DNA of 64,000 bases from Chloroflexota bacterium (GCA_027623195.1 JAQBUT010000006.1:32001-96000), one strand, 5' to 3'; positions 1 to 64,000 are shown, numbered from the stretch's first letter. Made by a program: numbers and translations. Notes: generated by a model not told the origin, from the sequence alone.

Positions 1-402
1 GGCTTCGTCGTAACCCAGCATGGCATCGGTGTATATGATCTCCGCTCCGTGAGCCTTTATACGCTTCTTGCGCTCCTCGCTAGCGTTTTCTGGCATGACC
101 AGCGCGACCTTGTATCCGAGAATGGCCCCGATCATAGCGTAGGCAATGCCAGCGTTACCGGAGGTGGCATCCAGTATGGTCTTGCTCTTGTCTAGTTCAC
201 CCGACAGGATGGCCTCCACCAGCATGCGCATGACCGGCCTGTCCTTAAGTGAGCCGCCAGGGTTCAGGTGCTCGTACTTCGCATTTATCTCGGCATCCCC
301 TATGTCCACGGGAAGCTTCAATTTGACCATGGGAGTGTTGCCAATGGCCAGCAATGGGGGATATTGGGCTATGAAATTCAGGTACTCTTGAGACAGTGGC
401 AA
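1..402 (-). CDS. PLP-dependent cysteine synthase family protein (5' part; runs off window edge)
   Basis: Manual translation from TTG at 402 (RBS GAGGAG 8 nt upstream) gives IGNTPMV, NPGGSLKDR (PLP lysine), DATSGNAGIA and VMPENASEERK, typical CysK/CysM motifs; not in the ORF track. Confidence 0.9.
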   Translation of the reverse strand, partial: MPLSQEYLNFIAQYPPLLAIGNTPMVKLKLPVDIGDAEINAKYEHLNPGGSLKDRPVMRMLVEAILSGELDKSKTILDATSGNAGIAYAMIGAILGYKVALVMPENASEERKKRIKAHGAEIIYTDAMLGYDEA

Positions 403-591
403 TATGTCATCTCCTCGGCCTCGAAGGTCGAATTAAAGTATATCCACCAGTAACAGCGCCGTCCAGTGTAGGCGGGCCGCGACACCTGCTCTATGAATCG
501 GATAAAATGATTTCGGCTTGAATGGCGCCAATTATTCGGGCCAATGATTTGCACTGCCGGGGCACCACCTAAAGTGCGACGCGCCGTTTGA

Positions 592-2646
<2,055 letters not shown>

Positions 2647-2684
2647 CACAGAACTGGCCGTTCTGATTCTACAAGAGGCAGAAG

Positions 2685-3644
2685 CTAAGAAAACTCCGGG
2701 ACTACCTCGCTCAAGAACGTGTCCAATTGCGCTTGCTGATCCAGCGCGGCAAATCTTACTACGATGGTCTCTGCGCCAGCCTCGACGTACCGTTGCATGC
2801 GCTCAATCGTGCGCTCCGAGTGACCGTAGGGTCCCCAACGGTCGCCCCAGAAGTTCATGCCATAGTAGAGGTGTAAGAACTGGTTTGCCTCTGCGTCAGC
2901 CTTGGCCTCGTCGGCCTGCATATTGACCGTCATGTAGAAAGTGCGCTCCAGCTTGGACGGGTCCTTGCCATAGTCGTGGGCGTACCCCTGCACCTTTTCG
3001 ACTAACCTGGCGTACTCATCAGGGTAGTCAGAGATCGACATTATGCCGTCCCCCAACCTGGCCGCTCTTCGGAACTGGGCCTCGCGCCCCGTGTTCCAAT
3101 GACAAGCCACCAGAAAAGGCACTCCCCCCTTTTGCAAGGCGTGGGGCTGCACCCGGAGCGACTCAAAATCAAAATGCGCACCATGATGGGTTACGACCTC
3201 GCCAGCCGTCAGGCGCTTGGCGACGTCGACAACCTCTTCGAAGCGGCCGGCCCTTTGTTTGGGGTCCACGCCCGCGTTAAGCCACTCCTGACGCTGGTCT
3301 TCGTTGAAGGCGCCTCCTACGCCCGCGCCAATGATGGCCCGGCCGCTTGAGATGAGGTCCAGACTACCCAGCACGTGTGCCAGCGTAACCGGGTGCCGCA
3401 GGGCCGCCAGGAGTACCGACGTTCCCAACCGTACCCTCTTGGTGCGGGAGGCGATGGCCGCAAGGGTCGTCAACGGCTCCAATCTAGGCTTGGCCGTCAG
3501 GCTGTCGCCAACCCAGACCGAGTCCAGTCCCGCCTTCTCAACCTGCTCCGCCATAGAGAGCACAGTCTCGATATCCTGGGGGGCCTCGCCGGTCATTATC
3601 AGGCGTCGTGTGGGAAGGAGAACGCCAATCTTGACCTTAGTCAT
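2685..3644 (-). CDS. LLM-class (luciferase-like) flavin/F420-dependent oxidoreductase
   Basis: GLDSVWVGDS, LAAIASRTKRVRLGTSVL, LDLISSGR; overlaps cofC stop by 8 nt. Confidence 0.9.
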   Translation of the reverse strand: MTKVKIGVLLPTRRLIMTGEAPQDIETVLSMAEQVEKAGLDSVWVGDSLTAKPRLEPLTTLAAIASRTKRVRLGTSVLLAALRHPVTLAHVLGSLDLISSGRAIIGAGVGGAFNEDQRQEWLNAGVDPKQRAGRFEEVVDVAKRLTAGEVVTHHGAHFDFESLRVQPHALQKGGVPFLVACHWNTGREAQFRRAARLGDGIMSISDYPDEYARLVEKVQGYAHDYGKDPSKLERTFYMTVNMQADEAKADAEANQFLHLYYGMNFWGDRWGPYGHSERTIERMQRYVEAGAETIVVRFAALDQQAQLDTFLSEVVPEFS

Positions 3645-4341
3645 TCCCTTGTAATCCAAGCGGGTATTCCCTAGTTAGACTGGCCGATAGGTCGGACCAT
3701 CCAGTGAGCTTCCCGAGAAATCCGGGCTCTATTTCTTCGCATCGATTAAGGTCCGCCGGGGTATCCAGATCCAGGGAGAAGCCAGGGCTTTCGCAAACTG
3801 AATACGGCAATCCCAACGCCTGCGCCAGGTCCTGGTGGCGTCGAAAACTGTCCTTGCCTAGGGCAGGGCGAAACCCCGAACTAGCGGGCACAAACATCGC
3901 GTTGGTCCCGGCATCGCGTTGAGCGGGGGCCAACGCCAGTTTTGTTCCAGCCTCCGAGGCCGTTAACAGGGCCACGATATCGCTGGACTGCAGGAAAGGC
4001 AGGTCCGCCGGCAGGTACAGGCTCGGCAGGTCAACCTCGTCTGCCGCATTCATGGCATTGGATACGGCGTCATTAAGGCCCGTTCCAAGGTCTTCGTGCC
4101 ACTGCGCGCCCAGTTGCCGTGCACGCTCTCGCACCTGATCATCTCCGCCGATTACCCATATTCCGGTTACGGCCGATTCCATGGCTACCTTTACGACGTG
4201 CGAGAACATGCCCATGGCCAGCGCAGCCCTTGAACCGGAGTCTAGCTCTTTAGACAGGCGCGACTTGGCAAGGTGCAGGGGTTTCATGGGAATTAACACC
4301 GTTACGTGCAGGTCCCCGCTAATAGAGGAAATATTCATCAC
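3637..4341 (-). CDS. cofC: 2-phospho-L-lactate/PEP guanylyltransferase (F420 biosynthesis)
   Basis: IPMKPLHLAKSRLS, LPADLP, GTNAM, DLDTPADL; adjacent to cofD. Confidence 0.92.
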   Translation of the reverse strand: MMNISSISGDLHVTVLIPMKPLHLAKSRLSKELDSGSRAALAMGMFSHVVKVAMESAVTGIWVIGGDDQVRERARQLGAQWHEDLGTGLNDAVSNAMNAADEVDLPSLYLPADLPFLQSSDIVALLTASEAGTKLALAPAQRDAGTNAMFVPASSGFRPALGKDSFRRHQDLAQALGLPYSVCESPGFSLDLDTPADLNRCEEIEPGFLGKLTGWSDLSASLTREYPLGLQGND

Positions 4342-5267
4342 GTCAGCTCGCAGATGAAGTGTGCAAGCCTGACTTTATCATCGTAAGTGCTCATAATGGT
4401 ATTAGTGATCTCAACCTTCATTCCCAACTGCTCTATTTGCAGAGCCAGGTGACGGTCCTGCTCATCGATGACAAAAACGTCACAGAGGCCCACGTATTGC
4501 CGGGCGACGCCAACGCAGGAGACGTCATGCCCCAATTCACGTAAAAGTTTTGCCGCCGGTCCCTTGATAGCCTGCCCCCCAACGATGGGGCTTACGGCAA
4601 CCCTCCTGCCTTGGAAGCTTTCAATTGCCTTTTGCACCCCTTGAACGGCCAGTATGGGTGCCACGCTAATGAAGGGATTGGACGGGCAGAAAACCAGCGC
4701 CTCGGATGTCGCCAAGGCGGTAGCGAATGCTGGCGAAGGCCGTGCGTCATCGGCTCCTACGAACCTGATATGGGATACGACAGGCTCGCTGCGATTTTGA
4801 ACGAAGTAGGTTTGCATAGCAAGGTCGCCCATGTCGGTGGACAGCACGGTACGCACGCTGTCGTCGCTCATGGGGAAGACCGCGTGTCGCACGCCAAGGG
4901 CGGTACACAGCGATTGCGTGACCTGCGAAAGCGCCTGGCCCTGGCTAAGCAGGTGGGTACGCCGTATGTGAGTGGCAAGGTCCAAATCCCCCAAATTGAA
5001 CCAGGCGTCGGCTCCGTACTGTCGAAGACGCTCGAGCGTGCGGAAGCTCTCGCCTTCAATGCCCCATCCCATCTCAGTATTGGAAATGCCAGCAAGCGTA
5101 TACATCACCGTATCCACGTCGGGCGAGACGTGCAGGCCGTGGAACTCCTCATCGTCGCCGGTATTGACTACGATGGAAAGTTGGTCCGGTTCCAGCACGC
5201 CACATAGGCCAAGAGCCAGCTTCGCCCCGCCCACGCCGCCTGCCAGTGCCAGGATGGGAGTCTTCAA
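4338..5267 (-). CDS. cofD: 2-phospho-L-lactate transferase (F420 biosynthesis)
   Basis: LAGGVGGAKL, VNTGDD, SPDVDTVMYTLAG, WFNLGDLDLATH, PSNPFIS, KGPAAK; start uncertain (TTG 5267 chosen, ORF open to 5369). Confidence 0.95.
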   Translation of the reverse strand: MKTPILALAGGVGGAKLALGLCGVLEPDQLSIVVNTGDDEEFHGLHVSPDVDTVMYTLAGISNTEMGWGIEGESFRTLERLRQYGADAWFNLGDLDLATHIRRTHLLSQGQALSQVTQSLCTALGVRHAVFPMSDDSVRTVLSTDMGDLAMQTYFVQNRSEPVVSHIRFVGADDARPSPAFATALATSEALVFCPSNPFISVAPILAVQGVQKAIESFQGRRVAVSPIVGGQAIKGPAAKLLRELGHDVSCVGVARQYVGLCDVFVIDEQDRHLALQIEQLGMKVEITNTIMSTYDDKVRLAHFICELT

Positions 5268-5420
5268 TTCGAGTTCCGCAAAGTAGTATTCCTCTTGCCG
5301 CCACAATATCCGCCACAATCCATGTCTCGTGCCGGGCACTGGGGTTAATAGACCGAACAAATGTAACACCTATGCTAAAATCGTGGCAATACAGGGGCAG
5401 AACCATAGAGAGGTCCTCGC

Positions 5421-6635
5421 ATTTACATCAGCCACCTGAGCCTTCTGAACTTCCGCAACTACGAGCACTTGGAACTGGATTTGAAACCAGGAATGGTGCT
5501 GTTTCAGGGCGATAACGGTCAGGGCAAGAGCAACCTCCTGGAGGCCATATACATGCTCGCCGTGGCCAAGTCGCCCAGGGCGTCATCCGACCGTGAGTTG
5601 GTCAAACGGCAACTTGTGGACGAGGAGACATACTCCCGCGTGGCCGCCATTGTAGAGAGGGGAATCGAACATGGAGGCGGCCCCCTGAAGCTGCAGATGG
5701 ACTTCAGCAGCACTCCTATCCCTACCGAGGACGAGGACGACAATCTCGGCTCCATCGGCGGAATATCGGTGCAGAAGTACATTCGGATTAACGGCGTGCC
5801 TCGTCGCGCCTCCACTTTAGTCGGCCAGCTAAACGCAGTAATGTTTAGCGCGGAGGATTTGGAGCTGGTTTACGGCCCGCCTTCGGTACGCCGTCGCTAT
5901 ATGGATATTCTCATCTCTCAGTTGGACCAGAATTACCTGCGGGCCCTTCAACGCTACCAGAGGGTCATCACACAGCGAAACTCGCTATTGAAAGCCATTC
6001 GCGAAGGCCGATCAGCAGAAGGGGAACTGGCCTTCTGGGACGAGCAACTGGTGAGCGAGGGAGAGTACATAATTGGCCAACGCCGTGCCTGTATACAGCA
6101 GCTTTCAGAGATGGCCGGGCCTATTCAGCGAGGGCTAAGTGGCAACGGCGAGTCCATGGAAATCATCTACCAACCCAACGTCAGCCTGGGCAACGGCGAC
6201 GACGAGGGAGGCATTGCCGAATCAATGCATCGGTCCCTCCTGGAGAGACGCCGCCGAGAATTAGCCCAAGGCGTCACGGTTACAGGGCCACACCGCGACG
6301 ATTTGATAATGTTGTTGGACGGTATGGACGTGGGAGCCTACGCGTCTAGAGGACAGTCGCGAACGGTGGTGCTGGCCATGAAGCTGGCCGAGGCTGGCTA
6401 CCTGAAAGAGCGTCGCGGGCAGGAGCCGATTCTTCTATTGGACGACGTTCTTTCCGAGCTTGATGTCAGACGACGTGAGCATGTGCTGGACCAGGCATCC
6501 CAATATCAACAGAGCTTTCTCACTACTGCGGAGGTAGACAGCATCGACGCTGCCCACCTGTCAGGTATGAATCGGTTTGCCGTAAAGTCCGGGCATGCGG
6601 AGCCGATGGGGTCTACAACGGACGTCATCGACTAA
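5421..6635 (+). CDS. recF: DNA replication and repair protein RecF (probable ATT start)
   Basis: N-terminus (I)YISHLSLLNFRNY, Walker A GDNGQGKSN, GPHRDD, ASRGQ, LLLDDVLSELD. Confidence 0.96.
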   Translation: MYISHLSLLNFRNYEHLELDLKPGMVLFQGDNGQGKSNLLEAIYMLAVAKSPRASSDRELVKRQLVDEETYSRVAAIVERGIEHGGGPLKLQMDFSSTPIPTEDEDDNLGSIGGISVQKYIRINGVPRRASTLVGQLNAVMFSAEDLELVYGPPSVRRRYMDILISQLDQNYLRALQRYQRVITQRNSLLKAIREGRSAEGELAFWDEQLVSEGEYIIGQRRACIQQLSEMAGPIQRGLSGNGESMEIIYQPNVSLGNGDDEGGIAESMHRSLLERRRRELAQGVTVTGPHRDDLIMLLDGMDVGAYASRGQSRTVVLAMKLAEAGYLKERRGQEPILLLDDVLSELDVRRREHVLDQASQYQQSFLTTAEVDSIDAAHLSGMNRFAVKSGHAEPMGSTTDVID

Positions 6636-6681
6636 TACGGTAGCTCAAAGACTTTCGACACTCCCATACAATCATCTTTTC

Positions 6682-7221
6682 TTAACGTAATTGCGCGGCG
6701 AATTTTTCTCGAAACTTTTTCATTTTCGGGTCGATCACGATTCGGCAATACATGCTGTCGGGGTTTTCCATGTAGTACTGCTTATGTTCGGCCTCGGCTT
6801 CGTAAAACTTCTCTAGCCGAACGATTTCCGTTACTACCGGCCCGCCCAAACCGCCAGATTCATTTAATTCACCCACAAAGGCCTCCGCCAGCTGTTTCTG
6901 GTCATCATTTGTGTAAAGAATGACAGAGCGATACTGGGTGCCCTGGTCCGCTCCCTGACGGTTGAGCGTCGTTGGGTCGTGGGTGGCAAAGAATACAGTC
7001 AGAAGGTCCCTAAAGGCTATTTCGGAGGGGTCGAACTGGACTCTAGACACCTCGGCATGTCCAGTCGTCTCACTACATACCTGTCGATATGACGGATTTT
7101 CAGTGTGCCCTCCGGCATAACCAGGGGTAACTGAGACTACGCCTTTAAATTCGGCAAACACCGCCTCGGTACACCAGAAACATCCCCCGCCAAATACGGC
7201 AACCTCGTTATTATTTTCCAT
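6682..7221 (-). CDS. msrA: Peptide methionine (S)-sulfoxide reductase
   Basis: GGGCFWC, GYAGG, TGHAE, HDPTTLNRQGAD, QYRS. Confidence 0.97.
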   Translation of the reverse strand: MENNNEVAVFGGGCFWCTEAVFAEFKGVVSVTPGYAGGHTENPSYRQVCSETTGHAEVSRVQFDPSEIAFRDLLTVFFATHDPTTLNRQGADQGTQYRSVILYTNDDQKQLAEAFVGELNESGGLGGPVVTEIVRLEKFYEAEAEHKQYYMENPDSMYCRIVIDPKMKKFREKFAAQLR

Positions 7222-7599
7222 AATATTTCCCCATCAAATTTGTCTTGGGGCATATTGTAGCAGGCCTAACTAAGGTACCGCGCCACGAGATATTTCCTTC
7301 TATAAGCCTGACTAAACTCAATAAGCACCCCAAGCACCCTTTGACCGTCGCGAAGGGGCCGAAAGTAAAAGGAAGGTGTCCGGTACATCTTGACGTTTGT
7401 GCAGCCCGCCAAACACGATGAAATGCGCCTTCTTAACCCCCGCCTTCGGTACACCAGGGCCAACCCTTTGCAATTAATGAACTAACCCTTAGCCTCTGGC
7501 TTAGAATCCGGTGCATTTATCCCGTTACACCACTTTGTAAAGGTATGCATGGGGTGTGCGGATGGTGTGCTGGCACGTAGTTTATTCGGGTTAACACCG

Positions 7600-7629
7600 T
7601 TGTCTACCCTGCCAAACCCTACCTATAAT
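7600..7629 (+). promoter_or_regulatory. sigma70-type promoter of the large regulator
   Basis: TTGTCT-18nt-TATAAT, 48 nt before ATG 7678. Confidence 0.55.
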
Positions 7630-7677
7630 TAGGCCTACAATTAGCTCAGGAAAATCGTTAAGCACACCGGCTCAAAC

Positions 7678-10600
7678 ATGGAACAGGCAAGATTTTCAAA
7701 TAACCCAAAATACACCGTCCCAGAACCTCGCTCTGCTGTGGTTCGAAGACAGCGTCTGGTCGATTTTCTACATCAAAACGTCGACCAGCCCCTGCAACTC
7801 ATCTGCGCGCCTGCCGGTTACGGCAAGACCACCCTCATGGCAGACTTTGCGGCAGACACCGAGCTTACTGTTTGTTGGCTCGCGGTTGATGAGTTGGACA
7901 GGGACCCCAGGTCCTTTGCCACCAGCCTGTTCGAGGCTCTCCATACGCGTTTTCCCAACCTGGAAAACCCGGCGAAACTTGTGCAGGCCATGTCCCAGGA
8001 GGCCAACGCCGACTGGCAGACGATGATCCACAGCATTGTGGATGGCATTAGCAAGGGCATACCCGAGTATTTCATCTTCGTCATCGATGATTTTCACATC
8101 GTATCGTCCAGTCCTGAGGTGCATGATGCGCTAGATTTTGTCCTTCAGCGCCTGCCGGACAACTGTCGAATAATCCTGTCTACCAGGGAACTGCCACAAA
8201 TAGCGTCCCTACCCAAGTTAATAAGTCAACGTAGCGTTGCCGGGCTTGGGCCAGGAGAACTGAAGTTCACCTCGGACGAGATCAAAGACCTGCTTAAGAA
8301 GCACTTCGACCTGGAGGTTAGCGACGAGGAAGCCAAGCGTATGGAGCAGGAATCGGAAGGCTGGATCACGGCCATCCTGCTCACCACCCACAGCCTTTGG
8401 AAGGGCCTATTCCAGGAGGTCCTAAGTAAGCAGGGCGAAAATACACTTCTGTACGAGTACATGGCCTCCGAGGTTTTCTCCCAGCAACCGATGGTAATTC
8501 AGGACTTCCTCCTGGCGACAAGCATTTTCAACGAGTTCGACGCGGAGTGCAGCAGGGCAGTCACTGATTCCGATAACGTGGAGGAAATTCTTAAGGAGAT
8601 CGAAGGAAGGAACCTGTTTGTCTCCCGCATAGAAGGTGCAAAGCCATGGTTCCGGTATCACCATCTATTCAGGGACTTTCTCAGAGACAAAATTGCTACT
8701 GAAGACCCAGCGCGTCAAATTCAGCTCCACGCCAAGGCAGCCGACTACCACCTTCAGCGGGGCGACGTAAGACAGGCCATACACTTCAACATCGTGGGCC
8801 ACAGGTATGATGAGGCTCTAGACCTATTGGAGGATGAGGTAGAATCCCTTGCCCGTGAAGGCTTGTGGGACACCTTGGGCGGAATGATAGAGCAGATTCC
8901 CGAGGAGTTTCGCGAACGCAGGTCGAGGCTTCTTCTCTATTTTGCCAATTACCACGAACACAGAGGAAGAAACGACGAGTCGATCAAGATCCTTAGCCGA
9001 ATAATTGAGGTCTTTCGGGAGGAAGGGAACTATGTCCTGGAGTCCAGGGCCCTGATGCGACGCAGTGTCGCACTTCGGGCAAAAGGGGCCAGCCAGATGG
9101 CCGTAAGGGATGCCCGCATGGCCCTTTCCATTACGATCGAGTATGGCAGTCTCCGGGATCAGGCTGACGCCCACAGCCACCTGGGCCGGGCGTACGGAAC
9201 TCAGGGCAAATTCCCTATGGCCGAAGAGGAATGCAAGCTGGCATTGGAAGGATATCAACAGGAAGGCGATCTTTTCCAGCTATCCCATACCCACGGAATG
9301 CTTGGCCTCGCATACACTGAGATGGGTCAATTCCCCCAGGCTGCAACTCATTACGAGATGGCAGTCCAGGGCTGGAAGAAGATCGGCAACGAACGCGACC
9401 TCGCGCTCACCCTGGGCAACGTAGCGTGCCTCTATTACCAGCAGGGACGATACGATGAGGCAGTGGAAACCGGCAACGAATCTTTGGAAAAGGCTGTGGC
9501 GACAAATAACGTGCGTACCCAATCTTACGCATACGCCAATCTGGGAGACGTGCGTCGAGAGCAGGGCGCGTTTGGAGTTGCCTTGGGCCACTACCAGAAG
9601 GCGCTGGATCTAGCCAGAGAATGCACCTTGGCCCCCATGGTAAGCTACTGCAGCATCAACATGGGCGAGACTTATCGGCTGATGGGAGATAAGTTGAGGG
9701 CGAAAGGGCTTCTTAAGGAGGGCCTATCGTTAGCCAACGACCTTGACCTGGAGAATGAACGGGGCCTGGCGTACACGTCCCTGGGCATAATAGAGGCTGC
9801 CAGCGGTAACACCGACGAAAGCATTACGGTTCTGGATAGGGCGTGTGAGTTGCTGCAGCGCGCCAATCAAAAGCGGAACCTTGCGCTGGCTAAATTCCAC
9901 ATGGCACACGTATTTTTCCAGACCAAGAACTATGACGCCGCATTGGAGTACCTGGAACAGGTTGCGTCCCTCTGTCAGGATTTAGGTCACGTTCAGTTCC
10001 TCCTGGAAGATGCCAAGCATGCGTCATTAATGTTGCAGTACTTGGCCGCCTCCGATGGCAATTTGCGACAGTTCTTCAACGACATCAAAGACGAAATCAG
10101 CAGACAGTCCGACGGTAATTCCCCAGCAGCCAACGCCTACCTCGATCCCGAAGAACTCCCGATCAATGGCTCATCTAATGAAGAAAGCGACAGCCCTACG
10201 GAAATAGAGGTAAAAGGGTTTGGACAATTAAGGATTTACCTGGGAGGAAATCCAATCCTGAATTCCGCTTGGGGTTCCAGCAAGGCCCAAGAGATGTTCC
10301 TTTATATGCTTCGACTGAGGGAGCCTGCCTCCAAGGCAGATATCATGGAGGCGCTATGGCCTCACATTTCAGCCTCTAAGGCAAACTCCAATTTTCATTC
10401 CACCTTGCACAGAATGAAATCGGCTCTGCACCCTCAATGTGTGGAAGCCAACGGCGAGCTATACCAGATGAATCCTAACTGGGGCTACACTTTCGATGTC
10501 GGCTCCTTCGAGGAGACCATACTCAATGCCCGGAATCTGGCCAGCAATAACCCCGAGCGAATTCTGCTTCTGTCACAAGCTGTGAAGGCCTACAAGAACC

Positions 10601-10929
10601 CGGTACTCGGAGACACTGATGCAGCCTGGTGCAATCAGCTTCGGACGGAACTGGAAACGGCGTTCTGGCAAGCTGTGAACGAACTTTCGGACTCCTGGAA
10701 GGCAAGCGGAAATGTAGCGCAGAGCTTATCCATTTTGGAAGAAGCGCTGGAAGTGGACGAATACCAGGAGGAGATATACCACAAGCTGGCCGATCTTTAC
10801 ACAGAAGCTGGCGACCTTGCTTCAGCCTCTAGCACACAACGACGGTTGAAATCGATTTTCGGAGAAACAATCCAGCTATTTGCCGCTTCAGGCGGCACGT
10901 CAGATGCGGCAGACTCCGAAAAACATTAA
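7678..10929 (+). CDS. MalT-like STAND ATPase + TPR repeats + C-terminal SARP-like (winged helix/BTAD) transcriptional regulator
   Basis: Walker A APAGYGKTT, Walker B FVIDDFH, SEGW, WFRYHHLFRDFL; many TPR-like repeats (e.g. YANLGDVRREQGAFGVALGHYQKAL); C-terminal VKGFG..W.SSKAQEMFLY..IMEALWP..FHSTLHR..FDV..FE. Confidence 0.85.
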   Translation: MEQARFSNNPKYTVPEPRSAVVRRQRLVDFLHQNVDQPLQLICAPAGYGKTTLMADFAADTELTVCWLAVDELDRDPRSFATSLFEALHTRFPNLENPAKLVQAMSQEANADWQTMIHSIVDGISKGIPEYFIFVIDDFHIVSSSPEVHDALDFVLQRLPDNCRIILSTRELPQIASLPKLISQRSVAGLGPGELKFTSDEIKDLLKKHFDLEVSDEEAKRMEQESEGWITAILLTTHSLWKGLFQEVLSKQGENTLLYEYMASEVFSQQPMVIQDFLLATSIFNEFDAECSRAVTDSDNVEEILKEIEGRNLFVSRIEGAKPWFRYHHLFRDFLRDKIATEDPARQIQLHAKAADYHLQRGDVRQAIHFNIVGHRYDEALDLLEDEVESLAREGLWDTLGGMIEQIPEEFRERRSRLLLYFANYHEHRGRNDESIKILSRIIEVFREEGNYVLESRALMRRSVALRAKGASQMAVRDARMALSITIEYGSLRDQADAHSHLGRAYGTQGKFPMAEEECKLALEGYQQEGDLFQLSHTHGMLGLAYTEMGQFPQAATHYEMAVQGWKKIGNERDLALTLGNVACLYYQQGRYDEAVETGNESLEKAVATNNVRTQSYAYANLGDVRREQGAFGVALGHYQKALDLARECTLAPMVSYCSINMGETYRLMGDKLRAKGLLKEGLSLANDLDLENERGLAYTSLGIIEAASGNTDESITVLDRACELLQRANQKRNLALAKFHMAHVFFQTKNYDAALEYLEQVASLCQDLGHVQFLLEDAKHASLMLQYLAASDGNLRQFFNDIKDEISRQSDGNSPAANAYLDPEELPINGSSNEESDSPTEIEVKGFGQLRIYLGGNPILNSAWGSSKAQEMFLYMLRLREPASKADIMEALWPHISASKANSNFHSTLHRMKSALHPQCVEANGELYQMNPNWGYTFDVGSFEETILNARNLASNNPERILLLSQAVKAYKNPVLGDTDAAWCNQLRTELETAFWQAVNELSDSWKASGNVAQSLSILEEALEVDEYQEEIYHKLADLYTEAGDLASASSTQRRLKSIFGETIQLFAASGGTSDAADSEKH

Positions 10930-10950
10930 TTAACTCCCGAACATACCTCC

Positions 10951-11004
10951 AAAAAACTTGGCCTTGCCAATGCGAATGTTGCATTAGCAAGGCCATTTCT
11001 TTTT
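10951..11004 (+). terminator. Intrinsic terminator after the regulator (possibly bidirectional)
   Basis: TGGCCTTGCCAATGC / GCATTAGCAAGGCCA 15-bp stem with one mismatch, followed by TTTCTTTTT and preceded by AAAAAA. Confidence 0.75.
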
Positions 11005-11105
11005 GTCCGAGGTTATTCGTGAGTGACATGCCAGTCGCAATTTGCTATCCTCCCCCTTATTCAGTCTAGCTACAATTTGGCTAGCGGAAAGGAGGAGGTT
11101 CTATT

Positions 11106-11210
11106 ATGAGGCTCAAGAAAGCTTACTGGCAGGTGCTATCCGTGGCTCTCACGGTTGGCGCTTTGTTGGTTCTCACACTAGGGACCGCCCTTGCCGGCAA
11201 CTGGGACTAG
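11106..11210 (+). CDS. 34-aa small exported or membrane peptide MRLKKAYWQVLSVALTVGALLVLTLGTALAGNWD (putative signalling propeptide)
   Basis: RBS AAGGAGGAGGT at 11089-11099; basic n-region, long hydrophobic h-region, A-L-A motif then GNWD-stop; below the ORF-track length cutoff. Confidence 0.85.
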   Translation: MRLKKAYWQVLSVALTVGALLVLTLGTALAGNWD

Positions 11211-11605
11211 TTTAAAATACTAGCCCTAGTTTACCGGTCGCAACATGCCGGGGTTTCGGAGCCGCCACAGCAACGTGATCCCCGTTTGTCCAAACACATA
11301 TAAACATTTATGCCACCCCTTAAACATCTGCCAATCCCCTCGACCTATCGGCGATTGCATTTAACCCCTTAGGGCACAAGCATCTGTCAGTTGCAAAAAT
11401 CAACTTTCAGCCCCAGATTGTAAGCACCAATAACCTTGTTGCCTTGCCCCTTATTTATGATAACCGGAGCCTGTTAAAACCATAGTAGTTCGTTAAGTTT
11501 CGACGCCTGTAATAAGGTTTAGTTGGCAAATACACACCAGTCAAACCGGATCCTGGTTAGACTTAATTGCCTGTCAAATTTAGGCGGTCTCGGAGGCTTA
11601 CCACA

Positions 11606-12109
11606 TTGGTAAACGAAACGAACAATCGCAACGACAACCTGGCACGAAAATATGACCCACAGGTCACTGAGGTTGACGGCGTTCCGGGTCTTGATGATTC
11701 TACGATGCTCGACAAGTTTCTGTCGAAACTTTGCGACCACATCAAGAGTGAAGGGCTCGTTAGCCTTTACTGGGTTTCCGGGGTACGCACGGAGGAGGTC
11801 GCGAGCAACATTCTCAAGGCCATGGCAGAAGCGACCGGTGAATCCAACTTCGATGGCGACTCCTACGTCATCGTGGCGAAACCTGGAGATGCCGAGTTAC
11901 TCGATACCTTCAACTCCCAGTACAGCATCCGCATCCTACCCATGAACGAGATTTATGCCGACAGCTTTATTGTTGTTAACGAGTCCGCAGTCCTGGACGT
12001 GACCCCTATCGTTGGGGACGAGGGCAACCCGGAATTTAGCGAAGACCCCACGGTCGTCAGTCTTTACACGGGCTTTTTCAATATCCTTAAGAACGGCACT
12101 ACATCTTAG
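11606..12109 (+). CDS. Hypothetical acidic protein (167 aa)
   Basis: TTG start with GGAGG RBS at 11592-11596; followed by a strong terminator; C-terminal pattern weakly resembles TrmB/PLD-like domains. Confidence 0.7.
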   Translation: MVNETNNRNDNLARKYDPQVTEVDGVPGLDDSTMLDKFLSKLCDHIKSEGLVSLYWVSGVRTEEVASNILKAMAEATGESNFDGDSYVIVAKPGDAELLDTFNSQYSIRILPMNEIYADSFIVVNESAVLDVTPIVGDEGNPEFSEDPTVVSLYTGFFNILKNGTTS

Positions 12110-12141
12110 ATTCCTACCTCAATTTAATTATCGACTGCAAC

Positions 12142-12184
12142 ATAGAGGGCGACCCGCCGCGTTGGGGTCGCCCTCTATTTTTTT
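12142..12184 (+). terminator. Intrinsic terminator
   Basis: ATAGAGGGCGACCC / GGGTCGCCCTCTAT perfect 14-bp stem plus T-tract. Confidence 0.85.
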
Positions 12185-12440
12185 GTGGCTCCATTTAACA
12201 CACCACGTAAAACGGATCCCTGCTGCGCCCTTCCTATTTAACTCCCCAGCAACCTTTTCCCAGAAAGCTCGTTATATCTATAAGCGAAGGCTCACATTTT
12301 GTGCCTTTACGACAACCCCACCATTAATACTCTGGCGTCTGAATTTCGGTGCTTAGTGAAAGATCTAACCCCTATGCAGCCACGTATATTAAACAGCGGG
12401 GAATCCGGGAAGCCGTTTCCGGGTCCGGAGGCTGTGTGCC

Positions 12441-13034
12441 ATGGAGCATGAAGAAGCAGACGACGCACAACTGATTTCCCTAATAATGGAACAGTCACGG
12501 CCAGCGCTGGAAACCCTGTACCAGCGTTACTCCAATACGGTGTACTCCCTTGCGATGCATATGCTCCGGGATGCCGGCAAAGCAGAAGAGGTAACGCAGG
12601 ACGCATTTTTCAACGTCTGGCGAAGAGCAGGAAGCTATAGCACTAGCCGGGGAAGTGTGACAGCCTGGCTGTTCAGCATTGCGCATAATAGGACAATCGA
12701 CGAACTAAGGAAGAGGCGCCGGGATCAGACCCACGTTCGGCACGGCGTGGACCTTAGCAATAAGGCTGAGGAAGATAACAGCGGCGGGGACCCGATGCGC
12801 TACGCCACGCTTCAGTTCGACAAAAGCCAATTAAAGGACGCGCTTTTTACATTGAGGCCCGAGCAGAGAGAGATAGTTATATTGGCCTATTTTGGCGGTC
12901 TTACGCACTCAGAGATATCCCAGCAACTAGGCCAGCCCCTGGGCACAGTGAAGACACGTATGCGCCTTGCCCTCAAGAAACTAAGGTCCGTTTTGGGACC
13001 TCAATACCTGGAGCAAGCTGACATTGGAATGTGA
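12441..13034 (+). CDS. ECF RNA polymerase sigma factor (SigK-like)
   Basis: AEEVTQDAF..VWR, WLFSIAHNRTID, LAYFGGLTHSEIS, PLGTVKTRMRLAL. Confidence 0.93.
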   Translation: MEHEEADDAQLISLIMEQSRPALETLYQRYSNTVYSLAMHMLRDAGKAEEVTQDAFFNVWRRAGSYSTSRGSVTAWLFSIAHNRTIDELRKRRRDQTHVRHGVDLSNKAEEDNSGGDPMRYATLQFDKSQLKDALFTLRPEQREIVILAYFGGLTHSEISQQLGQPLGTVKTRMRLALKKLRSVLGPQYLEQADIGM

Positions 13035-13905
13035 ACGGGCGGATTCACTTCTACATCACTATTTTCTTGGCTCACTAAATGCCGATTTGGGCAAAAGCTT
13101 GGAGCGACATCTCGACGCCTGCGCCGATTGCGGCGAAAGGCTGAGTGCCTACGGCGAAACTGTTGCTCACCTGGCTCGTTCCGTACCTCAACATGAAGCT
13201 CGGGAGCGGATTCGACAGGCCCTGTTTAGCCGAATAGAGGGTGAAAACCGCGATCCGCAAGCAATCCTGTATTCCCAAATCTGGCGATTCGCAACTCTTT
13301 GGACGATGATAAAGACGACGTCCATTTCGCGGAACAGGGTAGGGGCAGCAAGCTTATTAGTAGGGATATTCTTACTGTTGGGTGTCTGGGTGAATCATAC
13401 CCAGGCTGGGGTTCCGCCTGGCGCTGAGATCGAGTCTCCACAGCAAGCGAGCCTTTCAGGCAGGGACAGCCGCTCAGAAGGCCGTCTGCTCGAGACCAGG
13501 GAAACGGCAACAGCAACTGCGGAACTGGTTAATGCCCAGAAGCCCTCGGTTTATGACAGCCTTGGCGTCACGCCAGCTTCCGGAATTTCGGTAAGCATGC
13601 TCACAGGGCCAGTAGTCGGGGGAACAGGGCCGAGAGGCGTGTTAATAGCGTCCGAGGGCAAAGCCATGCTCATGGCCTTGGACCTGCCCCCTCTTCCCAG
13701 CTACCAGGTCTACCAGATATGGCTGGTCCAGTCCGGCGGTGTAGTAGACGCAGGTCTCCTATCAGTGGATGCCACAGGTTATGGCCAGACGATCATCATT
13801 CCATACCTTTCGTTGGCGGAGTACGACGGCATTGGTATTACCATTGAGCCAGCAAGCGGGAGCCCAGACCCCACGGGCGTAAGCGTCCTCCAAGGTGACC
13901 TCTAA
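13024..13905 (+). CDS. Anti-sigma factor (RskA-like) with N-terminal HxxxCxxC zinc motif
   Basis: HLDACADC, one TM segment, C-terminal LPPLP..QVYQIWLV..GITIEP..GSPDPTG; overlaps the sigma gene. Confidence 0.88.
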   Translation: MECERADSLLHHYFLGSLNADLGKSLERHLDACADCGERLSAYGETVAHLARSVPQHEARERIRQALFSRIEGENRDPQAILYSQIWRFATLWTMIKTTSISRNRVGAASLLVGIFLLLGVWVNHTQAGVPPGAEIESPQQASLSGRDSRSEGRLLETRETATATAELVNAQKPSVYDSLGVTPASGISVSMLTGPVVGGTGPRGVLIASEGKAMLMALDLPPLPSYQVYQIWLVQSGGVVDAGLLSVDATGYGQTIIIPYLSLAEYDGIGITIEPASGSPDPTGVSVLQGDL

Positions 13906-14161
13906 CAACATGAATTGGTCACTTCCAAGAAATCAATGTAGCACTTTAATAATTTTGGTTTATCTACCACTATGCGGATCAATAGATAGACATACCAACG
14001 GGATGAACCGAACGACGGCGCGCATATTAGCGGCCACTCAAAATTCAATATTTTTGTGGTAAATTAGGTTCGTAAGGTCTATTCTGCATACACAGCGTGT
14101 GGTAGTGTTATTTGGGTACGCGGTCTACAGCTTTTTCAGCCAAGGAGGGAAGACACGTAGC

Positions 14162-15229
14162 ATGTCTAAATTACTCATCATCTTCGGACTTGTTCTATTA
14201 ATGACGGTCCCGGTTTCTCTGGCCCAGGCCCAGGTGCCTGCGCCAACATCGGCTGGTGCTCAGTACGAAGGCTCCGGTACAGCCGTCGTATCTGACAGCT
14301 CTGGCCTTAGCGACAAGATCACCTTTTCCATGACAGGGGTGACACGACCCGGACCGGATCAGACCTATGAGGGCTGGCTCGTCAACTCCACCACTGGTGA
14401 CATTCAAAGCACCGGTGTCATGAAAGTTGATGGCAGTAACAAAATCAGCCACAGTTGGGTTTCTCCTGACGGCGATAACCTTATTGAAATGTACAATTCG
14501 GTGGTTATCAGCGTTGAGCCCGTACCGGACTCATCTCCTGATTCGCCTTCGAGCATCAAGCCTTTCTCGGGCTCAGTTTCATCCGTGGCCATGACGCATA
14601 TTCGTCACCTACTGGTGAGCTGGCCGGAAGGATCAGATGCCGGCATTCTGACGAACCTAAACGGTCAAATAGACGTGGCAATACAGCACGTGAATCTGGC
14701 TCGCGGTTCCAGCACTATTGAAGGTGTTCTTACGCACACGCAGCACGTCATTAACGTAGTCGACGGTAGCGGCGGACCGAGCGATGGCATAGGTATCGTT
14801 GCCCATGCTAAGGACCGCTCCCACGCCGGACTGGCTGGTGCCTCCGTGGCTACAGAAGCCGCTAAGGTAGAAGCCGCTGGCGCCAACGCAGAAGCTTGGG
14901 CGCTAGAGGCCAAAGAGGCCGCTGAGAATGTTCTGGATCAGAGCAGCGTCACCATAGCCAAGGCGTTGCTTAACACGGTTGCCGGTCGACTGGATGCGGC
15001 AAGGAATGGCATCTCTGCGACAGGGCGGGGCGGCGGCGAACAGGCGTACGTGAGTGCCCAGATGATGGCGACTTACAGCCTTTCGTCCGGTGATATTGGA
15101 ACGCCTGCCACGGGTGACACCAGTATCCCCATGCTAGCTCAGATGCTCCTAGCGGGATCGCTCTCTCTGTTGGTAGCAGGTAGCTTCCTGTTCTACCGCA
15201 GCCGAAGGGTTAGCAGAGTAAGGGCTTAG
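14162..15229 (+). CDS. Secreted surface protein with RskA-like N-domain, His-rich helical region and C-terminal sortase-like signal
   Basis: RBS AGGAGG, signal peptide ending LAQA, C-terminal TPATGD + hydrophobic helix + RSRRVSRVRA. Confidence 0.8.
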   Translation: MSKLLIIFGLVLLMTVPVSLAQAQVPAPTSAGAQYEGSGTAVVSDSSGLSDKITFSMTGVTRPGPDQTYEGWLVNSTTGDIQSTGVMKVDGSNKISHSWVSPDGDNLIEMYNSVVISVEPVPDSSPDSPSSIKPFSGSVSSVAMTHIRHLLVSWPEGSDAGILTNLNGQIDVAIQHVNLARGSSTIEGVLTHTQHVINVVDGSGGPSDGIGIVAHAKDRSHAGLAGASVATEAAKVEAAGANAEAWALEAKEAAENVLDQSSVTIAKALLNTVAGRLDAARNGISATGRGGGEQAYVSAQMMATYSLSSGDIGTPATGDTSIPMLAQMLLAGSLSLLVAGSFLFYRSRRVSRVRA

Positions 15230-15257
15230 TCCTTTAGCAAGTAAGCCTGATTTACTT

Positions 15258-15301
15258 AGGAGACCCCATTTCATTAGTGAGATGGGGTCTCTTACTTTTT
15301 T
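15258..15301 (+). terminator. Intrinsic terminator
   Basis: GAGACCCCATTTCA / TGAGATGGGGTCTC stem plus T-tract. Confidence 0.8.
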
Positions 15302-15353
15302 GCGGTTTCGCGTTGTAGCATTGACGAAATCAAAGAGCCCAAAGGCCAACCCG

Positions 15354-16088
15354 ATGATTGCAAATATTTACGGTCTTAAATACGTAGTCCTCATGGCTAT
15401 CCTGCTGTCCATAAGCCTCTCCTGCAGCGGCCCGACCGGGGCAGGCCTATCAGACACAATAACCAAAGATGTCCTCACTCCCACCCCTACTCCGATCAAT
15501 CCCCAGGCCGTGTTGGACCAGTCCGGTACGGCCATGGCCAGCCTGGAGTCATTCCACTTCGATTTGCAACACAGCACCGGCGGAACACCCTTAGCAGCGA
15601 ACCTTTTATTGATCTCGGCTGAAGGCTACGTGGAAAAGCCGGACAGGCTGGCGGTAGAATTCACAGGCTCCGTTGGGAGATTCGCCATGCGTGGCAGTCT
15701 GATCACTATTGGCGACCGGACCTTCATGACCAATCCCTTGAACGACGAATGGCAAGTATTGCAGGACCAGGTAAGCCCCCTGGCGTACTTCGATCCTGCA
15801 AAGGGGATTTCCAGCATGATGTCGCAGGTAACTGCCCCTACTCTTTTGGCAATTCACAGCAAAGAGGTCCACATTGGCGGGCGCCTTCCCGCCACGGCTC
15901 TATCACCTCTGTTCGGCCCAACTGCAGACGGTTCTATTGATGTGGAGATGACCATAGACCTAAGCGAGTCTTACCTAACGAAAATCATGCTCGATGGACC
16001 AGTCACAGAAACCGAGATGGCCGGCGTCGTACGCACTATTGTGCTAGACCAGTTCAACGAGCCTACGTCGATAGAGCCCCCGCAATAA
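15354..16088 (+). CDS. LppX/LprAFG-like lipoprotein
   Basis: Lipobox-like ISLSC; AMASLESFHF, TNPL..W, FDPAKGI, FNEPTSIEPP end pattern; start ATG 15354 chosen because the upstream ATG lies inside the terminator. Confidence 0.72.
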   Translation: MIANIYGLKYVVLMAILLSISLSCSGPTGAGLSDTITKDVLTPTPTPINPQAVLDQSGTAMASLESFHFDLQHSTGGTPLAANLLLISAEGYVEKPDRLAVEFTGSVGRFAMRGSLITIGDRTFMTNPLNDEWQVLQDQVSPLAYFDPAKGISSMMSQVTAPTLLAIHSKEVHIGGRLPATALSPLFGPTADGSIDVEMTIDLSESYLTKIMLDGPVTETEMAGVVRTIVLDQFNEPTSIEPPQ

Positions 16089-16176
16089 ATCCTCGTTCGT
16101 CAGTTCACTCGAGGCCTGCAAAAGCCAGCCTAAAAAGACGGGAATCACGCCACCCACCTAATTCAGACAGGCACCC

Positions 16177-17670
16177 ATGTGTGCTTATATATATGGCGTG
16201 AAGCTAAACAGATCCAAAATCTCCCCATACCTGGCGCTTACCGCCGTGTTCGCTGGCGTGTTCATCGCGGCAGACGACCAGACCGTTGTTGTAACGGTGC
16301 TGCCTCAAGTGATGCTGGATATGGGCGTCCAGGTGAACGAGCTAAACAGGGCTTCATGGACCATTACCGGCTACCTACTGGGCTATTTGGTAGCCATGCC
16401 CTTTATCGGCAGAGCCTCGGACGTTTGGGGGCACCGACGAGTCTTCTTGCTATCCATGACCATGTTCATGATCGGCTCAGCCGCAGTCGCCCTCACCTCG
16501 TCGCTTAACTGGCTGATCGCGGCCAGGGTTTTCCAGGCGCTTGGAGCCGGAGCGCTGGTCCCGGTATCCATTGCCATGGTGGGAGACCTTTTCCCCGCCC
16601 AAAAACGCGGCGTGCCCCTGGGGATTATGGGCGCATCAGCGGAGGCGGGCGGCGTGATAGGCCCTCTCTGGGGTGGCATTATCATCAAATATCTAAGCTG
16701 GCAGTGGGTTTTTTGGATTAATTTGCCCTTGGGCGCAGCCGTCATAGCGTTAACGTTCCTTCTCATCGAACCAAGTCCGCGAACACGCTCCCGCGTAGAC
16801 TACATTGGCGGGGGCCTGATTACCGCCAGCCTGGCAACCCTAACCCTCGGGTTGGCCCGAATAGATGAGGCAGATTGGCTGATGGCGATCTACATGGCTG
16901 CATCCTTCGGCCTATTTTGGCTGTTCGTCTTGAGGCAAAGGTCCACACCAGAGCCTCTACTGCCAAGTGCCATGTTCAAGACCTGGGCCTTTCGCGCCTC
17001 GAATGCCGTCCATATTCTTGTAGGTGCGGCCCTAATCATAGGCATGGTGACTATCCCCCTGATGGCAAACACTGTGATGGGCCTGACGCCTCTGGACGGC
17101 GGCCTACAGCTCATACGCCTAACCGCCGCAATTCCAGTCGGCGCTGTGCTTGGGGGCATTGCCGCGCAACGAATGGATTACAGGATACCGACCGTCATCG
17201 GCCTGGCCCTGGCGGCCATTGGCTTCTGGCTCATGAGTGGATGGGACCTGACTATATCGGACCCTGCTCTGACCATTCATCTCGCGACCGCGGGGCTGGG
17301 ATTCGGGCTTGTCATCGCGCCCATCGCTCTGGCAGCCACCAACTCGGTCCACCAGGATAATAGAGGCACGGCGGCATCACTAATCACGGCCACGAGGATC
17401 ACCGGCATGACGCTGGGCCTTGCCGCCTTGACAGCTTGGGGCACAGGTCACTTTGGCCACCTGGTCTCGGGCCTTCAGGTGCCATTCCAGTTGTCAGGGG
17501 AGTCCACAACGGCCTATCAGCAACGCCTAGAGGAGTTCCAGCGCCATGTCACAGACGCTGGCCTCACGATATTTAATGAGTTCTTTCTGGTGGCGTCGGC
17601 GCTATGCGCGTTGGCCATAGTCGCCGCTCTGTTCATGAAGTGGGACAGAAATCGAACGCCTGAGACATAA
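16177..17670 (+). CDS. MFS transporter, DHA2-like (P55-like)
   Basis: AADDQTVVVTVLP, WTITGYLLGY..AMP..GRASD..GHRR, WQWVFWINLP; many TM helices. Confidence 0.9.
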   Translation: MCAYIYGVKLNRSKISPYLALTAVFAGVFIAADDQTVVVTVLPQVMLDMGVQVNELNRASWTITGYLLGYLVAMPFIGRASDVWGHRRVFLLSMTMFMIGSAAVALTSSLNWLIAARVFQALGAGALVPVSIAMVGDLFPAQKRGVPLGIMGASAEAGGVIGPLWGGIIIKYLSWQWVFWINLPLGAAVIALTFLLIEPSPRTRSRVDYIGGGLITASLATLTLGLARIDEADWLMAIYMAASFGLFWLFVLRQRSTPEPLLPSAMFKTWAFRASNAVHILVGAALIIGMVTIPLMANTVMGLTPLDGGLQLIRLTAAIPVGAVLGGIAAQRMDYRIPTVIGLALAAIGFWLMSGWDLTISDPALTIHLATAGLGFGLVIAPIALAATNSVHQDNRGTAASLITATRITGMTLGLAALTAWGTGHFGHLVSGLQVPFQLSGESTTAYQQRLEEFQRHVTDAGLTIFNEFFLVASALCALAIVAALFMKWDRNRTPET

Positions 17671-17812
17671 TTTGCGGTCAGTGCCACCACAGAATCGCCC
17701 ACCAAACTCACGCATCTAAAGGGTGGTCGGCCAACGGTGGCAATAACGTGACCGACTATGCCGACCCCATAGCCATATAGCCAAAAGAGTTCACCATGCG
17801 GGAAGGAAGCAT

Positions 17813-18502
17813 ATGCCCAGAAACGAGCGAACCAGACGAAAGCGAAGGACACGAAGTGGTGGAGATGGACAAGAGCCTTCAAATACGGAGCCTTCAAGTT
17901 CGGGAATGGCAAGCCCTTCGCCCAAACGCTCATCCAGCCGCAAAAGGGGTGGGCAACAAGGCAGCTACCGGCCACCCATGATCATAGGTTCGGCGGTCAT
18001 AGTCGCCATCATCGTTGGGGTTTTGACATTTCAGATTTTGACGGGCTCTGGCGCATCTGCCGATTTCGAGTTCAGCGTCTACCAGGGTGAAGAGATCCTG
18101 GGAGGCGATCCAATCAACTTCAGCGAAATCCTGGACGACGGCAAGCCAGTGGTTTTGAACTTCTGGGCGGGAAATTGCCCACCGTGCAGGGCGGAGATGC
18201 CTGCATTACAAAAGGTGTGGGACGCCCATCAGGACGATATCATCTTCGTTGGGCTGGACGTAGGCACCTTTACCGGCCTAGGCACCAAGCAAAGCGCCAT
18301 CGCTCTGCTTGACGAGCTAAATGTGACCTACCCTGCGGGCGGTCCGCCCAACAGGACGCCTCTGGTGAACTACTCGGTTCGAAGCATGCCGACGACCGTT
18401 TTCTTCGGAGCAGACGGCCAGCCTTTTGATCGATGGGACGGCGCCATCAGCGAATTCCAAATGAACAACATTATTAGCGCCATGCTGGAGGAGGCTTCAT
18501 AG
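17813..18502 (+). CDS. Membrane-anchored TlpA/ResA-like thiol-disulfide oxidoreductase
   Basis: KPVVLNFWAGNCPPCRAEMP, MPTTVF; N-terminal basic region plus TM. Confidence 0.88.
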   Translation: MPRNERTRRKRRTRSGGDGQEPSNTEPSSSGMASPSPKRSSSRKRGGQQGSYRPPMIIGSAVIVAIIVGVLTFQILTGSGASADFEFSVYQGEEILGGDPINFSEILDDGKPVVLNFWAGNCPPCRAEMPALQKVWDAHQDDIIFVGLDVGTFTGLGTKQSAIALLDELNVTYPAGGPPNRTPLVNYSVRSMPTTVFFGADGQPFDRWDGAISEFQMNNIISAMLEEAS

Positions 18503-18738
18503 CCGTTTGAATACGGCATAGTATTAACCGGCTCCCGCCTATAGATTTCGTACAGAACGAATAACAATATAAAGATGAGATTATACAATAGTCGTTTTCA
18601 TCGCTTTTTATCTATATAGCAACGGATTCCTACTGATAATCTGACCGTTCATTCAGGAACCCGCATTGTCTGCGCTATCCATAGTATAATTTGCGTCACT
18701 TTCCAATTTTCAGGCATTCAGCCAAGAGGAGGAGTCTT

Positions 18739-19581
18739 ATGGCAGAGTACGCACATCCCGAGTCTTTGGTAAGCACCGAGTGGGTCGCCGAACACGGCAG
18801 CGACGCCAACGTTAGGTTGGTGGAAGTGGACGTGGACACCTCCGCCTACGACCAGGGCCATATAGCCGGTGCAGTATCCTGGAACTGGTCAACCCAGCTT
18901 CAGGAGACCCTGGCTCGCGACATCGTATCCAAGTCCGGCATGGAGGAGTTGTTGGGCAAGACAGGAATCGATAACAACACCACAGTTATCCTGTACGGCG
19001 ACAACAACAACTGGTTCGCGGCATGGGCTTTCTGGCAAATGCAGGTGTACGGCGACAAGAACGTCAAGCTTATGAATGGCGGCCGTGCCAAGTGGGAGGC
19101 GGAGGGTCGTCCCCTAACAACGGACGCGCCCAGCATTTCAGACAAGAGCTACACGGCCTCCGAAGCAGACAACAGCATTCGCGCATTCCGCGAAGATGTT
19201 CTTACGGCCGTTAGCGCAGGCAACAGCGCCTTGGTGGATGTTCGGGCCCCCGCCGAGTACAGCGGAGAGTTGCTAGCGCCTGCAAACCTTCCTCAAGAGG
19301 GTTCGCAACGCGGCGGCCACATCCCCGGCGCGGCCAACGTGCCCTGGGGAACCGCCGTGGCGGCAGACGGCACCTTCAAGTCGGCTGACGAGCTACAAGA
19401 GATTTACGGCGGCAAGGGCCTGGACGGAAGCAAGCCAACCATAGCCTACTGCCGTATCGGCGAGCGCTCATCCCACACCTGGTTCGTGCTAACGCAGCTA
19501 CTGGGCCAGAGCAACGTGCGCAATTACGATGGATCGTGGACGGAGTACGGTAGTATCGTTCGTGCCCCGATTGAACGTTAA
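18739..19581 (+). CDS. Thiosulfate sulfurtransferase (tandem rhodanese, CysA/SseA-like)
   Basis: LVSTEW, GHIAGA, GHIPGA, active-site YCRIGERS, NYDGSWTE; RBS GAGGAG. Confidence 0.95.
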   Translation: MAEYAHPESLVSTEWVAEHGSDANVRLVEVDVDTSAYDQGHIAGAVSWNWSTQLQETLARDIVSKSGMEELLGKTGIDNNTTVILYGDNNNWFAAWAFWQMQVYGDKNVKLMNGGRAKWEAEGRPLTTDAPSISDKSYTASEADNSIRAFREDVLTAVSAGNSALVDVRAPAEYSGELLAPANLPQEGSQRGGHIPGAANVPWGTAVAADGTFKSADELQEIYGGKGLDGSKPTIAYCRIGERSSHTWFVLTQLLGQSNVRNYDGSWTEYGSIVRAPIER

Positions 19582-19606
19582 GCAGACCACCCAATTATGA
19601 AGTCAC

Positions 19607-19636
19607 AAGGGCGACCCGCCATTGCGGGTCGCCCTT
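19607..19636. repeat. Palindromic hairpin sharing sequence with the 12146-12174 hairpin
   Basis: AAGGGCGACCCGC-CATT-GCGGGTCGCCCTT perfect 13-bp stem. Confidence 0.7.
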
Positions 19637-19704
19637 AAAGTTTGCGGGAAATCACCCAGGCAATTTTCACGGCGTTCGCGGAACGCCAAGGAGCGGCATT
19701 ACAT

Positions 19705-20817
19705 ATGACCCAGGAAGAGTTGAAGGCCCTTATCCGCACGGTGGGCGACGGCACCGGTCTATCGAACGATGAACTGATATACCCGGAGGAGCTTGCGCTT
19801 GCCTTCCGCAATCGGGGACTGCCATTGGAGGGCATCCGTTATCCAATAACACCCACGGGTATGCACTACCTGCTGACGCACTTCGACATTCCGGACGTGG
19901 ATGTGACCACCTGGAAACTAAAGCTGCACGGCCTGGTCTCCAACCAGATATCTTTAAGTCTGGAAAACTTGAGGAACCTTCCCAGTGTAAGCCAGCCCGT
20001 TACCATGGAGTGCGCAGGCAACGGACGAGCGCGCCTCACTCCCCGTCCCATCAGCCAGCCCTGGCTACTGGAAGCCATTGGCACCGCAGAGTGGGGAGGC
20101 ACTCCGCTGAGAGGCGTACTGGAGCAGGCGGGTGTTAGCGCCACCGCTACGGAAATCCTGTTCACGGGCCGCGACGAGGGCCTGCAGGGCGGCGAGGTGC
20201 AACTCTACCAGCGCAGCCTGACGGTCGAGGAGGCCATGCGCGATGAGGTGCTGCTGGCCTACGAAATGAATGGAGCGCCCCTGGAACCTCAACACGGATA
20301 CCCGTTGCGTCTGATCGTGCCTAGCTGGTACGGCATGACCAGCGTGAAGTGGCTGGACAGCATCGAGGCCATCCCCGAGCATTTCGATGGCTACCAGATG
20401 GACCAGACGTACCGCTACACGGTCTCCCGCGACAAACCTGGGGAACCAGTCACCACCATGCGAGTGCGTTCGCTCATGGTGCCGCCGGGCATCCCCGAGT
20501 TCCTGACACGCACCCGCCTTGCCTATGCCGGCGAGATTACCGTGACGGGAAGGGCATGGGCAGGCCGACAACGTGTCACCAAGGTAGAGTTCAGCGACGA
20601 CGACGGCATGAACTGGATTGAAGCCGACCTAGGAGAACAGGTGGGGCAGTACGCATGGACGGGATGGTCCTACCAGTGGCATGCTACGCTGGGGCGTCAC
20701 TTCCTGCGGGTTCGCGCCACCGACTCCGAAGGCAACACGCAGCCCTCGGACCAGCCGTGGACGCTGCAGGGCATGGGCAACAACATGACTCAACGCGTAG
20801 AGGTAATCGTCAGGTAG
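19705..20817 (+). CDS. Sulfite oxidase family molybdoenzyme
   Basis: TMECAGNGR, LAYEMNG.PL...HGYPLRLIVP.WYGMTSVKWL, VRATD; RBS AAGGAG. Confidence 0.93.
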   Translation: MTQEELKALIRTVGDGTGLSNDELIYPEELALAFRNRGLPLEGIRYPITPTGMHYLLTHFDIPDVDVTTWKLKLHGLVSNQISLSLENLRNLPSVSQPVTMECAGNGRARLTPRPISQPWLLEAIGTAEWGGTPLRGVLEQAGVSATATEILFTGRDEGLQGGEVQLYQRSLTVEEAMRDEVLLAYEMNGAPLEPQHGYPLRLIVPSWYGMTSVKWLDSIEAIPEHFDGYQMDQTYRYTVSRDKPGEPVTTMRVRSLMVPPGIPEFLTRTRLAYAGEITVTGRAWAGRQRVTKVEFSDDDGMNWIEADLGEQVGQYAWTGWSYQWHATLGRHFLRVRATDSEGNTQPSDQPWTLQGMGNNMTQRVEVIVR

Positions 20818-21002
20818 CCCATAACCAGGCCGAATAGGGGCGGGAGTTCGCGAGCCTGGGGGCGTTTCCATATTACGGTCCTTTGGCTGGCCGTTGTTCA
20901 CCCTCTGCGAAAAAAGGTAACCAGCGGCAAATCGCAAATAAATCCAGGAAGGGCCATCTGCATCTCAATGGCAACATGATGAAATTTATTGGGAGGGTAC
21001 GG

Positions 21003-21212
21003 ATGGCTGAGCAAATGACCCAAAAGCCAATTTTTCGCAGAGGATGGCTGGTGTCGCTCATATGGGCGACGGTGGTTGTGGGCGTATCAATCATACTGAG
21101 CGCAACTGTAAACCCGCTGTTCGAACGATACGTCCACTGGGACTGGATGGCCTTCATTGCGCCGGTGTCCTTCGTGCTTCTAACGCTGGCCTTCCGACGA
21201 CGCTGGGTGTGA
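21003..21212 (+). CDS. Small 2-TM membrane protein (69 aa)
   Basis: RBS GGGAGG before ATG 21003; two hydrophobic helices, basic C-terminus. Confidence 0.65.
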   Translation: MAEQMTQKPIFRRGWLVSLIWATVVVGVSIILSATVNPLFERYVHWDWMAFIAPVSFVLLTLAFRRRWV

Positions 21213-21333
21213 TTTCTTGATCGCTGTGCAGGCCGGTTTTGGCCCATCCTTTCACCCGCTCAGGATGAACGGAGAATTACCCGGACTTCAGGGCGCCTGC
21301 CAAACGATCATCTTGAGGTAGGAAGAAAAAAAT

Positions 21334-22344
21334 ATGTCCACGACGACTGACTGGTTCGATAAGGTACCCAAGGTAGAGCTGCACCTGCATCTGGAGGGGG
21401 CCATTCCTCGTCCTGCGCTGTGGGAGCTTATGCAGAAGTACGGCGGCGACCCTTCCGTGCCGGACATGGAGGCGCTCGACAAAAAATTCACGTATGCAGA
21501 TTTCCCCGAGTTCATTCAGGCGTGGATATGGAAGAACCAGTTCCTGCGGGAGTACGAGGATTTTTCTTATTTCAGCGAGGCCTTTGCGCGTGAACTAGTG
21601 CGACAGAACATTCGATATGCTGAAGCCTTCTTCTCGCCAGTTCGCTTTACCGAGGTTGGTCTGGAAACCAGCAAGCTGTTCGAAGCGGTTCGCCAGGGGC
21701 TGAACAAGGTGCCGGAGGTCGAGGTGGCGTTGATTGCCGACCTGGTGCGGGACTACGGTCCGGAGCAGGCGGTGACGACGCTACAGGAGATCCAGGAGGC
21801 GCGCGACAACGGCATCGTCGGCATAGGCATCGGCGGGTCGGAACACAACTTTCCACCGGAGCTTTTTACCGATGCCTACGACCAGGCTCGTGGGATGGGC
21901 TTTCACGTCACGGCCCACGCAGGCGAGGCTGCGGGAGCAGAAAGCGTCTGGGGAGCTATACGACACCTGAAGGCGGAGCGGATCGGACACGGCGTGCGGT
22001 CCCACGAGGACGAGGCGCTTCTGGACCACCTGGCGGAGTCGAAAATTCCACTGGAGATGTGCCCTCACTCCAACGTCTGCACCCAGATTGTGGATTCGAT
22101 AGAGGCGCACCCGGTTAAGGATTACTTCGACCGCGGCATCATGGTCACCGTGAACACAGACGACCCGGGTATGTTCGGCAACACGCTGTCGGGTGAATTC
22201 CGACTGCTGCACGAACGCCTGGGCTTCTCGCAGGACGAGGTGCGGCAGGTCATCCTCAACGGCATCCAGGCCACGTGGCTGTCGGAAGGGCGGAAGGCCG
22301 CGTTGAAAGCAGAGTTCACTTCGGACGAGGCGTGGGCGGGGTAG
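21334..22344 (+). CDS. add: Adenosine/adenine deaminase
   Basis: PKVELHLHLEG, HAGE, RIGHG, CPHSN, NTDDP. Confidence 0.93.
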   Translation: MSTTTDWFDKVPKVELHLHLEGAIPRPALWELMQKYGGDPSVPDMEALDKKFTYADFPEFIQAWIWKNQFLREYEDFSYFSEAFARELVRQNIRYAEAFFSPVRFTEVGLETSKLFEAVRQGLNKVPEVEVALIADLVRDYGPEQAVTTLQEIQEARDNGIVGIGIGGSEHNFPPELFTDAYDQARGMGFHVTAHAGEAAGAESVWGAIRHLKAERIGHGVRSHEDEALLDHLAESKIPLEMCPHSNVCTQIVDSIEAHPVKDYFDRGIMVTVNTDDPGMFGNTLSGEFRLLHERLGFSQDEVRQVILNGIQATWLSEGRKAALKAEFTSDEAWAG

Positions 22345-22346
22345 GT

Positions 22347-23186
22347 CTACCCCTTCCAGCCGACGGCTTCGCAGTGGGCGTTGGCAAAGAACGAGTCCGG
22401 GTGCCGACCGAACTCGCGAATGGCCAGGGCCAACTCATTCATCTTTCGTTCGTCAGCGAGGCCTGACTCAATCACTCTATCAATGAACGCTGGTTCTTCG
22501 CAGGCAGTTGCAAAAATGTCCATCATACTTGTTAGCGATTCCTCCGTCGGATTCTTGTCATATGAACCCTGGGCGAAAAGTCGCTTGAACCCGGCATCAC
22601 GTAGTAGAACTCTTAGCCTCCTACCCATATATGGTGTGCCGCTAACTTTCAGCCAGTCCTCTAAGAAAATGTTCAGGGCCGATCTAAACCGTTTCTCAAC
22701 CGGACCGAACGCCAGCAACCCGCTCGCATCAACATCTCGCACGCCAATCACACCCCCTGGCTTGAGGACTCGCTGCATTTCCTCAAATGCTTTCAGAGGA
22801 TCTTGAAGATGCTCCGGCATGTTGTGGGAGAATACGGCGTCGAAAGTGTTCTCCGGGAACGGAAGTTCATACGCGCTGGCAACTTCGAAGCGGACATTGG
22901 TTACCCCCCGCTCGACAGCGAGTCTCTGTGCCAAAGCAATAGAGCTTTCACCCACGTCTATGCCAATGACCTGCCCAGGAGCAACGCGTTCCGCCAGGCC
23001 CACGGTTATGGAACCAGGGCCGCACCCGCAGTCAAGCAGGCTCATTCCAGGCTTTAAGTAGGGCAGGAAGAAAGCTGCATTGGCCTCGGCCGTCCGGCCA
23101 GCATGGTATTCGGTGGTCATGACCGAATCATAGCTGAAGGCGTATTCGTCTTTTTGAAGGTCTTGGTCGCCGGGGGCATTAGCCAT
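22347..23186 (-). CDS. Class I SAM-dependent methyltransferase
   Basis: LLDCGCGPGSIT, LPFPENTFDAV, RVLKPGG; RBS AAGGAG before ATG 23186. Confidence 0.9.
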   Translation of the reverse strand: MANAPGDQDLQKDEYAFSYDSVMTTEYHAGRTAEANAAFFLPYLKPGMSLLDCGCGPGSITVGLAERVAPGQVIGIDVGESSIALAQRLAVERGVTNVRFEVASAYELPFPENTFDAVFSHNMPEHLQDPLKAFEEMQRVLKPGGVIGVRDVDASGLLAFGPVEKRFRSALNIFLEDWLKVSGTPYMGRRLRVLLRDAGFKRLFAQGSYDKNPTEESLTSMMDIFATACEEPAFIDRVIESGLADERKMNELALAIREFGRHPDSFFANAHCEAVGWKG

Positions 23187-23430
23187 TATTCGTCGTCTCC
23201 TTATTACGGATACGTTCTTGCCAGTCTGACGGGCCTGATATAACATCGGGCGCGAAAGGTGTCTGTGAGTGTTTGGAGGCTTCCCTCTCTATTCATCAAC
23301 GCAGCAATCCCCATCTAGAAGGAAGGGAATAATTCCCTGACAATTAATGGCACCCTCACAACTTAACTCTGTAAGGACGGCTTTCGCGCAGATAAAACAC
23401 TGAAATCCACATGAAAGGCCACACAGAACA

Positions 23431-24612
23431 ATGACAGACCTACTACTCAAAGGCGGCGAGGTAATCGACCCGGCGCAGAACATCAGGGCAAAGCTGGACG
23501 TTGCCGTCAAGGACGGCGTCATCAGTCAGGTTGCGGCGGACATCGACCCCAGCGGATTCGCGCAGGTTATCAACGTCGCGGGCAACATCGTCATACCCGG
23601 CATGATCGACCTGCACACCCACGTCTACGAGGGCGTGAACCAGACGGGCGTAAGTCCGGATATCGCCGGCGTGCGCTCAGGCGTCACCACCGTGGTCGAT
23701 GCTGGAAGCTCAGGCTGCTACAGCTTCGGCGGATTTCCAAAGTTTGTTGTGCCTAACAACAAGACACGCATCGTCTGCATGCTGCACATCTCCCGCGTCG
23801 GCCTTATCTACCAGCCAGACACGGCCAGCCGCGCGGACATCGATGTGGAAGAAACAGTACGGGTAATCAAGGCCAACAGGCCGCTTATCCAGGGCGTCAA
23901 AATACGCGCAGTGGGTCCAGGGGTTCGGGACATGGGCATCGAGATGATCAAGCTGGCCAAGCAGGCCGCCACAGAGGGAGGCGTTCGCCTCATGGTGCAC
24001 ATCGGCGACAGGACCATCGCGAGCGGCGGCGGCCCCACTCTTACGCAAGAGCTACTGCCACTGCTGGAAAAGGGCGACATCATCACTCACCTGTTCAGCG
24101 GCAACCCAGGACGCATCGTTGGTGACGACGGCAAGGTCATTCCAGAGATTCTGGAGGCACAGGAGCGCGGTGTCTTCCTGGACACGGCCCACGGCAGACA
24201 AAACTTCAGCTTCGATGTCGCCAAGAGAGCGGTGGAAGGGGGCGTGAAGCCTCTGAGTATCAGCACCGACCTGACTATCCCCGGACGGCAACTCACTGTT
24301 CACAGTATGACGGAGATGCTCTCTCGGTTTTTGGCGCTGGGCTTCCCGCTGGAAGAGGTAGTACGCATGTCCACCATCAACCCGGCCTCGGCACTGAACA
24401 TGCAGGACACGCTGGGCACTCTGCAGGTTGGCCGTTTGGCCGACATCAGCGTCCTAAAGGAAGAGACAGGCGACTGGGTCTTCCACGACACCCAGGGCGA
24501 CACCCTCAGAGGCGACAAGGCGATGGTGCCGGTGGTGACGATCAAAGACGGCGAGGTCTTCGCTCCCGACTGGGGCCCCCGCCCATGGGGATGGTTGCCG
24601 GATTCGGCATAA
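23431..24612 (+). CDS. Amidohydrolase/deacetylase family metallohydrolase (dihydroorotase-like)
   Basis: PGMIDLHTH, SGVTTVVDAGS, GVKIR, MVHIG, ITH, ISTDL. Confidence 0.88.
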   Translation: MTDLLLKGGEVIDPAQNIRAKLDVAVKDGVISQVAADIDPSGFAQVINVAGNIVIPGMIDLHTHVYEGVNQTGVSPDIAGVRSGVTTVVDAGSSGCYSFGGFPKFVVPNNKTRIVCMLHISRVGLIYQPDTASRADIDVEETVRVIKANRPLIQGVKIRAVGPGVRDMGIEMIKLAKQAATEGGVRLMVHIGDRTIASGGGPTLTQELLPLLEKGDIITHLFSGNPGRIVGDDGKVIPEILEAQERGVFLDTAHGRQNFSFDVAKRAVEGGVKPLSISTDLTIPGRQLTVHSMTEMLSRFLALGFPLEEVVRMSTINPASALNMQDTLGTLQVGRLADISVLKEETGDWVFHDTQGDTLRGDKAMVPVVTIKDGEVFAPDWGPRPWGWLPDSA

Positions 24613-24647
24613 CAGCCACCCCGCTCATTAGCACAGCCAAATATGCG

Positions 24648-24692
24648 AAAATACAGGGCAGGCCGAAAACCTGCCCTGTGTTTTGCAGTTTC
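24648..24692 (+). terminator. Hairpin/terminator between amidohydrolase and enoyl-CoA hydratase
   Basis: AAAATACAGGGCAGG / CCTGCCCTGTGTTTT stem, T-rich tail. Confidence 0.6.
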
Positions 24693-24711
24693 TTGTTTAT
24701 GGAGTGAAAGA

Positions 24712-25500
24712 GTGACAGACAACATCCTTGTAGAAAAGGCCGACGGTATCGCCACAGTGACGTTCAACCGGCCCGACCAGCGCAACGCCATAGAATACCT
24801 CGGCTGGCTGGAATTGAAGCGCATTGCAATCGAGTTGGAGCGTGACGAAGAGGTCAGGGTAGTGGTCTTCACTGGCGCGGGCGACAAGGCGTTCTCCGCT
24901 GGCGCAGACATAAAGGACTTCGAACTTTACCGCAGCAACTCGAAGATTGCAGAGGTTTACGCCGACGCCTTCGACGGGGCCATGGACGAGGTGGAAGCCA
25001 TGTCCAAACCTACCATTTCTATGATTCAGGGCTTCTGCGTCGGCGGGGGATGCGAGTTCTCCATGGCAACAGACATACGCATTGCGGCCGAGGGCAGCAC
25101 CTTCGGTATACCCATCGCTCGCCTGGGCATCCTTGTGGGCTACGGCGAGATGCGAAGGCTGGTCACGCTGGTCGGCCCCGGCAACGCGTCGTACATACTG
25201 CTTAGCGGCAGACTCATCGAAACGCAGGAGGCCAACGACATGGGCCTGCTAACCAAGGTTGTTCCGGTGAATGAGCTAAACAAGTACACCTACAAGCTGG
25301 CTGGCGAAATGGCTGAGTTGGCGCCCCTGTCACACGCCCGCAACAAACGCATACGCGACATAGTGCTGCGCAACACCCGGCCTACAGGCCTTTCGCCAAA
25401 CGAGGAACGCCTGCCGTATACCAACTTCGACAGCGCAGATTTTCACGAGGGCCGCAAAGCCTTCATCGAGAGAAGAAAGCCCAAGTTTACCGGACTGTAA
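24712..25500 (+). CDS. Enoyl-CoA hydratase/isomerase
   Basis: NRPDQRNA, FSAGADI, GFCVGGG.E, DIRIA, EGRKAF.E.RKPKF.G; GTG start with GGAG RBS. Confidence 0.92.
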   Translation: MTDNILVEKADGIATVTFNRPDQRNAIEYLGWLELKRIAIELERDEEVRVVVFTGAGDKAFSAGADIKDFELYRSNSKIAEVYADAFDGAMDEVEAMSKPTISMIQGFCVGGGCEFSMATDIRIAAEGSTFGIPIARLGILVGYGEMRRLVTLVGPGNASYILLSGRLIETQEANDMGLLTKVVPVNELNKYTYKLAGEMAELAPLSHARNKRIRDIVLRNTRPTGLSPNEERLPYTNFDSADFHEGRKAFIERRKPKFTGL

Positions 25501-25552
25501 GGGCCTTCCCACACATACAAGAGAACGAAAGATTCATAATCGGAGCTTAGAA

Positions 25553-26749
25553 ATGACTAACGCACTGCCCTTGGATGGAATCACCGTAGTGGACTTCAGC
25601 CAGATACTAGCCGGACCGTTCTGCACCATGATGCTGGCTGACATGGGAGCCGATGTAATCAAGGTGGAGAAGCCCAATGGTGGAGACGACACCCGCCGCT
25701 ACGGGCCACCCTTCATCAATGGTGAATCGGCTGCGTTCCTAACGCTGAACCGCAATAAGCGCAGCATGATCCTGGACCTGAAGCAGGAAGACGGCATCCG
25801 TATCGCAAAGCAGATGCTGAGCCAGGCCGACGTTATGGTCCACAACTTTCGCCCCGGCGTAATTGACCGCATGGGCCTGGGCTACAAGGACGTCCATGAA
25901 CTCAATCCGGCCATCGTCTACTGCACGGTATCGGGCTTCGGCACCACAGGGCCGTACGCCTCCAAGGCGGGCTTCGACCTCATCGCACAGGGCATGAGCG
26001 GCCTCATGAGCGTCAACGGGTTCCCAGATGCGCCGCCGGCCAAGATCGGCGTACCAATTGCTGACCTGAACACAGGCATGTTCGCGGCTTTCGGCGTCCT
26101 GACGGCGTACGTTAATCGACTGAAGACAGGGCAGGGCCAGCATGTGGACGCCGCGCTCCTGGATTCGGGCATCGCATACTCGCTGTACGAGTCGGCGACC
26201 TACTTCGCCACAAACGAGGTCTCTGGGCCACTAGGCTCAGCGCATCGCATGATCGCCCCCTATCAGGCCTTCGCCACAAAGGACGGCTACCTCAACTTGG
26301 GCGCAGCCAACCAGAACAACTGGCAGCGCATGTGCACAGCAGTAGGCCGGTTGGACTTACTGGAGGACGAACGCTTTGCCTCCAACGCAGAGCGCATGGT
26401 GCATATAGAGGATTTGACTCCTATCATGGAGCAGACATTCAAGAGCGAGACCACTGCCCATTGGGTAGAACTTCTGGAGGGCGCTGGCGTACCGACAGGG
26501 CCGATCTACAAAGTGGACGAAGTCTACGCCGACCCACATGTTCAGGCCCGCAATATGGCCGTCGAGGTGGAGCACCCGATTGCAGGGCACATTCGCAACA
26601 TCGGCGTGCCTGTAAAGCTATCCGAAACTCCCGGCTCCGTGCGCGTGGCAGCGCCTGTGCTTGGCGCGGATACAGACGACGTCCTGATCCAGTTCGGGTT
26701 TTCTGAGTCCGAAATAGCTGGGTTCAAGGAAAGCGGGGCGGCAAGCTAA
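25553..26749 (+). CDS. CaiB/BaiF family III CoA-transferase
   Basis: LAGPFCTMMLADMGADVIKVE, NRNKRS, NFRPG, SGFG.TGPY. Confidence 0.94.
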   Translation: MTNALPLDGITVVDFSQILAGPFCTMMLADMGADVIKVEKPNGGDDTRRYGPPFINGESAAFLTLNRNKRSMILDLKQEDGIRIAKQMLSQADVMVHNFRPGVIDRMGLGYKDVHELNPAIVYCTVSGFGTTGPYASKAGFDLIAQGMSGLMSVNGFPDAPPAKIGVPIADLNTGMFAAFGVLTAYVNRLKTGQGQHVDAALLDSGIAYSLYESATYFATNEVSGPLGSAHRMIAPYQAFATKDGYLNLGAANQNNWQRMCTAVGRLDLLEDERFASNAERMVHIEDLTPIMEQTFKSETTAHWVELLEGAGVPTGPIYKVDEVYADPHVQARNMAVEVEHPIAGHIRNIGVPVKLSETPGSVRVAAPVLGADTDDVLIQFGFSESEIAGFKESGAAS

Positions 26750-26797
26750 CGTTAGAATGCGCTATATCATTATCCGAACGAATGGGAGGATAAAAGA

Positions 26798-27583
26798 GTG
26801 CCATACGTCAGAAGTGGAAACGCGGAAATCTACTACGAGGTACACGGCGAAGGTCCGCCTATAACCTTTAGCCACGGCGCAGGTGGCAACACGCTGGTCT
26901 GGTACAACCAGGTGCCATACTTTGCCAAAGACCACACTGTGCTGACCTTCGATCACAGAGGGTGGGGCCGGTCCCAATGCAAGCGCGAGGACAAGCACGC
27001 AAAATTCTTCGCCGACGACCTCAAGGCCGTACTAGACGACGCAGGCATAGAGCGGACGGCGCTGGTATGCCAGTCAATGGGCGGCTGGACGGGAATGCAC
27101 TTCACACTGGATAATCCAGGCCGAGTCTCATGCATCGTGCTTTCTGGCACGCCAGGGGGTATCGCTACTCCAAGAGTAATCGAAGCAAGAGCAGCCAGGG
27201 CGCGCAGTCGCACCATCGATCTGGACAGACCCATACCATGGAACGAGCCTCACCTGGCTCTAGCAGCCGACGCATTCCAACGCGACCCAAGCATGGCGTT
27301 TATGTACCGCCTTCTGGCAGGACTAAACCCACCCATCGGCGATACCGGCACTGGCGACATGGGAATCTCGCCGAGCAGACTTGACGGCTATGCGATCCCC
27401 ACACTGATGATATCCGGCAGCCAGGACCGCATATTTCCACCGGACATTCTTGAAGATGTTTCCAAGGTAATTCCGGGAGCCCAGCTACACAGCATTCCAC
27501 AGGCAGGCCACTCGCCATATTTTGAGACACCTGAGGAGTTCAACCGTGTGGTAGGAGAGTTCGTGGGGAAGTACGGGGGATAG
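26798..27583 (+). CDS. Alpha/beta hydrolase
   Basis: HGAGG, DHRGWG.S, nucleophile elbow CQSMGG, GHSPYFE. Confidence 0.9.
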   Translation: MPYVRSGNAEIYYEVHGEGPPITFSHGAGGNTLVWYNQVPYFAKDHTVLTFDHRGWGRSQCKREDKHAKFFADDLKAVLDDAGIERTALVCQSMGGWTGMHFTLDNPGRVSCIVLSGTPGGIATPRVIEARAARARSRTIDLDRPIPWNEPHLALAADAFQRDPSMAFMYRLLAGLNPPIGDTGTGDMGISPSRLDGYAIPTLMISGSQDRIFPPDILEDVSKVIPGAQLHSIPQAGHSPYFETPEEFNRVVGEFVGKYGG

Positions 27584-27692
27584 GTTTGGCTGCAGTCATG
27601 ACATGTACGGCATGTTGATGTGGAAGAGCCTGGGGATTTATAGATAACCTGTCGCTATTATCAGGACGAGGCGAAGACTTGATATATATATA

Positions 27693-27731
27693 CAAAGCCC
27701 CACACTGGATCAGATCCGGTGTGAGGCTTTG
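27693..27731. terminator. Long hairpin between convergent genes
   Basis: CAAAGCCCCACACTGGATC / GATCCGGTGTGAGGCTTTG. Confidence 0.7.
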
Positions 27732-27819
27732 CTGAATCTTGAACTTAAGAAACTGTTGGGAAGCAGACCCTTTTAAGCTTATTAACTAAGCTTTAAAAAG
27801 CCCATGTCCCTCAGGCTCA

Positions 27820-28149
27820 TTATCGGTAGGAACTGCTGCCTGAGCGTTGCTGGCTAAAGCAGTCGCTGCAGTAAACAGGCTTGTCGCCTCGGGGCAGGAA
27901 AGGCACTTCGGTGTCCTTGCCACATTGGGCACAGACAGCTGGGTGCATTTCGCGAGGTCCTGAACGGAATCCTCCGCCCATTCCTCCTCCTCCGCCGCCG
28001 CCATTGTTGCGTCGCGCCTGTCGGCAGGATGTGCAACGCTTTGGCTCGTTCGTGTAGCCCTTGTCGGCGTGATATTGCTGATCGTCAGCGGTGAATACGA
28101 AACTCTGATTACACTCTACGCATGTTAGGTCTCTATCTTGATAAGACAG
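27820..28149 (-). CDS. Zinc-ribbon + CxxC-x17-CxxC domain protein with Gly-rich linker (probable CTG start)
   Basis: LTCVEC..F.FT..DQ..H..KGY.NEPKRC..CR, poly-G linker, REMHPAVCAQCG..VPF.P..DKPVYCSDCF. Confidence 0.9.
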   Translation of the reverse strand: MSYQDRDLTCVECNQSFVFTADDQQYHADKGYTNEPKRCTSCRQARRNNGGGGGGGMGGGFRSGPREMHPAVCAQCGKDTEVPFLPRGDKPVYCSDCFSQQRSGSSSYR

Positions 28150-28328
28150 TGGAAATCTCCTCTTATAGGAAAAAATTGGACTACAGACGATCACCAGGAA
28201 GTTTGCCTTACGGACAATAATCACGGAGACAGTTGTGCAGAACTATTACTAGCATAGCATACGTTTGAGATTTTCGATAGGAATATTTTGGCATTGAACC
28301 AAATGTCGAGATAAAATGGTCCAAAAAG

Positions 28329-28982
28329 CTACATTGGCAATACGTAAGCCGCAACCACAAGGTAAAACATACTGCTGGCCATGACTACCATCAAATGAAA
28401 AACCTCATGAAAGCCAAATGCCTGTGGAAACGGATTGGGCCAGCGAAACAGGTACATAAGGCTTCCCAAGGTGTAGGTCAGACCGCCGGCGGTCAACAGA
28501 AAGTTGGCTTCAATTGGCAGCGCATTTGCGATCTGCACAAAGGGAATGAGACCAATCCACCCTATTAATATATATATGCTCACCCCCAACCAGCGAGGGG
28601 CCTGCGGCAAGGTCAATTTCAATATTATCCCAATACCTGCCAATCCCCACACCACCGACAAGATCGAAATACCCCATGCGTTATCCAGTATCTTCAGTGC
28701 AAAAGGCGTGTAAGTGCCCCCGATAAGAAAGAATATCATCGAGTGGTCAAACCTTCTTAGAACACCGAGGTGGCTGGACTCCAGGGGAGTAAGGTGATAC
28801 ATCGCGCTGGCTGTATACATGAGGATCAGACTGGTTCCAAATACGGCGGCCCCGGCATAGCCCTGCGGGGAATCCGCAATTAGAAGTAACAGCACCAGAG
28901 CAAATGGCGTGACAATAGCGGCAACGAGGTGGAGGTAGCCCCTCAACAGGGGACGAGTCGCCGAATTTATACGAGCATCCAT
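28329..28982 (-). CDS. Hemolysin III / PAQR family membrane protein
   Basis: SAMYH, RRFDHSMIF..IGGTYTP, GFHEVFH. Confidence 0.92.
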   Translation of the reverse strand: MDARINSATRPLLRGYLHLVAAIVTPFALVLLLLIADSPQGYAGAAVFGTSLILMYTASAMYHLTPLESSHLGVLRRFDHSMIFFLIGGTYTPFALKILDNAWGISILSVVWGLAGIGIILKLTLPQAPRWLGVSIYILIGWIGLIPFVQIANALPIEANFLLTAGGLTYTLGSLMYLFRWPNPFPQAFGFHEVFHLMVVMASSMFYLVVAAYVLPM

Positions 28983-29124
28983 TTACCAATTCCGCCTGGC
29001 CGGAGGATTCACCAACTCCACAAGCTTACTAGATTTCGGTGGCTCAGTGCTTCCCCCAAAATAGCTAAAATCATCAACGAACCGGTGGCGGGGGCCTGTC
29101 ATTCAAGGCGTTTTTACTACAAGA

Positions 29125-29205
29125 TTGCAATATGTGCACATAGATATTATAATGGGATATATTGAATACATTCACAATAGAGTATTATAATAATATATGC
29201 ATACA
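29125..29205 (+). promoter_or_regulatory. Tandem sigma70 promoters with palindromic operator candidates upstream of the MarR gene
   Basis: TTGCAA-17-TATAAT (29125-29153) and TTGAAT-18-TATAAT (29162-29191); perfect palindrome TATGTGCACATA at 29131-29142. Confidence 0.65.
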
Positions 29206-29685
29206 CTAAATACGGAGCAATCGGTTGATTCTCTGAGCCTCTCCTTAATAGAGGCTCTTGGTAGTTTCGAGAGGGCTTATGCCAGATGGGTTGAGGCCCC
29301 TCTCCAGAATAGCGACCTGACCTATGCCCGCATTAGGTTGCTTGGCGTTTTAAGCCGCAAGGGTCCTCAAATCATGAGCGCCCTCAGTGATGAGCTTATT
29401 GTGAGTCCTCGCAACATCACTGCGCTGGTGGACGCCTTAGAAGCCTCTGCTCTGGCACGACGCAGCCCGCACCCCACCGACCGTAGGGCCACTGTAATTG
29501 AGCTTACCCCGAAGGGTATGGAAACCTGCAGCACCATGTACACGAAACACGCCTTCGCTGTATCGGAGCTGTTCTCCAACTTTTCCACACATGATCAAGG
29601 GGAACTTCTCCGCCTATTGAATCTAATGGGTACCGAACTGGAACGCAGAGGGATAATCGACGAATATCCCCGGAACGACGCCTAG
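29197..29685 (+). CDS. MarR family transcriptional regulator
   Basis: GP..MS.LS.EL.VSPRNIT.LVD.LE, R.PHPTDRRA..IELTPKG. Confidence 0.92.
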   Translation: MHTLNTEQSVDSLSLSLIEALGSFERAYARWVEAPLQNSDLTYARIRLLGVLSRKGPQIMSALSDELIVSPRNITALVDALEASALARRSPHPTDRRATVIELTPKGMETCSTMYTKHAFAVSELFSNFSTHDQGELLRLLNLMGTELERRGIIDEYPRNDA

Positions 29686-29769
29686 TATGTGCCATACCTG
29701 CTATCGGTCCCTTTTATGTACGCCAGACAAAACCACCGATCGTTCAAACGTTCGGATAGGTCGTTCCAA

Positions 29770-30365
29770 ATGTATTTGATGCGGAGAATCTTAGGTGGTT
29801 CGAATCGCGAAAAACCCAGCGTATGCCCTTACTGCAGCGTTCAGCTAGATGCGCGTCCAACTCGAAGTAAGGTGTGTGCGTCATGTAGTGCAACGATATA
29901 CGCCAGGCGTGGCAACCGTGGTCTTCTCACTGAAGAGCAGTCCCTGAAGCTCGACGAGAGCTCAGAAGGTGACCTGAAGCTGGGAAGTGATCCCAGATGG
30001 CAGAAGCTTAACGCCAACCTAAAGAAGGCAACATCCAGCTCCTACTTGGAACTGATGAAGATGCTTTACTTTCAGATGTCTATTCAGCAGCACGAAGCTG
30101 GTCGAGACAATTATCAGTTTGCTTTGGAGTCGCGAAAGTCATATTTACTTTTGCTCCAGGAGTTAGGACTCGATAGGACGCGGGCTGAGACGAAGACCGT
30201 CAAAGGCGATGCCTGTGGCGAATGCAGACCTTAACAGGGAAGGGCTTCACCATAGAGCAGGCTCTGACATCTGCTCCCTTACCCGTGAAGGTCTGCTCAA
30301 ATATGAAAAATATCGACTCTCCGCTTGGTCTATGTCGTTGTTACTACGCGACAATCAACTTCTAA
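29770..30365 (+). pseudogene. Cys-rich hypothetical gene split by a frameshift near 30230
   Basis: First frame ends ..DACGECRP-stop; the -1 frame continues LTGKGFTIEQAL..PLPVKVC..GLCRCYY..stop at 30365. Confidence 0.6.
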
Positions 30366-30425
30366 TCATTTACGCGCGTAACGCCGAAGAATTCACGTCC
30401 GTTATAAATTAAGGAGGCAATTCAA

Positions 30426-30731
30426 GTGTCGTGGCAATTTTGGAAAACCCAAAACAACGTCGGAATCATACCTGAGCGTATGGCTAGGCAGCTAAGCTGG
30501 CGCTTCAAGCTCAGTGAGGAGACCATGAAAGGGCTCCAACATGCGTCTATGGCAGGGCCAACCAAATCCCTTCTGATCCGAGTGTTTGATCCGAAGTTAC
30601 TGGCAAATGGCTCCCCGGTTATCCAACAGTATGGCGATTTGGATTCACAGCCGTCAGCCATACAGTTCGAATGCAGTTGGAATCCAGGTGGAAGCAAGAT
30701 GGAAAACGTCGTGGATCTCCGTCCCGCTTAA
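30426..30731 (+). CDS. Hypothetical protein (101 aa)
   Basis: RBS AAGGAGG before GTG; no recognised motif. Confidence 0.6.
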   Translation: MSWQFWKTQNNVGIIPERMARQLSWRFKLSEETMKGLQHASMAGPTKSLLIRVFDPKLLANGSPVIQQYGDLDSQPSAIQFECSWNPGGSKMENVVDLRPA

Positions 30732-30764
30732 TACCAGTAGAGTCCACTATCAGGAGTAAAACCC

Positions 30765-30965
30765 ATGTCAGAAACGAGCGGAATTACGGAGTGCATGGTC
30801 TGCGGAGAGCATTCCGACCAGTCCTGCCTGTGGTGTGTCAAACCACTCCATCGTCATAATGGGTATCAGGGCAGCGCCGATCAGGTGGAGTTCACCCAGT
30901 GCTGGACCCGTCATCAGATGGAATGCCTAGACAGCACCGACCAGCTGAAACCTCAGCCTGCCTAA
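30765..30965 (+). CDS. Small Cys/His-rich putative zinc-binding protein
   Basis: RBS AGGAG; CxxC..CxxC..H.H..C..H...C. Confidence 0.6.
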   Translation: MSETSGITECMVCGEHSDQSCLWCVKPLHRHNGYQGSADQVEFTQCWTRHQMECLDSTDQLKPQPA

Positions 30966-30976
30966 GGGGCACGAGC

Positions 30977-31019
30977 GCGAGGAATCTAAAGAAGGCACAT
31001 TGGCCATTAGATTCCTCGC
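30977..31019. terminator. Hairpin between convergent genes
   Basis: GCGAGGAATCTAA / TTAGATTCCTCGC perfect 13-bp stem. Confidence 0.6.
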
Positions 31020-31056
31020 ACGCCTCAAGTCACATTGGGACATAGACGCCGAGTGC

Positions 31057-32394
31057 CTACCGCACACGCTGCACGACGCGGCGGATGGCATCGACTAACT
31101 CGTCGACCTCGGCCTCGGTGGTGAGCGCGCTGAGGGCGCCGTGGCAGGCTGCCTGCAACAACACTCCTTCGTTCAGCAGGCCGGTGAAAACTGCCTTCTG
31201 CATTGTGTGGTCACTGCGCACTACATCTCTATAGTTCACAACCTCGTCGGCGGTGAAGTGCATCCCAAACATGGAGCCGATACCTGTCACCTGCACATCC
31301 ACCTCCAGTTCGTCGAAAACCGCCCGCAGCTTCTGTCGCAGCATCTCCCCCAAGGCGTTCATGCGATCGTATACCTCAGGCGTCAGGTGATTCATCACCA
31401 CTTCGCCCGCCAGCATCGTCATAGGATTGGCATTGAACGTCCCGGCGTGGGCCATGGCATCGCCCTTGGTAGGGTCGAACTGGTCCATGATGTCCCGCCG
31501 ACCTCCGAAGGCCCCCACCGCCATGCCGCCGCCTATTATTTTCCCAAAGGTCGTCATGTCCGGTATAACGCCGAACGCCTCCTGCGCGCCGCCAGGAGCC
31601 AGCCGAAAGCTCTGGACCTCATCGAAGATGAGCACCATGTCCAGTTCTTCGGTTATCTTGCGCATGCCCTGAAGATAGTCCCGCTTGCCGGGCAGGTATC
31701 CAAAGTGAGACACGATGGGTTCCATAATGACGCACCCAATCTCATCCTTGTGCTGGCGCAGAACGCGTTGGCTCGTCTCAAGGTCGTTGAACGGCAGCAC
31801 GAACACGTCCTCCGCGATGCTGGGCGGCTGACCCGCATGCTCGGGGATAGGCGTGGTCTCATTGGGGTCCAGCTTATCGGCGGACGGGTATACGCTGACG
31901 GATACGTACTCATGAGAGCCGTGGTAGCCGCCCTCAATCTTGGCAATTTTATGTCTGCCGGTGAAGGCCCGGGCCGCCCTGATGGCCATCATAGTGCCCT
32001 CAGTGCCCGAATTGGTGAAGCGTATGGTATCGACTGACGGCACCCGGTCGCACAGGATTTTCGCCAACCGAATCTGCGCCTCGGTGGGTCCGCTAAACGC
32101 CGTGCCTTTCGCCGCCTGCTCCTGCAAAACGCGAACAACATCGGGATGCGCATGGCCGAGGACCAGGCTAGTCGCGTTGATCATGAAATCCAGGTAGCGA
32201 TTGCCATCGACATCGTACACGTGCAGACCCTCACCGCGATCGACGAAAGTAGGGTAGGGCGCAAAGAAGGCGGTGCCCCTGGAGCTTCCGCCGGGCAGAT
32301 ACTCCGACGCCTCCTGCTGAAGCCGCTTGGAAGTCGGCGTGCTTGCTATGAACTTTTCGGTTTCGACGCGCAGGCTCTCGGTGGTCATCGGCAA
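31057..32394 (-). CDS. Class III aminotransferase, glutamate-1-semialdehyde aminomutase-like
   Basis: DVDGNRYLDF, RFTNSGTE, GGYHG, LIFDEV, FGKIIGGG, HAGTFNANP. Confidence 0.88.
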   Translation of the reverse strand: MPMTTESLRVETEKFIASTPTSKRLQQEASEYLPGGSSRGTAFFAPYPTFVDRGEGLHVYDVDGNRYLDFMINATSLVLGHAHPDVVRVLQEQAAKGTAFSGPTEAQIRLAKILCDRVPSVDTIRFTNSGTEGTMMAIRAARAFTGRHKIAKIEGGYHGSHEYVSVSVYPSADKLDPNETTPIPEHAGQPPSIAEDVFVLPFNDLETSQRVLRQHKDEIGCVIMEPIVSHFGYLPGKRDYLQGMRKITEELDMVLIFDEVQSFRLAPGGAQEAFGVIPDMTTFGKIIGGGMAVGAFGGRRDIMDQFDPTKGDAMAHAGTFNANPMTMLAGEVVMNHLTPEVYDRMNALGEMLRQKLRAVFDELEVDVQVTGIGSMFGMHFTADEVVNYRDVVRSDHTMQKAVFTGLLNEGVLLQAACHGALSALTTEAEVDELVDAIRRVVQRVR

Positions 32395-32431
32395 ATCCTT
32401 CTTTTTTTCAAAGTCTGGTAGAGCGAGTGGC

Positions 32432-33193
32432 CTAGCCTCGGCCTACGTATGGCATCTGGTTAGCCATGATGGTCATGGTCAGCACGTTGGTGTCCAGTGG
32501 CAAGCCCGCGATGTAGGCTACCGCGTCGGCCACGTGCTGTACGTTGAAGGTGGGTTCGATCATCATCTCGCCATAGGGCTGCATAACGCCCGTACCCATT
32601 TTGGCTGTCATTGGCGTTCCGGCGTTGCCGATATCGATCTGGCTACAGCAGATGTTGTACTTACGACCGTCCAGCGCCGTGCACTTGGTCAGGCCTTCGA
32701 CGCCATGTTTGGTGGCCGTGTACGGTGATGAGTTGGGCCGGGGAGTGTGGGCTGATATAGAGCCGTTATTGATTATTCGACCGCCCATAGGGTCCTGGTT
32801 TTTCATGATACGCATGGCCTGCTGTGTGCACAGAAAGGTGCCGTGCAGGTTAGCGCGGACTACGTTATTCCACTGGTCGAACGTCAGGTCTTCCATGGGT
32901 ATGGCTGGGGCGCCGGAGCCTGCGTTGTTGAACAGCAGGTCCAACCGGCCGCCAAAAGCCTCCAGTGTTTTGCTGAACAGGGTCGCCACCGACTCTGGGT
33001 CTCCCACGTCGGTCGACATAGCCAGCATGCGAGAACCGTCGTCGCCGGCCTCCGTTATCGTCTCCTGTAAAGGCTCCGTACGTCGACCTGCCAACGCAAT
33101 TGAATACCCGGCCTTATACAGAGCCAGCGCGCTGAATTTCCCAACGCCGCTGCCGGCTCCCGTAACAATCGCTACCTTTCCATTTTCTGCCAT
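32432..33193 (-). CDS. SDR family oxidoreductase
   Basis: [25 protein letters not shown]. Confidence 0.92.
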
Positions 33194-33268
33194 TGTTTTG
33201 TCCTTTCCGTATTTTGTAAAAGTCGGAGTTCTCCATGAATGTGCAGTCCGCGCGTCACCAAAAACTAA

Positions 33269-34018
33269 TCAGATAGAGGTGTAGCCGCCGTCGATAACAA
33301 GCTCGCTTCCCGTCATGTAAGACGACTCGTCAGAGGCCAGGAAAAGCACGCCGTTCGCCACGTCAGCGGCCGTACCCATGCGTCCCATGGGTATGTTGGA
33401 CAGGCGGCTGTTGCGGGTCTCTTCGTCCGGAAAAACCAGGCCCAGCATTTCCGTATCGATGGGGCCAGGATGTACCGAATTAACGCGTATACCTTCCTGA
33501 GCGTACTGAATCGCGGTGGTTTTTGTAAGGAGACGCACCGCGCCCTTGGATGCGTTGTAGGCTGTGGAATTCAGGCTGCCGATAATTCCAGCGACGGAGG
33601 AGATGTTGACTATGGAGCCGCCACCGCCTGTTCTCATAGCAGGAATGGCGGCCTTTGTGCCAAGGAACACGCCCTTTGCGTTAACGTCCAGAACGGTATC
33701 CCAACCCTCTTCGGTGGTGTCCTCAACGCGGGCCAGCCTGTAGATGCCTGCGTTGTTGACCAGGATGTCCAGCCTGCCGAACCGTGCGACTACGTCACTC
33801 ACGGCCTTAATCCAGGCTTCCTCCCTGGTAACGTCCAGGGTAACGAAGAGCGCCTCGCCGCCGGATTCAGCAATATCAGATTCGAGCTTCTTGCCTTCCT
33901 CTGCCAGGATATCGGCGATAGCTACCTTTGCGCCTTCTCGGGCGAATAGGCGAGCCTCAACAGCTCCCATGCCCCTGGCTCCGCCGCTGATGAGAGCAAC
34001 CTTACCTTCAAGTCTCAT
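33269..34018 (-). CDS. SDR family oxidoreductase (hydroxysteroid/cyclopentanol dehydrogenase-like)
   Basis: SGGARGMG, NNAG, YNASK, NSVHPG, DGG. Confidence 0.93.
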   Translation of the reverse strand: MRLEGKVALISGGARGMGAVEARLFAREGAKVAIADILAEEGKKLESDIAESGGEALFVTLDVTREEAWIKAVSDVVARFGRLDILVNNAGIYRLARVEDTTEEGWDTVLDVNAKGVFLGTKAAIPAMRTGGGGSIVNISSVAGIIGSLNSTAYNASKGAVRLLTKTTAIQYAQEGIRVNSVHPGPIDTEMLGLVFPDEETRNSRLSNIPMGRMGTAADVANGVLFLASDESSYMTGSELVIDGGYTSI

Positions 34019-34111
34019 ATCGCCAGCCTCATGTCTTTACCCTTAGAAACAGTGGTTCCGGGCTGAATTATACATGAGGTGCGGGACGATTGGCGAACGG
34101 CAGAGGCGTTC

Positions 34112-35524
34112 CTAGACTTGCGAGGCCTTGCAGTCCAACAGGCCGCGTGCGAACTCCACGACGCGATAGACGTCGTCGAAGTTGGAGGCTAGGCCGAGAG
34201 AGATTCGGACGGCCCCGGCGCTCTTGCCACCTATGCGCTCAAGAACGGTCAGGAACTGCTCGAAGGTCATGCGCTCTTTGTTGCTGAAGCCCTCTTCCAT
34301 CTCTTCCTTGGTGAGGCCGTGGGCTATTTCACCGGCGCCGGGGTTGCAGAAGCATCCAGCACGAAGACATATGCGTACATCGCTGGCCAGTTCCTCGATG
34401 CGCCTGTGGTCTATCATCCGTTCATCTGGATCATAGAAGTTGGCGGTAATCGTCCCGCCACGCATGTGGATGTCCGTGGGGCCATACACCCTAACCAGGG
34501 ACAAGCCATTAGAGTGGCGAAGGGCCAGTAGCTGGTCCAGCAGCCAACCGGTGAGGGCTGTAACGCGGTCGGATATGGCGCCTATGCCTACGTTCTCTAG
34601 GTGCTTTAGGCCAATCTCGACGGCGGGCAGGTTCAGGTAATTGATGGTGCCATCCTCAAAGGCCTCTACGCCCTCGGCTAAGTAATGGCTGTCCGCCTGC
34701 ACGGACGCAATGGTGATGGTGCCACCAGCAAACCAGGGGCGATGCAGCTTCTCCAATGCCTCTTTGCGGGCTATTAGACAACCAACACCGGTCGGGTATC
34801 CGAACATCTTGTAGAAAGACAGCGGCACGAAGTCCGGCTTCACCTCGGTCAGGTCCAGGCGATTGGTGGGCACGAAAGCGGCGCAGTCCACCAGCACGTC
34901 CCAGCCCTTAGCATGAGCCTTGTCAACCCAGTCCAGAGGATGCTTAACGCCGGAGAAGTTAGACTGGGCGGGATACGCGAAAAGCTTCGGACCCGAAGCA
35001 GGAACGGCAAGGAACTCGTCGAGGCTGTCCTCATCGACGCGCAGATCGGGCGGCACCACGGGAATGTAGGTGACCTCCGAACCCTTGGCCCGGGCGAACT
35101 CCCGTATGCCGTTAACCGAGTTGTGATTATCGAAGGTCAGCAGGTAGCGTCCACCTGACTCGAATGGATATGCCTCTCCCACCAGCTTCAGCGCACCCGT
35201 GGCGTTGGGCGTGAATATGGCGACGTACTCATCTGCTGGCGCGTTGAAATACTTCAGGACGTATTCGCGGGCGTGCTCCACCAGTCGGGTGGTAGCTATC
35301 GATGATGGGTTAACAGAATGTGGATTGCCAAAGACGCCGTTTCGCAGCATATCCATGTGGTCACGTATCTGCGAGTCGGCGTAAAGGCCCCCGCCCGTGT
35401 AGTCCACGTAGACCATGTCCTGGGCGTCCAGCCTGTCGTATTCGGCCAGGCGTAGCTCGTCCAACGAACGAGTCAGAATGTAGTTGGGATATTTTTCAAG
35501 AAATGTTCGGAGAGAAGTATCCAT
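34112..35524 (-). CDS. Class V PLP enzyme, molybdenum cofactor sulfurase/cysteine desulfurase-like
   Basis: YVDYTG, GNPHS, DNHNSV.GIRE, PAQSNFSG, SFYKMFGYPTG.G, RAGCFCNPG; start ATG 35524 uncertain. Confidence 0.85.
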   Translation of the reverse strand: MDTSLRTFLEKYPNYILTRSLDELRLAEYDRLDAQDMVYVDYTGGGLYADSQIRDHMDMLRNGVFGNPHSVNPSSIATTRLVEHAREYVLKYFNAPADEYVAIFTPNATGALKLVGEAYPFESGGRYLLTFDNHNSVNGIREFARAKGSEVTYIPVVPPDLRVDEDSLDEFLAVPASGPKLFAYPAQSNFSGVKHPLDWVDKAHAKGWDVLVDCAAFVPTNRLDLTEVKPDFVPLSFYKMFGYPTGVGCLIARKEALEKLHRPWFAGGTITIASVQADSHYLAEGVEAFEDGTINYLNLPAVEIGLKHLENVGIGAISDRVTALTGWLLDQLLALRHSNGLSLVRVYGPTDIHMRGGTITANFYDPDERMIDHRRIEELASDVRICLRAGCFCNPGAGEIAHGLTKEEMEEGFSNKERMTFEQFLTVLERIGGKSAGAVRISLGLASNFDDVYRVVEFARGLLDCKASQV

Positions 35525-35704
35525 GCCAGCCAGCCATAACATTGGGATTAAGGGTTGGATTTCGTAACAAACGCAAGACGCCACAGTGTGCGGCAATGTT
35601 CGTGGCAGTGTCAATCGACGATATGCTTCGGATTCCTCGAATTACGGGACCTAGAGTCTTATTGCCTGTCTTTCGACAGGTCCGACGGATGAAGACTCTC
35701 TATG

Positions 35705-35766
35705 GAATCGGAACTCACCGCGAACGTAAGCGCATATACCCGTTCGCCCGAAGCCGGTCGAAGGGC
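35705..35766 (-). repeat. Composite palindromic repeat, copy of the 49893-49956 element in opposite orientation
   Basis: CTCACCGCGAACG..GTTCGCCCGAAGCCGGTCGAAGG matches the reverse complement of 49893-49956 (CTCACCGTGAACG..GTTCGCTCTGAGCCTGTCGAAGG). Confidence 0.65.
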
Positions 35767-35779
35767 AAGTCCAATCGAC

Positions 35780-36634
35780 CTATCCCTGCTTTTGCTTCTT
35801 TAGCGCGGCCAGCACCTCGTTGAGGCTGCCGGAACGGAAGCCCTGCAGGTCCAATGTAACATAGGAGTAGCCAATCTCGGTGAACTTCGCGACCACCCTC
35901 TTGCGAACATCCTCGTCGGATAAGGTCAGGAAGTCCTGTGGCTCGACCTCTATGCGGGCCACCGTGTCATGATGTCGGACCCGAAGCTGCTTTATGCCAA
36001 GGTCGTGCAGGAACGCCTCGGCCTTGGCTATGCGAGTCAGGGCCTCGACGGTGACCATGGTGCCGTAGGGGATGCGAGACGATAAGCAGGCTTGGGCAGG
36101 CTTGTCCCAGGTGGGCAGGTCCATGCCTTTGGACAGCTCACGTATCTCCGCCTTCGTGAGGTCCGCGTCCACCATGGGACTTTGAACCCCGTACTGCTTG
36201 GCGGCGTTGAGGCCGGGCCGGAAATCGCCCAGGTCGTCAACGTTGGTTCCGTTGGTAATGAAGTCGTAGCCCTCTACCTTAGCGAAGCTGGAAAGGTAAG
36301 TGTAAAGCTCGTCCTTGCAGAAGAAGCACCGGTTGGGGTCGTTCTTAGCGTAATCGTCCCGCTCAACCTCGTGCGTCTCAATGATGCGATGGTTCAACCC
36401 AAGGCGCTGGGCAAGCTCCTTCGCTTCGACAAGCTCAGACGGAGCTAGACTTGGCGAGTTAGCAGTGACGGCCAGGGCTTTGTCGCCCAAAACATCGTTG
36501 GCAGTGGCAGCAAGAAAGGCGCTGTCGACACCGCCGGAATACGCGACAATCACGGTGCCCATGTCCTTCAGAATGGACTTCAGGGCCTCCATTTTCTGTT
36601 CAGTGGTTCGGGCTTCCTTGGCTTCGGTAGCCAT
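35780..36634 (-). CDS. larE: ATP-dependent sulfur transferase LarE
   Basis: PP-loop AYSGGVDS, RCFFCK, GTN.DDLGDFRPG, WDKPAQACLSSRIPYG, RVRHH, GFRSGSLN. Confidence 0.93.
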   Translation of the reverse strand: MATEAKEARTTEQKMEALKSILKDMGTVIVAYSGGVDSAFLAATANDVLGDKALAVTANSPSLAPSELVEAKELAQRLGLNHRIIETHEVERDDYAKNDPNRCFFCKDELYTYLSSFAKVEGYDFITNGTNVDDLGDFRPGLNAAKQYGVQSPMVDADLTKAEIRELSKGMDLPTWDKPAQACLSSRIPYGTMVTVEALTRIAKAEAFLHDLGIKQLRVRHHDTVARIEVEPQDFLTLSDEDVRKRVVAKFTEIGYSYVTLDLQGFRSGSLNEVLAALKKQKQG

Positions 36635-36688
36635 ACTTGCCTCCGTGATCTGCCTTGTTTGCCAAAGTTCGCGATGAGGGGGCGTTCT

Positions 36689-36747
36689 ACCCCCTCTCTA
36701 ACTCTCCCCCTTATGAGGGGAGAAAAACAGTTCCCCGACCCGTCGGG
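36689..36747. repeat. C/G-rich palindromic element related to 38178-38266
   Basis: CCCCTCTCTAACTCTCCCC..GGGGAGA followed by a second hairpin CCCCGAC/GTCGGGG. Confidence 0.5.
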
Positions 36748-36767
36748 GCCAGGAAGGAGGTAGGCAT

Positions 36768-37640
36768 TTATTCAGCCATCAACTCTTCCACTATTTTACG
36801 CATCTCATCTGAGTAATACTGGTAAGAGCGGTTCTGGTACTTAAGAACTCGCTGAGACTCCTCTGTATCGTACCAGTCCACCCAGCCCGGCGATTCGCGG
36901 TAGGCCACGTCTTCCATAGGTGCCCCCATGAATCCGTAAAAGTCCCGCACGTAGTCCTCGCCCTTGAGCTGCCAGGTGGGGCCGCCCCCTATGTTGAAAA
37001 TCTTATTGGTCTCCGTTGCGTCTACCGACGCGAACAGGGCATCCACTACGTCGTCACGATGCACCATCTCCACGCGCTGCCCTGCGACAAAGGGCCAGGG
37101 GTTAGGAGGCTCCAGGAACGCCGGGACCGCGATTCCGGCGATCCGCATGGCGATCCACTTCAATGACGACTCCCGCACCGCCTTCTCGCCGACGATCTTG
37201 CTTTCGGCATAGATATCGATCGCGCTCTGGCGATGGTCAGTAGTCACCGGCGGCTCCTCGTCCTGCGTGTTGCCGTAGGTGCTTATGGACGAAGTGAAGA
37301 TTAGCACGGCGTCCGGGGCCACGCTCTCCATCGCCTTTATGATGTTCTCGGTTCCGCCGACATTTACGCCGAAGGTGCGGTCACGGTCACGCTCGCTTGT
37401 GGGAGGTAGCAGAGCGGCCAGATGCACAACAGAACCCACGCCCTTCAGCGCCTGCGTCACCTGGTCGGCATCGGTGATGTCGCCCTTGACTATCTCGATG
37501 CCAGCCCGATCTTCCAGGCCATCAAAGTCCATGAAAGGAAGGTCGAAGATTCGAACTGTCTTCCCTGCGGCCACTAGCTTTTCAACCAGCATCCGGCCAA
37601 CGCTGCCTGCGCCACCGGTAACGAGGATAGGCCCGCTCAC
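36768..37640 (-). CDS. NAD-dependent epimerase/dehydratase family protein
   Basis: VTGGAGSVG, GDITD, HLAA, YAESK. Confidence 0.9.
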   Translation of the reverse strand: MSGPILVTGGAGSVGRMLVEKLVAAGKTVRIFDLPFMDFDGLEDRAGIEIVKGDITDADQVTQALKGVGSVVHLAALLPPTSERDRDRTFGVNVGGTENIIKAMESVAPDAVLIFTSSISTYGNTQDEEPPVTTDHRQSAIDIYAESKIVGEKAVRESSLKWIAMRIAGIAVPAFLEPPNPWPFVAGQRVEMVHRDDVVDALFASVDATETNKIFNIGGGPTWQLKGEDYVRDFYGFMGAPMEDVAYRESPGWVDWYDTEESQRVLKYQNRSYQYYSDEMRKIVEELMAE

Positions 37641-37960
37641 GTTAGGGTAACACCCTTCATGCCAGCCTTCTCGATGACATTCTGGCAGGTCGTTATGAGT
37701 TGCTCAATAGCCGGACCAAACTCGTCCCAGTCTTCTTTGCTCTTAAGCTCAAGAGCGGATGCCGAATCCCGTACTGCAGCCCTGGTAGTGGGTACGCTAG
37801 GCATGGTCTTGAAAAAGAAGGTCCCGCTAATCTCGTCGAACTTTGCTAGGATTTCGTTAATGGAGGCTTCCCAGGCTTCGTTGACTGTTCCAAGGCCATC
37901 CACAATTCTCTCGCAGTTGACTATGGACTCTTCCAGCATTTCCTGTCCAGATTGTGGCAT
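37637..37960 (-). CDS. Hypothetical helical protein (107 aa)
   Basis: RBS AAGGAG; 4-nt overlap with the epimerase gene; upstream TTGACG-17-GACAAT (38024-37996). Confidence 0.7.
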   Translation of the reverse strand: MPQSGQEMLEESIVNCERIVDGLGTVNEAWEASINEILAKFDEISGTFFFKTMPSVPTTRAAVRDSASALELKSKEDWDEFGPAIEQLITTCQNVIEKAGMKGVTLT

Positions 37961-38177
37961 TTTCGTCCACTCCTTACGTGCTAAATATTGCGTCTATTGT
38001 CGGTTGAATCCCAATTCCCGTCAAGTTAGTGTCGGATGACTTGGCCCTTCCTCTACACAGAGCCCATATTGGGATCGGACTCACTTTGACAACCTATTCG
38101 GATTCCTGCGTCATGCCATCGGCGTGTTGGGGTTGCGCTGGGACTATTTCAAATGGCGGGCACTTCCGCCTGCGAAC

Positions 38178-38266
38178 GCTTCACCCTCACCTCATTCCTC
38201 TCCCATCCAGGGAGAGGAGGCTGTCCCTTCCCCCTCGACGGGGGAAGGTTAGAATGAGGGTGAAGC
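38178..38266. repeat. Nested-palindrome miniature element (89 bp)
   Basis: Terminal IR GCTTCACCCTCA/TGAGGGTGAAGC enclosing hairpins CCTCTCCC/GGGAGAGG and CCTTCCCCC/GGGGGAAGG. Confidence 0.75.
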
Positions 38267-38288
38267 ATCCCCGCCTTCAACCTCGTTA

Positions 38289-38325
38289 ATTAAAAAGGGA
38301 CGCACCCCGTAGAGCGCGTCCCTTT
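38289..38325 (-). terminator. Intrinsic terminator of the DUF362 gene
   Basis: AAAGGGACGC / GCGTCCCTTT stem, T-tract on the minus strand. Confidence 0.75.
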
Positions 38326-38355
38326 ATCTGATTTATTCGAGTCTATCCGAAAGAT

Positions 38356-39777
38356 CTAGTTGTCGTCGGCGGGCTGAAGCTCCTCGATATCCACCTCGGC
38401 GTGATGGCCGTTGGTGGAGTGCTCGTAGTGGCGCTTCATCTTCTCCAGGTCGACATCCTCGTTGCGGTCGAAGCCACGACCTTCGTGGAGATCGTACGGG
38501 AACGGCTGGAACCTTTCGAACCGCTCCTGGAATCGCTGGCGGCTTGGCCGGCGGTCGTACGGGAACCTGTACTTGGCCCCGTCGGCAGGCTCAACTTCAT
38601 GCAGGGTGTAATCGCGGCTGCCCAAACCAATCTCGTGACCTGTGTTGATACTGGCAACCTCGCTCTGACCATGGAAGGTAGCTGCCGCAGCCTCGAACTT
38701 GTTGTCGCCAGGGTGATGGGCTTCCATCATCTCGGCGGCGGAGCCAGGTATGCCCACGGATGCTTTAGCCTTGTCCACACACGCCATGTCGATTGCAACG
38801 GCGTCCGTACTGGCAAATACACCCAGGTGCGGAACGATGGGAATGTCCGCGTGGTTGGCGCAGTCGCAGCGAGGCGAGATGTCGATAGCCATGTTTATGT
38901 AGCCAACCTTGTCCCGGCCCACTGCCTTCTCGACAGCCAGACAGGCGTCGGCGATGGCCACGTCCACAGCGTCAAAGTTGACGGGAGGAATCTCTGCAAT
39001 TCCCCTGGGGCCTACAACGCCAAAACAGCCCAGGCAGGTGGCGCAGCGATCGCGGTCCCACTCTAGCTCATCGTTGTCATTGATGTTGTACGTATTGAAC
39101 GGGCAGCAGTCCTCGATAATCTCCCAGTCAGGAGTCGCGGCCTTGCCCTTGAAAGCTTCCGGATGGAATATGGCTGCAGCGCCGAAGCCGTACTTGGGAT
39201 GGCCTCCCATGTGTACGTTAAGCTTGCCGCGCTTGGACTGGCCGCCAATGCCCAGGTTCTTGAGTGCGCCGCCGATAACGCCCATGCCGTGGCCCTTGAA
39301 GTGGGTCAGGGCGATAAGAGCGTCGGATGCGGCGATGGCCTGTGCAACGTACGCCTCTTTAAGGAGGTACCCCTCTGGCAGGTCTACGCGGTAGTCGCTG
39401 GTGCCAATGAAGCCGTCAGCGCAGATGAATGGGCAGCCTAAAGTGGCTGAACTGTATCCGTTGCGCTCAGCAGTAAGCATAAGGTCAAGTTCGCTGGTCC
39501 TGGAACCCCATGGCGAGTACGAAGAGGTGGTAGTGTCGCAAACGAAAGGTCGTCCGCCCAACTCCTTGATTCGGTCCGCCAGCGCTCGCGCGTATACGGG
39601 GCGAAGGTAAGCCGTATTATTCCACTCACCACAGTGGATTTTGATGGCCACAATGTCGTTGGGGCTGATGAGCTTGTCAAGCCCGGCGGCGTCGAAGACG
39701 GTAAGCATTTTGGAAACGAGGCTTGTCTCGGTGCTTTCCGAGTGCCCGTCCATAAAATAAACGTGGGATTTTTCCAT
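38356..39777 (-). CDS. DUF362 family Fe-S protein
   Basis: VAIKIH.GE, GG.PFV.DT, CADG..G, LTHFKGH....GGALKNLG.G, CATCLGC, DISP.CDC, STDAVAID.AC. Confidence 0.85.
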   Translation of the reverse strand: MEKSHVYFMDGHSESTETSLVSKMLTVFDAAGLDKLISPNDIVAIKIHCGEWNNTAYLRPVYARALADRIKELGGRPFVCDTTTSSYSPWGSRTSELDLMLTAERNGYSSATLGCPFICADGFIGTSDYRVDLPEGYLLKEAYVAQAIAASDALIALTHFKGHGMGVIGGALKNLGIGGQSKRGKLNVHMGGHPKYGFGAAAIFHPEAFKGKAATPDWEIIEDCCPFNTYNINDNDELEWDRDRCATCLGCFGVVGPRGIAEIPPVNFDAVDVAIADACLAVEKAVGRDKVGYINMAIDISPRCDCANHADIPIVPHLGVFASTDAVAIDMACVDKAKASVGIPGSAAEMMEAHHPGDNKFEAAAATFHGQSEVASINTGHEIGLGSRDYTLHEVEPADGAKYRFPYDRRPSRQRFQERFERFQPFPYDLHEGRGFDRNEDVDLEKMKRHYEHSTNGHHAEVDIEELQPADDN

Positions 39778-39839
39778 GTTCCCCTCCCTAGTTATAGCCA
39801 GTTATAGCCGAAAAACAGACAGTACACCATAGTAGGCTG

Positions 39840-39868
39840 AGATTAGCACCGGGGCTCAAAAAAGTCAA
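39840..39868 (-). promoter_or_regulatory. sigma70-type promoter of the DUF362 gene
   Basis: TTGACT-17nt-TAATCT with TG extension on the minus strand. Confidence 0.55.
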
Positions 39869-39990
39869 TTGAGCTCACGCCCAGGATTAGGGGTGGAGAG
39901 AATTATTTTTGATTACGCGAAGGGTTGAATAGCCCCTTTTATAGACGCTCTTTGCACTGTTTAGGACGAACTTGCGCCCGGGAGGCGACC

Positions 39991-40025
39991 AAACAAGAGG
40001 CCCAGGCTTGATGCCTGGGCCTCTT
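39991..40025 (-). terminator. Intrinsic terminator
   Basis: AAGAGGCCCAGGC / GCCTGGGCCTCTT perfect 13-bp stem. Confidence 0.75.
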
Positions 40026-40056
40026 AAACCAAATTGGCTCTGTGGGCTACTGGAAA

Positions 40057-41172
40057 TTAATGGGAATGGTTGAATATCGGAGAACCTTCCCAGCACTGGC
40101 AAGGCAGTTCTACGACGCTGCGGTCTATCTCGGCGGGGGTGCGCTTGCCGACGTACGCCATAGCCCTGTCGAACTCCGTCTTGAGGATATTCAGCATCGT
40201 CTCCACGCCGTTTGCGCCATCGTAGGCCAAGCCCCAGTACAACGGCCTGCCAACCATTACCGCACGGGCACCGAGCGCCAGCGCCTTAACAACATCCAGG
40301 CCGCGCCGCACACCGGAGTCCAGGTAAATTTCCATGTTACTGCTGCCTACAGCATCCGCGATAGGCACCAGCGACTCGATAGTTGACTTGGTGCCGTCCA
40401 TCTGCCGGCCGCCGTGGTTGGAGACAACGATGCCGTCGACACCGTGCTCGGCGCACTGCACCGCCTCCCTGACCGTCCGCACTCCTTTAATAACCAACGG
40501 AAGCCCCGTCAGGTCGCGGAGCCAGTCCAGCCTATCCCATGTGAGCCCGGTAAAGTCAGGAGGGTTCCAGTCGGCCATATCGGGTACGCCGACCGAACGC
40601 AAGGAGGTTAGGTCCGGGCGCTCCCGAAGGCTGCCCCAATGCAAGCCAGGCATCGCCACGTAACCATTGCGCAAATCGCGCTCCTTGGGGCTAGGCGAGG
40701 GTGTATCGATGGTTAAGCATATGGCCTTGAAGCCCGCGTTCTTGGCCTTCTTTACCAGAATCTCAGTGACCTCGTCGTTAAAGTGGTATAGCTGCCACCA
40801 CAATGGTCCGGTGGCGACCTCCGCCACCTCGTCGATGCCCCAGCCAGAGCTGGTTGCTAGAGCCATCAGAGTGCCTGCTGCACCTGCACCCATGGCCGTA
40901 GCCTTCTCTCCCTCGGGATGAGCCTGACGCTGGCCGCCGGTCGGCGCAACCATCACAGGGAAGCTTATCTTCTCACCCAGGACAGTGGTAGTTAGGTCTC
41001 GCTTGGAGACATCCTGCAGGAAATCGGAGTTTACCGTAATCCGGTCAAACGCCTCCCGGTTCCGCCTCTTGGTTATCTCGTCGTTACACGCCGCATCAAC
41101 GAAATCCCACATATTGTGTGGCATGGTTTGTTTGGCTAATTCTTCCAGATCATATAGGTTCACCGGTTCCAT
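40057..41172 (-). CDS. FMN-dependent alpha-hydroxy acid oxidase/dehydrogenase
   Basis: PVMVAPTG, HPEGE, QLY, VIKGV, VSNHGGRQMD, DSGVRRG.DV.KALALGA. Confidence 0.94.
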   Translation of the reverse strand: MEPVNLYDLEELAKQTMPHNMWDFVDAACNDEITKRRNREAFDRITVNSDFLQDVSKRDLTTTVLGEKISFPVMVAPTGGQRQAHPEGEKATAMGAGAAGTLMALATSSGWGIDEVAEVATGPLWWQLYHFNDEVTEILVKKAKNAGFKAICLTIDTPSPSPKERDLRNGYVAMPGLHWGSLRERPDLTSLRSVGVPDMADWNPPDFTGLTWDRLDWLRDLTGLPLVIKGVRTVREAVQCAEHGVDGIVVSNHGGRQMDGTKSTIESLVPIADAVGSSNMEIYLDSGVRRGLDVVKALALGARAVMVGRPLYWGLAYDGANGVETMLNILKTEFDRAMAYVGKRTPAEIDRSVVELPCQCWEGSPIFNHSH

Positions 41173-41311
41173 AACGACAAGTAACCTCCCTCAAAGTATT
41201 CATGAATCCCGGCGCATTATATCCCTCCGTCAATAATTTGCAAAGTATTTTTGATACTAGGCAAAATGGCGTGGCAAATATCCCGGCTTTAGTCCCAGAG
41301 AGACCAAGGTA

Positions 41312-41728
41312 CTAGTCGTCGCTCGCTATGGACACGACACTGCGCGGGGTAAGACGAAACACGACGACTTCTGAATGGCCTCCTCTGTAGCCTTCCGCAA
41401 AATCGCGACCCTTCTCTTCGCCGTAGTAGCGCACGGCCATGGACAGCACCAGGTCGTAAAGAGGCCGGTCTACCTCTGCAACAGGCCCGTCCATAATAAC
41501 GGACCGGTAGGGCGGCTCCCGCCAGTCGACACACAGCGAGGCGTGGGGCCGACCTTGGAGGTTACGCCACTTCAGCGAGGCTCGCGACGTAAACATGTAG
41601 GCCGCCCCATCCTCCCAGTGAAACCAGATGGGCGCTGATCGAGGCCGCCCCTGCTCGTCCACAGTTCCGATCACGGCCACCAAAGATTGCGATAGAAACT
41701 GGTCGATCTCCTGTTCAGTCATGGGCAT
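41312..41728 (-). CDS. PPOX-class (pyridoxamine 5'-phosphate oxidase-like) putative F420-binding protein
   Basis: GTVD..GRP..APIWF, S.KWRNL...P.ASLCVD. Confidence 0.85.
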   Translation of the reverse strand: MPMTEQEIDQFLSQSLVAVIGTVDEQGRPRSAPIWFHWEDGAAYMFTSRASLKWRNLQGRPHASLCVDWREPPYRSVIMDGPVAEVDRPLYDLVLSMAVRYYGEEKGRDFAEGYRGGHSEVVVFRLTPRSVVSIASDD

Positions 41729-41864
41729 TTCTGTACCTCGCTGCGCCAATACATTGACTGACGATTGATTAGGGATGCCTGAGGCTGTATTCTAAGGCAA
41801 TCGGCTCAATCGCGTTTCAACGTGAGCAACCGACGGGACGCCAAATGAAACCTGAACGAGGTCT

Positions 41865-42536
41865 TTGATGATGACGGATATCAACGATGCCTGGGTACAT
41901 CCCGGACCACAGCCCAACGGCATGCAGGCCGTGGACGGAGGCGTGTGGATTATCGACCAGGGCGATGACCACCTATACAAACTGTCCTACGACGACGGTT
42001 CCATCATCGAGAAGCTCCCTACGGAAACCAAAGCCTCTAGTGGCGTAACTGTAGGCGGTGGGTACATCTGGGTGGCCTCGACGTACTCCTGCGAGCTGTA
42101 CAAGCTGGACCCCAAAGACGGCTCCACGGTAGCCGTGTACGACACGCCGGGCAAGGGTGTCGTCGGCTACGCCAAGGACCCGGCCACCGCTACGGAGACG
42201 GGCGCGCACGGCATGGAGTGGATTGACGACGATAACATGTGGATTGCAGTTCCGCCGGCAAAGACGGCCTACCTCATGGACCCCAAGACCATGACAGTGA
42301 AGCGTTCCATCCCAACGCCGGACGAGCGGCCACACGGGCTGTTCATGCACAACGGCGCCATCTGGCTGGCTGACACCGGCCTTGGCAAGATACACAAGCT
42401 TAACCCCGACACAGGCGAAGTGCTGGACGAGATCGACGTGCCGGAGCCAGAGGTTCACGGCATGACGCTAAAGGACGGCGTCATCTGGTTCTGCTGCGCC
42501 GAGACGCGGCGGGTCTGCACGGTGCGATTGCCGTGA
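41865..42536 (+). CDS. Beta-propeller protein (Vgb/glutaminyl cyclase-like repeats)
   Basis: Repeated P.G/HG..D..IW..D...(L/I)YKL.P..G units. Confidence 0.75.
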   Translation: MMMTDINDAWVHPGPQPNGMQAVDGGVWIIDQGDDHLYKLSYDDGSIIEKLPTETKASSGVTVGGGYIWVASTYSCELYKLDPKDGSTVAVYDTPGKGVVGYAKDPATATETGAHGMEWIDDDNMWIAVPPAKTAYLMDPKTMTVKRSIPTPDERPHGLFMHNGAIWLADTGLGKIHKLNPDTGEVLDEIDVPEPEVHGMTLKDGVIWFCCAETRRVCTVRLP

Positions 42537-42632
42537 AGCTGGACGACTACACATACATGCCCTACTCTGTCATATGTGAGCAAGGGATAGCGCTGGCAGG
42601 GCTCTTCGACTAGAGTAGGCCGGCCCACACAC

Positions 42633-42661
42633 TTGACATTTCCTCAAAGTCGAAATATATT
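42633..42661 (+). promoter_or_regulatory. sigma70-type promoter
   Basis: TTGACA-17nt-TATATT, about 125 nt upstream of 42787. Confidence 0.65.
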
Positions 42662-42786
42662 CAGGCCATTCTGCAAGAATCGGTCAAGTAATCCACGCTT
42701 TTGGCCTGCAACATGGGTGTCAAGTGGCGTGACGCAGTAAACTTCCGGCTATTTTGGATGGTTTGTAGATACACAGAAGGTCTTTC

Positions 42787-43776
42787 GTGATGAAGCGCCT
42801 ATTATCCGTTCTAGTTCTGTTGGTGGCCCTTGTTGCCGGCTTCACCGCTATTCCGACGTTCGCTAACGGCGTCGCCACAGTCCACAACTTCAACCCTGCC
42901 GAAGGTGAGTTTCCCGAGGCGCTTGTCATAGACAAGAGGGGCAATATCTACGTAAGCACAAGCACTAATCCGAACGGCAGGATCTACAAATTTACGCCTG
43001 AAGGGAACGGCAGCATCTACGCGAATCTGCCTTCCCCCGGTGCCGGTTTTGTCCTTGGCATGGCGTTCGATCGCCGCGAAAACCTCTACGTTGCCATGGC
43101 GAGCTTTGATCCCGCGACGCACGGCATATGGAAGGTCAGTCGCAGGGACCATTCCGTATCCAAATTCGCCGCGTTGCCAGAGAGCGGACTGCCCAATGGA
43201 CTCATCTTCGATAAGAGGGGAAATCTGTACGTTGGCGATAGCGGCGGCGGAGTCATCTGGCGCATCGACCGGCACGGGAACGTCTCGGTCTGGAGCGCCG
43301 ACCCTCTGCTTGTGGGAACTGGCTCCACCGGCTTCCCCTTCTTCATAGGGGTCGACGGCATCGTATTCGATGAGCATGAAGAAAACCTTTACGCCACGAA
43401 TTTTGAAGTGGGTGAGATCATCCGATTTCCAGTGATGGAAGACGGCAGCGCCGGAACCGGCGAGGTCTTCGCCGACGGCCCGATGGTTCAGGGTGTCGAC
43501 GGCATCACTATCGACGACGACGGAAACCTGTATGCGGCCGCCAATACAAGGAACGCCATTATCATGGTTTCAGAGGACGGCGAAGTCACAACGGTCGCAG
43601 AGGGAAGCCCGCCCTTTCAGAACCCATCCGACGTGAGGTTCGGCAAGGGCGATGACGAAGACACTCTGTACATTACGAATTTCGCCATATTCGCGGGTGC
43701 GGATGCAATCCCCGCGCTGCTCAAAATGTCGGTGGGTGACGACGATGAGGACGAGGAAGAAGGCGACGACGATTAG
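42787..43776 (+). CDS. Secreted SMP-30/gluconolactonase-like beta-propeller with acidic tail
   Basis: Signal peptide; PE.L..D..GN.YV, PNGL.FD..GNLYV.DS, DGI..D..GNLY, NPSDVRFG. Confidence 0.85.
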   Translation: MMKRLLSVLVLLVALVAGFTAIPTFANGVATVHNFNPAEGEFPEALVIDKRGNIYVSTSTNPNGRIYKFTPEGNGSIYANLPSPGAGFVLGMAFDRRENLYVAMASFDPATHGIWKVSRRDHSVSKFAALPESGLPNGLIFDKRGNLYVGDSGGGVIWRIDRHGNVSVWSADPLLVGTGSTGFPFFIGVDGIVFDEHEENLYATNFEVGEIIRFPVMEDGSAGTGEVFADGPMVQGVDGITIDDDGNLYAAANTRNAIIMVSEDGEVTTVAEGSPPFQNPSDVRFGKGDDEDTLYITNFAIFAGADAIPALLKMSVGDDDEDEEEGDDD

Positions 43777-43833
43777 TAGGAAGACGACTAGTGTCGACTA
43801 ATCGTTGGTTTGCCACAAGATAAGCTGAAGATA

Positions 43834-43867
43834 GGGCTACGGTGGTTCGCGCCGTAGCCCCGTTTTT
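43834..43867 (+). terminator. Intrinsic terminator
   Basis: GGGCTACGGTG / CGCCGTAGCCC plus TTTTT. Confidence 0.75.
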
Positions 43868-43985
43868 CGAAGCTGGTCCCTTTCATGCTCGCGGCTAGGA
43901 GTTGACCGGACCCGTATCACTGTTGGTCGGAATTTCGAATTCGTCGAGCATCTACAATGCCGGACATAAACGAGGATTCAAGTCA

Positions 43986-44840
43986 ATGCCAGAATCGCAC
44001 ACGGAGATTGCCCCAGGTATTCACCAGATATTAATGGACCAGGAGGCGCGTCCTGGCGTCTACGGAGGGGTATACGCTCCTAACGTATACCTGGTTATTG
44101 GCCGAGACAAGGCGGTGTTCATCGACACGGCCTACGGTGAGGACGACGAGGTGGCGGCGCACCTTCGCCTTTGGGAAGAGAAGGGTAAGCCTGACATCGA
44201 GGCCATCATCTGCACTCACAGGCACGGCGACCATATCGGCGGGGCGGGCAGATTATCCGAGGTTACCGGCGGGGCAATTGCCTGCGCCACCGACGAACGA
44301 GATGCCATTGACGCGGACTTGAAGAGCGGCCAGGTAGGCAGGGTGTTCCAAGAGGGCGATAGCATAGACCTGGGCGGGGCAACCCTGGATTTTATACCCA
44401 CGCCGGGCCACACCATGGGAAGTCTGTGCATCGTGCATCGCGAGAATGGCGTGCTGTTTAGCGGCGACATGATTCTCGGCACCGGCACCACCGTGGTGAG
44501 TCCTGAGCACGGAGACATGACGTCATACATCGAGTCCATGCGCAAGCTGTTGACCTACGACGGCTTAACCATGATCGCGCCGGGCCACGGTCCCATAATC
44601 AACACGCCTTACGAAAAGTTCCAGGAACTAATTGACCATCGCCTCCAAAGGGAGGAGCAGATCCTGAAACTGGTGAGCGACGGCACCGGCACCGTCGATG
44701 CGCTACTAGAGGCCATTTACGTGGGCGGTATCCACCCGAATCTGCACGACACCGCCAAGAACCAGATACTTTCCCATCTGGCCAAGCTAGAACGCGAAAG
44801 TAAGGTGAGGTCGGACGGAGCCCAGTTCTCCGCCGCCTGA
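43986..44840 (+). CDS. MBL-fold metallo-hydrolase (LACTB2-like)
   Basis: THRHGDHIGG, TPGHT, FSGDMILG, PGHGP, C-terminal winged-helix-like region. Confidence 0.9.
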   Translation: MPESHTEIAPGIHQILMDQEARPGVYGGVYAPNVYLVIGRDKAVFIDTAYGEDDEVAAHLRLWEEKGKPDIEAIICTHRHGDHIGGAGRLSEVTGGAIACATDERDAIDADLKSGQVGRVFQEGDSIDLGGATLDFIPTPGHTMGSLCIVHRENGVLFSGDMILGTGTTVVSPEHGDMTSYIESMRKLLTYDGLTMIAPGHGPIINTPYEKFQELIDHRLQREEQILKLVSDGTGTVDALLEAIYVGGIHPNLHDTAKNQILSHLAKLERESKVRSDGAQFSAA

Positions 44841-44869
44841 GACTTGAGGACAACGACCCTCAACGTGCT

Positions 44870-45466
44870 ATGAAAACACTGCGATTATGCTTCCTTGGCG
44901 ACTCCTTCGTAAACGGCACTGGTGATCCTGATTGCCTGGGCTGGACGGGCAGGGTGTGCGCTGAGGCTTGTCGGAAGGGCCACGACGTGACGTACTACAA
45001 TCTCGGCATCCGACGGGAAACCAGCGACGACATCCTCACGAGATGGCGCGTTGAGGTTGAAGGGCGCTTACCAGCCACCGTAGAACGCCGCATGGTCGTG
45101 TCCTTTGGCGTTAACGACGTGACTTGGGAGCGTGATGGGATAAGGGTCCCTATGGAACGGACCTTGGCCAACGCTAACTCCATCTTGTCCGAAGCATCGA
45201 GCATATGCCCGGTGCTGATGGTAGGCCCTCCGCCAACAGCGGACGATGAGGTAAACAAGCGTTCGGTCAGGTTGGACGAAGAATTATCTAACCTCTGCGA
45301 ATATATGAAAATACCGTATTTGCCCGTGATAGAAATTCTTACCGCATCAGACGTTTGGATTCCAGAGGCCAAGAGTTTCGATGGCGCACATCCGCGGTCT
45401 GGCGGGTACTCCGAATTGGCAACGCTGGTAAACAACTGGTCGGCATGGAAGGCCTGGTTCGAATAG
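44870..45466 (+). CDS. SGNH/GDSL hydrolase
   Basis: FLGDSFV.G.GD, NLGIR, FGVND, DGAHP. Confidence 0.9.
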   Translation: MKTLRLCFLGDSFVNGTGDPDCLGWTGRVCAEACRKGHDVTYYNLGIRRETSDDILTRWRVEVEGRLPATVERRMVVSFGVNDVTWERDGIRVPMERTLANANSILSEASSICPVLMVGPPPTADDEVNKRSVRLDEELSNLCEYMKIPYLPVIEILTASDVWIPEAKSFDGAHPRSGGYSELATLVNNWSAWKAWFE

Positions 45467-46131
45467 TGTTTCCGCAAAACATAAACACCGTCATATTCGA
45501 CTTCGACTACACGCTGGCGGACTCGTCGCCCGGCATTATCGAGTCGGTGAATTACGCCATGTCCCAATTGGGCCTGCCCGCGTCTACCCCGGAAGCCATC
45601 CGTAGAACTATCGGCCTCTCTCTCACGGAGACGTTGAAGGCCCTGGCCAGTCCAGAGCATGGACACCTCGAAGAGGCCTTCGAAGCCCACTTCATAGTGC
45701 GGGCGGATGAGGTGATGACGGATGCCACCCGGCTGTTCGGCTTCGTGCCTGATACCGTTCGTGCACTGTCGGAACGAGGTTTCAATCTGGGCATCGTTTC
45801 GTCCAAATACCGGCGACGTATCGAAAGCGTGCTGGATCGAGAGAGCCTAAGAGACCTATTCAGCATTATCATCGGCGGCGAAGATGTGGCCGCGTTCAAG
45901 CCTGACCCTGCCGGACTCATCTCGGCCACCGAGAGGCTCTCATCCACACCTGCCAATGTCCTGTATGTGGGAGACAGCCTCACAGACGCCGAGACCGCCC
46001 GACGTGCCTCCGTGCCCTTTATTGCGGTCCTCTCCGGTGTTACGGAACGACACGAGTTCTCGGGTCACCCGGTCCAACACGTAATTGGCAACGTTGCGGA
46101 ATTACCAGCCATTCTTTCCGACATGATATAG
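45466..46131 (+). CDS. HAD-family phosphatase (phosphoglycolate phosphatase-like)
   Basis: FDFDYTLADS, VSSK, KPDP, YVGDS..D; GTG overlaps the upstream TAG. Confidence 0.9.
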   Translation: MFPQNINTVIFDFDYTLADSSPGIIESVNYAMSQLGLPASTPEAIRRTIGLSLTETLKALASPEHGHLEEAFEAHFIVRADEVMTDATRLFGFVPDTVRALSERGFNLGIVSSKYRRRIESVLDRESLRDLFSIIIGGEDVAAFKPDPAGLISATERLSSTPANVLYVGDSLTDAETARRASVPFIAVLSGVTERHEFSGHPVQHVIGNVAELPAILSDMI

Positions 46132-46223
46132 TAAGGCACGCCTTGACGGACAGGCGTAGGGTGCGCTCTCCATCGTCCCGATTCGACGACCTAAATCTGT
46201 ATTCCATTAATCAGGATGTAGAA

Positions 46224-47537
46224 ATGACCTTCAATAACATCGATCTTTTTCCGTTTACAACTTCCGTAAATGAGGACGACCACCTGACCATCGGCGGCTG
46301 TGATGTTGCCCAACTGGCAGCCGAGTTCGGCACGCCTCTTTACATCTACGACGATGCCACCCTGCGCGGGATGTGCCGCGAGTTCATATCGGAGTTCACC
46401 AGCCGATATCCAGGGGCTCGCGTGGCGTATGCGTCCAAGGCATTCGTGAATCCGGCCATCGCCCGGGTGGTTGCAGAGGAGGGCATGAGCCTGGACATCG
46501 TTTCCGGCGGAGAGCTGGCCGTTGCCAAGACGGTTGATTTCCCGGCGGACCGCATCTACTTCCACGGCAACAACAAGACGCCTGAAGAGCTCGAGTTCGC
46601 GCTGGAGTACGGCGTAGGCCAGATCGTAGTGGACAGCTTCCATGAGCTGACAACATTGGACGCCATCGCGGGCAGCCGAGGACAGCGGCAGGACATCATG
46701 CTAAGGCTATCTCCAAGCGTGGACCCGCACACCCACGTCGCCACCACCACGGGCATTCTGGACAGCAAGTTCGGCTTTTCGGTGGAGACAGGAGACGCGG
46801 CGAAGGCCATCAGGCAGGCCATTAAAGCAACAAACCTTGATCTGGTGGGCATTCACTTTCACCTGGGCTCTCCGATTTTCGAGCTAGAGCCATACGCGCA
46901 GGGAATCGAGGTCATCCTTAACTTCCTGGCCCAATTCAAGGAAGAGGGCTTGCAGCTTCGCGAATTCAGCCCTGGCGGCGGGTTCGCTATAGGCTACGTT
47001 CGGGACGAGCTGCCCCCGCCAATCGCCGACTACGCCGAGGTCATCGCCTCCACCACAAAGCGGTTCTGCGAAGAGCTAGGATTCGATCAGCCGCGACTCA
47101 TCGTGGAGCCGGGACGATCTATCGTAGGCAGGGCAGGCGTAGCCCTGTACACCGTCGGCGGTATCAAAGATATACCTACTGTTCGCAAGTACGTTTCGTT
47201 AGACGGCGGCATGGGCGACAACATCCGGCCTGCCATATATGGCTCTGAATACGAGGCCGTGCTGGCTAACAGAATGTCGGCCGTTCCCGAAGAGGTCGTT
47301 ACGCTGGCTGGCAAGTACTGCGAGTCCGGCGACGTGCTGGTGCGCGACGTCAAGTTGCCGACAATCCAGTCCGGCGACCTGATCGCCATACCTTCATCGG
47401 GGGCATACGCGCCGTCCATGGCCAGCAACTACAACCTCAACGCCAGACCCGCCATGGTCATAGTTAAGGATGGCGAGGCCAAACTCATTCGGCGAAGGGA
47501 GACCTTCGAAGACATGATGCGTGCCGATGTCTTTTAG
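46224..47537 (+). CDS. lysA: Diaminopimelate decarboxylase
   Basis: FGTPLYIYD, YASKAF, HGNNK, SKFG, HFHLGS, EPGRSIV, DGGMGDNIRP, GKYCESGD, MASNYN. Confidence 0.96.
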   Translation: MTFNNIDLFPFTTSVNEDDHLTIGGCDVAQLAAEFGTPLYIYDDATLRGMCREFISEFTSRYPGARVAYASKAFVNPAIARVVAEEGMSLDIVSGGELAVAKTVDFPADRIYFHGNNKTPEELEFALEYGVGQIVVDSFHELTTLDAIAGSRGQRQDIMLRLSPSVDPHTHVATTTGILDSKFGFSVETGDAAKAIRQAIKATNLDLVGIHFHLGSPIFELEPYAQGIEVILNFLAQFKEEGLQLREFSPGGGFAIGYVRDELPPPIADYAEVIASTTKRFCEELGFDQPRLIVEPGRSIVGRAGVALYTVGGIKDIPTVRKYVSLDGGMGDNIRPAIYGSEYEAVLANRMSAVPEEVVTLAGKYCESGDVLVRDVKLPTIQSGDLIAIPSSGAYAPSMASNYNLNARPAMVIVKDGEAKLIRRRETFEDMMRADVF

Positions 47538-47640
47538 AATTTTTGGGTAGAGCTTTCGGAATCTGTGCACCCAAAGTAGGGAACTGGCAGATTCGAGCAA
47601 CTATCCAGCTGACGTTTAATCGAACAGTGGAGGTGTAGGC

Positions 47641-48390
47641 GTGAGACTTCAAGGCAAGGTCGCTCTGATAAGCGGAGGCGCCCGGGGCCTAGGCGCAGAA
47701 GAGGCCGGGCTATTCGCCCAAGAGGATGCTAGCGTTGTCATAGGCGACATCCTGGTGGAGGAAGGCAAACGCGTGGCGGCTCAGATTACAAAGGCGGGAG
47801 GCAACGCCAAGTTTGTGCGGCTGGATGCCACGTCGGAGGACGATTGGATTTCGGCCGTGAAGGCGACCAACAGCGAATTCGGCAGACTCGACATCCTTAT
47901 AAACAACGCTGGGATATTCCAGCGGGCCACAGTGGCAGAGACCACCTCGGAGGGCTGGGACCGCGTAATGGACATCAACGCCAAAGGCGTATTCCTGGGA
48001 ACGAAGGCGGCTATACCAGCCATGAGGGCATCAGGCGGAGGGTCTATAGTAAACATCTCCTCCGTCGCCGGCATTATAGGCAGCCGCATGGCCACCGCCT
48101 ACAACGCATCCAAGGGCGCGGTGCGTCTGCTTACAAAAACGACCGCAATCCAGTATGCCAAAGAGGGCATCCGATGCAACTCGGTCCACCCTGGGCTTAC
48201 GGAGACCGACATGGCTCACGAGGTCTACCCTGAACAGGGCGAATACGAGACTAGTCGCGACCGCCCTCCGTTGGGCCGGCTTGGCAGGCCCATAGACGTT
48301 GCTTACGGAGTGCTTTTTCTGGCGTCTGACGAATCGTCGTACATGACGGGCAGTGAGTTGATTATCGACGGTGGCATCACAGCCCAGTAG
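47641..48390 (+). CDS. SDR family oxidoreductase (paralog of 33269-34018)
   Basis: SGGARGLG, NNAG, YNASK; same length and long identical stretches. Confidence 0.93.
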   Translation: MRLQGKVALISGGARGLGAEEAGLFAQEDASVVIGDILVEEGKRVAAQITKAGGNAKFVRLDATSEDDWISAVKATNSEFGRLDILINNAGIFQRATVAETTSEGWDRVMDINAKGVFLGTKAAIPAMRASGGGSIVNISSVAGIIGSRMATAYNASKGAVRLLTKTTAIQYAKEGIRCNSVHPGLTETDMAHEVYPEQGEYETSRDRPPLGRLGRPIDVAYGVLFLASDESSYMTGSELIIDGGITAQ

Positions 48391-48459
48391 CTTCGGAAAT
48401 ACGTTAGTAAAACGGCGGCGACATTGAGTAATCGCATAAAGCAGCAAGGAGATTTCCCC

Positions 48460-49851
48460 ATGAGCGAGATCATTTACCAGTCGGCGAAGCAGATAGCCCA
48501 GTCCATCAGGGAAAAGAAAGTCTCGGCATCTGAGGTACTGGAGGCCCACCTGTCTCGCATTGAGGAGGTTAATCCTGCCTTGAATGCTGTGGTGCAGTTC
48601 GCAACCGACAGGGCGCGCGCAGAGGCCAGGCAGGCCGACGACGCGTTGGCTCGCGGCGACAGCATAGGCCCTCTGCATGGGGTGCCCTTCACGCTGAAGG
48701 ATTCTATCGACACTGAAGGCGTCATTACCACGGGCGGCACCATGGGCAGGGCCAACTTCGTGCCGGATGAAGACGCCACGGTAGCGGCTAGGCTCCGTAA
48801 AGCGGGGGCCATCCTCATGGGCAAGACCAATACCCCCGAGCTGACGCTGGCAGGCGAGACCAATAACCTGGTTTACGGCCAGACCAACAATCCCTTCGAC
48901 GTAACGCGCACCACTGGCGGCAGTTCCGGCGGCGCAGGGGCCATTGTGACGACTGGCGGAGCGCCATTCGACATCGGCAGCGACACGGGCGGAAGCATTC
49001 GATACCCAACGCACTTTTGCGGCATCGCAGGCATCAAGCCCAACTCAGGCCGCGTGCCCAGGACAGGCCACATAGTGCCGTATGCTATGGGCGCGGTGGA
49101 CTCCCTAACGCAAAACGGCCCTATGGCAAGGTTCGTAGAGGACCTCTCCCTGATATTGCCCATAATCTCTGGCCCAGACTGGAAGGACCCTTATATCGTC
49201 CCTATGCCTTTAGGGGACCCGGCAGATGTTGAAATCGCCGGATTGCGAGTCTGTGTGTACACCGACAACGGCATCCAGACACCGACTGCCGAGACTATTG
49301 CGGCAGTAAACGCTGCAGCCAAGGCCCTATCCGACGCCGGCTTGGCGGTGACTGAAGACCTACCCAAGGTCATAACGGAAAACCCGGAAATCAGCAACGA
49401 CCTGTCGGGCTCAGACGGGCGCGCCTGGACACAACGCCTTTTGGATAAGTACGGAACCCGAGAGAGCCACCCGTGGCTGGTGCGACGCATGGCCAAGGCG
49501 AATCCGTTATCGGTTGGCGAATACTCAGCCATGCTGGAGAAGGTCGACACATTCCGCAGTGACATGCTCGCTTTCATGGAGAGCTACGACGTAATCATAT
49601 GCCCCGTGGCCGCCTTCCCAGCGCTGCCTCACGGAATGTCGTTAGAAGACGAGTTCACCCCGGGCATGAGCTACACCGGAACCTACAACATCACCGGTTG
49701 GCCTGCTGCTGTGGTGCGATGTGGCACCTCTCCTGATGCGCTGCCCATCGGCGTGCAGATCGTGGCCCGGCCCTGGCGCGAGGATGTGGCGCTGGCCGTG
49801 GCACAGCACCTGGAAACGGCGCTAGGCGGCTGGCAAAAGCCACCTATGTAG
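48460..49851 (+). CDS. Amidase signature family enzyme
   Basis: GVPFTLKD, GKTNTPE, GGSSGG, GSDTGGSIR. Confidence 0.94.
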   Translation: MSEIIYQSAKQIAQSIREKKVSASEVLEAHLSRIEEVNPALNAVVQFATDRARAEARQADDALARGDSIGPLHGVPFTLKDSIDTEGVITTGGTMGRANFVPDEDATVAARLRKAGAILMGKTNTPELTLAGETNNLVYGQTNNPFDVTRTTGGSSGGAGAIVTTGGAPFDIGSDTGGSIRYPTHFCGIAGIKPNSGRVPRTGHIVPYAMGAVDSLTQNGPMARFVEDLSLILPIISGPDWKDPYIVPMPLGDPADVEIAGLRVCVYTDNGIQTPTAETIAAVNAAAKALSDAGLAVTEDLPKVITENPEISNDLSGSDGRAWTQRLLDKYGTRESHPWLVRRMAKANPLSVGEYSAMLEKVDTFRSDMLAFMESYDVIICPVAAFPALPHGMSLEDEFTPGMSYTGTYNITGWPAAVVRCGTSPDALPIGVQIVARPWREDVALAVAQHLETALGGWQKPPM

Positions 49852-49892
49852 TCCGGTTCAACGGCGGGACATCGTAAAGTTTTTTTACGAGC

Positions 49893-49956
49893 ATCCTTCG
49901 ACAGGCTCAGAGCGAACCTACCCACTGCTGATAGCGTTCACGGTGAGCCTGTCGAA
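49893..49956 (+). repeat. Composite palindromic repeat between convergent genes
   Basis: TTCGACAGGCTCA ... TGAGCCTGTCGAA inverted arms. Confidence 0.75.
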
Positions 49957-50000
49957 ACATTGATCGCGCCAACCTTGTGTTGTAGGCGCAAACATACTGA

Positions 50001-51230
50001 CTAAAGTATCGCGCCTGCGTCCTGGAACCGCGTTATGTCGTCCCAATCGTAGCCAAGCTCGTCCACCAGTATGGCCTCAGTGTGCTGGCCCAACTCCGGC
50101 GCTTCCCTACGAATGCTGGCTGGAGTCTCGCTGAACGTCACCGGGAAATTGCACATCTGAATCGGTCCAAGAGCAGGATGATTGAAATCAGTAATGTAGT
50201 CGTTAGCTATAACCTGAGGGTCATCTTTTAGCTCTCCCACCGACTGTACCTTGGCGTAGATGAATCCCAACTCGCGGAAGATGGCGTCCCACTCCTTGAA
50301 TGTCTTTGTGGCGAACTGCTTATCCAGAATTACGACCAGCTCCGGCCCATGGTCACCTATTTGGTTTGGATCCCCCAGAACAGGGTCCTCCAACAAATAA
50401 TCCAGCCCCATGGCCTTAACAAAATCCAGCCAATAGCGGGCAGGCTGAGGGTTCATTACCTGGATCCAAGCGCCTTCCTTACACTGGTAAAGGTTGGCCA
50501 TTGGGTTTCGTGGCTTGGTGCGCTCGACTACCGATGAGTAGGCGCCGCCCAGCAAAGACATGCCCACGAAAAGGCCCTGCAGCCACATTGTGCTACTGAG
50601 GTGCGATACCTCCACTTTTTGACCCACACCATCGCGAACGCGGGCCATCAGCGCCCCCAGAACTCCCAAGCAGAGCGTAATGCCACCAATCTGGTCCGAT
50701 ACTGCGGCCGCTACCTTATTCGGATGTTCTGCACCGGGAGGCGTCGCAGACATCATCAGGCCAGCCCGGGCCTGCCCACAACCGTCCAGCGATGGCAGAT
50801 GGGCATCTGGTCCTTTGGATCCGAATCCTGAGGCCGAGCCGTATATCAGCCTGGGATTGATCTTCTTGAGAGTCTCGTAATCCATGCCCAGACGTTCGGC
50901 CACACCGTTGCGGAAGTTTTCGATGAAGACGTCTGCTTCTTTCACGAGCTTGTAGGCTATCTCCTTGCCCTCTTCGGTCTTGAGGTCCACAGCCAAGCCG
51001 CGTTTGTTGCGATTGCAAGTCTCGAAATAAGCGTTTCTCCCGCCCTCCAGAGTCACCATCGAACTGTTGAACGTGGCCAGAGCGCGGCCAACGTCACCAT
51101 CCAGAGCCTCGATCTTTATTACGTCAGCGCCCATGTCGCCAAGCATAGAGGAGGCTACAGGTCCAAACTGCCACATCGTCCAGTCCAATACTTTGATACC
51201 CTCTAGCGGTCCATTCGCGTCCCCGGTCAT
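50001..51230 (-). CDS. CaiB/BaiF family III CoA-transferase
   Basis: GP.AS.MLGDMGADVIKIE, NRNKR, ENFR.G, APELGQHT. Confidence 0.93.
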   Translation of the reverse strand: MTGDANGPLEGIKVLDWTMWQFGPVASSMLGDMGADVIKIEALDGDVGRALATFNSSMVTLEGGRNAYFETCNRNKRGLAVDLKTEEGKEIAYKLVKEADVFIENFRNGVAERLGMDYETLKKINPRLIYGSASGFGSKGPDAHLPSLDGCGQARAGLMMSATPPGAEHPNKVAAAVSDQIGGITLCLGVLGALMARVRDGVGQKVEVSHLSSTMWLQGLFVGMSLLGGAYSSVVERTKPRNPMANLYQCKEGAWIQVMNPQPARYWLDFVKAMGLDYLLEDPVLGDPNQIGDHGPELVVILDKQFATKTFKEWDAIFRELGFIYAKVQSVGELKDDPQVIANDYITDFNHPALGPIQMCNFPVTFSETPASIRREAPELGQHTEAILVDELGYDWDDITRFQDAGAIL

Positions 51231-51420
51231 TTGCCCACCTCATTTTATGTCTATTGGAATTTCCGACAGTTTAGCAGCATATATCAGGCAAGCCAACTGA
51301 ACGATTGCTTATACGTTTATATCTATATAGGATTCTTAAGACCCCGCCACAGCCTTTATCTAAAGGTCCTCAGAAAAGTCCTCCGCTCACAACAGAGGGA
51401 TAGAACTGAACAACTCCGTT

Positions 51421-52458
51421 TTGGACAATGATGAAGGGGAAGCTCAACCCCAAGGAATGGCTTTGCTGCCGCAATGGAACCGGCGGGCGTATGCAACATG
51501 GCTTCTATTAGCCCTTAACTTGCTGGTGTGGGTCGCTATGGAACTCAAGGGCGGCTCGCAGAACCAGGGCGTACTTCTCGCATTCGGAGCTATGTTTGGA
51601 CCACTGATCGCCAGCGGCGAATACTGGCGTCTTTTCACCGCGATGTTCCTTCACGTGGGCGCCATGCACCTGATTTTCAATGGACTGGGGCTGCTGATCT
51701 TCGGAAAGCTGGCCGAGCGCACATTCGGGTTATCTAGGTTCGTAATCATCTACCTCCTGGCCGGGCTTTCGGGCAGTGTGGCCAGCTACGCTTTCAACGA
51801 CATCGCCATAGGCGCAGGCGCCAGCGGGGCGATTTTCGGAATCCTGGGAGCGCTGGCAGCATTCTACCTGGTCCGACGAGACACTCTGGGGAAAATGGGC
51901 CGGCAGAACCTGGTCGGCCTGCTGATGATTGCCGCGTTCAATCTTATATTGGGATTCATCGTTGAAGGAATCGACAATTGGGCCCACATGGGCGGACTAG
52001 TCGGCGGCTTCCTGCTTGGCCTGGCCTTTGCACCCAATTACCAGACTTTGTCCAAAGGCTTCTTCGGACGCTCCTCCCGAATTGTGGATACTTCGTCCTT
52101 GGCCAAGCGCTGGTGGGTGGTCCCCCTGGCTCTGGTCGTCCTGGCAGTGGGGGCGAGAGTGGCTACATCAGGCGCGTCGGACGTGGCCCTGGCGCACACG
52201 CACGTCGTACAGGCGGAGAAGTACCTGAAGGAACAGGACTACGGTGAAGCCATGAAAGAGATAGAGCGTGCCATCGAGATGGACTCGTCCAACGGAGAGG
52301 CGTTCTACATTCGCGGGAAGATCATGGCAGAGCTAGGCAACACAGCGCAGGCAATCACAGACCTCAGCGCATCCTTGAGACTGGGCACTGACCCCGAAAG
52401 CAGGAGCGACGCCATAGGTACCCTGGTCAGCTTACGAAGCAACAGCCGCGGTTACTAG
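51421..52458 (+). CDS. Rhomboid intramembrane serine protease with C-terminal TPR domain
   Basis: WRLFTAMFLH, H..FN, GASGAIFG, AHMGG..GG; TPR-like helices at the C-terminus; start may be ATG 51457. Confidence 0.92.
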   Translation: MDNDEGEAQPQGMALLPQWNRRAYATWLLLALNLLVWVAMELKGGSQNQGVLLAFGAMFGPLIASGEYWRLFTAMFLHVGAMHLIFNGLGLLIFGKLAERTFGLSRFVIIYLLAGLSGSVASYAFNDIAIGAGASGAIFGILGALAAFYLVRRDTLGKMGRQNLVGLLMIAAFNLILGFIVEGIDNWAHMGGLVGGFLLGLAFAPNYQTLSKGFFGRSSRIVDTSSLAKRWWVVPLALVVLAVGARVATSGASDVALAHTHVVQAEKYLKEQDYGEAMKEIERAIEMDSSNGEAFYIRGKIMAELGNTAQAITDLSASLRLGTDPESRSDAIGTLVSLRSNSRGY

Positions 52459-53168
52459 TCCCGGAAACGCAGGCCTACTTCGGCGTGCTCCAGCAGGCGG
52501 CCATTGCGGATCTCCTTCACCTCGTCTGCCATGGACAGCAGCGTGGAATCATGAGTAGCGGCGACCACGCTAATGCCTTGCTTGACCACCATGTCCTTGA
52601 ATAAGCCAAAGATAGAGTGGGCGTTATTGGAGTCCAGTTCCCCTGTCGGCTCGTCGGCAAGAATGACGGATGGCCTGATGACTATGGCGCGGGCGATTGC
52701 GACGCGCTGCTGCTCTCCCCCGGACAGTTCATAAGGCCTGTGCTTGGCCCGATTCCACAGTCCCACGATCTCCAGGGCCTCTCGGGTGCGCTCCTCGCGC
52801 TCTCGGGTGCCGACGCCGGAAATACGTAGCGGCAACTCGACATTTTCCAACGCGGACAGCAACGGCAATAGACCAAAGGACTGGAACACGAACCCAATTC
52901 GATGCCTGCGAAGGTTCGTGAGGTCATCCTCGCTCATATTCGCCAGGTCGCGCTCCTCGAAGAGCACCTGCCCCCCGGACGGCTTGTCCAGACCGGCCAT
53001 GATGTTAAGCAGTGACGTTTTACCCGAGCCGGAGCGGCCCACCACCGCCACGAACTGACCGGGAAATATGTTGAGGCTGATGTCACGCAGGGCGTGCACC
53101 TCCTCCGAACCCAGCATGTAGGTCCGGGAAAGGTCTACCGCCGCCAGCAGCCTCTGCACTCTTACCAA
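52455..53168 (-). CDS. ABC transporter ATP-binding protein (LolD/MacB-like)
   Basis: GRSGSGKT, LSGGEQQR, LADEPTGELD, THD. Confidence 0.95.
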   Translation of the reverse strand: MVRVQRLLAAVDLSRTYMLGSEEVHALRDISLNIFPGQFVAVVGRSGSGKTSLLNIMAGLDKPSGGQVLFEERDLANMSEDDLTNLRRHRIGFVFQSFGLLPLLSALENVELPLRISGVGTREREERTREALEIVGLWNRAKHRPYELSGGEQQRVAIARAIVIRPSVILADEPTGELDSNNAHSIFGLFKDMVVKQGISVVAATHDSTLLSMADEVKEIRNGRLLEHAEVGLRFRD

Positions 53169-53209
53169 GTTACCGCTCCACTGTTTTATTCAAAATATCC
53201 TACTGAGGC

Positions 53210-54097
53210 TTACTCATCCGAGACTATCGTAACCTTGCCGTCTTCGATTCTCAGGCGGGCACGATCCTTAATATTAAGCTGGTCCAGCACATCTCTGGGA
53301 ATTTGCACACGACCGCTGCCGTCCACCAGGATGAACTCTTCCAGTGGTTGATCGGTATCCGGCACACCGGACAGTCTTTGAAACGTAACCCTGCGCCTGA
53401 CCTCAGTGGCCATCTTCCCGTCGCGGATCATCACCACCCTGCCGACCTTGTACGCGATGTCGGGATCGTGGGTCACAATGAGAATAGTGGTGCCCCTCTC
53501 ACTGTTTATGGTGCCAAACAGGTCCAGAATCTCCGCGGCGGTGTTGTCGTCCAGTTCCCCTGTGGGCTCGTCGGCCAGAAGCAAGGGCGGGTTATTGGCC
53601 AGCGCTATGGCGATGGCCACACGCTGCTGCTCACCACCCGATAGCTTCTCTGGAGTGTGGCCCATGCGATGGCCAAGGCCAACCAGGTCCAGAAGTTCCT
53701 CGGCTCGGCTCTGGCGGCCGTCTGCGGATGTGTTAGTCAACATCATGGGTAGGGCTACGTTTTCTACGGCAGACAGGTAGGGAAACATGTTGCGACTGGT
53801 CTGTTGCCAGATGAAGCCAACCTCTTCCCTACGGTAAAGCTCGACCTCTTTTCCGGTCATCCTTAACAGGTCTTTGTCGCCAACGGTAACACGTCCGGCC
53901 GACGGCGCGTCGTAGCCTGCCAGTATGTTCAGCAGGGTACTTTTGCCGCTGCCGCTAGCGCCTACGATAGCGATAACTTCGCCGCGCTCCACGTTGAGGT
54001 CCAGGCCGCGCAAAGCCACGACTTCAAGATCAGCGATCTTGTATATCTTAAACAGGTCCTCGCACCGAATGTAGGCTCCCGTTTCGGGATAGGTCAT
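53210..54097 (-). CDS. ABC transporter ATP-binding protein (LolD/MacB-like) with C-terminal AbrB-like extension
   Basis: GASGSGKS, LSGGEQQR, LADEPTGELD; tail VDGSGRVQIPR. Confidence 0.94.
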   Translation of the reverse strand: MTYPETGAYIRCEDLFKIYKIADLEVVALRGLDLNVERGEVIAIVGASGSGKSTLLNILAGYDAPSAGRVTVGDKDLLRMTGKEVELYRREEVGFIWQQTSRNMFPYLSAVENVALPMMLTNTSADGRQSRAEELLDLVGLGHRMGHTPEKLSGGEQQRVAIAIALANNPPLLLADEPTGELDDNTAAEILDLFGTINSERGTTILIVTHDPDIAYKVGRVVMIRDGKMATEVRRRVTFQRLSGVPDTDQPLEEFILVDGSGRVQIPRDVLDQLNIKDRARLRIEDGKVTIVSDE

Positions 54098-54426
54098 GTA
54101 GACTCCTGCGGGTCTGAGCTAAGTCCACCCATCATACCCGCATTCTCCTGACTGCCACAACAAGACTGGCGGCTAAGGCTACTGGCATTCTTCTACGTTG
54201 GGCAACGCGCAGATCAGCGTGACGAAATATGCCGGTCTCACCGTTTAATACGCCTGTTACGTCGTTCACGGATTCAGGTGAGGCGAGCGGATGGCGCTTT
54301 CAGTATCTCGACACTAGAGTTCCCAATCCCTCAAGATGAAATTCAAATCGTGCAATGTTATTCTATTCTCCGAACCGCACAAACGACCAAAAACGGTGTC
54401 AAATGACAAGCGGAGTAAGAGATTAG

Positions 54427-55620
54427 ATGGACTTCAAGCTCACGGAGGAACAGGAACAGATCGTTGAAAAGGCCAGGTGGTTGGCGGAGGAAAAGCTAGC
54501 CCCTCGCGCGCAGCACTACGACAAGACCGGCACCCATCCCAAGGAAAGCTGGAACGACATCTGGGAGAGTGGGTTTTTAGGCATCGCCATACCGAAAGAG
54601 TTCGGTGGACTCGGTCTGGATATGCTGACCTACGCCCTTGTGATTGAGACTCTTACGCAGGGCTGCACCAGCACTGGCATGACGGTCCATATGCACTCCG
54701 TCGTGCAGCGGTTCATCTCTGAACTGGGCACGCAAGAGCAGAAGGAGAAGTTCTACGCAGAGGTTATCGATGACGGCAGGGTCTTCGGCAGTTGGGGCAG
54801 CGAGCCCAATCGCCGTGGCGGCACCGGCGTTGGTGATACTGTTGTTTCCAAACGAGAGGGCGGCTACTACCTCAACGGTCGCAAGCATTTCTGCACCATG
54901 GCGGGCGCAACACGGCGAAGCATCGTGCACTCCACTATGGAGGGAATGGACTCCGTCAGCGGTTACATCCTTGCCATCCCATCTGAAGACGCTCCGGGGC
55001 AGACCATTGTTGGCGAGTGGGACGTTTTGGGGATGCGGGCTACCGTTAGCCCAGGGGTTGCATTCGAGAACTGCGAGTTGGCGGAGGACGAGATACTGGG
55101 CCAACCAGGCAGAGGCGACAAACTCGGCATCGGCCAAAGCTTCGGCCTGGGTTACGCCTCGGTTTACCTGGGCGCTGCTCAGAGAGCCCTGGACTTCGTG
55201 AAGGACTACTCCAAGACGCACCGATTCGACCCGGAGCCTGTGCCGCTGTCTCACAGCCTGGTCGTCCAGCGCCGCGTGACCGAAATGACCATGGCCTTGG
55301 AGGGCGCACGCCTGTCGATCTACAAGGCGGCAAGCCTTTGGGCGGATGCTAATCCCTTCGAAAGGGCCGTGCTTTCTGCCAAGGCAAAATACATGGCCAC
55401 CGAGGCCGCGCTAATGGTTACGGAGAAGGCCATCCAGACCGTGGGCGGACGCAGCGCTCACGTAAGTATTCCGTTGGGGCGAATTTTCCGCGACGTGCGC
55501 ACATGCACTCTTATGCCTCCCAACAGCGACAGGCAGATGGAGATCATAGGCAGGGCGGAGATGCAGGTGGACAGCGAGGGCGACGACATGCTCAGCCGCC
55601 TCACCCACTTCGTCTCTTAG
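54427..55620 (+). CDS. Acyl-CoA dehydrogenase family protein
   Basis: MDFKLTEEQ, IPKEFGGLG, SEP, LNGRKHF, GMRAT.S, RIFRDVR. Confidence 0.9.
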   Translation: MDFKLTEEQEQIVEKARWLAEEKLAPRAQHYDKTGTHPKESWNDIWESGFLGIAIPKEFGGLGLDMLTYALVIETLTQGCTSTGMTVHMHSVVQRFISELGTQEQKEKFYAEVIDDGRVFGSWGSEPNRRGGTGVGDTVVSKREGGYYLNGRKHFCTMAGATRRSIVHSTMEGMDSVSGYILAIPSEDAPGQTIVGEWDVLGMRATVSPGVAFENCELAEDEILGQPGRGDKLGIGQSFGLGYASVYLGAAQRALDFVKDYSKTHRFDPEPVPLSHSLVVQRRVTEMTMALEGARLSIYKAASLWADANPFERAVLSAKAKYMATEAALMVTEKAIQTVGGRSAHVSIPLGRIFRDVRTCTLMPPNSDRQMEIIGRAEMQVDSEGDDMLSRLTHFVS

Positions 55621-55726
55621 TTTCGTTTATAGCAAAGGTATCCGGGAAACGTCCCGATATTTACTTCCAGACTTTTGCATTTGCTGCTCTTTGCACTAAA
55701 CAGAGAAGGCTAATGCAGAAAGCGAA

Positions 55727-56347
55727 TCACGTACCAGGATGGGCCGCGATGGAGCCAAAGCTCTTGGACGCCACCTTGTCGCTAAAGGATAGCTCGGCGG
55801 ATATATCCACCTTGTTGGCCTCGATCTCTATACCAAGGCCTTCTGCGACGCGCACCTGGTAGGCGTAAAGGGCCGTTATGTGCACGATATCGATGATGTC
55901 CTCATCGGTCCAGCCCACATCTTTGAGAACATCGACGTTGGTCTGGGTCATGCTGGACGGGCTGACCGTTAGGAACTCGGCAAACTCCAGCATCGCCTCC
56001 TGTTTGGGCGTCAGGTCGGCGTGCCGATAGTCCTCTCCCAACTGCTGTGCAATTTTCGAATCAGGGGCCTCCTTACGCAGAGCCTCTGCGTGTGAGACTG
56101 TTCAATAAACGCACTCGTTGATGCCCGATACTACGGCGGCTATCATCTGGCGTTCTGCAGGCGTCAGGCCGGACTCGGTCTGCATGACGATCCTGGAATG
56201 CGACTCGATGGACTTCATGATGTGCGGTCGCGCCGCGTTCACCGCCAGCACGTTGGGGAGCATTCCTCGTTTTTGGTATACCTGATCGTATGCGTCCCTT
56301 ACCGGCCCATGGGAGTCTTCGTACCTCACGGTTTTTATGTATGCCAT
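55727..56347 (-). CDS. AhpD/CMD-like peroxidase-related protein, predicted selenoprotein (CxxU, 206 aa)
   Basis: ORFs 56102-56347 and 55727-56041 are in frame and joined by an open linker: ..VSGINECVY-UGA-TVSHAEALR..; hairpin just downstream of the UGA. Confidence 0.85.
56075..56091 (-). promoter_or_regulatory. Candidate bacterial SECIS element
   Basis: ACGCAGA-GGC-UCUGCGU hairpin starting 11 nt after the UGA, with G-rich apical loop. Confidence 0.6.
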
Positions 56348-56502
56348 TATTCTCTCCGAATGGGATGGTTTTGCGTGATGATACCCGACGAGGTCTCTTT
56401 TGCCAATGCCAGCGTCCCGCCAACACGCGCCTTGAAGCGCCTGCTTGACACATATGAAAGTTATGAGAAGATACCCAACATTCTACAAGGAGGTGCGGAA
56501 TA

Positions 56503-56841
56503 ATGAGCATCATTCGACTTTACACAGGCGACGACGGGGAAACTCACATCGAGGAGTTAGACCCGGAACAGCATACCGAGCTAACAGAATGGCACGACGC
56601 CAAGGTCGTTCGCTTCCGGACATCGCCAGCCGGATACTTTAGCGATTGGCACAATGCGCCTCGACGACAGTACGTAATCAACCTGTCGGGCCAGGTGGAA
56701 ATTGGACTGAAAGACGGCAGCCTGCACCAGTTCGGGCCAGGCCATGTCACACTGGCCGAAGATGTCACAGGCAACGGCCACACTACCAGGGTAATAGGTG
56801 ACGCACCTCGGGTGTCGGCCACCGTCACGCTTGAAGACTAG
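56503..56841 (+). CDS. Cupin-like small protein
   Basis: RLYTG.DGETH, WHNAPRRQY, AED.TG.GH; RBS AAGGAGG. Confidence 0.82.
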   Translation: MSIIRLYTGDDGETHIEELDPEQHTELTEWHDAKVVRFRTSPAGYFSDWHNAPRRQYVINLSGQVEIGLKDGSLHQFGPGHVTLAEDVTGNGHTTRVIGDAPRVSATVTLED

Positions 56842-56893
56842 CCCGGTCACAACTCAACCGGACCAACCTCACCCAGCAAGAAGGGACTGTGAA

Positions 56894-58069
56894 ATGACGC
56901 TAAAGCTAACAGACTTCAAACCACGTGGTCGGGCAATCAGCTCCGGCAGAGCCTTGCCGGATGACCTTCCCGAACGCTTCAGGACTATGTTGGAAAATGC
57001 GGAACGCCTGATAGCCGATGATTTTAAGGGCGTCACAGAGTCCGGCTCACCAGAATCGGGTCTGTATTCTATTAAAGGCGTGGCGGCGTCTAATGCAGGC
57101 GTTACCCGGGCGGCCAGGTCGTTCCTGGCCTCGCTAAGCGACGATCAGAGGGAGAGCACCCTGTTCTCCGTAGACAGCGATGCATGGAGGCGCTGGAGCA
57201 ACATCCACCCGTACCTGATGAGGCACGGGGCATTTATGGACGCGCTGGCCGAGTCGCAAAAAGACCTTGGCATGGCGCTGCTTCGGGAGAGCCTTAGCCC
57301 GCAGGGATTCAAAACGACCCAAGATATCATGAGGCTCAACGAGTCTATACGCGAAATAACAGGGCGCGATGACGAGTACGGGGAGTGGCTGTACTGGCTG
57401 AGCATCATGGGCGATCCGTCTGACACTCAGCCCTGGGGCTGGCAGATCGACGGCCACCACCTGATCATCAACTACTTCGTGCTGGGAAGTCAGGTTGTCG
57501 CTACGCCCGCCTTCATGGGCTCTGAGCCTGTCGCCGTCGACACGGGCAAATATGCAGGCACGCGTGTCTTCCGGGCTGAAGAAGAAAACGGGCTCGCCCT
57601 GGGCATGTCATTCTCTCCGGACCAGCGCGCCAAGGCCACCATCGCGGAAGACCTGCCCGGCGACGTCTTTACGTCAGCGTTCCGAGATAACTTCGAGATG
57701 CGCTACGAGGGGATTCGTTACGACGAGCTATCCGGCGACCAGCAAAACCTGGTGCTGACAATCATCGAGACGTACGTTGGCAGGATGCCCGAGGCGCACG
57801 CCAAGGCAAAGATGGCCGAGGTCCGGGCGCACATGGACAAGACGTACGTCGCGTGGATCGGCGGCTTCGGGGAGGACAGCGTCTTCTATTACAGGGTCCA
57901 CAGCCCCGTTATCCTGATCGAGTTCGATCATCAACGAGGCGTCGCTTTGGAAGATGATGAGCCCACCAGGAATCATATCCATACGGTGATGCGGACGCCC
58001 AACGGAAACGACTACGGCAGGGACCTGCTGCGCCAACACATGGAACAGCACCACGGGCATGGCGCCTGA
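56894..58069 (+). CDS. DUF3500 family protein
   Basis: WSN, PWGWQIDGHHL..N, TP.FMG.EP, YYRVHSP..LIEFD, NHIHTVMRTPNGNDYG. Confidence 0.85.
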   Translation: MTLKLTDFKPRGRAISSGRALPDDLPERFRTMLENAERLIADDFKGVTESGSPESGLYSIKGVAASNAGVTRAARSFLASLSDDQRESTLFSVDSDAWRRWSNIHPYLMRHGAFMDALAESQKDLGMALLRESLSPQGFKTTQDIMRLNESIREITGRDDEYGEWLYWLSIMGDPSDTQPWGWQIDGHHLIINYFVLGSQVVATPAFMGSEPVAVDTGKYAGTRVFRAEEENGLALGMSFSPDQRAKATIAEDLPGDVFTSAFRDNFEMRYEGIRYDELSGDQQNLVLTIIETYVGRMPEAHAKAKMAEVRAHMDKTYVAWIGGFGEDSVFYYRVHSPVILIEFDHQRGVALEDDEPTRNHIHTVMRTPNGNDYGRDLLRQHMEQHHGHGA

Positions 58070-58134
58070 CGATTAGTGCCATCTGATCGACCTACGCCCC
58101 CCCATGCTCTAAGCCGTATATATAAAATACGAAA

Positions 58135-61100
58135 TTAAAGTTCGCCTAGGCGAAGGATGCGCTGCAGGGAAATGCGGCGAATGAACCAGATCATTCCCAG
58201 AATAATTAGGGCAAAGACCACAATCATAAAGCCGTAGGTAATGGCCAGGGTTCCCCAGTTAATCTCCAGCACAAATGGAGGCAGCACCTGGGTACCCTGG
58301 TCGTTATGACTCAGGAAGGGCATGATAATGGAGCCAAGCCTCCGGCCCATCTCCGCGCCCATGGCCATGCCTGCTGCGATCACCAGGGCCTGCTCCACCA
58401 ATACCAGCGTCACCATCTGCCTCATGGAAAAGCCTATCGTTCTCATGAGGCCGAACTGCATCTCCCTCTCCCGGAAGGAGACGTAGGCGTGTACCAGGAA
58501 TCCAAGACAGCTCAGGATTAGCACCGCTCCAAACGCCATGAACAGGAGCGCACGCCAACCCGCCTGCACCAGCGGGTCTACCTTAGATTCATCCAACGCC
58601 TGAACCCGGTCATGCACTTTGCGCACGATGAAAGGCTCGTCGGTGTCCTGTAATAAACGGACCAGTTCCTGCCTTTCGGGACCACCGGTCGTCGACATCC
58701 ACAACTCGTTGGGCTTAACCTCCGCCGAAGTCGTCTCAAGGTTGGTGTATCGGATGATCGACTGCAAATCTGATATCAGGTAACTCTTGTTGATGGTATC
58801 CAGCGTCGGGAAGTAATTAATCTCATTTACGATACTTATAGGCACTCTGTGGCCCGACACCGATACCTGGAACTCCTGGCCAACCTTGTGACCCGTCTCT
58901 TTCAGGAACGACCTGCTGGCCAACACTGGCAAAGGATTGACTTCGGGCCCGTGGTATATACCTCGTCCCGTGAGGGGCGTTCCTTCCGACCAGACGAATA
59001 ATGCCGAGCCTGCATCCCCGTTGTAGCTCACCACCGATTCTTGCAGCACGTCCGTTTTCGACTGGGTTGCGCCCCTTAGTACCGCCCACGATGTGAACTC
59101 GTCAAAGTTCTCTATCGTCGTGACCGCTCCTGAGGCATCTCTGGACCATATCTCATCGATGGTCACCGACCCCGCGCGCAACCTGCCTCTGCTATCCGTA
59201 TCGTGTATGGTCATGGAAACCAGCGTAAGGGGACGTTCGGGTTGCAAGGGGTGCTGTTGTCTACCGAATCGTGAGGCCCTTTCCAACGGCAGTTCCATGT
59301 CTTGCCACTGAGTGGTGTTCAGTGTGCCCAACACGTAAGAAAAATGGCGGTCGTTAGCGTCCCTAATGCGCAGCGTTAAGGCTACGGTGGAATGCGGCCT
59401 GTCAGAAATCACCCTGGCCCCCATGTAAAGCGCGTCATCAGGAATCGCCAGGCCCTGGGGGGGTCGAGGGTGTTCCAATGCCGCCAGCATTTCGGACATG
59501 GAATCGTCGGAAAAATCGGACCGAAACCAGCCAATATCACTGATCACTGGCCCATCCAGCGCGATCATCGTATAGGACTCGCCGATTAGCCTGGAAAGAT
59601 CGGTGCCAAAGGCACGCAGAACCGGACTCAGCTCGTCTACTGCGGGCATACTCTTGTAGCTCTCCACCAGGGGGACGCTATCTCCAAGATTGTTAAGAAT
59701 CAGTCCTTCAAGCCTGATGTCCGACCCGGTTGAATACTGGGCCTGCTCCTGAAAACTGCGTTCAAGTGTGCCGCTGAAACTTGCGGCGAAAATACCTAGC
59801 CCTGCCATCAGAATCAAAAGAAGCGACAGGCGCGCGTAGTGAGTAGGGTTGCGGGCCATCTGCCACATGCCCATGGAGTAGCCCACCGGAGCTCTGCGAG
59901 CAAAAGCGCTCACCAGCAAGAAAAGGGCGCCCAATGGAAATGGCACAAACACCCCACCACCATCCGTGGTCAGCGAAACCAGCATCACGCCTGCCGCGAT
60001 GGCTGGAGTTACGTTAATCTGTCCGATAGAAAACGCCAGGAAATCCATGCTCGGCAGGTCCCAACCAACCAGCGTAAGCACAGCGACAAGCAATGTCTGT
60101 ATAGCCAGACCCGCAATGAGATAAGACTTTACCTTTGACCTCTCCGTGGCCCAGTAAAGTCCTCCCAAAACCGCAATCGCCAGTGTCCCGAATACCCACC
60201 CGAACCCCTCTCCGTATAGTGCGCCGTTGAATGTCACAGATGCCAACTGAAGGGCCACCACGAAGCCAACCACCAGGTGCATCAGCGACGGCGAGTCGCC
60301 GCTTATGAATCGAATGGCCAGAGGAAATAGCCTGAGTAATACCAGTGCGAAGGCCACAAGTATCACAGCAGGCACAGCCAGCAGAACCTGATTTATAGCC
60401 ATCTCACCGAAAAGTCCAGTGGCTACAATGGAGCCCTGTTGCGTCAGTTGTCTGAAAAGAAAGATGCTGATCACAAGCAGCATGACATCCAGGTAGAACC
60501 GCTGGAAGAAAGGGGGAGCGTCGGGCCTTGCAGCGTCTTGCCTCTGCCGCCTAACGCTTATTCGGGACGCATATACCGCCGGTACCATTAACGCTGCGAA
60601 ACTAAGAAGCCCTCCCAATGCGGCCATAAGGTATGCCCCGGTGGAGATGTTTACAGTGAGCCGTCCAACATCGCTCAGACCTGAGAAGGCCGGCGTGAAG
60701 CCCAGAAGACTAATTACGGTTGCCGCCAGTAAAGGCGCCACTATTATGGCTACCGCCGATATGGTTGCCCCTTCCAACACAAACACGGTGAGAATTTGCG
60801 CAGACGTAGCTCCACGACTGCGCATCAACCCAATCTCGCCCCGCTGTTGCTCCACCAGCAATGAAGACAGCGTCACGACGTAATATAGGATTACGACGGC
60901 GATGAGCACCATGATGATGAACATGGGTAACTTGCTGAAGAAGAGGCGTCGGTCGTAGTCTGCCAGCGCATCGTCCAACTCGGTTATCTGACGAAAGCTA
61001 AACAGGTTGCTGGATAACCTTCGCTTCATGGTGGTGATTTGCAACCGGGCAAACGTTGTATTGGACGCGTTCAGTTTTTCTGGGTCCACCTTCAGCAGCC

Positions 61101-61893
61101 AGATATATGACGTGTTCATATCTGGAAAGGCTTGCCCCAACACGTTAAAGAAGCCAGCGTCGGAAACGAAAAACGGCACGCTCCTGAAGGATCCTCCAGA
61201 GGTAGCGTTCTTTACCAGCCTGTCGTCCATGTGCCAAAATTCAGCCTCTGGGTCGTTGCGCTCAAAGAGGCCTGTGATCATCACAGATACGTAGGGCGTT
61301 CGATCTTGCCAGTGCGGCACTGCCGAAATAACATCGCCAACGCCTACTCCAAATATCGCAGCCTCATCCGCAGGAACGATAGCCTCCACCATCAGCGTTT
61401 CCCCTATGGCGTTAACAGCATGCGAGACCGGAAGCCGCCCGCCATCATCATTCAAAAGGGTGATGTTGTCCAAAAGACTTGGCATGAAAACGAAGTAGGT
61501 TCGGGCGTTATCTTCCCCGGCCTCTTCCTCGTTACCTGGCTCAGTGGCGAAGAACGTTGCCGTCCGAGCCGCGCGCTCCTGGCCCCGGAGTAACCAGGCG
61601 AGCCGACCTTCCACCTGCCTATCTACTACAGTGCTTACCTTCTGAAATTCCTCCACTGTCGTCGGCCCACGATCTGCCTTCACCAGTATGTCGATCTCCT
61701 CCGTGGTGAGACCGTTCAACGTGTTGTCGAGCGCCAGTTCTCGCAACGCTTCGAAGTAGACGACTGTTCCGGACATCACAGTTGAGGCCAGCAGCACGCC
61801 TACGATTACAGTAGACAGTAATCGCCAGTGGGCCAGGCTGCGTTTCGCAATCATCGGCCAAGCTCTGATTATTTTCGTGAGAATTTCAGGCAT
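58135..61893 (-). CDS. Giant FtsX/MacB-like ABC permease (1252 aa)
   Basis: Two FtsX-like TM blocks (EIGLMRSRGAT..QI; QFGLMRTIGFS..Q) and large extracytoplasmic domains. Confidence 0.88.
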   Translation of the reverse strand: MPEILTKIIRAWPMIAKRSLAHWRLLSTVIVGVLLASTVMSGTVVYFEALRELALDNTLNGLTTEEIDILVKADRGPTTVEEFQKVSTVVDRQVEGRLAWLLRGQERAARTATFFATEPGNEEEAGEDNARTYFVFMPSLLDNITLLNDDGGRLPVSHAVNAIGETLMVEAIVPADEAAIFGVGVGDVISAVPHWQDRTPYVSVMITGLFERNDPEAEFWHMDDRLVKNATSGGSFRSVPFFVSDAGFFNVLGQAFPDMNTSYIWLLKVDPEKLNASNTTFARLQITTMKRRLSSNLFSFRQITELDDALADYDRRLFFSKLPMFIIMVLIAVVILYYVVTLSSLLVEQQRGEIGLMRSRGATSAQILTVFVLEGATISAVAIIVAPLLAATVISLLGFTPAFSGLSDVGRLTVNISTGAYLMAALGGLLSFAALMVPAVYASRISVRRQRQDAARPDAPPFFQRFYLDVMLLVISIFLFRQLTQQGSIVATGLFGEMAINQVLLAVPAVILVAFALVLLRLFPLAIRFISGDSPSLMHLVVGFVVALQLASVTFNGALYGEGFGWVFGTLAIAVLGGLYWATERSKVKSYLIAGLAIQTLLVAVLTLVGWDLPSMDFLAFSIGQINVTPAIAAGVMLVSLTTDGGGVFVPFPLGALFLLVSAFARRAPVGYSMGMWQMARNPTHYARLSLLLILMAGLGIFAASFSGTLERSFQEQAQYSTGSDIRLEGLILNNLGDSVPLVESYKSMPAVDELSPVLRAFGTDLSRLIGESYTMIALDGPVISDIGWFRSDFSDDSMSEMLAALEHPRPPQGLAIPDDALYMGARVISDRPHSTVALTLRIRDANDRHFSYVLGTLNTTQWQDMELPLERASRFGRQQHPLQPERPLTLVSMTIHDTDSRGRLRAGSVTIDEIWSRDASGAVTTIENFDEFTSWAVLRGATQSKTDVLQESVVSYNGDAGSALFVWSEGTPLTGRGIYHGPEVNPLPVLASRSFLKETGHKVGQEFQVSVSGHRVPISIVNEINYFPTLDTINKSYLISDLQSIIRYTNLETTSAEVKPNELWMSTTGGPERQELVRLLQDTDEPFIVRKVHDRVQALDESKVDPLVQAGWRALLFMAFGAVLILSCLGFLVHAYVSFREREMQFGLMRTIGFSMRQMVTLVLVEQALVIAAGMAMGAEMGRRLGSIIMPFLSHNDQGTQVLPPFVLEINWGTLAITYGFMIVVFALIILGMIWFIRRISLQRILRLGEL

Positions 61894-61963
61894 ATCAGTT
61901 AATTAAATCCCGGCTAGGCAAAAGTGCCAATCCGTAGAGGCATTCGCATCTACGCGGCTAGAA

Positions 61964-64000
61964 TCAGTTACCCTCCATTCTGGATAAAGCCTGAAGGTCG
62001 ATGTGCCGCATGCTCCTGTTGAGACGATAAATTGACACCAAAAAAATACCAATCAAAGCGGAATAGATCGGCAGGAGAAAACGCAAGTCAGTCTGCAAGA
62101 TAAATGGCGGCACCACAGGCTGGCCTTCCTCCGTAACGGCCACAGAGGAGACCAACAGATCGCTCATAACCCAGCCGGTGACTGTGCCAAGGGTCACCCC
62201 AACCAGTACGATAACCAGGTGCTCCATGGTCAGCAGTCTGGTCATCTGACTGCGAGAGAGCCCTAGAGACTGCAGGAAGCCCATCTCACTTCTGCTTCCC
62301 TCGGCGAATGCCAGGAGGTAGGTAAAGTAGCCCAGACCTGCCGTGAAAATAATTACCGCTGCCGCTAGCAAGACCATGGCCTGCCAACCTGCCGTGATGA
62401 GCGGGTCCAGCCTTAGTTGCTCCAGTTGATCTTCCCGATCTCTTACACCCTGCCTACCGGCCAGTTGGACGACGACGCTACGAACGGCATTTTCAGCTCC
62501 AGGAGCCTGGCTGATATACATCTCGTTAGGCGTGGCCTTCGCGTCAATGCTGAGAATGTTGATGTGCCTTAGCAGGGTGTCCATGTCGGCAACAATGAAT
62601 CCGGCGCCTCGTGGATTCAAGGTCGGGAAGTAATCTACGACGTCCCGAATTACCACGGGGACGAACCGATTCCTTATCTCCACCAAAAGGGCATCTCCAA
62701 GCCCGGCACCTGACGATTCCATGAAAGATGAACTCGCCACTATCGGGACTGGGCCTCCACCTGGACTGCGATACATTCCACGTATGCCGTTGTCCGTATC
62801 CTTACCAAACAGGAATGTGCCGGACCTTTCACCAAAAAGGGCGTCTTCTTCCGAAATCAGGATGGCGTCGGCAGAGATTGCCGACGTAGCCAGGGGCAGC
62901 CAGGTAGTGCGGCTATCCTCAAAGTTCTCGACTACGACGACATCGCCCTGCGAGGTTACGATATATATATCATCGAACTGAATGGACCCCGGAGTTCCCG
63001 CAGGCCCAAACACCGGCTCGAATATCTGAACAGAAGCCAGCGTGAGTGGCGGCACCAATCGGCGTGGTATTCCAGCGCTTGCCCGGTGCCATTCAGGCTT
63101 GCCCACGGCATCCAGAGATATAGTTTCCGTGGAGCCAAAGACATCTTGCAGAACCACCCACACAAAAACATTGCTGTAGTTGAATTCCGGCTTCAGGAAT
63201 AGACCTATCTCAGCGGCACCTGCCGGTATCTCCAGCGAAGTATTCACCGTAACGGGTAACAGCGATCTCATGATTTCCGGCAACGAGTGCTCTGAAAAGT
63301 CATCCCTGTACCAGCCAAAGTACTGAAATTCCTGGGCGTTGACTCCCAGCACCTCGAAAGTAAGGCCCGTGTAATTGGCTCCCAAGGTGCCGGTTTCCCG
63401 GACTCCCATGGACACGTCCTTGACACCAGGCATCGCCGCGTAGCCTTCTTTCAGTGCATCGGTCCCACCGGATATTCGGCCTGGAATACCTGTAACCCTG
63501 AAATCGGCCGCCGTGTCGTACAGCACCCTTTCCTGATAGCTCCTGTTCAGAGTGCCGCCAACGGTTGTTGCCAGCACTCCCAGGCCAGTAATCATCACTA
63601 GGAGCAATACCAACCAGCTGTACTGAAGTGGGTTGCGGGCCATGTGCCACAACCCCATTGAAACCCAGACCGGGAAATTTCCGGAGAGTTTTCTGAGTAG
63701 CATGAAAAGGGCCTGCGCGGGCACGACTGCCATTAGGCCAATGGAAGGGGCAAGTCCTGAGGAACCCAATTGCGGCGGCTCAAGCCACATAGCCAATGAG
63801 ACCAACAGGCCCTGCCCTATAAACCCGTACACCTTGGATGTAGTTCGTGACGCCTTCAGGGTTAACCAGTAAGCACCGCCAACCGTGAACACCAGGAATA
63901 CCATTGATATGCCGCCAATTACATCTCCTTTGCGGAAGCCCATCACCAGGGACACGGCGACCATCGAAAGACACGCCGCCCACGTCAGAATATGCACGAG
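61964..64000 (-). CDS. Giant FtsX/MacB-like ABC permease, 3' part (paralog of 58135-61893)
   Basis: MG.WHMARNP, DYFPTL, PNE, DPL..AGW, EMGFLQSLGLS..Q, VVPPF; runs off window edge. Confidence 0.88.
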   Translation of the reverse strand, partial: LVHILTWAACLSMVAVSLVMGFRKGDVIGGISMVFLVFTVGGAYWLTLKASRTTSKVYGFIGQGLLVSLAMWLEPPQLGSSGLAPSIGLMAVVPAQALFMLLRKLSGNFPVWVSMGLWHMARNPLQYSWLVLLLVMITGLGVLATTVGGTLNRSYQERVLYDTAADFRVTGIPGRISGGTDALKEGYAAMPGVKDVSMGVRETGTLGANYTGLTFEVLGVNAQEFQYFGWYRDDFSEHSLPEIMRSLLPVTVNTSLEIPAGAAEIGLFLKPEFNYSNVFVWVVLQDVFGSTETISLDAVGKPEWHRASAGIPRRLVPPLTLASVQIFEPVFGPAGTPGSIQFDDIYIVTSQGDVVVVENFEDSRTTWLPLATSAISADAILISEEDALFGERSGTFLFGKDTDNGIRGMYRSPGGGPVPIVASSSFMESSGAGLGDALLVEIRNRFVPVVIRDVVDYFPTLNPRGAGFIVADMDTLLRHINILSIDAKATPNEMYISQAPGAENAVRSVVVQLAGRQGVRDREDQLEQLRLDPLITAGWQAMVLLAAAVIIFTAGLGYFTYLLAFAEGSRSEMGFLQSLGLSRSQMTRLLTMEHLVIVLVGVTLGTVTGWVMSDLLVSSVAVTEEGQPVVPPFILQTDLRFLLPIYSALIGIFLVSIYRLNRSMRHIDLQALSRMEGN

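Follow-up and report, generated by a model that had tools for sequence, protein, structure and literature searches.

In the RRNPP pheromone systems, the active part of PrgQ and SHP consists of a few C-terminal residues. The passages of PMC10075063 cited here give as the signature of this family a receptor of 250–500 amino acids and a propeptide of 10–100 amino acids, with a reference range of −50 to 191 bp for the gap between the two genes. For the known large SARPs, the parts of PMC10972967 on which we rely describe an N-terminal SARP module, NB-ARC and C-terminal TPRs, the binding of SARPs to heptameric direct repeats, classically in 11-bp units, that overlap the −35 region, and the binding of AfsR to two direct repeats at the afsS promoter. 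We found no paper describing the cassette reported here, in which a regulator is paired with a mini-peptide. The pairing is conserved across many Chloroflexota and may constitute an undescribed peptide-signalling device. It was analysed in a 64-kb stretch of Chloroflexota DNA, termed the window in the following.

A preliminary description of this DNA had noted a 1083-aa regulator with a long TPR array, which the ORF call (7678..10929, plus strand) and matches in Pfam, NCBIfam and PDB bear out. Its sequence predicts a SARP-like DNA-binding end behind a MalT-type ATP switch and a TPR sensor. The MalT-type STAND NTPase occupies residues ~11-516: the NCBIfam MalT model matches residues 11-516 with an E-value of 1e-73, under its equivalog cut-off, MalT itself (PDB 8bob) aligns to residues 21-374 (E 1e-36), and Pfam reports weak AAA_22/NPHP3_N similarity at the N-terminus. 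The TPR array (~430-840) is recognised by TPR_12 in five stretches (E 5.8e-40) and by TPR_MalT with 74.3 bits against a cut-off of 45. BTAD (PF03704) is found at residues 940-1060 with 34.1 bits (cut-off 22.1), and Pfam detects no GerE domain in the regulator. The ~100-aa segment at residues ~850-940 presumably forms a winged helix. It aligns to small BTAD proteins, one of them with a weak Trans_reg_C match (E 8.5e-4, below cut-off); in the regulator itself Pfam gives no match for residues 840-951, and Trans_reg_C was not found at 850-940. The NCBIfam AfsR model covers the TPR part only (54 bits against a cut-off of 1430). The MalT-type NOD-TPR-BTAD architecture is not rare but common in Chloroflexota, where full-length homologues are widespread.

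The proposed analogy to RRNPP systems holds for the TPRs, the small propeptide and the adjacency of the two genes. It fails at the receptor, whose length of 1083 aa, together with an RNPP_C score of 18.8 bits below the Pfam cut-off of 26.5, rules out the pair as an RRNPP member. For NprR chains the match (E 8e-7) is confined to a generic TPR stretch of ~89 residues.

The peptide gene (11106..11210, plus strand) starts 176 nt after the stop codon of the regulator and encodes the 34 residues MRLKKAYWQVLSVALTVGALLVLTLGTALAGNWD: MRLKK, YW, a hydrophobic segment of ~22 aa, ALA and GNWD, in a place and with a layout already recognised in the preliminary description. The 34-codon ORF is a genuine gene. 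It goes beyond chance because it is kept in relatives, where we found 11 close homologues, with a pN/pS of 0.18-0.46 in ten pairwise comparisons whose synonymous sites are near saturation between genera (pS 0.64-0.78). The closest pair, L074 and L083, differs by seven synonymous changes and one non-synonymous change, and another study's strain, at ~99% identity, carries the ORF unchanged, with too few sites for a test. Y7, W8, L15, V17, G18 and L20 are invariant among the peptides of close relatives. Peptide identity amounts to 94% and 68% where the regulators share 64-65% and 56%, and the hydrophobic segment with YW at its cytoplasmic edge is better conserved than the regulator.

In the subfamily of the window's peptide, a small-x-small site is kept before the tail (ALA, AFA, ILA/VLA, IAA), and no column varies more among close relatives than the x of GxWD, with N, G, S or D. 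Close relatives have (D)GxDWG or DGPNWG in place of GNWD, whereas most of the distant ones have AP-led tails of 6-10 residues; over 32 peptides, the first tail residue is Pro in 20 and Asp in 10. By eye, the peptide displays a basic n-region, a hydrophobic core and the ALA site. The uncharged, Pro-free core has a median length of 19 residues (range 12-28, n=32), and in most of the distant members it comprises 17-19 if the small-residue end is counted; we judge these lengths to be nearer to a signal peptide than to a stable membrane anchor. An equally good reading of the 25 uncharged residues from K5 to the ALA site is a stable anchor, and W8 and W33, read from the sequence, flank ~25 residues, as they would in a helix that stays in the membrane.

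Of seven loci with visible upstream DNA, six carry the peptide gene 168-184 nt behind an orthologous regulator; the close subfamily comprises five assembled loci with this gap, and L083 repeats the arrangement. The preliminary description had called for a search downstream of regulator homologues for small RBS-led ORFs. We scored by script RBS-led ORFs 80-500 nt 3′ of the homologues, and among the 27 nearest distant ones (26-34% identity) an SD-led ORF of 30-48 aa lies downstream of 20 under strict and 24 under relaxed criteria; three have no such ORF even under the latter. The loci belong to 13 GTDB families by hand count, and their ORFs combine a basic start, a hydrophobic segment and a short tail in which Trp, Phe or Tyr is frequent. 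Among control regions, the antisense strand gave 1/27, the DNA upstream of the gene 0/28 in the same orientation and 1/28 in antisense, and the interior of the gene 0/28. The expected adjacency applies to the nearest homologues; most of the remoter full-length ones lack it, and 4/20 of them have the ORF. It was found in only one of the 19 LuxR-ended MalT cousins with enough downstream DNA, and all 20 shorter MalT cousins of the control set end in GerE. In the relative L155 the peptide gene is duplicated in tandem without any difference between the copies, in L081 the gene is decayed with its neighbouring genes kept, and the genome of the window contains an orphan second copy without a regulator.

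A terminator between the two genes, also anticipated, is present at 10959..11006 (plus strand) as a hairpin with a 15-bp stem (10959-10995) followed by TTTCTTTTT. An A-run on its 5′ side predicts that it could work in both directions, and because this A-run precedes the hairpin, the terminator scan lists it for the minus strand only. Many homologous loci have a comparable hairpin and T-run 5′ of repeats, and in most of 23 loci a series of two to five 11-12-nt direct repeats leads into TAnnnT 60-90 nt 5′ of the peptide ATG. The window retains degenerate remnants of two 11-nt phased repeats (11016..11034, plus strand; aligned by hand on the −10 box): TTCGTGAG at 11016-11023 and CATGCCAG at 11027-11034, 30-23 and 19-12 nt upstream of the −10 hexamer, are at the positions of the relatives' GTRAG repeats. 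GTRAG-N6-GTRAG matches twice in L074 (0.08 expected) and once in L055 (0.04 expected), in both only at the peptide promoter, and has no match in the 64-kb window, even with one mismatch allowed; the phased repeats of G002 are likewise degenerate. A promoter-like site, GTGACA-17 nt-TATCCT (11023..11051, plus strand), is a consensus match at 9/12 positions with a TG preceding the −10 hexamer (TGCTATCCT at 11043-11051), and TGnTAnnnT is kept in 5/5 linked relatives. On the opposite strand, a weak promoter-like site was noted at 11132-11103 (9/12 matches).

The 5′ leader contains a hairpin, CTAGC-9 nt-GCTAG (11066..11084, plus strand), directly before the Shine-Dalgarno sequence, with −9.2 kcal/mol and a z-score of −2.49 (1/200 shuffles equally good). 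G002 (z −3.84) and G004 (z −2.58) have hairpins of other sequence in this position, and those of L074 (z −1.76), the orphan copy (z −0.84) and G240 (z −1.10) are weaker; the leader hairpin was not recovered when RNAalifold was applied to a MAFFT alignment. The strong ribosome-binding site previously noticed is GGAAAGGAGGAGGT (11086-11099, plus strand), 6 nt 5′ of the ATG at 11106. AGGAGGAGG occurs twice in the window against 0.52 expected, and the core AGGAGG is kept in 6/6 aligned loci. Taken together, terminator, phased repeats, −10 box and 5′ hairpin suggest that the regulator probably activates the peptide genes; with its degenerate repeats and −35-like GTGACA, the window would be the place where activator dependence is weakest. 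That the phased repeats make the peptide gene a probable target of the regulator is equally compatible with an output-only role and with an autoinducer loop.

Downstream of the peptide gene, alignment with relatives reveals a conserved non-coding block (CCGGGGTTTCGGAGCCGCCACAGCAACG..., 11236..11290, plus strand) that is kept in G002 and, despite the decayed peptide gene, also in L081; its fold is no better than that of shuffled sequences (z −0.04), and it has no Rfam match. The next gene, conserved in the subfamily, encodes a cytoplasmic, PLD-like protein of 167 aa (11606..12109, plus strand), likely starting at TTG 11606 with GGAGG 9 nt upstream. This protein is rare (10 clusters among 5.8 billion proteins), has no Pfam domain and lacks an invariant His or Lys and hence an HKD motif. 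Its classification comes from the predicted structure (pLDDT 77.8), whose fold matches Zucchini, TrmBL2, Nuc and TrmB with E-values of 1e-4 to 6e-3 and a TM of ~0.5. The cassettes of relatives add other genes: there DUF5317 (PF17248; in 10 of 20 fetched relatives and L074) begins 3-45 nt after the peptide gene, and genes for an NHLP-like protein (PF14407) and an HD-GYP-type protein follow. None of these three was found beside the pair in the window; in its genome, which is 87% complete, PF17248 and PF14407 were not found, and the sole HD_5 match is on another contig. Throughout an order, the locus has remained stable, with conserved synteny, among housekeeping genes.

We give a probability of roughly 40% to the reading that the conserved activator and the 34-residue peptide work as an autoinduction loop. 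It builds on the gene, the conserved pairing and the conserved promoter layout. In a first step, suggested by the repeat architecture and known SARP behaviour, the activator would bind the phased direct repeats that replace the −35 region and turn the peptide gene on. The message would then be heavily translated owing to its very strong ribosome-binding site and 5′ hairpin. The peptide would insert into the membrane with its basic N-terminus inside, one hydrophobic segment and a four-residue, Trp-containing tail outside, and be cleaved behind the small-x-small site (ALA) or inside the membrane, so that a short tail peptide, GNWD here, is freed. By analogy, as for the cleavage, the freed peptide would accumulate, be taken up and be read by the TPR sensor, which would close a loop resembling RRNPP systems with a different receptor. 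The genome of the window has 13 matches to family-5 peptide-binding proteins and three to signal peptidase I, which the signalling model needs and which are insufficient for it. The small-x-small site, the variable x in GxWD, the signal-like core length and the duplication in L155 speak for signalling. Against it stand the conservation of the hydrophobic segment and its cytoplasmic edge beyond the needs of a signal peptide, the W8/W33 spacing, the decay in L081, the orphan copy, the 4/20 among remoter homologues and the three of the 27 nearest ones without the ORF, the degenerate repeats here and in G002, and the winged-helix part of the SARP end, which Pfam does not recognise. We also know of no pheromone as short as a free tetrapeptide.

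The peptide gene of relatives stands first in an operon that continues with DUF5317, NHLP-like and HD-GYP-type genes, which suggests a membrane-complex or output role. Nearly as likely as signalling is an output-only role in the style of AfsR-AfsS: a single-pass membrane peptide is switched on by the activator, the TPRs read another cue and there is no feedback; in relatives, the peptide would perhaps be a partner or substrate of DUF5317. The phased repeats at the peptide promoter, the strongly conserved hydrophobic helix with aromatic residues at both ends, the apparent position of the peptide as first gene of a regulated operon in relatives and the adjacent small gene of the AfsR-afsS precedent all agree with such a role. 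However, it gives no reason for the retention of a small-x-small (or G-A-P) site and of a short aromatic tail whose other residues vary. In addition, many cores, with 17-19 uncharged residues including the small-residue end, are short for a stable anchor, and the pair persists here in an 87%-complete genome in which neither DUF5317 nor PF14407 was found.

The uncleaved peptide could also act as a tether or co-sensor whose cytoplasmic N-terminus binds the TPR domain and holds the regulator at the membrane, as an anti-activator or a relay of the envelope state; since the regulator probably drives the peptide gene, this would create a feedback loop. MalT offers a precedent, as it is kept inactive by the membrane-associated MalK. 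The best-conserved part of the peptides is indeed formed by cytoplasmic juxtamembrane residues, YW here and NRQH(I/V)Q, the best-kept motif, in the group of 47-aa peptides. Still, we consider this role unlikely: the cytoplasmic segment has only ~9 residues here, and the conserved external tail would be unexplained.

Some STAND NTPases with TPR sensors are antiviral sensors, and the regulator might sense an invader or stress and induce a membrane-damaging peptide, in the fashion of abortive infection or of type I toxins. Such toxins have a size and hydrophobicity similar to those of the peptide, whose Shine-Dalgarno sequence is very strong, and the weak antisense promoter-like site would fit. 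The stable, syntenic locus with its housekeeping neighbours, and partners in relatives that are c-di-GMP-type signalling genes rather than defence genes, make a toxin very improbable. Hardly credible is a leader of a modified peptide natural product (RiPP), for which the relatives' PF14407 gene, a NHLP/Nif11-like leader in the passages of PMC12353581 used here, and the YcaO and ABC transporter genes nearby in one relative, L133, might speak, because there is no maturase gene within 8 kb on either side in the window, PF14407 was not found in its genome and the hydrophobic segment is, in our judgement, unlike known leaders.

Compared with described systems, the pair shares features with several. 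Like PrgX-PrgQ/iCF10 and Rgg-SHP, it combines a cytoplasmic TPR-bearing regulator with an adjacent small gene whose product is almost entirely signal-sequence-like, and the 34-aa propeptide, the TPRs and the adjacency with a 176-nt gap agree with the RRNPP signature. However, RRNPP receptors measure 250-500 aa, either have an HTH or lack a DNA-binding domain, and occur in Bacillota, whereas the regulator of this Chloroflexota pair has 1083 aa, a STAND ATPase and a SARP end. MalT/LAL regulators have a homologous NOD, a TPR_MalT region and an ATP switch gated by a sensor domain, as predicted here, but their DNA-binding end is a LuxR-type GerE instead of a BTAD/SARP-like one. With AfsR-afsS of Streptomyces coelicolor the pair has in common a large activator with SARP-like module, STAND-type NTPase and TPRs, and a small gene directly downstream with direct repeats, degenerate in the window, in its promoter. 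The domain order is reversed relative to AfsR-type large SARPs (MalT-type NOD, TPR, C-terminal BTAD), and AfsS is reportedly a hydrophilic cytoplasmic protein of 63 aa, in contrast to the hydrophobic 34-aa peptide. From the Chloroflexota cassettes of regulator, micro-peptide and DUF5317, the window's pair differs by the rare PLD-like protein after the peptide gene, by the tail ALA-GxWD rather than G-A-P-x, and by degenerate repeats and an orphan second peptide copy; with these cassettes it shares the regulator family, the style of the peptide and the phased-repeat promoter.

The regulator gene (7678..10929, + strand) encodes a protein of 1083 aa and is present as one full-length copy in the window's genome, a metagenome-assembled genome of 3.0 Mb in 65 contigs that is 87% complete and whose contig C24 supplies the window (positions 32001-96000). 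The N-terminus of the protein resembles MalT-type STAND NTPases (NCBIfam MalT, E 1e-73 over residues 11-516, under the equivalog cut-off; PDB 8bob MalT, E 1e-36 over residues 21-374), its middle is a TPR array (TPR_12 in five stretches; TPR_MalT with 74.3 bits) and its C-terminus carries a BTAD domain at residues 940-1060. In SARPs the winged helix is located in the ~100 residues preceding BTAD. Pfam has no match in this segment of the regulator, which aligns to small BTAD proteins, one of them showing a weak Trans_reg_C domain; because Pfam misses the segment and the kinship runs through these small proteins, we treat the DNA-binding domain as inferred. Behind the stop codon, a 15-bp hairpin followed by a T-run (10959-11006) precedes a promoter-like site (GTGACA-17-TATCCT) that matches the consensus and has a TG preceding the -10 hexamer. 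A 5-bp hairpin (11066-11084, -9.2 kcal/mol, z -2.49) and the SD region GGAAAGGAGGAGGT follow, the latter 6 nt ahead of the 34-codon peptide gene (11106..11210). In the consensus fold of this 5' leader (RNAalifold) the hairpin is missing, as its arms were misaligned by MAFFT. A terminator 3' of the peptide gene was dropped, its fold being no better than shuffled sequence (z -0.04), and the sole Rfam match at E<=1 within 6000-14000 of the window was mir-22, by chance. Upstream of the regulator lie F420-related genes (CofD, CofC-like, luciferase-like monooxygenase; 2685-5369, - strand), adjoined by recF (5469-6635) and msrA (6682-7221).

By comparison of related loci we show that the peptide ORF evolves as a translated small gene. 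Among 40 related genomes, regulator orthologues were found in G002, of the same genus (65% identity, incomplete at a contig end), and in G004, of another genus (56% identity), each with a small ORF downstream that ends in GGWD and GSWD, respectively. A peptide search in 301 genomes of the order returned G004 again, G240 from another family (tail DGSDWG) and a second copy in the window's own genome; a scan of one genome per species added the locus L074 (tail DGPNWG). Using an alignment of the neighbouring PLD-like protein as query, a metagenome scan returned four loci, among them L084 and L083, which are nearly identical to the G004 and L074 types, respectively. A protein search with the natural 40-aa peptide of G240 yielded five clusters, namely the query's own, a longer call of another and three further distinct peptides with DGTDWG and GSDWG tails. 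In ten pairwise comparisons pN/pS ranged from 0.18 to 0.46, with pS at 0.64-0.78 between genera, and L074 and L083 differ by seven synonymous changes and one non-synonymous change. Across six sequences, M1, Y7, W8, L15, V17, G18, L20, A30 and W33 never vary. The seven public runs listed include no RNA data set that contains the window. DNA contigs from a second study differ from 10600-12200 by 17 letters and one deletion, none in the ORF, a comparison that is no test of the ORF since it holds just 105 of the 1601 bases. Pfam and NCBIfam contain no family for the peptide, and the ESM Atlas gave only unnamed clusters with a best score of 0.85. When a peptide profile was run against 401 genomes of the class, only the two copies of the window's genome were convincing; the other 16 matches (E 6e-5 to 9e-3) were rejected, as they lie within larger frames and look like unrelated hydrophobic stretches.

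The second copy in the window's genome is an orphan (L054, G000:C38:2033-2134, - strand) that shares 74% identity, ends in the tail GDWD and retains an SD. Its 4.1-kb contig C38 carries no regulator; its neighbours are an FMN-dependent dehydrogenase-like ORF (named by eye) on one side and tRNA-Val/tRNA-Arg on the other. On a metagenome contig from the scan with the PLD-like protein, the peptide gene next to an intact PLD-like gene has decayed (L081:60-160): it has lost its SD and ~30 nt of its hydrophobic part, gained an in-frame stop and exchanged Trp for Arg. At L077, which came from the same scan as L074, the regulator is truncated by an apparent IS21-type element (transposase-like ORF at L077:9030-11302, by eye) and the peptide is missing. 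Further transposase-like ORFs (L055:1217-2143 and 3493-4295) interrupt the cassette in G240; by eye, the ORFs at these two loci are of IS5-like and IS21-like kind. Behind a distant regulator homologue (L155, G715:C44), two identical tandem genes for a 38-aa peptide ending in ...AFAGPAGGGGFGGG are situated 177 and 353 nt past the regulator's stop codon.

Beyond the close relatives, 200 of 401 Chloroflexota genomes contain a match to the regulator at E<=1e-20. Many of these matches cover the MalT-like N-terminal half alone, and dozens are full-length (~1050-1140 aa, 24-34% identity). We scanned 700 nt past the regulator in the 28 best distant loci for ORFs of 25-55 aa with an SD-like motif <=18 nt from the start, a 15-residue hydropathy maximum >=2.0 and K or R in the first 20 residues. 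The preliminary description had proposed to look for small RBS-led ORFs downstream of homologous regulators, and this search was successful: with these strict criteria a same-strand ORF was found in 20/27 loci with enough flank, compared with 1/27 on the opposite strand, 0/28 (same strand) and 1/28 (antisense) upstream, and 0/28 in both counts inside the gene. Relaxed criteria raised the number to 24/27 by adding L090, L107, L110 and L112; L085, L089 and L106 had no peptide ORF even then. The peptide-bearing distant loci span 13 GTDB families by hand count, and no p-value is given for the pairing because relatives are not independent. The association thins out elsewhere. Among 20 shorter cousins of the regulator (872-941 aa; all with a GerE end, 18 with TPR_MalT), only one of the 19 with enough downstream DNA is followed by an ORF, and that one is of different build. 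Remoter full-length homologues (23-26% identity) carry an ORF in four cases out of 20, scanned with the strict criteria only, and three of these (L155, L172 and L174) fit the peptide family. The opposing expectation, that homologous regulators would lack such ORFs, fails for the nearest distant set and largely holds for the remoter one. From the scarcity in both groups it follows that the association marks a regulator subfamily rather than all regulators; within it, we show that pairing with a peptide gene is conserved and specific.

All peptides have a basic N-terminus, often with an aromatic residue bordering the core. The uncharged, Pro-free core measures 12-28 residues (median 19, n=32) and the tail, by the same parsing, 1-17 residues. 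Small residues usually close the core, e.g. ASGA or GAGA, or ALA in the window. The first tail residue is Pro in 20 and Asp in 10 of the 32 peptides; since every core was cut off where its first Pro occurred, the definition of the core accounts for part of this count. Gly, Asp and Pro abound in the tails, and Trp, Phe or Tyr are frequent there. The window's subfamily follows the frame (D)G-x-(D/N)-W-(G/D), in which Trp is invariant and the x of GxWD is N, G, S or D. In a group of 47-aa peptides the best-kept motif is NRQH(I/V)Q, which is cytoplasmic.

Judged by its promoter layout, the peptide gene is a probable target of the regulator. When aligned by hand on the -10 box, the peptide promoters of G240, L074 and G004 share the repeat xTxGT(G/A)AG at 41-34, 30-23 and 19-12 nt ahead of the -10 hexamer, in an 11-nt phase and with no -35 box. 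The pattern GTRAG-N6-GTRAG occurs only at the peptide promoter in L074 (two overlapping matches in 15 kb, 0.08 expected) and in L055, the locus of G240 (one match in 8 kb, 0.04 expected). It has no match in the window with up to one mismatch: the window and G002 retain mere remnants at the repeat positions and both have a -35-like GTGACA instead. Distant loci carry two to five direct repeats (11-12 nt) 60-90 nt ahead of the ATG, then TAnnnT, usually with a hairpin and T-run before them and a leader hairpin after them. The distant loci and the window's subfamily share repeat cores of the types TGTGAG, TGGTAAG and TGTAAG; the 47-aa group has TTTTGAAGCCTG twice in their place. The order terminator, repeats, -10 box, hairpin, SD and ORF is conserved. 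In a review of SARPs (PMC10972967), these regulators are described as binding heptameric direct repeats with 4-15-nt spacers that overlap the -35 region, the classical sites consisting of 11-bp units, sometimes three. We infer from these patterns that the regulator activates the peptide gene, most weakly for the window itself. Autoregulation was considered and dropped, as the region around 7200-7700 has no GTRAG-N6-GTRAG with up to one mismatch.

The surroundings of the pair were surveyed in 11 kb each of 20 distant loci. DUF5317 (PF17248) lies downstream of the peptide gene in 10 of them (L115, L116, L119, L125, L126, L127, L129, L130, L131 and L132), and the ORF filter may have hidden others, e.g. 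in L128. Judged from coordinates, the gap between the two genes is 3-45 nt in three loci, which suggests an operon; in L074, DUF5317 still separates the peptide gene from the PLD-like gene. A gene resembling PF14407 (Frankia_peptide) is found in six loci, above the cut-off in L115 only, and HD_5 (HD-GYP-type) proteins occur in seven, with receiver domains instead in three and YcaO with an ABC transporter in one. ECOD curators group PF14407 among the NHLP/Nif11-like leader domains (PMC12353581). Neither PF17248 nor PF14407 has a match in the window's genome, and the single HD_5 match there lies on another contig; at 87% completeness the absence of the two families is not proven. An alignment of DUF5317 from 11 loci (A7) contains invariant N-G-G-x-M-P, K(D), L-x-D and (S)-x-G-D motifs with two invariant Asp. 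Its model (pLDDT 82.6) has no informative PDB match, and VIA-align gave a best Z of 8.9 over 72 residues of generic helices. For a conceivable role of DUF5317 as dedicated peptidase, Foldseek gave nothing at E<=0.001. The family search for DUF5317 also matches the control genomes of Thermus thermophilus and Thermotoga maritima.

The gene next to the peptide gene in the window (11606-12109) encodes a PLD-like protein of 167 aa without an HKD motif and follows the peptide gene in every subfamily member with downstream DNA seen. The protein has just 10 clusters in 5.8 billion proteins and no Pfam family, and a PDB sequence search gave nothing below E 1. Its model (pLDDT 77.8) matches Zucchini, TrmBL2, Nuc and TrmB (E 1e-4 to 6e-3, TM ~0.5). 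We rejected it as an enzyme; it is probably not catalytic, because no His or Lys is invariant. Two non-coding blocks between both genes (11236-11290 and 11495-11530) are conserved in G002 and L081; neither has an Rfam match, and the first folds no better than shuffled sequence. Farther downstream are an ECF sigma factor gene (12441-13034) that overlaps the gene of an RskA-type anti-sigma factor (13024-13905), a second RskA_C protein (14099-15229) and an LppX/LprAFG-like lipoprotein (15282-16088). The sigma/anti-sigma pair lies downstream of the cassette in the window, G240 and L074, despite intervening insertions.

What the peptide does can be argued by analogy. We give a probability of roughly 40% to an autoinduction loop in which the TPR domain senses the processed and released peptide. 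The activator would drive the peptide's own gene, a peptide of 4-10 residues would be released from a product that is almost wholly signal sequence, and the TPR sensor of the STAND ATP-switch activator would recognise it in the cytoplasm. Counting the small-residue end, cores of 17-19 residues resemble those of signal peptides, and signal peptidase I tolerates small-x-small followed by (A/G)-P. The window's genome has 13 matches to family-5 peptide-binding proteins and three to signal peptidase I, general machinery that such a loop would require but that is nearly universal. Co-folding of TPR residues 345-845 with the full 34-aa peptide scored 0.02 against a mark of 0.32 and, run without controls, is evidence neither way. 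A stable anchor would fit the window's peptide, with its 25 uncharged residues, a Trp at either end of the segment and a conserved helix. In this form the peptide could be an output only, a small membrane protein after the pattern of AfsR-afsS, which we regard as a serious, if tentative, possibility. That the uncleaved peptide instead tethers or modulates the regulator at the membrane appears improbable, and a membrane toxin very much so. Least probable is a RiPP leader; no maturase is encoded near the locus in the window. What weight remains goes to other explanations. Extending the autoinduction loop to a phylum-wide peptide communication of Chloroflexota, with a released peptide, TPR read-out and an activator driving the peptide gene and, in the fuller cassettes, also the DUF5317, NHLP-like and HD-GYP-type (c-di-GMP) proteins, would go further and has a somewhat lower probability than the loop itself.

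To our knowledge, peptide signalling with cytoplasmic receptors is essentially a matter of Bacillota, their phages and plasmids, few cues are known for large STAND-TPR activators like MalT and AfsR, and no communication system has been described for Chloroflexota. The regulator-peptide pair of at least 13 families offers a concrete candidate ligand for a STAND-TPR sensor and a possible communication system for this phylum. If phylum-wide communication of this kind is true, its receptors would represent a class of cytoplasmic peptide-pheromone receptors that is unrelated to RRNPP and lies outside Bacillota, with the first case of a STAND NTPase under the control of a peptide made by the cell itself. 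If the peptide is merely an output, the module still defines a new micro-protein family, often missed by gene callers and linked in relatives to c-di-GMP-type signalling genes. The reduced form in the window, whose genome yielded neither DUF5317 nor an NHLP-like gene, reveals the persistent core, a pair kept under purifying selection. Also particular to the window are the ALA-GxWD tail, the degenerate repeats with a -35-like box, the orphan copy at home and the decayed copy in a relative.

Our literature searches found no description of the cassette, no paper on DUF5317 or Franean1_4349, no RRNPP, propeptide or TPR paper mentioning Chloroflexi and, among the papers listed for BTAD with a small peptide there, none that was relevant. 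The pair is not a member of RRNPP, as both receptor length and homology to the known RRNPP families fail; a non-RRNPP pair could nevertheless work like an RRNPP system. The regulator is not a classical large SARP because its domain order is reversed and its NOD is of the MalT type, and it is not a MalT/LAL protein because it has no GerE domain. In PrgQ/iCF10 and SHP, the product is nearly all signal-like and the C-terminal residues are the signal. These two are the closest design precedents for the window's peptide, whereas the closest genetic logic to the regulator-peptide pair is that of AfsR-afsS.
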